Part shown: positions 1-32,000 of the stretch, in pieces
Numbering within the stretch: the first letter of the stretch is position 1
Layout of the letters: every line of letters starts with the position of its first letter
From: Mycobacterium leprae TN
Lineage (GTDB): Bacteria; Actinomycetota; Actinomycetes; Mycobacteriales; Mycobacteriaceae
Assembly: GCF_000195855.1 (NCBI RefSeq)
Contig: NC_002677.1
Span: 2,490,001 to 2,522,000 of the forward strand
DNA length: 32,000 nt
Reading direction: 5' to 3'
Notes under the pieces: generated by a model
The model's database searches: none
Told to the model about the DNA's origin: nothing
Seen by the model: the letters and a program-made list of their open reading frames with translations, nothing else
Program-made: the position numbers and the translations under genes

Positions 1-45
1 CAACACTACCGCTTTGACCGGTCGGTCGAGGGTATCAAGATTCAT
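1..45 (-). CDS. pstA1: 5' end (15 codons, runs off the window) of a PstA-like phosphate ABC transporter permease
   Basis: ATG at 45 on the minus strand, 17 nt downstream of the pstC stop, reads MNLDTLDRPVKAVVL. Its position after pstS-pstC fits the pstSCA operon order. The fragment is too short for an independent homology call. Confidence 0.4.
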   Translation of the reverse strand, partial: MNLDTLDRPVKAVVL

Positions 46-62
46 CGAGAGCTCACCGCAGC

Positions 63-1022
63 TTATCCGTTCACCCTTCCGCCGGAGATTGCGCGAGCGA
101 CCGCGTTGACGACGAACGTCAGGAAGAACAGTGCAAATCCTGCTGCGATATATGCTCCGGTCGGCAGCGGTTGGCTAAATTCTGATGCCGCGGAGGCAAT
201 CTTAGAAGCGAACGTGTAACCACCGTCAAAAAGCGACCAATTGCCCGAGCGAGCGGCCGAACGCAGGATTATCAGAACCGCCAGGGTTTCTCCTAAAGCA
301 CGGCCCAAACCGAGCATTGCCGCCGCGGCAACGCCGCTACGGCCGAACGGCAGTACGGTCATCTGTACCACTTCCCACTTGGTCGCGCCCAGCGCCTGAG
401 CTGCTTCGATCTGAATGAGTGGGGTGTGGCGAAACACTTCGCGCGACACCGAGGTGACAATTGGCAGGATCATCACCGCTAGGACGATGCCGCTGGTGAA
501 AATGGTGCCGCCGCCAGCCAACGACACATTGCCCTGTTTGAACAGAAACAGCCATCCCAGGTTGTGGTTGAGAAACACCGCTATCGGCTGAAGCTTCGGC
601 GCCAACACGAATACCCCCCACAACCCGAAGATAATCGATGGCACCGCAGCCAGCAGATCAACCATCGCACTGAACAGACGCGACAGCCGTGCCGGAACAT
701 ATTGGGTAAGGAATACCGCGATTCCGATAGCCACCGGCACAGCCAACACCAGGGCACATATCGAACTCAGCACCGTCACCATGAAAAGGTCGCGGATACC
801 AAACGCGAGATTCTTATCACCGGTGGTGTCGAATTTTGCGCTGGTGAAAAAATTTGCATGGTTCGCGCGCAACGAGGGCACAGCACGAAGCAACAGGAAT
901 ATCGCGATCAGCAGGATCGCGGCGACGACCGTCGAACCAGCCGCGGCAGCGGCCGATTTGAACAGCCGATCGCACCGCCGGGTTACATATGAACCGACTG
1001 CTGCTGGCGTGGGCTTTATCAC
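63..1022 (-). CDS. pstC2: Phosphate ABC transporter permease PstC
   Basis: Intact 319-aa ORF with a GTG start and multiple hydrophobic helices. It carries the ABC permease EAA-type loop ([15 protein letters not shown]...LP). It lies 42 nt downstream of pstS on the same strand. Confidence 0.9.
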
Positions 1023-1064
1023 AGTCGCAGGTACTAACGAATTTGTCGCCGTGACGATGTCATA

Positions 1065-2174
1065 TCAAGCGATGGCATTAGCCGCAGTCGACAATCTGGA
1101 TTTGAAAGAATCCGGAATAGGTACATATCCGTTGTCCCCTAGGCCATTCTGGCCTCCACCGATGGTGCTCTGCAGGAATGCCTTCACAGCCCTACCGACC
1201 TGGGCATCGGGATACTTCGAGCAGACAATCTCGTAGGTCGCCAGCACGATTGGGTAGGAGCCGGGCTGAGCCGGCTTGTAAAACGAGACCGTGTCAAGCA
1301 CTAAATCGTTACCCTCTCCAATGATCGTAGCCCCAGAAATTGTCTTGCCGACCGAGTCGACGCTGATCGCAATGGGTTCTGGATCGGCCGACGTGGCGAT
1401 CTTGGCCGTGTTCAGCTTCCGCGCCGAAGCGAACGACCATTCGTTGTAGGTGATCGACCCTTCAGTGGACTTGACGGCCGCCGACGTACCGTCATTGCCC
1501 TTGGCACCCTCACCAACACCGCCTTTAAAGGTCTTGCCGATACCTTTGCCCCACTCACCGTTTGATGCGACGTCAAGGTACCTCTGGAAATTATCCGTGG
1601 TACCGGACTCGTCGTTGCGGAACACGACATGAATCGGCTCAGCCGGAAGGGCGACGCCAGTGTTCAGCGCTTGGATCGCGGGATCGTTCCAACTGGCGAT
1701 GGAACCATTGAAGATCTTCGCGGTTGTCGGACCGTCCAGGTTCAGTGAACTCAGGCCGTTCACGTTGTAAGTGATCGCGATGGGGCCGAAGACCACCGGT
1801 AAATTCCACGCCTGCGAGCCACAACGTTGCTCTGCTGCGGCATACTCCTTCCTACTCAACGGTGAGTCTGAGCCACCGAAATCTGTTTGATTACCGTTGA
1901 ATTCGCTAACCCCCGCACCGGAACCATTAGCCGTATAGTTCAACGTCTGTCCTGGACATGACCGTTCGAACGCATTAACAAAGCGGGTCATCGCGTTGGC
2001 CTGGGCTGTCGACCCGCTAGCTTTCAGTGTCGGCTTCCCACCGCAGCTCACCTGGCCTGACGATGGGCCTGTCCGTGCACTTCCTACAGCTGCGTTGTTG
2101 TCGCTGCCGCAGCCCGACAACAGCGCACCAGTAGCCAGGAGCCCAATCGCGGCACCAAACTGGTTGAGCTTCAA
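1065..2174 (-). CDS. pstS3: Periplasmic phosphate-binding lipoprotein PstS
   Basis: Intact 369-aa ORF. TTG start at 2174 is preceded by GAGGAG 5 nt upstream. The signal peptide has lipobox LSGC ([24 protein letters not shown]). PBP-type motifs are present ([20 protein letters not shown]). Confidence 0.9.
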
Positions 2175-2461
2175 TCTAGCTCCTCACGGTAGCGTAAATC
2201 TGACTGCCCCCAGTAGAGCCGGCGCTCCAACTAGCCGTCTTATCCGGAGTCATGAGGCTACATTAACAAGGTTTACCTGCGGAACATTTTGACTGGCCGT
2301 TGCTGATAGACAGCAGAACTCCCCGGGCCCACACACTCTACTCGAACATAATTTCGATAAACTTTTCGCTGGGGCGGGCGGTCATCAAGGCGGAGCATTG
2401 CATTGGCACGCCCATACGACAAACTAGTACCTATTCCACTGACCGAAACGGTGAGGTTCTC

Positions 2462-2495
2462 TGCCCTGTCGGTTGACATGCCCTGTCGGCTGACA
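2462..2495 (+). promoter_or_regulatory. Tandem 17-bp direct repeat, each unit containing TGTC-N4-GACA; candidate operator in the pstS / SDR divergent region
   Basis: TGCCCTGTCGGTTGACA (2462-2478) is followed immediately by TGCCCTGTCGGCTGACA (2479-2495), with one mismatch. The repeat ends 5 nt before the ATG at 2501. Its function is not demonstrable from sequence. Confidence 0.3.
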
Positions 2496-2500
2496 GTTGC

Positions 2501-3290
2501 ATGAGAAGGACCGCAATGATCCTTGGCAGTTTCCGTCGCGACGACAAAGTCGCCGTCATAACCGGTGACGACCGCGACCTCGATGCAGCCATCGTGGTAG
2601 CTTTCGCCGAAACCGACACCGATGTCGTAATCGCGTCGCGAACGCAATCCGCACTAGACGCTGTCGCCGAACAAGTCCGGTCCGCCGGCCGGCGCTCTAC
2701 ACACCGGCGCCGGCGACCTGGCATATCCCAACATCACCACACACCTGGCCGGTTTAGGCCGCCGAGGCGTTCGAGAGACTAGACATTGCCGTCAACAACG
2801 TCGGACGGGACCATGCCGAACATCTCAACTAAGAACCTGAAAAACGCATGCACGTTCAATGTCGGCACCACCCACGCGTTGACCGTCGCAGCGGTGCCGT
2901 TGATGTTCGAGCACCCCGATTGCTGCAGCGTGATCAACATCAGCTCCACGATGGTCCGATTGGACGGACACGTGGTTTCTGCCGCCTACGGCACCACCAA
3001 AGCCACATCGTCGCAATACACGCGACTAAGCCGGCACTGGACCTATTCCGGGTCAACGCCATCGCACCTAGGTCCATCCGCACCTCCGCATTGGATTTAG
3101 TTGCCGCCAACGTCGAGCTACGGGCCCCGATGGAGCAGGTGACACCGATGCGCCGCCCCGGCAATCCCTGCGACATCGCGACTGCGACAGTGTATTTGAC
3201 GTCTCCTGCCAGCATCTATTTAACTGGCATGATCTGGAAGTCGATGGTAACTTCACTTGCTCGAATCTTGACCTAGCCATCCCGGACCTG
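2501..3290 (+). pseudogene. Short-chain dehydrogenase/reductase pseudogene
   Basis: SDR motifs are spread over three frames. The N-terminal KVAVITG is followed by a degraded glycine motif (GDDRDLD in place of GxxxGxG). NISSTM...AAYGTTKA (YxxxK) lies in a second frame. [10 protein letters not shown]...[27 protein letters not shown], then DLEVDG, lie in further frames. Confidence 0.75.
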
Positions 3291-3302
3291 TGCCTCCCCA
3301 CC

Positions 3303-4420
3303 ATGAGGGAGCCAACCATGTTCATACCCGTCATCCAATTGGGCACCGGTGACGTCGGCGTCCATACGCTCAGAGCACTTATCCCCAAGCGAAAACCGAG
3401 CTAACCGACGTCTAGGTGTCATCGGAAGCCAATACAAGTAAGGACGCGGCATAGCTTGCCGACGCGATGAACGTGCGAGCCAGCACTGACCTGGACGCGA
3501 TGCCCGCCACCGGGCCACGATGCGCCGTCTACGGCGCTATGGCCGATAATCGGCTACCCGGAAGCTTTGGCGGACTATCGTCGTGTACTGGCCGCAAGAG
3601 TCAACATTGTCGGCAGCGATCCTTGTCTTCCTGCAGTATCCGTGGCAAGTAATCCCCGATCTCATCGGATCCTTAGAAGACATTGCGTGCACATAACAAG
3701 GTAATCCGAGCCTGTACGTCACACGGTATCGATCCGGGCTTCGCAAACGACCTGTTGCCGCTGGCATTGCCCGGCACCTACCAGAACCAGAGCATCCAGC
3801 AGCAGGTGCGTTGTATGAAGACCATAGACTATGGGGGACTACGCCACCTACGACAGCACCATCGTCATGTTCGACGTGATGGGGTTTGGTAAGCCACTCG
3901 ACGAGATCCCGATAATGTTGGAACCTAGTGCACTGGGCTTGGTATGGGGATCGGTAGCCCGACAACGTGCTGCGGGCCAGCATTATTTCGTTCGACGAAC
4001 TCACCGAAAAGCACGTCCGGGAAACGGCACCCGAAGCCATCGACATCGCGTCAAGCCACATTCCCCAGGACAACGCTACAACAGTACGATTCGAAGTGCT
4101 AAAGATGGTCAACGGTGAGTCTTAAGAACACGCCACCCAGTTATACGCGAAGACCTGTATCCCGATTGACTGGAACCCGCTCAGCTTGACGGTTCATACC
4201 GCATCGAAGCCGCCTATAAGACCATCCTACGCAATGAACATCTGCCTGCGCAGCCAGGGCCCAGGGCTATCACAACCGCACCGGACTGGTGACCACCGCG
4301 ACGCGGGCCTTCAACGCGACCCCTGCGGTGGTGGCCACCCCGCCGAAGTATCGTGGACGATCCCTGGACCTGCCGCTAAGCACCGATTGGGGGAGCTACC
4401 TCCCCCGGGCAACGTGGTGA
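3303..4420 (+). pseudogene. DapB-N-like / saccharopine-dehydrogenase-like NAD(P)-binding oxidoreductase pseudogene
   Basis: The N-terminus reads IPVIQLGTGDVGVHTLRALI, then hits an in-frame stop. Later family-like pieces (GIDPGFANDLLPLAL, VRFEVLKMVNGE, ATPAVVATP...DLPL) appear in different frames with several stops. Confidence 0.6.
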
Positions 4421-4501
4421 CCAACCTGTCCAGACAGACCCTCGGTAGGTGCCCAGGGCCAATCCCGACTACCGCTAACCCGGCCCTCACCATAGCAAGA
4501 A

Positions 4502-5782
4502 TTGTTCGTTAACCTCACTTGCCTATCGGAGGGTAATGGATCGAGGGGTAAAGCGTTGGCAGAGAGCACCCAGGCCGAGCTTAAAACGAGCTGGTATTTG
4601 CTCGGACCAGCTTTCGTCGCCGCGATCGCCTACGTCGATCCCGGAAATGTGGCAGCCAACGTCAGCTCCGGCGCACAATTCGGCTATCTGCAACTGTGGG
4701 TGGTCGTCGTGGCCAATGTGCTGGCCGGCCTGGTGCAGTACCTGTCAGCGAAGCTTGGGCTAGTGACCGGACAGTCACTTCCCCAGGCAATCAGCAAGCA
4801 AATGAGTCATCCGTTCCGACTGGGCTTTTGGTTGCAGGCCGAACTGGTAGCGATGGCAACCGATGTTGCTGAAATCGTAGGCGGGGCCATCGCCTTCCAC
4901 ATCTTGTTTAGAGTATCATTGCTGCTCGGCGGGGTGATCACTGGGACGGTGTCGTTGCTGCTACTGATGGTGAAGGACCGTCGAGGCCAACTCTTGTTCG
5001 AGCGCGTCATCACTGGACTGCTGTTTGTCATTGTCGTCGGCTTCACGTCCAGTTTCTTCGTCGCGACGCCCTCACCCGAAGACATGGTAAACGGCCTACT
5101 GCCGCGCTTCCAGGGAACCGAAAGCGTACTGCTGGCCGCCGCTATCATAGGCGCCACCGTGATGCCGCACGCGGTGTACCTGCATTCCGGTCTTGCCCTG
5201 GACCGGCACGGACACCCCCACGCGGGCCGTAGCCGGCGTCGACTACTCCGCGTCACCCGCTTGGACGTCATCCTGGCGATGACGATCGCCGGAATCGTGA
5301 ATACGGCGATGCTACTAGTGGCCGCGATCAACCTGCAGCATCATCAGGTAACCGCTTACATCGAGGGCACTTACACCGCCATACAGGACACCTTGGGAGC
5401 GACGATCGCGATGCTGTTTGCGATCGGGTTACTCGCCTCCAGTTTGGCATCCGCATCGGTGGGCGCCTATGCCGGTGCCTTGATCATGCAAGGATTGCTA
5501 CAGCGGTCCATTCCCATGCTGATACGGCGCTTGATCACATTGTGCCCCGCGATCGCGATCCTGGCGCTCGGTTTCGACCCCACTCGCGCATTGGTGCTAT
5601 CCCAGATAGTACTGTCCTTCGGTATACCGTTCGCGGTGCTTCCACTGGTCAAACTGACCAACAACCGCGGACTGATGGGTAACGATACCAACCATCCCGC
5701 CACAACTGTTCTCGGCTGGGCCGTCGCGATATTGGTTAGTCTGCTTAACGTGGTGCTGATCTACCTGACCGTGACCAGTTAA
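4502..5782 (+). CDS. mntH: NRAMP-family divalent metal (Mn2+/Fe2+) : H+ symporter MntH
   Basis: Intact 426-aa ORF. The only in-frame start after the upstream TAG is TTG at 4502. The NRAMP signature GPAFVAAIAYVDPGNVAANV, MPHAVYLHS and about 11 hydrophobic helices are present. Confidence 0.9.
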   Translation: MFVNLTCLSEGNGSRGKALAESTQAELKTSWYLLGPAFVAAIAYVDPGNVAANVSSGAQFGYLQLWVVVVANVLAGLVQYLSAKLGLVTGQSLPQAISKQMSHPFRLGFWLQAELVAMATDVAEIVGGAIAFHILFRVSLLLGGVITGTVSLLLLMVKDRRGQLLFERVITGLLFVIVVGFTSSFFVATPSPEDMVNGLLPRFQGTESVLLAAAIIGATVMPHAVYLHSGLALDRHGHPHAGRSRRRLLRVTRLDVILAMTIAGIVNTAMLLVAAINLQHHQVTAYIEGTYTAIQDTLGATIAMLFAIGLLASSLASASVGAYAGALIMQGLLQRSIPMLIRRLITLCPAIAILALGFDPTRALVLSQIVLSFGIPFAVLPLVKLTNNRGLMGNDTNHPATTVLGWAVAILVSLLNVVLIYLTVTS

Positions 5783-5875
5783 ATGCCGGCCGGCATACGT
5801 ATCTCGCATATGGCCGAACCTGTGCGTAAGGAAGATGACACCGAACAGCTCGACAGCAGGTAGACGCGCTAAACC

Positions 5876-6560
5876 TTACCGGTTCAGGAGTTGACCAGGC
5901 AATGTGTGCCGTTGCATTCGACGGAGCGCAGGAACGCGTCGGTGACTCTGACCGACAGGTTGAAAAAGAAAGCTCACTGTGTCTTTACATTTTGATGGTA
6001 ACGAAGTAATAAATATCCGAATGTGATTACGTCGAGGACCGCCATGCATGCACCGTGGCAACGACCACCGATCGAAACCACATATGCCGCCATGTTAAAC
6101 AGTTAAAGGTAAAGAATTCGGCACCCTCGCGGTGCCGGCTGTAGTGGGACACTCGATCCTCGACGGGTCACAGGTAAACAAAAGTGTAACCAACGCCCCC
6201 GCAAGTGCGTTGGATCCCGACAGCATGTCCAAGAATCATGAAGATCGAGTGCAGCTAATTTTCCACAGGCAGAGCCAAACATACAGAGAGCAGGCCGATG
6301 TTGGTGCCCGCGTTCATCAGCATGGGCGAGTTCGGCAGAAATTCAAGATCGCGCAGCAGCGCCGAGAAGCGCTCTGCCCACCACACCGAGGTGACACTCT
6401 GGTCCCCATCCTTGGCACCCGTGGCGAAGGACGCCACTTAGTCCATTATCTCTACCAATCGACTCGGTCGACCTAACGTGCTCGTCGCACAGGAGATAAT
6501 CGTTTCTACGGTACCACCACTGCATACAGGCCCAGTTTCAGCTCGTCACACACCCCGAAC
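5876..6560 (-). pseudogene. nrdZ: Class II (B12-dependent) ribonucleotide reductase pseudogene, N-terminal third only, 3'-truncated
   Basis: Minus-strand fragments read YLLCDEH..., WAERFSALLRDLEFLPNSPMLMNAGTNIGLLSVCLALPVE, SIFMILGHAVGIQRTCGGVGYTF and SHSDIYYFVT. These correspond to the RNR motifs FLPNSPTLMNAG, LSACFVLP, GGGxGxxFS and HPDI. They are split across frames with stops. No further RNR sequence lies between 5876 and the mntH stop. Confidence 0.7.
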
Positions 6561-6873
6561 AGGGCTTTTGCCATGCGCAACTCGCTGCGCCGCTACTGAT
6601 AGATGATCTAGACCCGAACGATGTAGTCCAGGTTGGATTCGCCGAACCCACACCTCAACAAAATCCTGAATACGTTTAATGAGTAAAATTGAGGACTCCA
6701 GCGCATAAGCAACAGCCCGGACTAGCGTGGCCGGCATGTAGAGGCCGTCATAACCCACCTAGCTGCTGGCGCGCGACCGTTGCCTCAATCCGTCTGACGT
6801 TGCAGCGAGGGAGTACCCGATCGCGGCACCGGACCGGCACCAGCCACACCGATTTCATCGGCTCCGAAAACGC

Positions 6874-7149
6874 CTACTTGCTCTTATCGTGGGAGAGGGC
6901 TGGCTGCACAGCATCGAAACCGATGTTGGGCACGCTCGTCGGTGTCCTTCTGCTCCGCAACCGTGACGACGACCGCGTCGACGCTAGGAACAACGATCCC
7001 CTCATGGTCGGTGGCTAGACATACGAGACATACGGTAATACCCATCTGGGAAGTGAACCGCCGGTAATCAGTCCCCGGTGGTCTGGTTGATCGATTGTGG
7101 TGCCCTTGATCACCAACCAGTCACCGCCCTTTACCTCCAGGCGATTCAT
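6874..7149 (-). pseudogene. DUF1918-family small protein pseudogene (homologue of the gene preceding nrdZ in M. tuberculosis)
   Basis: ATG at 7149 gives MNRLEVKGGDWLVIKGTTIDQPDHRGLI. A frameshift leads to ATDHEGIVVPSVDAVVVTVAEQKDTDERAQHRF, and another shift leads to DAVQPALSHDKSK followed by a stop. At least two frameshifts fall within about 90 codons. Confidence 0.7.
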
Positions 7150-7159
7150 CCTTATCTTC

Positions 7160-8630
7160 GGGAATTCCATTGTTCATGCGTTCGACCCGTCAGCGGAAAG
7201 GGTATAACAGTAACCACCTTAGATGACCAAAGATCCGTCGCTGTCTCGGCTGAGAGTACACGATGGGGGTTGATCTTTGAGCTCGATCGCGCTACGAACG
7301 ATCGCTGATCACGACGCTACCCTGGACGGTGCGGCATGTTCCTAGGCCCCAGGCAACATTCCCCAAACCACGTATCTTTTCCACGAGCCGGATGGGGTAC
7401 ACCATCGCGAGACACGCTAATGTGCCCGGACATACTCAGTTTATCATCTGGCCGCAGCATCGGCATCAGCCAATCAGCGAAGCTTTCCACATCCCCGCAC
7501 AGCATTTTAGCCGGTGAGCTCAACGCCCGCGAAAATTTATTCGCTGATATCTGCGGCCACGGAAAGACGGACATGACCCACCCTAACGTATGCGCTGTAG
7601 GTTAGCTGCGGCATCGATGGCTCAAACGTGGTTAACACCACATCCTATTGGGCTGCTGACGAAGCAATCACCCGAGATGTGGTTTTTCCTTAGATGTAGC
7701 AGCCGCCGACATCGCGGCTATCCACTCGAGCGAGCATTTCAGGCTGCAGATCGCAAGGCTGAACCACCGCCGCGGTGACGCCTGTAGCCGCCGCGGCGGA
7801 CAAGCCAGTCAAGATCGAAACCGACATTGTCGGAGCGCTACCGTGGCTAGCGTCAATTAACGAATCGTCTGCGGCAGAGATGCTATGCGTGGGGTCACTC
7901 GAATTAAGGCGCGCAGGCGACGTGCCAGGACCGACGGCAACAAAGACAGCAGATGGCGAATGGACTGCTATCAGCACTGAATAGTTCACTTGATAGCGAC
8001 TTCAGCATTAAAAACAAGTTCCTCGAATACAAACCTGTACCTCACCCCGATCTTGGTACTCAGGGCCAGGACAGAACCCGTTCAATTGGGCTGCATCGGT
8101 AGCGGCCAAATCGCTTCGCCAATGCGACCTTGTACCGCCGCAACCATATCAGTTGTTGACTTGTGTTCGGTGCTGATGGTGCACCACTAAACCGAGCTGA
8201 AGTCCTAAAAGACGCTGCTGAGGAAATCAGCATAGGATCACAACGACACCGATTCCAACATAGTCAAGTTGCTCGACCAGCGTCACAGTGTCGGTACCGG
8301 CCCCGATGCGGACCGGTACCGACACTGTTAAGCGCGGCCAGCATCATCATATCGTGGATCACCGATCAAGCTTACCGATGTGATTGCGTTGTGGTTCAAC
8401 GAATGTTGTCACTCTATATGGCGCTGTTGTGCGCTGGCATCGCTTGTAAGTCGTCTACGCACCCAAACGACGCGATCATGCTCGGGCTGTGGCTGTGTGC
8501 GATAGTGACTTCTAACCCCTTCGAGAAGGGACACTTACGAACGCCGACGCCCAGGCCGTCCGGCACTCGTCTGCCTTGCTTAATAGTCAATTTCAATTCT
8601 GAACTCCATAACAAGGTAACAAGCACAGGC
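7160..8630 (-). pseudogene. Cytochrome P450 pseudogene
   Basis: The minus strand carries a degenerate haem-binding region (DTWFGECCLGPRNM versus FGGGxRxCxG), an I-helix-like stretch (ILTGLSAAAATGVTAAVV) and an N-terminal proline-rich hinge (RRVPDGLGVG). Many stops and frameshifts are present. The length matches a roughly 470-aa P450. Confidence 0.5.
8285..8328. repeat. Perfect 16-bp inverted repeat with 12-nt spacer (hairpin-forming)
   Basis: ACAGTGTCGGTACCGG (8285-8300) and CCGGTACCGACACTGT (8313-8328) are exact reverse complements. The element lies inside the P450 pseudogene. Confidence 0.85.
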
Positions 8631-8659
8631 TGCTTGCCACTACGATAATTGGCTGCCTG

Positions 8660-9950
8660 GCGGTGTCCACAGGGCGACTGACGGCGATTCGCTTGCTCTA
8701 TCCGCAGTTTCGCCAGCTTGTTTCCGGAACGTCAACTCAACGGTAGCGAGCTGTCGTTATACCTGGACGGCACACCGGTTGTTGACGGGTGGACCAGATG
8801 GGCCAATAGTCGTGGCAGCATGCCGTGGTCGACTGACATGGGCACGATGGTGATTTCCGTAACCAAGGGCTTGGCATCCCTAGTCATCCATCGGCTTGTC
8901 GACCGAAGGATGTACTTGCCTACGATATACCGGTCGCCGAATAGTGGCCCGTGTTCGGCGCGAACGGCAAATCAGCCAGCACCCATTGGCTACAGGATAC
9001 GGCGCCGGACCGGGCTGTCCCACTTGGGCGGGGGAAATACCACCAACTTGATGTACCACCACCTTATGAAAGGCTGAACTGGCGGCAGCGACGCCAGAAC
9101 GGCCGCTGGATAAGACAACCCTACCATGCCTTGACCTAAGGATGGTTGATTTTCGAGTTGGTGCGCGCAGTCAAGAGCAAGGAAAGGCGCGAGCTGATCC
9201 GAGTGGAGCTGACCCAGTCACTGAACACCAACAGACTGCATCTGGGCCGGCCACCAGCCGACGCGCCGACCCACACAGCACAGATCATCACCCCGCAGAA
9301 CACCAAAACAAACCCACTGTTGAACTTCGTGGCACCGAAAATCGCCGTCTTCTCGTTCTCGGCCACTTCCGGGGATAGGTACTTTCCACCATGCACGCTT
9401 TGTCCAAGAAGATATTATGGCACAATACGTGCAAGATCAGCAGCTAATGAGGTGTGCACCATATGTGCGCTGGCACGCGTCTATGGTGTGATCACCAACA
9501 GGGGATAGCTCGACGGAATACAATAAAAATATACTGTCTTAATTGTCACCCGGGCGGGTGGCCGGCTTAACCGGCAGGCCCAGCCTGCAACCCGACCACA
9601 ACTTTTTCCTACCGCTGGCCTGCCACGTGAGATATCACGCGGTGCCCATATCCATGGAGCATTGCCCGGATTCGATCACACCCAGCATAGGCGGGCCAAA
9701 TAGGATGAACCGGTCCGGCAAAGCCGAATCGCATTCGGCTTTGCCGGACCGGCCACCAACCCCTATGATCTTCGACCATGCTACCTTCACCGGGCTTGGC
9801 ACACTGCTACACCGCCGTAGCCCAAAAGGGCGACTATGAACAAGCCACTCCCACCTCATAGGATACCACTAAAACATAGGATCATCCATAGAGGGTCACG
9901 GCCGGGATAGCCCCCATGACGGTGCCGTTTCTGGCACTTGCTGCGGCTTG
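8660..9950 (+). pseudogene. Serine esterase / class C beta-lactamase-family (Lip-like) pseudogene
   Basis: LYLDGTPVVDGW...PWSTDMGTMVISVTKGLASLVIHRLVDRR contains the SxxK motif. LHLGRPPAD follows in another frame, and ALARVYGVITNRG is followed by a stop and then LDG. Multiple frameshifts are present. Confidence 0.6.
9710..9752. repeat. Perfect 43-bp palindrome (20-bp stem, 3-nt loop)
   Basis: CCGGTCCGGCAAAGCCGAAT cgc ATTCGGCTTTGCCGGACCGG. The arms are exact reverse complements and no U-tract follows. The element lies inside the esterase pseudogene. Confidence 0.9.
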
Positions 9951-10251
9951 GACGTACCTACGGCGATTTTTTGGTCAATAGCAGCTCAAACTACGGGTGG
10001 AAAATGCGGAGGTACAGGGCCCAGATAACCAAAGCCGAGGAAGACGGCGGTTGCACCCCGGGAGCCAGGCATCGGCCCGGGATGGCTTTAACTGAACGGC
10101 GCAGTAGTTTTTAGCCACGTACACGACGAATGCCCACAGCCCGGAAAGTATGTTCCGCGCTCCCTAACCCCAGTGTGGCGGGCTGCACCGTGCAGCTCCT
10201 TTCACCCTTTGATGCCACAGCTTTGGATCTATCGGCCTGCGAGCAGGGGGA

Positions 10252-11645
10252 TCAGCCCTTTCACCATACCCAGGAAATAAAGCGGACGACCCTGCGAGCT
10301 AGCCCGGCGAGGTGGCTGGTTTCGATGACAGCGTCGATGCCCTTATAGTCCTAGGGTCTTCCCTGCGGAACTTGCCACGCACGAGTATGCCATCCTCCCC
10401 GAGGCTTCTGCTCAACACCTCGGCGTTGGTGTTACGGCCGATTCAGTGGCGGCTTTGCACTCTGCCGGCGCTGCGTGCGGTGAAAAGAAAGCGGGATTGT
10501 ACGGTGCACCGGCCAGCCCTTACGAGACGGTGTCCATCGGTCCGGGGATAAGCACCGATTTAGCCGACCACGGCCAGTTCAGCCGGCACATCGGGATGTT
10601 ACAGCCGGTAGCGAGCCGGCAACACCCTTGCGATGCACGCATAGGGTGTGTATCTGGCCGTCGACGGGGTGCTCTTCGCAGTTTGGCTCGGCTGTACGAT
10701 GCATTATAAAACAAGTCCAGCAAGGTCGTGGTTTGCTTGTCGAACACCCGACGAGTCGCTTCGGTGAACAGCTGACGGTTGGCGCGTCCGTAGTTGGCCA
10801 CCGCGGCCAGGCAGACAAACTTGGCCTTTGGGTGAGCGGACGGACACGCACGCCAACTGAGGGTCTTGTACTTGAATACTGCAACTGTCCAAGGCAGTTT
10901 GCCATCTGGTGTACGTTATCGGTACAGATCTGGTGGCCCGAGCCGCGTGAGCAGGTACGGATCATGCCGCACGCGGTGCCTGAGGGGAGACCTATCTGTG
11001 TGGTGGTGTCGTAACACGCTTTCCACGTCCTGCACTTCCAAGATACAGCTGCCCGAATTCAGGTAGCCAATCTGCTCAAGCCTTCGTTCGATCACTCGCT
11101 AACTAACCGCCGCCGCGTCGGTCCCCATGAGCACGTCGCCGTCCTCGCAACGCTACAAGTCACGCGCAACACCGTGTCCCTGTTGCACCACAAACTTGGC
11201 GCCGTCGATGAAAATATCCTCCAGCACAGCGCAGTTGGACAACAGCCACACGCCATTGGTGCCCAAACCGCACGGTATCGCGACATCGAGGCGCGGTGTC
11301 GAGGTGGTCCAATCATCACGCGGATCTTTGGTGGCAGCCGCTGGCGATCCAGGCTACTGACTAAACGCCTTACCCAGCAAGAGATGTCAAAGCCAACCCC
11401 ACCGGGGGAGACAACTCCGACGGCGTCGATATCGGTTACGGCCACACCGCCAGTCGAAAACCCATAGCCCCAATGCACGTCCGGCATCGCATACGACGCC
11501 CGAACAATCCTGGGCAGCGTGGGTCCCCACAGTGGCCACCTGAACCAGCACCATATCGGCCCTCGGACAACAGTAACCTGATCCCAGGCACCCGGACAGC
11601 TTGTTCGATCCGGAACCGGTCTAGAGTCTCCTCGACGATTTGCAT
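10252..11645 (-). pseudogene. rtcB: RNA ligase RtcB pseudogene
   Basis: Minus-strand fragments read [19 protein letters not shown]...[31 protein letters not shown] and the C-terminal YKGIDAVIETSHLAGLARRVV. They are separated by frameshifts and stops, including a TGA two codons before the presumed original stop. Confidence 0.75.
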
Positions 11646-12005
11646 ACGAATGATCCCCTCACTCAACACATCCAATGTCACCACACACCGCAGGCCATGC
11701 TCGGCGTACGAGAAGCGAACATCGTTGACCGACAACATCTTCAGCAAAGAACAGATCTGATGCAGTGTCGTTGCATCAACCATCAAAAGTTAGCGTCGAC
11801 GGCGCTGTCTGCACCGTTCGGATTGACATCAACCGGCACCTCACGCTTACTATCCAGCAAAGTAAATTACCTCATCCAGCACCGCTGCCAGCAGATCGTC
11901 GTCCCGGTCGGTAGTCAGCCGGCTTAGGCGGGTATGGCGCGGCTTAATCTACGAGGAATCCAGGAAACTTTCTACCGTGACGAGCACAGCCTCCCTGATA
12001 CAGCC
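11646..12005 (-). pseudogene. Archease-like pseudogene (RtcB activator), 5'-truncated at the repeat boundary
   Basis: It lies immediately upstream of rtcB on the same strand. The fragments DRDDDLLAAVLDEVIY, VPVDVNPNGADSAVDANF and AEHGLRCVVTLDV resemble the archease core and C-terminus. The N-terminal roughly 25 codons are missing where the 422-bp repeat begins. Confidence 0.45.
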
Positions 12006-12427
12006 ATCACGTGTCCAACGAATGCCCACGCCTCGATCCGCAGCACACTACGATGCCCTGATGGCTGCTCTGCCAACGCTTTGCGTGGGTTTGTTCTAGG
12101 AATTTGCGGTGCGCCACCCGGCTCAGGTGATCAGTGAACCGGTCGCGGGGCAAACACCGCGACCCACTCGAGGGTGCCTGGTTCTTCGAAGAGGTGGGTG
12201 GAGCTGGGAAACCACGACGATTTCGTGCGTGCCAGGTATCACCGACCCCGCCCGACGATTCAGACTTCACCATATCAGCTCACAACCTAGCAGCGTGGGT
12301 GAGCGAACCTTGGTCAAGACCTAGCCTAGCCAGGTCAGGTCACCCGCCGCGCTACACCACCGCCGCTACCCTCACGGCGGGGATCGGCCACGACGGCCAG
12401 CGCAGCACCTGCCCCGGTGCTCGCACC
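12006..12427 (-). repeat. Inverted-repeat copy A (422 bp, 100 percent identical to the reverse complement of 14357-14778)
   Basis: I verified the identity base by base against copy B. The minus strand carries the same decayed hydrolase C-terminus (GASTGAGAALAVVADP...STHLFEEPGTLEWVA) plus 125 bp of its 3' flank. It is not contiguous with the upstream part of that gene. Confidence 0.95.
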
Positions 12428-13215
12428 TCATGGCCTAAAATCGGATCCCTAAAGCACCGAAGCTGTGTTGACATCGCTGTCTCGTTTATGCGTCAGCACT
12501 TTTGCGGCAACATCCCGCAACGACAAATCGCGGATCAACCACACCACGGGCCAGTCGTAGCGTGTAGCTCATAGAGTCCGGAACGCCAGCTGACTTCATC
12601 GCCACTGAGCCGACGAGTACATGTCGTTTACCGTGAGCGCTGACCATAGCAGGGGAGCATGCGGCGGGCAGGTCAGCTACCGCCCTGACACCCTGGATCT
12701 ACACCGTGGTGAAAGTCACTACAGTGTCAGTCAACCCCTGGTAGCCGAAGTCCAGAATGTGGTTGTTGGCTAGGACACACATTCGGCCGTAACGCCGCCA
12801 GTCAAGTTATCCGCGTGCATTCGATAACAGGACTTTTTGTACTCGAACAGACCTTTTCGTACTCTACAAATTCACCGCCAGCGGTGATCGTTGTCTCCAG
12901 GTTGACCCTGCCGCGCATCGGGGGCAGCCGCATCGAGGAGCCCCAGCATCTCGCCCCAGGGTTAATGCCAATCCACCGGGCACGGAATCGACCGGTTCAC
13001 GTGCTCGACCAACCGAACGTATCCTCAAGCAAAACGCATGATGCAGCTCACGTAACTCCGTTTTGCCAGAATATGGTAGGATATGATCAAACATTTCGCC
13101 CAAGCATCACATCACCGCCCAGTAGCACCGTAACCGCATCTTTTAGGGTTATCCGAAGCTCCTCGACAATTGACCCGGTTTCCATCCCGTCGACGTTAGT
13201 AGAGTCGGCGACTGC
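12428..13215 (-). pseudogene. CapA / PGA-synthesis-family metallophosphatase pseudogene, 3'-truncated at repeat copy A
   Basis: The minus strand reads DAVTVLLGGDVMLGRNV then a stop, followed by RVNLETTIT. LAALRPNVCPSQQPHSGLRLPGVD corresponds to the family's aGfdvvslANNHxxDxG region. Several stops and shifts are present, and only about 260 of about 380 codons remain. Confidence 0.55.
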
Positions 13216-13367
13216 CGGTTAGGAAGCTTTGGTCCCCACCGCAGTGGCCTTACGGGCCTTCGGAGGGCGGACCCGTCACACCCACACTACAAGGAATGAC
13301 AGAACGGACCGGTAGCAACGATAGCGGGCGTCCGTTGGCTTGGCGGCTGGCTTCATTGCGCAACAGT

Positions 13368-14072
13368 ATGAGGTTGTTCGACGATCGTGTCGACGCTGGA
13401 CGGCACCTTGCCGAACGCTTGGAGTCGTTGCGCGGCAAGGACATGGTTGTGCTAGGCCTGCCCCGGGGCGGGGTACCAGTGGCTTTCGAGGTCGCCAAGG
13501 CGCTGCGGGCGCCGCTGGACGTCCTGGTAGTGCGCAAGCTGGGGGTACCATTTCAGCCCGAATTGGCTTTCGGCGCCATCGGTGAGGGCGGTGTGCGGGT
13601 GACCAACGACTCCGTGGTGGCCGAAGCCGACCTGTCACAGGACGAGATGGCCGCCATCGAAACGGAGCAACGTGCGGAACTAATGCGTCGTTCGGAACGG
13701 TTCCACCGCAGGCACGACCGCGCCCCGATCGGGGGGCGGATCGCGGTGATCGTCGACGACGGCATCGCAACCGGCGCGACCGCCAAGGCCTCCTGCCAGG
13801 TGGCCCGCGCCCAGGGCGTCAGCAAGGTGGTGCTGGCAGTTCCTATCGGCGGACGCGATATCTTCGCACGATTCGCCGGATACGCCGACGAGGTGGTCTG
13901 CCTACACACACCTGCGTTCTTCTGCGCCGTGGGCCAGGGATATTGCAATTTCACCCAGACGTCCGACGCTGAGGTGATCGCGCTGCTCGATCGCGCTCGG
14001 GAAGGCTTTGGCGAGTCTGCGACCACCGCCACACTCGGCGACCCACAGATACGTGACGAGGAGGTTTGGTGA
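13368..14072 (+). CDS. Phosphoribosyltransferase-domain protein: the surviving N-terminal domain of a two-domain PRTase-hydrolase gene
   Basis: The open frame runs 13296-14072, and ATG 13368 (MRLFDDRVDAGRHLAERL) is the likely start. The PRPP-binding loop VIVDDGIATGATAKA is intact, as is VLGLPRGGVPVA. The frame ends at a stop where homologues continue into a hydrolase domain. Whether the truncated product is functional is unknown. Confidence 0.55.
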   Translation: MRLFDDRVDAGRHLAERLESLRGKDMVVLGLPRGGVPVAFEVAKALRAPLDVLVVRKLGVPFQPELAFGAIGEGGVRVTNDSVVAEADLSQDEMAAIETEQRAELMRRSERFHRRHDRAPIGGRIAVIVDDGIATGATAKASCQVARAQGVSKVVLAVPIGGRDIFARFAGYADEVVCLHTPAFFCAVGQGYCNFTQTSDAEVIALLDRAREGFGESATTATLGDPQIRDEEVW

Positions 14073-14653
14073 GCGCCGGACCGGTAGTTGGTGGCCGGAT
14101 ATCTGACAATTCCGGAGTATCCGATCAGTTACGTAGTTTTCGCCCACGGCAATGGCAGCAGCTCCCGCAACCACTATAAGTATCCGAGGTCTTGAATACA
14201 GCAGGTTTGCCACCCTGCTGTTCGATCTGCTCACCCCTGACGAGGAGCGCGACCGCGCCAACGTCTTTGATGTCGAATTACTGGAGCGACGGTTGAGTAG
14301 ATATCACCGGCTGGCTAGACAGCCCGATACCGCGACACTTCTGGTTCGGCTACTTCGGTGCGAGCACCGGGGCAGGTGCTGCGCTGGCCGTCGTGGCCGA
14401 TCCCCGCCGTGAGGGTAGCGGCGGTGGTGTAGCGCGGCGGGTGACCTGACCTGGCTAGGCTAGGTCTTGACCAAGGTTCGCTCACCCACGCTGCTAGGTT
14501 GTGAGCTGATATGGTGAAGTCTGAATCGTCGGGCGGGGTCGGTGATACCTGGCACGCACGAAATCGTCGTGGTTTCCCAGCTCCACCCACCTCTTCGAAG
14601 AACCAGGCACCCTCGAGTGGGTCGCGGTGTTTGCCCCGCGACCGGTTCACTGA
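14073..14653 (+). pseudogene. Decayed dienelactone-hydrolase-like C-terminal domain of the PRTase gene
   Basis: Domain pieces lie in three frames: GYLTIPEYPISYVVFAHGNGSS, FATLLFDLLTPDEERDRANVFDVELL, GYFGASTGAGAALAVVADP and STHLFEEPGTLEWVA. Several stops interrupt them. From 14357 onward this sequence is repeat copy B. Confidence 0.65.
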
Positions 14654-14778
14654 TCACCTGAGCCGGGTGGCGCACCGCAAATTCCTAGAACAAACCCACG
14701 CAAAGCGTTGGCAGAGCAGCCATCAGGGCATCGTAGTGTGCTGCGGATCGAGGCGTGGGCATTCGTTGGACACGTGAT
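14357..14778 (+). repeat. Inverted-repeat copy B (native copy, contiguous with the PRTase-hydrolase gene)
   Basis: It is the exact reverse complement of 12006-12427. The coding context GYF|GASTG runs uninterrupted across its inner boundary, so this copy sits in its original gene context. Confidence 0.95.
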
Positions 14779-15232
14779 AAATACCGTGTCGTCGTCGACC
14801 GTCTCGGCATGGCCGCAACTATGCATAACCAGGTAGAGCCATCCCGGACCGAGGGGCCACTTGCAACATCCGCACTGTGGGTCGGCGGCCATGGCTTCTT
14901 CTCTACCCGGCCTCACCATCACGGCCACCGGTCCGAGCCCGGGAATTCCCATTAGAGCGCGCAGACATGCGGGCAGCTAGATGTGGAGTGCCTCAAAGGT
15001 GACGATACGGCCCGTCTGCCACAGACTCTAACAGCTTGTCAGAGGTGTGCGCGCCGAGCGCCAAAATCGCCATCAAACCCTTCCGCTCCGAAATGTCCAG
15101 ATCAAGCCGGTAACCGGCGACCGAACGGGCGGCCTTTCCATACCAGCGCACCCGGTATGGATCGCCGCCAGAGATGGCAATCAGATCGGCCAAATCATGC
15201 AGAGCAACGGCCGCAGTTTAATTCGAACGCAT
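14779..15232 (-). pseudogene. PolX-type helix-hairpin-helix protein pseudogene fragment, 3'-truncated at repeat copy B
   Basis: ATG at 15232 is followed by an in-frame TAA at codon 5. The sequence then reads AVALHDLADLIAISGGDPYRVRWYGKAARSVA (PolX N-terminal 8-kDa-domain pattern) and IPGLGPVA (HhH motif). No PHP or polymerase core follows. Confidence 0.5.
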
Positions 15233-15879
15233 GAAGCATACCCGCGTGACCCGAACTAGCGCGCCTGTTCACCAGAAGTTGCGGGCACAATTACACAGCA
15301 GCGTCCTTTGTAGTCATGGAAACAGATACAGAATGGATCCCGCTATATATGCTCACCAGCGGCGAAAAACCTTACTGTTGGACTTGTGACCCCGATGGGG
15401 AGAACCTCTGACTTCGGCAATCTCGGCGTCGCAGCGGTAGCTTCAAGAATCCCGATCGACCGATGCTAAGGATTACCTTCATTATGAAAAATGTGGATCC
15501 AAATTGGAGGCCACGATGAAGAAAACGAGTAGCAGATGACTCTACCTATGACCTGCTAACGGTCTGTAAGCCAAAGGGATTCAGCAGCAAAGATATTCAC
15601 TTCACAGTACGAGGTACTGGCAAAAGATCACGATCGATATCCAACCCACGAGTCAGTGCGACACACAAAGCCTAACAACTCGACAACGAGCTCAAACAGC
15701 AATCATGACCACAACAGGTAAGCGTGTATCGAAATCTCCTTGGACCGCAACGCAGTCTTTGCTTACCTGCGTCGGCGGTACTCGACTCACATAGCACGGT
15801 ATCCCGTGCTGTGTGAGTCTTCGCCTACTGGCGCACCACCACGCCGCCGCGCACCAAGGACCCCCGATTCCCGACAGCG

Positions 15880-16230
15880 ACATAGAATTCCGTTACTACA
15901 CCACATTGCAGCATGCTTTCCACCACCCACAACAACAGGGTCGTCCTCGACGTCGACACGGTGTCCAGTGAGCGCTGGCTACTGCAACGCATTCCGCGGC
16001 GACCACATCGACCACGCCATGACTTTCGGTCTGACTGTGCTCTCACCCTTACACGACAGCACCCGCAAGCCCGTGACCTCTGATCGGCTCTAACTGCGCC
16101 TGCGGCGCGGTCCGCAAACTGGTGGAACCACGATGGACGCATCTGCTAACGACAAATCCGCGACACCGCGAAACGCATCTATAACTCCGCCCAGGCACCA
16201 AGACCTATTCGCACAGCAATGCCGATAGGG
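15880..16230 (+). pseudogene. HNH endonuclease (mycobacterial DUF222 / 13E12-repeat-type) pseudogene, C-terminal part
   Basis: CPVSAGYCNAFRGDHIDHAMTF resembles the CxxxGCxxxxxxCDIDH HNH core. An in-frame TAA lies at 16091-16093. It is followed by TGGTT.DAS.ND..ATPRNASITPP, resembling the conserved W..Q..DGT..WT.PTGR.Y..P tail. Confidence 0.4.
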
Positions 16231-16600
16231 CGAAGAAAGTGAAAGCGTCAACAACACGCTCGATCCGATCGCACCTCCTACGTTGAACGGACGATCGCCT
16301 GCAACGCAGTTAGCCAGCCGACTCTCCTTTGTCCACAACGCAATATCGGCGTACCTAACACCGTCGACAACAACCGAAGAGCGAGCCTCCTTACACTGGC
16401 CACCATGCTAAGCACATACCACGCACGCGCAAAGCGTCGCGGAGCTATAAGCGTGCACACTACACTCACACCTGCCACACACCGACGAACTAACAGGGGC
16501 CGATCGCGAGGAACGGCGCCAGGACGCCAAGAACACCACTGAAGACCGTCCACAACCTCCAATCGGCTAGAGTTTTAGCCACGTAATCAGAACATCCCTG

Positions 16601-16673
16601 GCCCTCGTAGCTCAGGGGATAGAGCACGGCTCTCCTAAAGCCGGTGTCACAGGTTCGAATCCTGTCGGGGGCA
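16601..16673 (+). tRNA. tRNA-Arg (anticodon CCU)
   Basis: 73 nt folds into a full cloverleaf: acceptor GCCCUCG/CGGGGGC, D arm GCUC/GAGC, anticodon stem CGGCU/AGCCG with loop CUCCUAA, T arm ACAGG-UUCGAAU-CCUGU and discriminator A. CCA is not encoded. Confidence 0.95.
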
Positions 16674-16976
16674 CTTGTCCGGCACGCAGGATTCACGTAG
16701 ATGAACGCTATTTTCAGACACCCATCTACTGGATTCGGCTTGCTCTGTTCTGATCGTGCAGTAGCCGGTTATAGTTCGGTGCCAGGTTACCCAGCCTGAC
16801 ACCGATAGTCAATCGCGCCATAAGCTCGAGTCGAGAAGCAAAATCGTCCAGATCTGGTCGCCGCTGAGTCGCACCTAGAAAGTCGAGCACGCCATCGAAC
16901 ACAGTGGTGATTTATGCCCAAACGCCAGCCGCTACCAAAGCCAACCCACACCCGTCGCCGTAGCCCTGCCACGTTT

Positions 16977-17500
16977 TCATCGAAAGTCCTTAGCCGACGA
17001 GCGCGCGTCTTTCATCAACAGCATCAGGTACAACAGATCGGTCGGAGAGGCCTCGAACTCGAAGTAGGCGTAGAACGCGTGGACCTCATCGTGTAGCACA
17101 CACACACAAGAATCGCCCACATCCCCCCGATTGAGTCCGTGGCCTGGGACACAGCGACCGATCGCATCACGCAGCCAGATGGCTACCCAGGACCCCGCCC
17201 TGTTATTTGTTTACGATCAACTGCCAACCTCGACAGCAGGATCACCGGAACCGGTTCAAGCATATCGCTATACATCCTTCCCGGAGCATTAGCACACGCA
17301 CCAGACCCTGACACTAAGCATAGAAGCCGACCATCCGACCGTTGCGGCACATCACGAAACAGCGCAACCCGACCTGGGACATGGTTGGCAAACCCCCGAT
17401 TGCGCAAGTAACCGTCCCAGATTGGGCTTCCCACTACTAAAGTTCGCGACGTCATCGGCGCCGTTGATCAGTCGCGGCACACTATAGCCGCTCACACCTA
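16977..17500 (-). pseudogene. GNAT acetyltransferase toxin (TacT-type) pseudogene
   Basis: Minus-strand pieces read DDVANFSSGKPNL, YLRNRGFANHVPGR, VPVILLSRLAVDRKQITGRG (acetyl-CoA loop RLAVD..QGxGxG) and the C-terminal DEVHAFYAYFEFEASPTDLLYLMLLMKD. They lie in three frames with stops. Confidence 0.65.
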
Positions 17501-17790
17501 GGTGTCGAAAATGGACCATTCGGCAAAATCGCTTCTCTAACCGAGGCTTGTGTAAGACGAATCGGTCCAACACGGCCAGGAACTCAGTCCACACGGCGTC
17601 GGGGAGCACGAAGAGTCGGCGGTCGGCCTATAACAACGTCGCGCGCGTGCGCCAACACCAAGGTAATTGTGAAATTGGTGAAGTCAATCCCCTCAACCTC
17701 AGCGGCACAACGAATCACCGCGTCCTGCTTAGAGTTCAGAAGCGCTGCAAGACGCTCAGGCCTTGGTAAGACCTTCTCTATTGAGCACCT
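17500..17790 (-). pseudogene. DUF1778 (TacA-type) antitoxin pseudogene
   Basis: ERLAALLNSKQDAVIRCAAEVEGIDFTNFTITLVLAHARDVV shows the RHH antitoxin pattern. A frameshift leads into ADRRLFVLPDAVWTEFLAVLDRFVLHKPRLEKRF, the DUF1778 C-terminal pattern. It lies directly upstream of the GNAT toxin remnant. Confidence 0.55.
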
Positions 17791-17809
17791 AAGACAAGCG
17801 TACAAGTCA

Positions 17810-18780
17810 ACACCGGTGGCCTGTACAATGGTTCCTGCTTGACATCAACAAATTCCAGTGGTGTCGATAGCGCTAGCAAACGGTTACTTGACCATCCCCT
17901 GGCAATTGCCGGTGTTCTTTGAGTAGGCGTTGACGTGTCGTTTGTAATCACAGTCACCACGGTGTTAACGACAGCGGCCGAAGGGTGCAGACCCTTGGAC
18001 ATCGTTGTGCAGTAGGGATCCATAACGAGGCGACCGCGACGACAAGCGGCATTTTGCTCTTGGCTGTCTGCGCGGTGTCGAAGACGGCGGCAGGGTATCT
18101 GACGATGTACACGCAGAAATATCAGGAGAACATCACTATAGCCGCAGCGATTCTTGACCATTTTTCTGCGGCCTTATCGACGAATGCGTCTGAGCATTGG
18201 GCCACCAAGGCGACACCAGCAAAACCTGCGGCTGACCCCAGCGAAGCTGATACCAGCACAGCAGACCTCAACACCAGCAACAATCGTTACTATCCGAAAG
18301 GAACAACGAACAAAGAAATACATCTCCAAAGCACTACCAGGGACTAACTTCGTCAACATCTTTGGTATAGCAGGATCTAACTCGAGGTATGCCGCCGCCA
18401 AGAGGCAGGAAACTGATTGATGAAATTCGTCAAACATCTGAGTGCTTCGGGGACATGCTCACTAGGTTGAACACGGAGTGGTTAGGTCCGTCAGTGTTAC
18501 CGATGACCCAGGCGACTGCTCCGCACCAGGGGTGGCGCACTGCCCTCGCAGTAGATCGAGCAAACCGTCGGAGAGACCTTCCGCATCGTGGATGCCTATG
18601 ACACTTCAATAAGTGCGGGGAGAAAGCTGCGGCGATCACAGTCTACTCAAAGCAATGTCAGAACTTCTGAGGCCAGGATGCCCAGAGGACGGATACCGAT
18701 GCAGCTAAGGTGGTGGATGCGTTGTCAGAGTTGACTCCGTAACAGGAACCACCAGAGATCACCGACTAAACCGGGTTGGT
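17810..18780 (-). pseudogene. Possible BCCT-family (BetP-like) transporter remnant, heavily deleted
   Basis: Only weak minus-strand matches were found: GLVGDLWWFLL and IGIRPLG..SEVLTLL, compared with the BCCT N-terminal FGWxxxL and IGxIRLG..PEFS motifs. The call is supported mainly by expected synteny. The length is about half that of an intact gene. Confidence 0.3.
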
Positions 18781-19060
18781 CCAGAGGCCTTCGCAATATC
18801 GCATGACAATAACGGCAACCTCGATGGCGCCGATGACTCAGACATTCAGGCTATCGGGATCGCCCGATATGAGGTGTGTGACGAACCGGTTCGTAACGCC
18901 AACAACTGCCATTAGCATAGAGCGGAACCTCACCACAAGTGTCGGGCAGCCGTGCTTTTCCATGTGAAAAACAATCGGACACGGCGACCAACTACCAGTT
19001 TGGTGACCTGGACAATTACGGCACCCAAGCGGCGTGGTTAGAGGCCGAGTACCTGACCAG
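18776..19060 (+). pseudogene. Possible PE-family pseudogene
   Basis: VTPTTAISIERNLTTSVGQPCFSM resembles the PE core AAPTTxVxxAAxDEVSxxxAxLFSxH. The size (about 95 codons) and the position just before a PPE-like remnant fit a PE/PPE pair. The motif match is weak. Confidence 0.35.
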
Positions 19061-19070
19061 CGCCTGTCAC

Positions 19071-19900
19071 ATGAGGGCTGCCGCTGACTTTTGGGATGTT
19101 ACCCAACTGTACGGGCCTAGACAGTCCGGTGACCGCCGGTTTGGGCCAGGCAGCTTCAGTCGGCTGATCGTCTGGTGCCGCAAAGCTGGATGGCGACAAA
19201 CCAGGCGGCCATTGGGGCTCCTACCTAATGGACCTATAGGCCTATCTGGCCAGCCGAGAAAAGGCAGATCCTTACAGGATGACGATGGAAAACACGGCCG
19301 AAATTCCCCATAACCCGCACGACGTATAGTGGCTGCGACCGTCCAGGACATTCCCCGCATCTAGCCGAACCTGACCACCAACTAGATGAAATCATTGACA
19401 GGTGCCCCGGCACATGGTGTTCAGTTTTGCTGGTGCTGCGCCTCCGTTTAGCACCGCAGGGTTAGTTAAGTCGCGGATGGCATCTACAACAAGTTTAGCG
19501 CCATGCTCCGGTGCAAGGAGACAATTGTAATGGTACTACTCCCGTCATTGCCGAAGCTCGGATATCACGACCAGTCTGCAAATAGCTTGTTGATGAATGA
19601 AATTCGTGGCAAACTGGACAGAAGTTCCCCGCCATTGCCGTGACGTCAGCGGGCTGACCAGAGTCCCCTCTGAGCGTATTGTCGGGTGTGCTACCTCGGC
19701 TAATTGACATTTCGGCACCGGGTTACGCGCGACAGTGTTTCGGCTGATATCTGACAGTTCCTTGGGCTGCCCCTGCCCAATTTGACCACCGCCAGGTTAG
19801 ACATTCAGACTTGTCTCCCACTACCAACTGCAACGCAGCAACCAAGTTGGGTGCGACATCCGGCCGTACGCACCCGCTAAAGTCTCAGATTGGGTCGAAT
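19071..19900 (+). pseudogene. PPE-family pseudogene
   Basis: ADFWDV...RRFGPGSFS aligns with MDFxxLPPEINSxRMYxGPGS. GHWGSYLMD...DPYRMTMENTAE aligns with WxGxxxxxM...PYxxWLxxTAxxAE. GQKFPAIAVTSAG aligns with GQNTPAIAxTEA. The spacing is correct but the pieces lie in different frames with stops. Confidence 0.45.
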
Positions 19901-19911
19901 AGAAGAGTAGC

Positions 19912-20850
19912 GTGCAGCGTATAGACGGCTCGACTGATATGCCGATTCTCGGCGTCTACCAAACTGATTTCGCTCGCAACTCCAGCAGAGAAAACCGGGA
20001 GCTAGCTGGAGAAAACAGTTCCCAGTAACGCCGTAGAATAGCATCTCGGCGCCGCAGCATGGACCCAGTCCCGAGGGGCCGAAGCGCGCTATCGGTGACC
20101 ATAGATGGTCGCACCGGTGGCCGACGAATACGACCTTAGGTACGGGCTAAACAACTCCCATCTGCGCGCCATTGCGCAGCTCAACTTCGCCAACGCTCGC
20201 CGCACCCCCAACGCTCAGATCCACGGTTGAACGATCCCGACTTGACTCAGATCGACGACACCGCCAACCCGGTCATCGACGGTTGACTGCAACGGTTCGA
20301 CTGTAGCCAGATGACCGACGGCGGAGCCGAATTAGTTCTCGTCAGCGACACATATCTGCGAGATCATCCTGGTGCACCCCCAGTCGGTCGCATCCATGGC
20401 TGGGGATATCGCCCCGTCGGGCTGGGCTTGCGGGAAAAGCACTGCCGCGCTCCTAACTACCCGTACGTGCTGCCACATATGCGGGCTGCGGCACTGGATA
20501 CACTACACCGCACACAGGTGAGCCGGAACGACATCGACGCTTTCTAGGTGCACGACTTGACTACTTTACCCCTAGCGAATACCTGGCCATCAACCACATA
20601 GGGCTGATCGGCCTCGGCGAGTCGTGGAAGGGTATCAAAAACAGTGAGATCGAGATAGGCGACCGGTTGCTGATCAATCCCAGAGACAGTCATCCGGTGG
20701 AGGAATCTGGCGTGCGGATGCTACTGGACGCGACGAGCAGGTCAGTAATTCGTCCGGTGACTACCAGGTATCGAATGCAAAAAGGTTCGCTACGTTGAAT
20801 TTTAGCAGCAACACTGTCAGCACAGTCAGTTTCGTTGTCAGCACTATAGA
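19912..20850 (+). pseudogene. Thiolase-like / SCP-x-type lipid-transfer protein pseudogene
   Basis: ILGVYQTDFARN, FDCSQMTDGGAELVLVSDTYL, PHMRAAALDTLHRTQVSRNDIDAF (then a stop) VHD, and TVSTVSFVV match the nondecarboxylating thiolase pattern. Numerous stops and shifts are present. Confidence 0.65.
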
Positions 20851-20861
20851 GGGATCACGAC

Positions 20862-22290
20862 ATGGATGTCGAAATTGTCAGCAAGTTCCTGTCTACCCTG
20901 TCCGAAGACGACAGCCACTCGCGCCGGATTGTCCCGTGGCGACCGCAGACGATCGAATGGGACGCCAACGACCTCAACGCTTTAGCGGGAGAAATACCCA
21001 GCTACCTAAAAGCGTACCTACCGACGCAACACTAAAAACCACTGCACCCGGAGTTCACAGTGTATCACCCGTTCGATGAAGACGGCATGCTGCACATGGT
21101 CGGCTTCCGCGATGGAAAAGCCTTTTTTCGCAACAGCTTTATACGCACAGACGGATTTTTGTCCGAGAACATCGCAGGCGAGCCGCTGTGGCCCGGTTGG
21201 GCAGAACCGGTGCAATAATTGACCAAGCGTGAACAGGGCTGGGGATCCGCAACCAGATGAAGGACGGGTTGAACACCGACGTCACCGTCCATCGAGGCAT
21301 CGCGCTGACCAGTTTCTACCATTGCAGCGATCTGTACCACATAGAACCCTATCCCGCCAATACGCGAGGCAAGGAGATCGGGGACGGCCGTTTACAGTTG
21401 ACTGGAGCGTGGCGCACATCTCAAACTGGACAACAGGACCGGAGAACTGCTGTTCTTTAATACACAAGCAGGACCCGTACACATCCGCTATGGCCTCAAC
21501 CAAACAAGCAACGAACTGACACACAACAGTCGACATTCCGCTGCTTGGTTCGCGTTTGCCACATGGCATGGCGTTCACCGAAAACTACACGATCCTCAAT
21601 AATTGCCCATTGTTCTGAAGTCCAAGACTGCTCAAGAACAATGTGTGCTACCACGATTCTATCGTGACATGCTGTCTCGCTTCGCGGTGTTTCAAGCACC
21701 GGCGACATCCGGTGATTCGAGGCGGAACTTATATTCTTACCGCATTTTCTCAACGCCTACGAAAAGGGTGACGAGATCATGCGCGATAGATTCTTCGAAG
21801 ACTAGCCACACCCTTTGCACGCGGCGCCACTGACCAAGCCCGGCTGCACAGCTGGCGATTCACCCTAGTCACCGGTGCTGTAACAGAAGAGTAACTGCCG
21901 GAATCTATCACCGAGTTCGGGATGATCAATGCTGACTATGCCTCCAGCAAGTATCACTACTCCTATACCTATGCCGCCACCGGCCAATCGGGCTAGTTCT
22001 TCTTAGACGTATTGGCTAAACACGTTCTGCTGACCAAACACCAGGAGCGCTACTCATTCGGCGATGGCATCTACGGAAGTGAGAGGGCGCTGGCTCCGCG
22101 GTCGGGTAGTACCGGTGAAGATGACGGCTAACTGGTAACCCCTACCACCGACATGAATGCCGATAAGTCTTAATTATATGGGCTTCGAAGCAGCCAGGAT
22201 CACCGACACGTCCAGGTGAGTAAACTTCAACTGCCGAAACGTATTTCCAGCAGCGCGCGTTCCACCTGAATGCCCGGAGCCAAATTGTTG
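20862..22290 (+). pseudogene. Carotenoid-cleavage-type dioxygenase pseudogene
   Basis: LAGEIPSYL, HPFDEDGMLHMVGFRDGKAFFRNSFIRTDGF, MKDGLNTDVTVHRGIAL, GEDDG (then a stop) LVTPTTDMNADKS, and LPKRISSSARSTWMPGA are carotenoid oxygenase family motifs. Many stops interrupt them. Confidence 0.7.
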
Positions 22291-22538
22291 CGACGGAATG
22301 CCGCAGACTCCGCTGCAAGCGCAATCGGACTATGAGCGGCCTGCAAATGTACAGGATCAGGAAGTCGGAGTAACAGTGGACAACCAGAAAGGGCGCCGGA
22401 CAACACATTGACCCAGGGAGTTGGCGTCGGTCGACACCATTCCGTTTTACTCGCCGCTCGTCAAATTTCAAAGATACAGTGCAGTCTTACTGTGAACTGT
22501 TGAGGCTTCACACTTTACCATACGGTCGTCCTGAGACT

Positions 22539-22973
22539 TCACAGACTGGACCGACCGGCGGCCACTGCCGCGATTACTGCCCACACCGAGCACACCATAG
22601 CGCATACCGCTCCTGCTGCACCGAGATATAACCCGCATTCGGCGACCACCGGCGGATTGACATTGAGCTGGTAATACCACACCACAATCACCACGATGAG
22701 CAATGAAATGATCAGCGCAGCAATCGAAGCAACCTTGACCGATAGTCCGCGACCCATCATCGCCCCGGCCACCAGCAGCGTCGACGACAGTAACACGATG
22801 AGCTGGCCCGCACCAAAGCCGGACGGAAGTTCCAGATTGCCGTGTGTGCCGCCAATAGCGTTGGCCCAGCCTTCGTCGTTTACCTTCGTCGTAAGCCACG
22901 GTATCCAGACGCTGATCAAGACGATCGTGGCAAAAAACGCTACCAGCCAACCAAGGCGCAGTCGGTGGATCAT
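22539..22973 (-). CDS. Conserved small integral membrane protein (about 4 TM helices)
   Basis: Intact 144-aa ORF with an ATG start and four clear hydrophobic segments. It sits in the syntenic slot of an M. tuberculosis transmembrane protein of about 148 aa. No catalytic motif was recognised. Confidence 0.7.
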   Translation of the reverse strand: MIHRLRLGWLVAFFATIVLISVWIPWLTTKVNDEGWANAIGGTHGNLELPSGFGAGQLIVLLSSTLLVAGAMMGRGLSVKVASIAALIISLLIVVIVVWYYQLNVNPPVVAECGLYLGAAGAVCAMVCSVWAVIAAVAAGRSSL

Positions 22974-23029
22974 GGTTGCGACCCTAGTAGAGTGTCCGGC
23001 CAGTCTTGCGGTCGGTGTGCGGCGTGTGT

Positions 23030-23800
23030 AACTACTTCTGCAGCAAAGACAAGCCTAGAACCACACCATGTCGGATCGGTCACCTCAGCAAACTGACCGT
23101 AGGGGATGTCCTCAGCCGCACGCAAAACGACGCTGCTATGTTTTATGCTCACCTACAACGTTTTATCAATACCCCCAGCAGCAAAAATAGCCCAATTCGA
23201 CGAAATACCACCCAGCACAAAAGCAGCGCTGTCCATCACGCTGAGAAGTTGTTACTAACCGAAAAAATTCCTTGGTGGAACGGAATTCTTCTTTGTCAGA
23301 ATTCTGCTAGGCCCGTCAGCCGAAGAGCTCGCGAAAGAACCCGAAAGCGGCTAAGTAATCGCATGTGGAACATTGGTGCCAGACGAACACGGCAGTTTCG
23401 CCGATTACCTCGACGCCACGGTGTTCGAAGTGGCTTTCACAAACCAAACGACGCTCCCGACCAGTCAGTCGCCATGAAGCCCTTAGCGGGTATTTCCATC
23501 GTGACCATACCTATCGGGCCATTCGCCGCAGGGACCGCGAACACGATTGCGTTGATATCGCTGGTGCGGAAGTCAGGTGGCCCAGTTGTCAGGAGACTGC
23601 ATCTCAGACCGGTTGGCCATAAGGACAGCGACCCGGTGACCGTCCTTTGGGACAATTGATGTATCCACCTTACTACGGTCCGTCAGACTCAAACTTACAG
23701 CTAAGTACCGTGCCGTAGAATCATGGGCGCGTTCAACATCCGACGACATCAAATCGACCAACAGGGGGGCGCCCAGCAGTACACTGTTACGGCTGGGCAT
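23030..23800 (-). pseudogene. Glyoxalase / VOC-family protein pseudogene
   Basis: ATG at 23800 gives MPSRNSVLLGAPLLVDLMSSDVERA (VOC N-terminal GAPxWVDLxxxD pattern). DGHRVAVLMAN follows, and after a frameshift comes SDINAIVFAVPAANGPIGMVTMEIPAKGFMATDWSGASFGLW. The second half is badly decayed. Confidence 0.6.
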
Positions 23801-23869
23801 GATGACTTGCTCGTGGTGTATGTCTCTGACAATGAGGGTTGAACGATCGACTCGCACCAAACCAGAAAG

Positions 23870-24394
23870 TCACAGCCCGGCCGATGCTGACCGCTGTTCG
23901 ACGACGGCCCTACTATGCTGGTCAACGACGAGCGCCCGACTCCTAATCAGGCCAGGTTCCGGTCGCGAGAACGCCGTGACAAAGTTCTGTAACGATTCGC
24001 GGATATCAGTTCGCAGCGCAACGGCGACGATCATCCCTATCGGTCCAAACAGCGCGGAGCCACCCAGATGCACATCAAAGCTGACGACAGAGCCGTCGTC
24101 CTTAGGCGAAACCTTAGCAATCAGCTTGACCTTGACACCGCCAACACCGTCGCCGTTGAGCGTCATGGCCTCAGGCGCTTTGTAACGCACAACCGTCCAT
24201 CTGATCCGGTTGGGCATGCCCTTGACCTCGACATAGGACTCGATGACCGTGCCCTTCTCCACCACTTCAGGCAACTTGCTGCGCCACGCCCGGTGAATCG
24301 TTAGCCATTCACCGAAGCGGGCCAGATCGGAGGCACACATCCAGGCCTCATTCGGTGGCAGTGGTACGTCGATAGATCCGGTGAGTTTCGCCAT
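23870..24394 (-). CDS. SRPBCC (START/polyketide-cyclase-like) protein; homologues are annotated as the toxin partner of a two-gene module in M. tuberculosis
   Basis: Intact ORF of 174 aa from ATG 24394 (MAKLTGSIDVPLPPNEAW...), or 181 aa from GTG 24415, which overlaps the upstream ORF stop as GTGA. The composition is typical SRPBCC beta-rich. The C-terminal roughly 30 aa look like an unconserved read-through tail. Confidence 0.8.
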   Translation of the reverse strand: MAKLTGSIDVPLPPNEAWMCASDLARFGEWLTIHRAWRSKLPEVVEKGTVIESYVEVKGMPNRIRWTVVRYKAPEAMTLNGDGVGGVKVKLIAKVSPKDDGSVVSFDVHLGGSALFGPIGMIVAVALRTDIRESLQNFVTAFSRPEPGLIRSRALVVDQHSRAVVEQRSASAGL

Positions 24395-24411
24395 GCGCTT
24401 AATTCTGCTGG

Positions 24412-24582
24412 TCACCCAAAAGTGTCAAAGCTAGCGGCCTTCTTGGTCTCTTCAGCTACCTGATAGATAGTGTCAGTGTACTTGCCTTTCGCCTTTTCGT
24501 CGACGAACTCGCCGGCCTTATCGAGCACCGTTTCGACTTTGTCAGCATTCTGCACCAGTATGTCCTTTGCTTTGTCCAGCAC
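24412..24582 (-). CDS. Small helical 56-aa protein of the mycobacterial antitoxin-like family, paired with the SRPBCC gene
   Basis: It is below the 60-aa cut-off of the supplied ORF track. GTG at 24582 gives [56 protein letters not shown], then TGA at 24414-24412. An in-frame TAG lies three codons upstream, so GTG is the only available start. The lysine- and glutamate-rich helical repeat is typical of this family. Confidence 0.65.
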
Positions 24583-24687
24583 TCTACATACCTATGTCCT
24601 TCCCCATCAATTCCCCGGGACTCTTAGTGCTGATGGCATCCTACTTGCCAGATTGTTATCAGCCTAGCTAGCCCCTGCCGGGTTACC

Positions 24688-26698
24688 TTAACAACCACGG
24701 TTGTACACCAAGCTTCCTGTCCCAAATCGCCATATTGCCTCGATCACTATGGAGCCGAGACAGCCGATGCCCAGTACGGTTGATATCAACCACGAGATTC
24801 GACGGGCCCAGGAAGAACTTTTCTGAGTCAGCGGCACCCTGAAGATCGCCACATAGACCAAACCCGAGCCAATGACCAACACCAACCACCACCGCCGGCA
24901 TGCAGTGACATCACAGCAAATACCCATAGCGCAGTCACCAACAACGTGAACAGCGCCGCTGTCGACACTTGATCCTGTTAACAACGCCCGTATTAGGCCA
25001 ACAAATGGGAGACAAAAATCGCGTCGCCGACCGACTAGACCGGACGGCAGCACTGACTTCCGCACCCGGCGGGCGAAGCCATGGTAAGCGCACTCGTTGT
25101 TAGGTGCCAACGAATGAATGACGTATTCCGATCGTGAACCACACCACGATGGTGGCGTGGATTGGCCGAAACGGATACAGCAGCAAGTCGATGTTGAATA
25201 GTTTAAAAAGCAAACATTCGGTGGCAACCAGCAGAATCAAATACACCGTCTTAGCCAAAACCAGATCGACCACCCGCTCGATGTTCCCGCTTATCCGGAG
25301 GCACTAGCAAACAACGTAAAGCAGCTTGGCAAAAATGTTATCCAGCAACACCATCTGAGCCACCGTGCAGGATACGGAGCTGCCCGCACCCATCTTGACG
25401 CCGATATCGGCATCCTTAAGCGTCAACACGTCGTTGAAACCTTCGTTAGCCATCACGATGGTATGACCGGGCGATGGCAGGGCACGCACGGCGACGCGTT
25501 TTTGCTCGGATCGCACACGACCGAACATGGTTCTGCTTCTCCAGCGCGTCAGCCAGTTCGGCTTATCCCGGAGGTAGGTTAAGAAAGTCCATCGTATCGC
25601 CATGCAGCCTGAGCTTACTGGCGATGACACCGACAGATACAGCGTTATCTTCTAAAATTTCCTACACCAAAACATACTGGACAAGAGAATATTTCATAGT
25701 CTCTCAGGAATCTTGTCGCACCTTGCTCCAGCACCACCAGCGCGACCGGGGCGACACGGCCCGGTTCGTTAGGATGATCGACAATCACGTAGCTGGCATT
25801 GGGGCGGGCACCGGCAATTACCAGCAAGGACAACACCTCCGGACCACCTTCTCGTTAGGACCTTTGGACAGTCAGATCCTCAACAAAGCAGACACGCATG
25901 CCGGTTTCAGTCAAGGTGTCGTTCTTGTACACACAGATCACATCGACCCGGGCTAACCCTTCGATAGCTGGCAACTCTTGCACCAAGCATTGACGTTGAT
26001 CCAGCCTGATGCAGCAGACCGCGAAAGCAATCGACGTGATCAATACCAGTTCTGCTAATACCATCGGGACCAGCGCACCCACCATCCGCAACACAGACAA
26101 CCACCACCCTGCAAGTGCGGTGAACAACTGTGTGTAGATAGTTAGCAGACACGCCGGCACCAACAGTTAAGTGATGAACTGCAGGAACCGGCTAATAGCT
26201 TTGTGCAGTTCGAATTTCACCAGGGTGCACTTTCTGTCCTCCCCTGCCAGTTGGACGGCATAGGCTTGCAGGCCCACCATGGTGGCGCAATAGGAACCGG
26301 TACCGGGCACGACAAAACTACCCGACATCACCGCATCACCGATACCCTTGGGAATCAGCTCCGCCGCGCCGGACAGAAGAATTCGAGTGTTTGATTACCT
26401 GCGCACCAAAAATTTCTCCTACCCAACGATCGCCAACTGGTCCAGCGTCTGCTTGGCCCGACCCTTATTGGATCATGCCGATGTTACTGAGCAAACCAAA
26501 CAACCCGTTGATCGCCGACCGTCGCCAAAGCGATCATCAGCAACACGCCCAGGATCACATCGATCCGGGTAAATACGTTGACCCGCAGGGTGTCCGTTAT
26601 GTTTCATACGGAGCGTCGCACAAGGCGTTGCTCTTGCCCTCGGCAATGCTTCACGCCACCTCAGCATCGGTCAAGCCACCTGGCGACGATAAGGTCAT
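24688..26698 (-). pseudogene. ctpE: P-type cation-transporting ATPase pseudogene
   Basis: ATG at 26698 gives MTLSSPGGLTDAEVA, then an in-frame TGA. Further pieces are [31 protein letters not shown]...[27 protein letters not shown] (phosphorylation motif DKTGT degraded to YKNDT) and [30 protein letters not shown] (hinge GDGxNDxPAL degraded). Many frameshifts are present. Confidence 0.8.
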
Positions 26699-26898
26699 CG
26701 TATGCATGTGCCCAGTTTTTCTACGTCATGGTACTCAAGGCGCAGCATGGCTCCAAGAACCTGGAGAAAACCGTCTTGGAAATCATTCCGGAATAGAAAA
26801 TTTCGTTCGTCAACGGGAATATGTAAGATATCGCCGTCCCAGTGTGTTAAACCAGCTTTCTGGCCCTATCGCCAGCTGTGGCACGCTGTACCGCTTGG

Positions 26899-27544
26899 TC
26901 ACGAATGGCCGGACCCCAGTAGCCACTGGCGTACACGCCGAGGTAATCGCTCAGCGGTCTGGCCGGAGCAGAGCTGACTGGGAGCTGTTGGCCGAAACAT
27001 CATCCCCTCCGGGTTGTTCATCGAGCCGACCTCATGGTTGGACAGGACCGCCCAGTTCTGGCGAATCTGATTGCAATATAACAGATATATGAATTCTGCG
27101 GTCAGTGTTTCCGACGTGCCGTACGGCGCGACGTTGGTCAGCATGATGATGCCGATCTCCTCAGGTAGTAGCACCGCAAAGTTCGTCGCTTCCCAGAATC
27201 GAAGCCAGTTGAAAGACGTCTCCGCGTCAATCTTGTTGTCTTGACCATCACCCTATGCTTATGCCCTTGGCGCCGAAAAGATTAGCGTACAATTCCTTTC
27301 CACTGTTAACGATGACCATTGCCATGCCCGGTATGCCGCTGCTTTTCATCAGGTCGCTGACCAAACCGTCGACCTTGGATAAGGCGACGTCGAGGCGGCA
27401 GGTCAGAATCTGCAAACCTGACACCTCATTGGGAGAAGGATCAAACAAAGTGTACGGCGGGTTCGACAGTGGTTAGACAAAATGACATCCGCTTAACGCC
27501 AACAAGACCATCACAATAGCGGCCATTACCGCGCGCTTCGTCAT
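26899..27544 (-). pseudogene. Beta-lactamase-like (serine hydrolase) lipoprotein pseudogene with internal deletion
   Basis: ATG at 27544 gives MTKRAVMAAIVMVLLALSGCHFV (signal peptide plus lipobox), then an in-frame TAA at 27475-27473. The same frame continues with SGIPGMAMVIVNSGKELY. The later GIIMLTNVAPYG comes far too soon for an intact domain. Confidence 0.65.
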
Positions 27545-27583
27545 GCCCGCAGACTCTAGCGTGGGAACCCGAAGCGCCCGAGT

Positions 27584-28739
27584 CTACCGGAAAAGACCGA
27601 GGAGAAGGTCCTCCAGCGGCGAGACCCAACCGGATTTGCTAGCCGAATCTATAGCCGCCACCAAGGATTGAATCTCAACGGCGCTGCTGGATCGAAACGC
27701 TGATCGGGGGTGAGTGTTGCGACCTGGATCTATGCAGCTTCGGCGGCAGCGAGCAGCTGTTGGACAAGTACAACCCACGGGTGAAGCGCCAGCCGGAAGG
27801 TGACCCATCGGCACCAGCAGCCCTGACCGCGAGTTCGTGACGTCCAGATGCGCCCGGACCGCTTACGCGGGATTCATGTTAATAGAATATCCACCCACGC
27901 CGGGTGGTAGGCCCCGATGGGCATCAACGTCAGGTCGAACGGTCCGTGGTCAACGCCGACCTGAGCGAAGCTCTTGGCGTAGCCGGTGTCACCGCCAAAA
28001 CATGCGCGACGACTTGGACCGATCAACCCCCACGACGCTCACAGCGTGGTGTTTCGGTTCAGGAAGCGTCCCCGAGAAGTGCCGTGCCGGCACGCAGATC
28101 AGGGTGAGCTCGTCGACCCGAGCACTCTGATCCCAGTCAAGTTCAACGATGCGATGACCAGGTATGCTCCACGGGCGAAGGTGGGCACCGACACCAATCG
28201 GCACAAAAACGGGGCCCGATGAGTGCGAGCAAACCCGACAACAATGTCGATATCGAGATGGGCCGTAGTGGTCGTAGCTTATGATCACCACGTCAACGGT
28301 AGACAGTACTTCCAGTTGTATCAGCGACGGGTGCAGCCGGTGCGATCGGACCACGTCCGAGGGCGAGCATCGGTCACTCCACACCGGATCGGTTAGCACA
28401 AAGTAGCCGTCGATCTCCAGCAGAATCGTGGAGTGACCGAGCCAGCTTACCGAGCGACGGCCGGGTGCAGTCTTGAAAATATTCGGTGCAGCCGATGGGA
28501 TCGGCGCCGCCGACCGGCTCACGCCTAATCCACCGATAAACTCCCATGGGATTAGCTGCAGTTGCTTGTGGTCCATGTCGAACACCGAGGCGGATTCGAG
28601 GTCGATCAAGACGCCATCTCGGTAGTCCGGAGACCTTCGCCATCGCCTGGATCGAAGCTAGGTCGGCACTGAAAGACTGCCTGCACGCCGTGCAGTGCTT
28701 ACAACAGCAAACCATCAGGGCGGACATACCAGCAGCCAA
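27584..28739 (-). pseudogene. Metallo-beta-lactamase-fold hydrolase pseudogene
   Basis: SVSWLGHSTILLEIDGYFVLTDPVWSDRCSP is followed by VDVVIISYDHYGPSRY, a degraded HxHxDH zinc motif. VPIGVGAHL and LICVPARHFSG are also present. The N- and C-terminal portions are in other frames. Confidence 0.65.
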
Positions 28740-28769
28740 TCACAGCGCTCTGCGCAGCATGCATGAATG

Positions 28770-29513
28770 TCATGCCCCCTGAAACTTAGGTGGCCGTTTC
28801 TCCACCCGGGCGACCTGCGCTTCGATGACATCCTGGCTGGTCCAGGCCTTGTCAAAGAGCTTCTTGTGCTCCGGCCACGCCTCTTCGATAGAGCCGTCGT
28901 CGTTGAGTACCCGCTTGGCGTGCTGGATCGCCAGTGGTGCTAGGCCGGTGACCTCGGCGGCCCAGGCCTGGGCGTCGGCCAGTGCACCGATGCGATTGGC
29001 CATCCCGGTCTGCAGCGCGATGTCGGCGGTCAACTTCTCCGCCGTCAGCAGCATCGCGCGGGCCCGGCCGTGACCAACCAACGAAGACAGTCGGCGAATA
29101 CTCCAGTTGTCAAGGGCCAAACCATATTTCGAGGTAGGAAACTGAAAATACGCATCCGGTGCAACAACCCGCAGATCACATTGCATGGCCAACTGTAGAC
29201 CAGCACCGATGGCGGGCCCGTTAATAGCGCCAATTACCGGCATCGGAACAGCATCCATGACCCTGTGTAACTCGATCAGCCGGTCAGGGTAGTCAGCGGC
29301 AAACGCATCTCCGCTCAGATCCGCGCCGGCACAGAACACCGTGCCCTGGCCAGTCAACACAATCACACGGGTAGACACCTCACTGTCGGCGCTACTAGCT
29401 TTCTGCACAGCCTCCCGCAGCTTCTCGATAAGTTGCGAATTCAGGGCATTGCGGCGCTCGGGACGCTGCAGCTCGATAGTCATAACGCCTTCGGCCTGAG
29501 TAATACCTATCAT
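28770..29513 (-). CDS. echA6: Enoyl-CoA hydratase/isomerase (crotonase) family protein EchA6
   Basis: Intact 247-aa ORF with an ATG start. It shows the crotonase fold signature ([36 protein letters not shown]). Its position matches echA6 between the MBL-fold gene and accD3. Confidence 0.9.
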
Positions 29514-29539
29514 TAAGCCAGCCTATAGAGCCTCGTCGG

Positions 29540-30861
29540 ATGAGTCGTACTACGACCGATCAACTCCGCGAGGCAGTGCTAGACGTTGGTTCATTCGTTA
29601 GCTGAGACCGCGAACCGCTAGCGCTGCCGATAACCAAATCCCACGCGCGGGAGCTGACTGACGCCCAAGCCGCCAGTGGCTTAGACGAATCGGTGCTGAC
29701 CAGCCAGGGGTGCGTATTCGGGCGACGGGTAGCGATAATTGTCTGCAAATTCAGCTTCCTCGGTGGCCGTATCGGGGTGGCAGCCGCGGAGCGAATCACC
29801 GCCGCCGTGCAGCGGGCGACAGCTGAGCGGCTGCCGCTGCTGGTCTCGCCAAGTTCCGATGGCACCCGTATGCAGGAAGGCACCGTCGCGTTCCTGCAGA
29901 TGGTGAAGATCGCTGCGGCCGTCAAACTCTCCAAACGGGCGGGTCTGCCCTACTTAGGGTACTTGCGTAATCCGACCACCGGCGGGGTCTTCGCGTCGTG
30001 GGGCTCGCTGGGCCATGTAACCGTCGCCGAGCCGGGTGTTCTAATCGGCTTCCTTGGGCCTCGGGTGTATGAGTTGCTGTATGGCGAACCTTTCCCGTCC
30101 GACATCCAGACAGCGGAGAATCTGCAACGGCATGGGGTAATCGACGCTATCGTCACGCTGGACGGACTGCAACTGACGTTGAATCGTGCGCTGACGATGA
30201 TCGCCGATGTTCCCAAACTAATACCGACGCCACAACGACCCGAACCGATACCGGATGTGCCAGCTTGGAACTCGGTTATGGGGTCGCGACGGCCTGAACG
30301 GCCAAGTGTCGCACAAGTACTGCGGCACGGCGCCACCGACCGAGTGCTGCTGTCCGGACCCGGTCACGGCGAGGCAGCGACCACCTTGCTGGCACTGGCC
30401 CGATTGGCCGGCCAGACCGCAGTGGTAATCGGTCAGCAACGGAAGGACGGCGGTAATCGCCCAGTGTCTGGCTGAGCTCGTCACGCTGGACACACCAACA
30501 GTGTCGGTCCTACTGGGTCAGGGCAGTGGCGGACCGACACTGGCCATGGTGCCCGCCGACCGGGTACTGGCGCCACTCCCGCCGGAGGGCGCCAGCGCGA
30601 TTGTTTTCCATGATACCGCTCATGCCGCCGAATTTGCAGCGGCCCAGGGCTTCCGGTCGTCCTGACCTGATGAAGTCCGGAATCGTCGATGTGATCGTGC
30701 CCGAGCACACCACCGCTGCCGACGAGCCGGTCGAGTTTTGCCAACGACTGTGCAGTGCTATCGCCACCGAGCTACACGCGCTACGCGAAGTACCCGATTC
30801 CCAACGTCTTGCGACGCGGTTACAGCGTTACCGCCGCATCGGGCTGCCCCACGACACTTAA
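29540..30861 (+). pseudogene. accD3: Acetyl/propionyl-CoA carboxylase carboxyltransferase beta-subunit pseudogene
   Basis: ATG at 29540 gives MSRTTTDQLREAVLDVGSFVS, then an in-frame TGA at 29603-29605. The same frame continues into a 260-codon carboxyltransferase ORF (FSFLGGRIGVAAAERI...). After 30475 there is an internal deletion and at least two frameshifts (TPTVSVLLGQGSGG..., GIVDVIVPE...). Confidence 0.85.
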
Positions 30862-30959
30862 ACCAACTACCTACGCACACAACTCGCCGCAACGCATGAC
30901 TGTAGTTTATATCTGGGTGAACGTGTCCAGTCGGTCATGGCAACTTTGCCCATGGATGA

Positions 30960-31470
30960 CGCTTGGTGGGCGGCGAAACCTTGTGGCGCGGAACGCTGAG
31001 CTGCTATCGACTGCGAAGACAGGCTGAAGCCGGGTGGCTGTGGTCAGTCCGACCCGGCGTCATTGCCGGGCTGGCCGCAGCAGCGCTGCATGACTCGGAT
31101 TTCATCGACAACGACGAACCAGTCGAGCTAATCTGGCGTAACCAAAACTTACCGGCCGACATGATCACCCGAAATCAGCGCATCGATGAATGACAAGCTT
31201 ACTTGCGTCGGCTGACCTTCGGTGATGACGCTTGCGCGAACGGTCACCGTCGAATATGACGGGAACCATCACCGCACCAGCCGACGCAAGCACATTTCGG
31301 AACCAGTGGCGGCTACGCAAGCAGCACACAGCTGGAGTGGATCGTTGTCCGAGCGATCACCGAGGATATTTTCGTTGGGTACGCCAAACACTCTACCGTC
31401 GCGGATCATCTCAACCAGGGGCGGCCGCCGCAGCGCCAACCAGCACACTCTGGCCTACCGGTGATCCGGC
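30960..31470 (+). pseudogene. DUF559-type (Vsr-like endonuclease fold) conserved hypothetical pseudogene
   Basis: IAGLAAAALHDSDFIDNDEPVELIW, VTVEYDGNHHRT and, after a frameshift, LEWIVVRAITEDIF match the DUF559 pattern (vavEYDGxxH...GWxvxRvt). Stops and shifts separate the pieces. Confidence 0.45.
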
Positions 31471-31539
31471 CAGGTAGTCAGCGGACCAGCACAAGGTTGA
31501 GAAGTTGACTGGCCCATCTACGAGCGGCGGCTTGGGTCG

Positions 31540-32000
31540 CTATCGAGCAGGTTGAATGCTCACCCCGTCGTACGCAGCGACGACAACGCAAGCAGCGTTG
31601 CCCATTGTCCCGATTGCATTGGGTAACTCAATAGCGCTGCTGAAACGGTCTTCGATAGCTACTCGCAGCTTAGCGCGCTGAGCAACCAAGCATTGGATGA
31701 GGTCAGGGTGGCACCCGGCGTGCATCAGGAAGTCGGTTTTGACGAGCAGCCAGTCGGGATCGAGCAACAGGGTGGCCGCAACCCTGTCCACGAGCTCGAC
31801 CAGATCGGCGGATTCGCCGGCGCCCGCGATAGCGGGCTGAGCTGTTCGGTGATTATGGTCGCGTGCTGGTCGTAAAGCGCGAAGAACAATTCCTCGAGGC
31901 GATCGAACAGCGAGTAAAACACCTCGTGGGTGTAGCCGGCCACCGTACACACATCATTCTATGCGTACATACCCAAATCCCTTGTCGTCGAACACCTGAA
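31540..32000 (-). pseudogene. TetR-family transcriptional regulator pseudogene (5' end runs off the window)
   Basis: The HTH tail VAGYTHEVFYSLFDRLEELFFALYDQ is preceded by an in-frame TAG. A frameshift near 31830 leads into the ligand-domain frame (DLVELVDRVAATLLLDPDWLLVKTDFLMHA...VVVAAYDG). Confidence 0.6.

Follow-up and report, generated by a model that had tools for sequence, protein, structure and literature searches.

The palindromes of the sex chromosomes (human and primate Y and X) consist of inverted arms around a unique spacer, and recurrent intrachromosomal conversion homogenizes the arms. In bacteria, tufA and tufB of Salmonella and E. coli, as well as rRNA operons, are inverted homologous segments that are homogenized by RecA-dependent gene conversion; if the outcome is a crossover, the interval is inverted. 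The esx and PE/PPE genes of Mycobacterium tuberculosis show patchy, bidirectional conversion tracts between paralogs, and Uplekar and colleagues reportedly described gene conversion among mycobacterial paralogs in 2011. The genus is not known to have MutS/MutL mismatch repair. For a frozen, clonal genome in decay, Mycobacterium leprae is the classic example; its repeats are generally masked and receive no attention.

Here we describe a locus in M. leprae with two inverted arms, which are very probably two homologous 3' gene ends of long standing, kept identical by recurrent intrachromosomal gene conversion (concerted evolution). This is a known kind of process, and the locus is a new, clean case of it. 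In literature searches, we found no discussion of this repeat or of gene conversion in M. leprae; the only trace of the repeat that we found is a pair of coordinates in Table S3A of a paper on M. lepromatosis (PMC9248898).

Like the Y and X palindromes, the locus has inverted arms, a unique spacer, and an arm-to-arm identity that is far above the between-species identity. Unlike them, its arms are just 0.4 kb long (compared to 10 kb to megabases), they contain pseudogene debris instead of genes, the host is a bacterium, and we detected no significant GC bias. The locus resembles tufA/tufB and the rRNA operons in having two inverted homologous segments on one chromosome that are homogenized. 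However, those genes are essential and selected, and their identity might partly reflect selection, whereas the arms described here are neutral; also, the interval is 1.9 kb instead of hundreds of kilobases. As with esx and PE/PPE, the conversion tracts appear to be patchy, bidirectional, and between paralogs, and the genus is the same. But conversion in esx and PE/PPE diversifies expressed antigens and is seen between strains, while here a non-functional pair seems to have been homogenized completely, as seen between species.

The window (the whole 32-kb stretch of M. leprae DNA that we analyzed) contains a perfect inverted repeat, with arms at 12006-12427 and 14357-14778. A repeat search and a direct string comparison agree that the arms are 422 nt each and 100% complementary, with 0 mismatches, as the first-pass annotation had claimed from the sequence alone. 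The spacer between them is 1,929 nt. The edges of the arms are sharp: by string comparison, identity drops to random at once, outside and inside both edges. There is no other long repeat in the 32-kb window. Both arms match the final ~110 codons of an alpha/beta-hydrolase domain, which belongs to a fusion gene that joins a phosphoribosyltransferase (PRTase) to a hydrolase (tblastn, with intact homologues as queries). The first-pass annotation had described the content as a C-terminal hydrolase pseudogene plus 3' flank, and tblastn agrees, with a flank of ~126 nt. We see no evident function for the repeat itself.

The features of the locus are as follows. U1 and U2 are the outer flanks of arm A and arm B, U2p is a small conserved gene, and type 1 and type 2 refer to similarity to the type-1 relatives (L014 and L015) or to the type-2 relative (L022) from other mycobacteria.

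10071 to 10163, plus strand: remnant of a second U2p-like small conserved gene, beyond RtcB; with it, the left block has the full L022-type gene order; the remnant is clearer in M. lepromatosis (L013, at 7091-7309).
10255 to 12097, minus strand: RtcB pseudogene (~10255-11645) and archease pseudogene (~11667-12097), by tblastn; 77-78% nucleotide identity to L022, whose open reading frames match the Archease and RtcB families of Pfam.
12006 to 12427, minus strand: arm A, with the last ~110 codons of the hydrolase-domain pseudogene, a stop, an intergenic stretch, and the first archease codons; tblastn places the hydrolase C-terminus at 12326-12112, and the arm is collinear with hydrolase and then archease in L022.
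12427 to 12428, no strand: rearrangement or deletion junction, where the hydrolase gene, cut at about codon 340, is joined to PGA_cap, cut at about codon 278; at the same position within 1 nt in M. lepromatosis.
12428 to 14356, no strand: unique spacer of 1,929 nt, with the PGA_cap remnant, the intact PRTase open reading frame, and the portion of the hydrolase pseudogene that is not repeated; the type-1 locus in other mycobacteria (L014-L017) is collinear with it.
12440 to 13240, minus strand: remnant of a PGA_cap (CapA-like) pseudogene; tblastn covers residues 16-278 of 423, and the intact L014 homologue matches PF09587.
13296 to 14072, plus strand: intact PRTase open reading frame of 258 amino acids (UniProt Q50111; PF00156).
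14073 to 14356, plus strand: non-repeated part of the frameshifted hydrolase-domain pseudogene, of type-1 ancestry (closest to L014/L015).
14357 to 14778, plus strand: arm B, with the 3' end of the PRTase-hydrolase pseudogene, a stop at ~14650-14652, and then 126 nt of downstream sequence.
14462 to 14567, plus strand: patch of type-2 ancestry in arm B, mirrored in arm A at 12217-12322.
14731 to 14778, plus strand: outer 48 nt of arm B, mirrored at 12006-12053; identical between the arms in M. leprae only.
14761 to 14928, minus strand: remnant of U2p, the gene located after PRTase-hydrolase in type-1 loci; the 3' end of the remnant extends into arm B.

The archease and RtcB pseudogenes directly follow the hydrolase remnant of arm A on the minus strand, and the 5' end of archease lies inside arm A. 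The PGA_cap remnant lacks roughly its last 145 codons and is cut at the 12428 junction. Positions 12443-14899 of the window are collinear with 9161-11638 of L014. The PRTase gene is the only intact gene within a ~13-kb gene desert and the sole working gene of the repeat unit. It is 93.4% identical to its M. lepromatosis counterpart at the nucleotide level, with no gaps and the same stop codon, and it is under purifying selection (dN/dS of 0.29, with dS of 0.147, between the two species). When we searched the 32-kb window with Rfam, the only match was a tRNA-Arg, and none was in the arms. Separately, a small inversion between the two leprosy species lies 3 kb from the unit and is also flanked by inverted repeats.

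The repeat is also present in separate samples. In separate public read runs (Logan), 12 M. leprae contigs (L001-L010 and L056) agree with the window at 99.95-100% identity, and they start or stop either at an arm edge or ~30-43 nt inward of it. L001 and L002 begin exactly at 12006 and cross the entire arm; L056 spans from 19244 to exactly 14357, which crosses the arm from the U2 side; and L003-L005 consist of the spacer extended by a k-mer overhang. None of these 12 contigs has a break in the interior of an arm of the kind that exposes arm-specific variants. A contig from a second lineage of M. lepromatosis (L012, 99.81% identical to strain FJ924) ends 30 nt inside that species' 380-nt repeat.

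The first-pass annotation had suggested a comparison with M. lepromatosis at this locus, and this yielded an orthologous 380-nt repeat with 100% arm identity. In M. lepromatosis FJ924 (L013), the arms are at 8785-9164 and 11062-11441, they are 100% complementary, the spacer is 1,897 nt, and the locus is collinear with the window. The inner arm edges of the two species coincide within 1 nt, the junction between U1 and arm A is common to both, and the flanking pseudogenes are collinear. Since the same repeat, junctions, and flanks are found in M. lepromatosis, sequence comparison shows that the repeat pair is older than the split of the two species, ~14 million years ago.

Within each species, the arms are 100% identical, but between species, the arm core is just 85.4-85.7% identical (54 substitutions and 4-5 indels in 371 nt). 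The unique segments have similar values: 85.2% for U1, 82.7% for S_L, and 83.7% for U2. Between species, the arms have accumulated changes at the neutral rate, like the pseudogenes that flank them, including indels that shift the frame and stop codons, yet every change in the arms since the split is now in both arms of the species that bears it. If the arms had been independent since the split, we would expect ~68 differences between them in M. leprae and ~61 in M. lepromatosis; the probabilities of observing none are 2e-30 and 2e-27, respectively. Because the arms evolve neutrally, selection cannot account for their identity, and conversion alone must. By our calculation, the last complete homogenization fell within the final ~4.4-4.9% of the divergence time in both lineages.

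Zero divergence could instead be a sign of youth, that is, of a very recent inverted duplication in M. leprae. The first-pass annotation had offered this along with ongoing gene conversion between the arms, and both the perfect identity of the arms and the near-clonality of M. leprae strains would fit. However, both arms are also found in M. lepromatosis, where the inner junction and the flanks match, and they differ from the M. leprae arms by 54 substitutions as well as indels; it is not credible that duplication happened twice, independently, and produced identical junctions. Nor does the M. lepromatosis locus seem to be misassembled, as the contig from the second lineage breaks at the same boundary. 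These observations refute a recent duplication, to which we give practically no weight, and conversion is the one of the two proposals that accounts for 100% identity within species and ~85% between them. It is similarly hard to believe that the identity is an artefact, with arms that really differ and whose reads were merged into one consensus. Although short-read assemblies often collapse short repeats, arm-specific variants would split the k=31 assembly graphs within the arm, and the breaks are only at the arm edges; L001, L002, and L056 cross a whole arm at 100% identity; and the same pattern is seen in two species that were sequenced by different methods.

The conversion process itself is inferred from the phylogenetic pattern, and the outer 48 nt suggest its direction. 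In M. lepromatosis, these 48 nt lie outside the repeat and differ between the arms: they are archease-type beside arm A and x/U2-type beside arm B, and x/U2-type sequence is also found at that place in the outgroups L011, L014, L015, and L022. In M. leprae, both arms bear the same archease/U2 hybrid: 14731-14760 is archease-type and 14761-14778 is U2-type, with GTGGGC at 14755-14760 being common to both sequence types. In the M. leprae lineage, further conversion tracts appear to have carried the archease-type patch from arm A to arm B and the U2-type patch from arm B to arm A. These transfers extended the perfect repeat outward by 48 nt, from 380 nt (374 in M. leprae numbering) to 422 nt. As for GC-biased conversion, the arms have 63% GC, compared to 56-59% in adjacent unique pseudogene DNA, and part of this gap is ancestral; the polarized counts of GC-to-AT and AT-to-GC changes in the arms are not significantly different from those in the adjacent unique hydrolase segment (p = 0.2 and 0.77).

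The arms do not behave like an insertion sequence, a composite transposon, or a MITE. We found no transposase gene or remnant within or between them: all of 10071-14928 maps to homologues of RtcB, archease, hydrolase, PGA_cap, PRTase, or U2p. The outer ends, with flanks ...GATACAGCC| and |AAATACCGT..., show no direct repeat that would be a target-site duplication. In M. lepromatosis, a whole-genome self-BLASTN listed exactly two copies of 380 nt each, at 2971838-2972217 and 2974115-2974494, with the class "other" (Table S3A of PMC9248898); these are exactly the L013 arms. This count is genome-wide for M. lepromatosis, and the two copies in M. leprae are those in the 32-kb window. Hence the earlier statement that the repeat is not an obvious insertion sequence stands. 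The repeat does resemble RLEP/RLPM, REPLEP, LEPREP, and LEPRPT in being repeated, non-coding, near-identical within a species, and diverged between species (copies of RLPM resemble one another at 99.2-100%; PMC9248898). Unlike those families, it is a local, two-copy pair that derives from the end of a cellular gene, and the M. lepromatosis catalogue places it outside all four of them (PMC9248898).

Where did arm A come from? The first-pass annotation took the repeat to derive from the gene's own 3' end, with arm A as the secondary copy. Three observations argue against this: arm A runs into archease and RtcB, the junction at 12427|12428 truncates two genes, and the arms are mosaics. Instead, these features make arm A look like the 3' stump of a second paralog, which it probably is. 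U1 plus arm A form a single alignment (77% identity) to the hydrolase 3' end, archease, and RtcB of L022, and the order of hydrolase, archease, and RtcB on the outer side of arm A matches that of other mycobacteria. To type the ancestry of each segment, we used informative sites, where the type-1 relatives (L014 and L015, in agreement) differ from the type-2 relative (L022); this typing relies on few outgroup genomes, several of which are metagenome-assembled. The ratio of type-1 to type-2 sites is 98:23 in the unique part of the gene but 21:37 in the arms (Fisher's exact test, p = 7e-9; p = 7e-11 for M. lepromatosis). Along the arm, ancestry alternates: 1:24 at 14462-14567, 11:3 at 14568-14700, and then 0:6. 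The patch at 14462-14567 is 85.7% identical to L022, compared to 55-58% for L014/L015. In a neighbor-joining tree of the PRTase domain (computed without support values), both leprosy species nest with the loci that lack archease (L011, L014, and L015). L011 is a metagenome contig that is 82% identical to the window; we considered whether it might be M. lepromatosis, but it is an outgroup with its own deletion in the hydrolase, and we used it for the junction between arm B and U2. We also tried to derive the observed order (reverse-complemented RtcB-archease, reverse-complemented 3' end, spacer, 3' end, U2) from either ancestral arrangement by a single inversion with staggered breaks or by simple insertion of an inverted copy, and neither reproduces it.

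We consider it likely that two ancestral loci, of type 1 and type 2, were joined by a deletion or rearrangement and then blended by conversion. In the ancestor, the PRTase-alpha/beta-hydrolase fusion gene would have existed as two paralogs at separate loci: type 1, with PGA_cap (minus strand), the gene, and U2p (minus strand), followed at some distance by tRNA-Arg; and type 2, with the gene, archease, RtcB, and a U2p-like gene. During reductive evolution, a deletion or rearrangement may have fused what was left of the type-2 gene, its 3' stump, to the truncated PGA_cap in a head-on, inverted arrangement, so that the stump would lie 1.9 kb upstream of the type-1 gene's own 3' terminus. Bidirectional conversion tracts could then have merged the two 3' ends into one mosaic. 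However, the first conversions would have been between sequences that were perhaps only 70-77% identical (as for L014 and L022), which is a poor substrate for homologous recombination.

This difficulty does not arise if the arms were identical at birth, which would make them an easy substrate for conversion. In such a scenario, an ancient inverted duplication arose from one L022-like locus (PGA_cap, the gene, archease, RtcB, x, and U2p), and conversion then maintained the identity: an inverted copy of the 3' end, with archease and RtcB, was placed upstream, and the original site lost archease and RtcB. This could have come about by an inversion and re-inversion with staggered breaks, or by a tandem-inversion duplication with deletions. 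L022 has hydrolase, archease, RtcB, x, and U2p in series on one molecule, so the outer contexts of both arms can derive from one locus, and the outer end of the 380-nt repeat of M. lepromatosis coincides with the archease/x junction. Also, the archease-RtcB deletion junction beside arm B of M. lepromatosis is close to that of L011 and L014, but that they are the same is not provable, which leaves room for a single ancestral locus and a multi-step rearrangement. Still, that junction resembles an old deletion that is common to L011, L014, and L015. A single locus does not readily explain why ancestry switches within the gene, with the PRTase and the unique hydrolase segment grouping with L011/L014/L015 while the patch at 14462-14567 and U1 group with L022, or why the left block contains, past RtcB, another U2p-like remnant that is strongly diverged. 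At least three events would be needed as well. We therefore view a single-locus origin as rather unlikely and favor two paralogs.

Reciprocal exchange between the arms could possibly invert the spacer (12428-14356), and it had been pointed out earlier that the geometry permits this; by symmetry, the PRTase open reading frame would face an arm in either orientation. The reference genomes of both species show the same orientation, which is the ancestral one; among the contigs that we examined, none runs through a whole arm and both of its flanks. Might the arms serve a programmed inversion of the 1.9-kb segment that alters the expression of the PRTase gene? The geometry allows inversion, the spacer contains the only intact gene of the ~13-kb desert, which is under purifying selection, and the small interspecies inversion 3 kb away is flanked by inverted repeats. 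The invertible switches hin, fimS, and the promoter switches of Bacteroides also have inverted repeats around a short segment that contains genes. But those switches have two orientations, while just the ancestral one is seen in both reference genomes here. Furthermore, we found no remnant of a recombinase or invertase in or beside the unit (tblastn accounts for all of 10071-14928), and the arms evolve neutrally and, at 380-422 nt compared to ~10-30 nt, are ~10 times longer than typical invertase sites. The divergent promoter region between PGA_cap and PRTase is probably inside the spacer, so it would flip along with the gene. A functional switch is thus very improbable.

More speculatively, the repeat may not have been born identical but may have been built during genome decay by homeologous conversion of paralog ends that were ~70-77% alike, without MutS/MutL, and the same activity may be ongoing, so that the spacer flips detectably in present-day M. 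leprae. We regard this as a tentative idea, less likely than not. If it is true, the locus is a natural, selection-free reporter of the recombination rate in an unculturable pathogen, and it could be read in modern and ancient genomes. In any case, the locus is a concrete target for testing spacer inversion.

In a genome that evolves slowly, perfect identity of a repeat is no reason to assume a recent duplication. The comparison of identity within and between species could also be applied to the other two-copy repeats of class "other" in the M. lepromatosis catalogue. More broadly, concerted evolution of the arms implies that intrachromosomal homologous recombination has stayed active in both leprosy bacilli through ~14 million years of reductive evolution, and at this locus, the evidence is free of confounding by selection. 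Conversion was frequent enough to leave no difference today between two 0.4-kb segments that drift neutrally, and its rate is bounded by the time of the last homogenization, which in each lineage lies in roughly the final 4-5% of the divergence time.

The two arms of the inverted repeat are each 422 nt long and 100% complementary across a 1,929-nt spacer, as repeat search and string comparison confirmed. Beyond their outer and inner edges, matching drops at once to the random level, and the 32-kb window contains no other long repeat. Contigs assembled from separate public read sets of M. leprae, 12 in all, are 99.95-100% identical to the window, and they end at the arm edges or one k-mer inside: L001 and L002 start at exactly 12006 and cross the entire arm, L003-L005 consist of the spacer with an overhang of 30-43 nt, and L056 spans 19244 to exactly 14357. 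None of these 12 contigs breaks within an arm, so the identity of the arms belongs to the organism and not to a single assembly.

Features of the repeat unit in M. leprae
12006-12427, minus strand: arm A
12428-14356: spacer
within the spacer, minus strand: PGA_cap (CapA-like) pseudogene
13296-14072, within the spacer: intact PRTase ORF, 258 aa (UniProt Q50111_MYCLR)
within the spacer: unrepeated portion of the hydrolase pseudogene
14357-14778, plus strand: arm B

Intact relatives of the spacer gene encode ~445-aa fusions of a PRTase (PF00156) and an alpha/beta-hydrolase, and hydrolase residues from ~340 to the end map onto both arms (by tblastn). Alignment to the intact L022, a relative (type 2) whose gene is linked to archease and RtcB, identifies the 126 nt past the stop as a short intergenic stretch and the first archease codons (M-A-E-Q-x-S-G-H-R...), which in M. 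leprae only are followed by 18 nt of other origin. The first-pass annotation was therefore correct that the repeat holds the hydrolase end and downstream DNA, but the flank is not anonymous.

A search of the PRTase protein against one genome per species led to the complete chromosome of M. lepromatosis FJ924 (L013, NZ_CP083405.1), whose copy of the locus runs collinear with the window between ~2.6 and 23.8 kb. Its arms, at 8785-9164 and 11062-11441, are 380 nt long and 100% complementary, with a spacer of 1,897 nt. In a four-way alignment, the inner edges agree within one base between the species, and the junction of arm A with its unique outer flank (U1) is the same in both, so the repeat arose once, before the species separated. 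Mass pseudogenisation has been estimated at ~14 My ago, shortly ahead of this bifurcation (PMC9248898). Another contig, L012 (Logan SRR31433760), differs from FJ924 by 17 mismatches in 8,814 nt (99.81% identity) and so comes from a distinct M. lepromatosis lineage; its stop 30 nt into the 380-nt repeat implies that the outer boundary is unchanged in that lineage.

Several kinds of element were ruled out. An IS, MITE or composite transposon would not account for the repeat, as there is no transposase remnant or target-site duplication; the description "not an obvious IS" holds. In a whole-genome self-BLAST of M. lepromatosis, exactly two 380-nt segments were reported (2971838-2972217 and 2974115-2974494), and these were classed as "other" rather than as RLPM, LPMREP, REPLPM or LPMRPT (PMC9248898). 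They are precisely the L013 arms, and within the 32-kb M. leprae window the two arms are the only copies, so on these counts the repeat is not a member of a dispersed family. An invertase switch was ruled out as well: there is no recombinase, and the arms are long and neutrally evolving.

Identity between M. leprae and M. lepromatosis
Arm core: 85.4-85.7% (54 substitutions and 4-5 indels in 371 nt)
U1, flank outside arm A: 85.2%
PGA_cap remnant: 82.7%
U2, flank outside arm B: 83.7%
PRTase ORF: 93.4%, no gaps

Between species, then, the arms have drifted as fast as the pseudogene DNA around them. If the arms had been independent since the split, ~68 arm-to-arm differences would be expected in M. 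leprae and ~61 in M. lepromatosis; there are none in either species (P = 2e-30 and 2e-27, respectively). Concerted evolution by gene conversion accounts for this identity. In each lineage, no more than about 4.4-4.9% of the divergence time can have passed since the arms were last completely homogenised, and a Poisson argument suggests that whole-arm conversion recurred several times per lineage, as a single event would not suffice. Of the explanations first offered, gene conversion between the arms is borne out, and a very recent inverted duplication is refuted, since M. lepromatosis shares the repeat and its junctions and the arms have drifted at the pseudogene rate while remaining identical to each other. 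We found no support for GC-biased conversion in the arms.

The outer edges bear traces of the tracts that were converted. Directly outside the 380-nt repeat of M. lepromatosis, the two sides differ over 48 nt. Beside arm A the archease codons go on, collinear with L022; beside arm B there is a spacer, x, and then a small conserved minus-strand gene, U2p, collinear with the archease-less relatives L011, L014 and L015 (the last two representing type 1) and also with L022 downstream of RtcB. Both M. leprae arms carry one hybrid, archease-type at 14731-14760 and then U2-type at 14761-14778, joined at GTGGGC (14755-14760), which is common to both sequence types. Hence an archease-type patch must have passed from arm A to arm B, at the cost of ~56 nt of x, and the U2-type 18 nt must have passed from arm B to arm A in place of archease codons. 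The B-to-A transfer is the weaker of the two inferences: it is suggested by 14 matches in 19, including an exact 6-nt ATTCGT that archease-type sequence lacks. Both transfers postdate the species split, and through them the perfect repeat grew to 422 nt from 374 nt (380 in M. lepromatosis numbering).

What is demonstrated is that the repeat is ancient, drifts neutrally, has been completely homogenised in two lineages and carries donor-specific patches. Conversion would be supplied by RecA-type homologous recombination, and M. leprae has kept recA. Conversion between diverged sequences would have been tolerated because mycobacteria are not known to have MutS/MutL mismatch repair.

A reciprocal crossover of the arms would invert 12428-14356. 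Both isomers have inner junctions that are alike by symmetry, so short-read contigs cannot separate the orientations. Both references have the orientation of the ancestral type-1 gene order, which is compatible with zero or an even number of inversions. Since the segment itself contains the divergent PGA_cap/PRTase promoter region, a flip would probably be inconsequential. Elsewhere, ~130-175 nt are inverted between the species (window 17456-17632; L013 14079-14280). A perfect 35-nt inverted repeat surrounds this segment in M. lepromatosis (L013 14084-14118 and 14246-14280), and one recognisable copy is left in M. leprae (~17627-17660). This looks like an inversion flanked by inverted repeats, or one with a breakpoint duplication, that was fixed since the split.

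Arm A had been taken for a secondary copy of the gene's own 3' end, and on this point the earlier interpretation, which was right about gene conversion and so half right overall, is not supported: context, junction, collinearity and mosaic ancestry all argue against it. U1 and arm A form one unbroken alignment, at 77% identity, with the L022 hydrolase 3' end, archease and RtcB, a contiguity also found in L027, L029, L031-L034, L046 and L051. A second, much decayed U2p-like remnant lies beyond RtcB (window 10071-10163; L013 7091-7309), so the L022 gene order is complete in the left block. The junction at 12427/12428 cuts two genes together, the hydrolase gene at ~codon 340 and PGA_cap at ~codon 278; this bears the mark of a deletion or rearrangement joint, which insertion of a copy would not leave. 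The right block (PGA_cap, the gene, x, U2p ... tRNA-Arg) is collinear with the archease-less loci L014-L020 and L025, and a neighbor-joining tree built on the PRTase domain places the leprosy species within these loci, beside L011, L014 and L015. For ancestry, we scored M. leprae at informative sites where L014 and L015 agree and differ from L022.

Type-1:type-2 sites in M. leprae
Gene outside the repeat: 98:23
Arms overall: 21:37 (Fisher p = 7e-9; M. lepromatosis, p = 7e-11)
14357-14461: 9:4
14462-14567: 1:24
14568-14700: 11:3
14701-14740: 0:6

The patch at 14462-14567 is 85.7% identical to L022 versus 55-58% to L014 and L015, and the switch of ancestry within the gene persists with alternative outgroups.

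On the simplest reading of these sequence comparisons, which is fairly probable, arm A is what remains of the 3' end of a second paralog linked to archease, altered by later two-way conversion. The stump would have been brought beside the first paralog, inverted, during genome reduction, and bidirectional conversion would then have merged both 3' ends. The chief rival to this origin is an inverted duplication, in several steps, from one L022-like locus. In its favour, a two-paralog origin needs its first conversions to occur between sequences only 70-77% identical, which is inefficient; also, the archease-RtcB deletion junctions of M. lepromatosis and L011/L014 are near-identical, and a single event is not provable. 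Against it stand the mosaic ancestry and the second U2p-like remnant beyond RtcB. Several mycobacterial genomes have two PRTase-hydrolase paralogs 4-12 kb apart, among them these pairs:

L031: 10004-11311 and 14371-15681
L051: 10019-11329 and 14230-15543
L034/L047

In these genomes, the copy adjoining archease-RtcB is the only one of the divergent "ARCH" type. Such nearby pairs could be the background for how two ends met in the leprosy ancestor.

Two neighbouring features bear on the flanking blocks. An nrdZ-like remnant (a class II ribonucleotide reductase homologue; 5842-7139) sits between an intact Nramp gene (4502-5782) and the RtcB remnant; it matches L033 at 15883-17193, and there is a weak Ribonuc_red_lgN match on the M. 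lepromatosis contig. In M. ostraviense the orientation relative to RtcB is different, suggesting further rearrangement of the left block. The tRNA-Arg (CCT) at 16601-16674 is 100% identical between species, in surroundings of ~84%, and marks the synteny of the right block with other mycobacteria.

M. leprae is famed for genomic stasis. Concerted evolution of inverted repeats is a well-known phenomenon, as in tuf genes, plastid inverted repeats and sex-chromosome palindromes; this case is unusually clean because it is free of selection. Table S3A of the M. lepromatosis study lists several other equal-length, two-copy "other" repeats, such as those of 915, 705, 1984, 2249, 1445, 1700, 1210, 1529, 1149 and 905 nt (PMC9248898), and these are candidates for the same process when compared with their M. 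leprae orthologues. As for the repeat itself, it looks like a by-product that serves no function. The PRTase ORF has a dN/dS of 0.29 (dS 0.147), and both species share the position of its stop codon, which is premature relative to the former fusion, whose hydrolase half has decayed. Apparently, the PRTase domain was kept as a stand-alone gene within a ~13-kb stretch of pseudogenes: it is this remnant of the fusion gene, reduced to the PRTase and conserved in the two leprosy species, that forms the functional element of the unit.

What the first reader, a model, noticed from the sequence alone, without database searches (positions are those of the whole stretch)
23870..24582. An intact two-gene SRPBCC plus small-helical-protein module survives, with an unlisted 56-aa ORF and GTGA coupling
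A 56-codon ORF (24582-24412, minus strand) is missing from the ORF track. It encodes a lysine- and glutamate-rich helical protein ([50 protein letters not shown]...). Its TGA overlaps a GTG that opens the downstream SRPBCC ORF.

Homologous pairs in M. tuberculosis (Rv0909/Rv0910, from memory) are annotated as a putative antitoxin/toxin pair. Both genes are uninterrupted here, although both neighbours (the VOC gene and ctpE) are destroyed, as is the bona fide TacAT module 6 kb away.

Retention in a genome under massive reductive pressure suggests a housekeeping or stress role rather than a dispensable addiction module. Alternatively, the pair may be genuinely hard to lose.
Basis: partly seen in the sequence, partly recalled or inferred. 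Interest (0 to 1): 0.6.

Follow-up and report, generated by a model that had tools for sequence, protein, structure and literature searches.

The report
M. leprae ML2113/ML2114 lipid-binding gene pair
This is the already annotated leprosy-bacillus copy of the mycobacterial Rv0909/Rv0910 pair: the larger gene is a well-preserved lipid-carrier-binding protein rather than a poison, and the small upstream gene is frayed at both ends and is dispensable in related species.

Summary
Both ORFs exist as described. The window is M. leprae and the genes are ML2114 (56 aa, Pfam MT0933_antitox) and ML2113 (SRPBCC, NCBIfam Rv0910-family "toxin"), both annotated since 2001. Their conservation in every mycobacterial genome analysed, M. 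leprae included, was published in 2009.

ML2113 is clearly maintained. Its 145-codon core has no indels, while neighbouring pseudogenes carry about 10 per kb. It is 92.4% identical to M. lepromatosis, dN/dS is 0.22, and Trp30 is kept.

"Intact" is too generous for ML2114:
- A 7-bp deletion removed its ancestral ATG.
- A 1-bp insertion cut off its last residues. That shift also created the GTGA overlap.
- The conserved ML2113 start is the ATG at 24394.
- Neutral evolution cannot be rejected (dN/dS about 0.4).

The small gene is deleted in M. haemophilum and missing or shrunk in 10 of 79 metagenome loci, all with an intact SRPBCC gene. This argues against an addiction module and agrees with published work recasting Rv0910 as an acyl-AcpM-binding protein.

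My inferred addition is untested. The SRPBCC gene lacks its own ribosome-binding site and starts 2-5 nt after the small ORF's stop, so the upstream frame may persist mainly for translational coupling.

The parts
23870..24394 (-). ML2113 coding sequence from the conserved ATG (174 aa): the Rv0910/MSMEG_5634-family SRPBCC/START protein
   Evidence: NF047960 at 2.4e-54 and PF10604 at 1.2e-20, with the profile starting at MAKL. RefSeq WP_197492508.1 is the 174-aa form. It aligns to PDB 7WA9 (MSMEG_5634) over residues 1-142 with E = 1.7e-65.
23960..24394 (-). Conserved 145-codon helix-grip core of ML2113
   Evidence: No indels against M. lepromatosis or M. haemophilum, and 92.4% nucleotide identity to M. 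lepromatosis. dN/dS is 0.22; the M. leprae branch has 11 synonymous and 7 nonsynonymous changes (p = 0.0012 against neutrality). Trp30 is kept; P113S is unique to M. leprae.
23870..23959 (-). Non-conserved C-terminal tail of ML2113 created by loss of the ancestral stop
   Evidence: Orthologues end after 145-157 aa. M. lepromatosis differs here by two indels and stops at ..RPERV*. The tail plus intergenic stretch is 86.7% identical with 3 frameshifting gaps.
24412..24582 (-). ML2114, a 56-codon small ORF (PF14013 MT0933_antitox, labelled 'antitoxin'), GTG start and TGA stop
   Evidence: PF14013 at 1.7e-17; CAC31069.1 / Q9CBE3. Over 153 nt it is 88.2% identical to M. lepromatosis with dN/dS 0.39-0.42. 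It is transcribed in footpad-grown M. leprae (PMC7365477 S5 File).
24584..24589 (-). Site of the 7-bp deletion that removed the ancestral ATG-GGx start. What remains is an out-of-frame ATG (24589-24587) followed directly by TAG (24586-24584).
   Evidence: Alignment with M. lepromatosis. The family N-terminus MG[IF]LDKAKDLL is seen in all other orthologues.
24596..24605 (-). GGGGAAGGAC, the Shine-Dalgarno-like element of the small ORF, now 13 nt upstream of the GTG start
   Evidence: Read from the sequence. Duplex energy with the 16S 3' end is -7.2 kcal/mol, against a median of -11.7 for the small-ORF start in 73 other loci.
24412..24421 (-). T-run 24421-24418 carrying a 1-bp insertion, followed by the derived GTGA stop/start overlap at 24415-24412
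   Evidence: Alignment with M. lepromatosis. The GTG derives from the ancestral Gly-Asp codons GGT GAC.
24399..24416 (-). Ancestral 3' end of the small gene, still readable in the old frame as G D Q Q N stop (TAA at 24401-24399), 4 nt before the ATG at 24394
   Evidence: Read from the sequence. The family C-terminus is ..GDQQN. Stop-to-ATG spacing is 2-5 nt in 70 of 74 loci.
24683..26698 (-). ctpE (Rv0908-type P-type ATPase) pseudogene upstream
   Evidence: 79.9% identity to M. haemophilum ctpE, with 17 gap events of which 12 are frameshifting.
23032..23800 (-). VOC/glyoxalase (Rv0911-type) pseudogene downstream
   Evidence: 78.5% identity to the M. haemophilum gene, with 8 gap events of which 6 are frameshifting.

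Best explanation
ML2113 is a functional, selectively maintained START/SRPBCC protein. [quoted passage not shown] It is retained because it serves a cell-envelope lipid pathway, not because it is a toxin that must be neutralised.

ML2114 is the eroding remnant of the small helical-protein gene that precedes it throughout the genus Mycobacterium. It is still open, carries the full Pfam domain and is transcribed. Its ancestral start and C-terminus are gone, and its sequence constraint is relaxed.

The SRPBCC gene has no ribosome-binding site of its own and begins a few bases after the small ORF's stop. I therefore infer that ribosomes reach it by termination-reinitiation. On this reading, the upstream frame is kept open in M. 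leprae mainly to deliver ribosomes to ML2113.

Shown here: family membership, purifying selection on ML2113, the terminal lesions in ML2114, repeated loss of the small gene elsewhere, and the coupling-type gene architecture.

Inferred only: acyl-AcpM binding by ML2113 (by orthology to published work) and translational coupling as the reason the upstream ORF persists.
For: Family and structure:
- NF047960 at 183 bits, PF10604 and PF14013.
- Alignment to the MSMEG_5634 crystal structure 7WA9 at E = 1.7e-65, with the functionally essential Trp30 conserved.

Selection on ML2113:
- Core with 0 indels, 92.4% identity to M. lepromatosis and dN/dS 0.22.
- The M. leprae branch has 11 synonymous and 7 nonsynonymous changes (p = 0.0012 against neutrality).
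- Intact neighbours echA and the 144-aa membrane protein are 92.9% and 91.5% identical. Eight flanking pseudogenes are 77.7-88.7% identical with roughly 10 indels per kb.

Relaxation of ML2114:
- Two indels fall within the ancestral 189-nt gene, which is the pseudogene density, and both sit at its ends.
- Identity is 88.2% and dN/dS about 0.4 (p = 0.066).
- T31A, A46T and L8I fall at positions that are over 90% conserved.

Small gene dispensable:
- It is deleted in M. haemophilum, where ctpE and VOC are intact, and absent in Bu41.
- It is missing or reduced in 10 of 79 metagenome loci.
- All 12 such loci keep a 145-157-aa SRPBCC ORF with Trp30.
- The M. haemophilum SRPBCC still evolves at dN/dS 0.06-0.12.

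Coupling architecture:
- Stop-to-ATG spacing is 2-5 nt in 70 of 74 loci.
- Shine-Dalgarno (SD) pairing energy has a median of -4.4 kcal/mol at the SRPBCC start and -11.7 at the small-ORF start (p = 3e-24).
- Five independent loci keep in-frame mini-ORFs of 23-35 aa with the native MG[IF]LD start and native stop.
- In Bu41 the upstream gene reads through to that stop.
- Complete losses bring an SD close to the start (GGAGGGA in L077, GGGAG in L056).

Published work:
- Li 2022 found no toxicity, no MSMEG_5634-MSMEG_5635 interaction, and acyl-AcpM binding.
- The 2026 review section 'Redefining the function of Rv0910' summarises this.

Expression:
- ML2113 (14281) and ML2114 (6207) are transcribed in mouse-footpad M. 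leprae at levels above many housekeeping genes.
Against: - Ramage et al. 2009 reported growth inhibition by Rv0910 and MSMEG_5634, rescued by the upstream gene. The conflict with Li 2022 is not resolved.
- The small protein is strongly conserved in most mycobacteria (dN/dS about 0.10-0.15 between intact lineages). It is therefore a real protein there and not just a leader.
- The M. leprae copy keeps 48 of 49 Pfam positions and appears to have gained a replacement GTG start through two substitutions. Its M. leprae-branch divergence (4.6%) is closer to that of ML2113 (4.1%) than to pseudogenes. It could still be functional.
- With only 18 substitutions, the dN/dS test has little power.
- In M. 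leprae the small ORF's stop lies 17 nt before the ATG. This is outside the 2-14 nt range seen elsewhere, so coupling could be weakened.
- Translational coupling was not tested.
- No protein-level evidence for either gene was found with the tools available.
- M. leprae transcribes many pseudogenes, so RNA evidence is weak.
- ML2113 carries P113S at a position where 78 of 79 orthologues have Pro, and a non-native tail.
- A PF14013 paralogue elsewhere in the M. haemophilum genome could not be excluded.
Confidence: 0.55

Rival explanations
1. Both genes are still fully functional partners, though not a toxin-antitoxin pair. The small helical protein has a conserved cellular role alongside the SRPBCC protein, and the trimmed N- and C-termini in M. 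leprae are tolerated cosmetic changes.
For: - The Pfam domain is 48/49 complete.
- A replacement in-frame GTG start sits exactly at the former Ile3 codon.
- The central 51 codons have no indel or stop.
- M. leprae-branch divergence is 4.6%, similar to ML2113.
- The family is strongly conserved in most species.
- The transcript is present.
- The C-terminal residues are the most variable part of the family.
Against: - dN/dS of about 0.4 on the leprosy branches is three to four times the background.
- Substitutions occur at over 90%-conserved positions in both leprosy bacilli.
- Both indels sit inside the ancestral gene.
- The gene is repeatedly lost or reduced to mini-ORFs elsewhere with no effect on the SRPBCC gene.
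- Li 2022 found no interaction between the M. smegmatis orthologues.
Confidence: 0.25
2. ML2114 is a young pseudogene that happens to remain open. It is not translated, and ML2113 is translated independently.
For: - The ancestral ATG is lost through a 7-bp deletion and the 3' end is frameshifted, giving two indels in 189 nt, which matches the local pseudogene density.
- The SD element is weaker and distant (-7.2 kcal/mol, 13 nt from the GTG).
- Identity is intermediate at 88.2%, and neutrality is not rejected.
- The gene is dispensable in M. haemophilum.
Against: - ML2113 has essentially no SD of its own (-1.4 kcal/mol at the ATG, -0.7 at the GTG). An untranslated upstream region would leave no evident way to start translation of a gene that is clearly under selection.
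- Two substitutions created an in-frame GTG exactly where the start was lost.
- The 51 core codons contain no stop or indel.
- Remnants of the small ORF are retained in frame in other lineages.
Confidence: 0.12
3. The pair is a genuine type II toxin-antitoxin module, as first proposed for Rv0909-Rv0910. It is kept in M. leprae because loss of the antitoxin would release a growth-inhibiting toxin.
For: - Ramage et al. 2009 reported growth inhibition by Rv0910 and MSMEG_5634, relieved by the upstream gene.
- The NCBIfam and UniProt names follow this.
- The layout resembles TA operons: a small upstream gene tightly linked to a larger downstream gene.
Against: - Intact SRPBCC genes exist without the small gene in M. 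haemophilum, Bu41 and 10 metagenome loci, and the M. haemophilum SRPBCC gene is still under purifying selection (dN/dS 0.06-0.12).
- Li 2022 found no toxicity and no complex, and the MSMEG_5634 deletion mutant was viable.
- The locus is vertically inherited and syntenic across the genus, not patchy or island-borne.
- The small protein has no recognisable DNA-binding domain.
- There is no PADLOC hit.
- In M. leprae it is the 'antitoxin', not the 'toxin', that is decaying.
Confidence: 0.08

Closest known systems
Rv0909-Rv0910 of M. tuberculosis and MSMEG_5635-MSMEG_5634 of M. smegmatis (Ramage 2009; Li 2022; PDB 7WA9)
   Same: - Direct orthologues by NCBIfam equivalog model NF047960 and Pfam PF14013.
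- Same position between ctpE and the VOC gene.
- Same gene order.
- Trp30 of the acyl-AcpM-binding helix is conserved.
   Different: - In M. leprae the small gene has lost its ATG, Gly2 and last 5-6 residues.
- The stop-to-ATG distance is 17 nt instead of 2-5.
- The SRPBCC protein has a 22-29-residue non-native tail and a unique P113S change.
- Flanking operon partners are pseudogenes. In M. smegmatis the pair is co-transcribed with six upstream genes.
M. haemophilum and M. lepromatosis orthologous loci
   Same: They are the closest relatives found, with SRPBCC cores 89-92% identical at the nucleotide level, the same synteny and no indels.
   Different: - M. lepromatosis keeps the native start and stop of the small gene, but has 7 nonsynonymous changes and a truncated SRPBCC tail.
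- M. haemophilum has deleted the small gene altogether while keeping ctpE and VOC intact.
PasT/RatA of E. coli and Rv1546 of M. tuberculosis (other SRPBCC/START proteins labelled as toxins)
   Same: - They share the SRPBCC fold.
- According to the 2026 review, PasT was, like Rv0910, labelled a toxin of a TA pair.
- Rv1546 is the next-best PDB match (8H0H, E = 4.5e-31).
   Different: They are paralogous families. The review lists Rv1546 as an RNase and not in an operon with a small upstream gene. Neither has a PF14013 partner.
Translationally coupled gene pairs (termination-reinitiation at closely spaced stop and start codons)
   Same: The downstream gene lacks its own Shine-Dalgarno element and starts 2-5 nt after the upstream stop. 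The upstream reading frame is preserved even where its coding content has been lost.
   Different: Coupling has not been demonstrated for this pair in any species. In M. leprae the native spacing has been altered.

Membership tests
Rv0910-family SRPBCC/START protein (NCBIfam NF047960; Pfam PF10604) | Profile score above the curated cutoff over the whole domain | tested here: met
   NF047960 scores 183.1 bits against a cutoff of 100, covering profile positions 1-139 of 141. PF10604 scores 74.7 bits against 27.4.
Rv0910-family SRPBCC/START protein (NCBIfam NF047960; Pfam PF10604) | Sequence-level match to the solved helix-grip structure of MSMEG_5634, with Trp30 in helix alpha2 (needed for acyl-AcpM binding) | tested here: met
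   7WA9 matches at E = 1.7e-65 over residues 1-142. The motif FGEW aligns to YHEW with Trp30 kept. The ML2113 fold itself was not modelled.
Rv0910-family SRPBCC/START protein (NCBIfam NF047960; Pfam PF10604) | Conserved genomic position between ctpE and the VOC/glyoxalase gene | tested here: met
   The same order is seen in M. haemophilum, L006 and L007. In M. leprae both flanking genes are pseudogenes. In M. ulcerans (L008) the VOC gene is downstream but transposase and PPE genes lie upstream.
Rv0910-family SRPBCC/START protein (NCBIfam NF047960; Pfam PF10604) | Binds long-chain acyl-AcpM and modulates sensitivity to FAS-II inhibitors | not testable with these tools
   This is known only for MSMEG_5634 and Rv0910 (PMC9014085).
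MT0933/Rv0909-like small protein (Pfam PF14013) | Profile score above the gathering threshold | tested here: met
   63.8 bits against a threshold of 27, covering profile positions 1-48 of 49.
MT0933/Rv0909-like small protein (Pfam PF14013) | Native ends of the mycobacterial orthologues: MG[IF]LDKAKDLL start and ..GDQQN stop | tested here: not met
   A 7-bp deletion removes ATG-GGx, and a 1-bp insertion truncates the C-terminus.
MT0933/Rv0909-like small protein (Pfam PF14013) | Stop codon 2-5 nt upstream of the SRPBCC ATG | tested here: not met
   The spacing holds in 70 of 74 loci. In M. leprae the distance is 17 nt, or a 4-nt overlap with a non-conserved GTG.
Type II toxin-antitoxin system | Toxin inhibits growth and the cognate antitoxin neutralises it | not testable with these tools
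   Published results conflict: Ramage 2009 found this, Li 2022 did not.
Type II toxin-antitoxin system | Toxin and antitoxin form a direct complex | not testable with these tools
   Pull-down was negative for MSMEG_5634 and MSMEG_5635. Not tested for the M. leprae proteins.
Type II toxin-antitoxin system | An intact toxin gene is not found without its antitoxin | tested here: not met
   Twelve loci have a full-length SRPBCC gene but no full small gene: M. haemophilum, Bu41 and 10 of 79 metagenome loci. A distant paralogue elsewhere in those genomes could not be excluded.
Type II toxin-antitoxin system | Patchy, horizontally mobile distribution, often in genomic islands | tested here: not met
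   The pair is syntenic and vertically inherited in all genome loci examined. Ramage 2009 notes that it is not in an island.

The most novel reading that the evidence does not exclude
Across mycobacteria, the 'antitoxin' reading frame upstream of the Rv0910-family gene is conserved on two levels. It is a small protein that many lineages can do without. It is also an obligatory ribosome-delivery ORF for an SRPBCC gene that has no Shine-Dalgarno element of its own. This would explain three things: why M. leprae keeps a frayed ML2114, why other lineages keep 23-35-codon in-frame stubs with the native start and stop, and why complete deletions bring a ribosome-binding site next to the SRPBCC start. 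On this reading the toxin-antitoxin label for the family is a misnomer.
Probability: 0.35. Interest if true: 0.5.

Novelty: already known. Interest (0 to 1): 0.3.

Why it matters
The pair itself is annotated and its genus-wide conservation is published, so the original finding adds little.

The comparison does add independent, sequence-only evidence to a live disagreement over whether Rv0909-Rv0910 is a toxin-antitoxin system. Natural 'antitoxin knock-outs' exist in M. haemophilum and other lineages, each with a conserved 'toxin'. In the leprosy bacillus it is the 'antitoxin' that is eroding.

This supports the view that Rv0910-family proteins are accessory factors of mycolic-acid synthesis. 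That pathway matters for isoniazid-class drug sensitivity. It also warns against counting this locus among mycobacterial TA modules.

The coupling hypothesis is cheap to test in M. smegmatis.

Tried and rejected
- **Genome scan.** The single-protein scan of genome contigs returned only three loci, not M. leprae itself and not M. tuberculosis.
- **Missing H37Rv sequences.** The M. tuberculosis H37Rv proteins did not appear among the listed homologues. An M. tuberculosis-complex-like Logan locus (L007) was used instead.
- **Locus tags in the literature.** Full-text searches for ML2113 and ML2114 found no leprosy paper.
- **Expression supplements.** The supplements of the 2022 M. leprae transcriptome paper and the dual RNA-seq preprint held nothing usable. 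Only the GSMN-ML supplement gave expression values.
- **Proteomics.** One search for proteomic evidence found no paper likely to list these proteins, and none was opened.
- **Promoter and terminator scan.** It found nothing on the minus strand upstream of the pair.
- **Other searches.** Rfam gave no match on either strand. PADLOC gave no defence-system match. No PDB relative of the small protein was found.
- **Structure prediction.** The second gave a low-confidence single helix, so no fold search was run.
- **YN00 dN/dS.** It failed on several pairs, so NG86 values and parsimony branch counts were used.
- **Gap counter.** My first version counted each gap base as an event. It was corrected.
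- **GTG at 24415 as the real ML2113 start.** Rejected because it is not conserved: other species have GCG at that position in the SRPBCC frame, and all orthologues begin MAKL.
- **Antisense ORFs.** The plus-strand ORFs 23799-24185 and 24068-24304, which overlap ML2113, were not examined individually; I assume they are by-products of GC-rich coding sequence, and no RNA family match was found in the region.
Full report
**1. What is at the coordinates**

On the minus strand there is a 56-codon ORF at 24582..24412 with a GTG start and a TGA stop. A second ORF runs from a GTG at 24415 to a stop at 23870. The two share the four bases GTGA at 24415-24412.

The small product matches Pfam PF14013 (MT0933-like antitoxin) at 1.7e-17 over 48 of 49 profile positions. 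The large product matches PF10604 at 1.2e-20. It also matches the NCBIfam equivalog model NF047960, 'type II toxin-antitoxin system Rv0910 family toxin', at 2.4e-54 (183 bits, cutoff 100).

An exact-sequence look-up shows that the window is Mycobacterium leprae. The genes are ML2113 (CAC31068.1, 181 aa; RefSeq WP_197492508.1, 174 aa; UniProt Q50123) and ML2114 (CAC31069.1; Q9CBE3, 'Antitoxin'). The two proteins occur unchanged on 257 and 280 public contigs.

**2. How intact the pair really is**

I compared the locus with these relatives:
- M. lepromatosis (L001)
- M. haemophilum (L004, L005)
- an unnamed close relative (L006)
- an M. tuberculosis-complex-like locus (L007)
- M. ulcerans (L008)
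- two Mycobacterium genomes assembled from metagenomes (L002, L003)

Three terminal lesions are specific to M. leprae.
- A 7-bp deletion removes the ancestral ATG-GGx of the small gene. Every other orthologue starts MG[IF]LDKAKDLL. The M. leprae ORF starts at a GTG occupying the former Ile3 codon. Just upstream, an out-of-frame ATG is followed at once by TAG.
- A 1-bp insertion in the T-run at 24421-24418 shifts the frame. The ORF therefore stops at TGA, and the ancestral ending G-D-Q-Q-N-stop is still readable in the old frame at 24416-24399, 4 nt before the ATG at 24394.
- ML2113 has lost the ancestral stop and runs on for 22-29 residues beyond the 145-157 aa of its orthologues. M. lepromatosis differs in this tail by two indels and stops at ..RPERV, so the tail is not a conserved peptide.

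The GTGA overlap is a consequence of the 1-bp insertion. The GTG is the ancestral Gly-Asp pair GGT GAC. In the SRPBCC frame other species have GCG at that position. All orthologues, and the NCBIfam profile, begin at MAKL. The conserved start is therefore the ATG at 24394, 17 nt after the small ORF's stop.

**3. Selection**

A three-way alignment of about 13 kb with M. haemophilum and M. lepromatosis separates the region cleanly.

| Class | Genes | M. leprae vs M. lepromatosis identity | Indels |
|---|---|---|---|
| Intact | echA; ML2113 core; 144-aa membrane protein | 92.9%; 92.4%; 91.5% | 0 |
| Pseudogene | MBL-fold hydrolase, beta-lactamase, ctpE, VOC, YycE-like, RPE65, thiolase, PPE | 77.7-88.7% | about 10 per kb |

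ML2113 core:
- dN/dS against M. lepromatosis is 0.22.
- With outgroups, the M. leprae branch has 11 synonymous and 7 nonsynonymous changes (p = 0.0012 against neutrality).
- Trp30 is conserved. Li et al. showed this residue is required for acyl-AcpM binding by MSMEG_5634.
- Four M. leprae-specific changes fall at positions that are over 90% conserved. They include P113S, where 78 of 79 orthologues have Pro.

ML2114:
- The 153 alignable nucleotides are 88.2% identical, which lies between the two classes.
- dN/dS is 0.39-0.42. The M. leprae branch has 3 synonymous and 4 nonsynonymous changes (p = 0.17).
- Both leprosy branches together give p = 0.066. Between intact lineages dN/dS is 0.10-0.15.
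- Two indels in the ancestral 189 nt is the local pseudogene density, but both lie at the extreme ends.
- ML2114 is therefore under relaxed constraint. Whether it is still functional cannot be settled from 18 substitutions.

**4. The small gene is dispensable elsewhere**

In M. haemophilum, ctpE (796 aa) and the VOC gene (257 aa) are intact. Only 45 nt separate the ctpE stop from the SRPBCC ATG. The small gene has been excised (GGGAAGGACAT|CGACTAAACGC-ATG), which leaves its Shine-Dalgarno (SD) element upstream of the SRPBCC gene. The SRPBCC gene there still evolves at dN/dS 0.06-0.12.

In Mycobacterium sp. Bu41 only the last codons (..GDEQN-stop) remain. They are read in frame from the upstream MBL-fold gene.

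A scan of metagenome contigs gave 80 further loci.

| Class | Loci |
|---|---|
| Full small ORF | 69 |
| Uninformative | 1 |
| No full small ORF | 10 |

Among the 10 loci without a full small ORF:
- Five (L011, L064, L071, L079, L087) keep in-frame mini-ORFs of 23-35 codons, with the native MG[IF]LD start and the native stop 2-4 nt before the SRPBCC ATG.
- The other five have lost it. L077 has GGAGGGA and L056 has GGGAG close to the start.

All 12 'orphan' loci encode a full-length SRPBCC protein with Trp30.

Two caveats apply. Metagenome loci are not all independent, and a paralogue elsewhere in those genomes cannot be excluded.

**5. Gene architecture**

The small ORF's stop lies 2-5 nt before the SRPBCC ATG in 70 of 74 loci with a full small ORF; the most common spacing is 4 nt.

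Predicted pairing with the 16S rRNA 3' end is weak at the SRPBCC start (median -4.4 kcal/mol). It is strong at the small ORF's start (median -11.7; Mann-Whitney p = 3e-24).

| M. leprae start | Pairing energy (kcal/mol) |
|---|---|
| ATG 24394 | -1.4 |
| GTG 24415 | -0.7 |
| Small ORF GTG 24582 | -7.2 |

This is the layout expected for translational coupling. Together with the in-frame mini-ORFs, it suggests the upstream frame is needed to bring ribosomes to the SRPBCC gene even where the peptide is not needed. This is inference; nothing here measures translation.

**6. Literature**

- Ramage et al. 2009 (PMC2781298) discovered Rv0909-Rv0910 as a 'novel TA system'. They reported it as the only such module present in all mycobacterial genomes analysed, a set that included M. 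leprae, and noted that it is not in a genomic island. They reported growth inhibition and rescue for the M. tuberculosis and M. smegmatis pairs, with no effect on translation and no RNase activity.
- Li et al. 2022 (PMC9014085) solved the MSMEG_5634 structure, which is PDB entry 7WA9. They found no toxicity and no interaction with MSMEG_5635, and showed binding of C36-52 acyl-AcpM that depends on Trp30. The deletion mutant was less sensitive to isoniazid and triclosan, and Rv0910 complemented it.
- A 2026 review (PMC13525633) has a section headed 'Redefining the function of Rv0910'.
- RNA-seq of M. leprae Thai-53 from mouse footpads lists ML2113 at 14281 and ML2114 at 6207. For comparison, tsf is 2269 and atpE is 2489 (PMC7365477, S5 File). 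M. leprae pseudogene transcription is widely reported (paper titles), so this is weak evidence of function. I found no protein-level data.

**7. Verdict**

- ML2113 is a maintained, probably functional acyl-AcpM-binding START protein.
- ML2114 is a frayed but open upstream ORF under relaxed constraint.
- The classical addiction-module reading is the least likely. It is the 'antitoxin' that decays or disappears, while the 'toxin' is conserved.
- The pair and its conservation are already known. The modest additions are the natural antitoxin-less loci, the terminal lesions in ML2114, and the coupling hypothesis.

Other checks were negative or uninformative:
- No Rfam match in 23000-25500.
- No PADLOC match.
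- No promoter-like site on the minus strand upstream.
- No solved structure related to the small protein.
- A low-confidence single-helix AlphaFold model of ML2114, pLDDT 60.

Noticed in passing
window 17352-17805 (-): A TacA-like antitoxin remnant is split over two reading frames. PF08681 profile positions 1-41 lie in 17584-17805 (E = 1e-5) and positions 49-75 in 17352-17609 (E = 0.29). This is a frameshifted pseudogene about 6 kb from ML2113. The three ORF pieces tested further downstream (17183-17455, 17024-17170, 16977-17120, minus strand) gave no Pfam hit.
   Followed up: partly
L004 5956-6000 (M. haemophilum; same in L005): The small 'antitoxin' gene is cleanly deleted between an intact ctpE and an intact SRPBCC gene. 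Its Shine-Dalgarno element GGGAAGGAC is left 14 nt upstream of the SRPBCC ATG.
   Followed up: yes
L011, L064, L071, L079, L087 (metagenome loci), the 70-110 nt upstream of the SRPBCC ATG: In-frame mini-ORFs of 23-35 codons keep the native MG[IF]LD start and the native ..DQQN-type stop of the small gene but lack its core. All sit next to full-length SRPBCC genes.
   Followed up: partly
L002 6342-7997 (Mycobacterium sp. Bu41 metagenome-assembled genome): ctpE, the beta-lactamase gene and the body of the small gene are absent. The upstream MBL-fold gene has lost its own stop and reads through to the small gene's native stop, 3 nt before the SRPBCC ATG.
   Followed up: partly
window 22539-22973 (-) and 28770-29513 (-): Two other genes in this decayed stretch are intact and conserved: a 144-aa predicted membrane protein (91.5% identical to M. 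lepromatosis) and an enoyl-CoA hydratase (92.9%). Neither has any indel.
   Followed up: partly
window 22376-22534: The YycE-like gene has a 328-nt loss in M. leprae that is absent from M. lepromatosis. Part of the decay here therefore happened after the two leprosy bacilli split.
   Followed up: no
L007 5001-5522 (Logan SRR12006560, M. tuberculosis-complex-like locus): The SRPBCC orthologue is 173 aa with a long proline-rich C-terminal tail. Stop-loss tails like that of ML2113 therefore arise more than once in this family.
   Followed up: no
window 24580-24589 (-): Two substitutions (AATT to AGTG) created the in-frame GTG start exactly at the former Ile3 codon, beside the 7-bp deletion that removed the ATG. 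This could be compensation or chance.
   Followed up: partly
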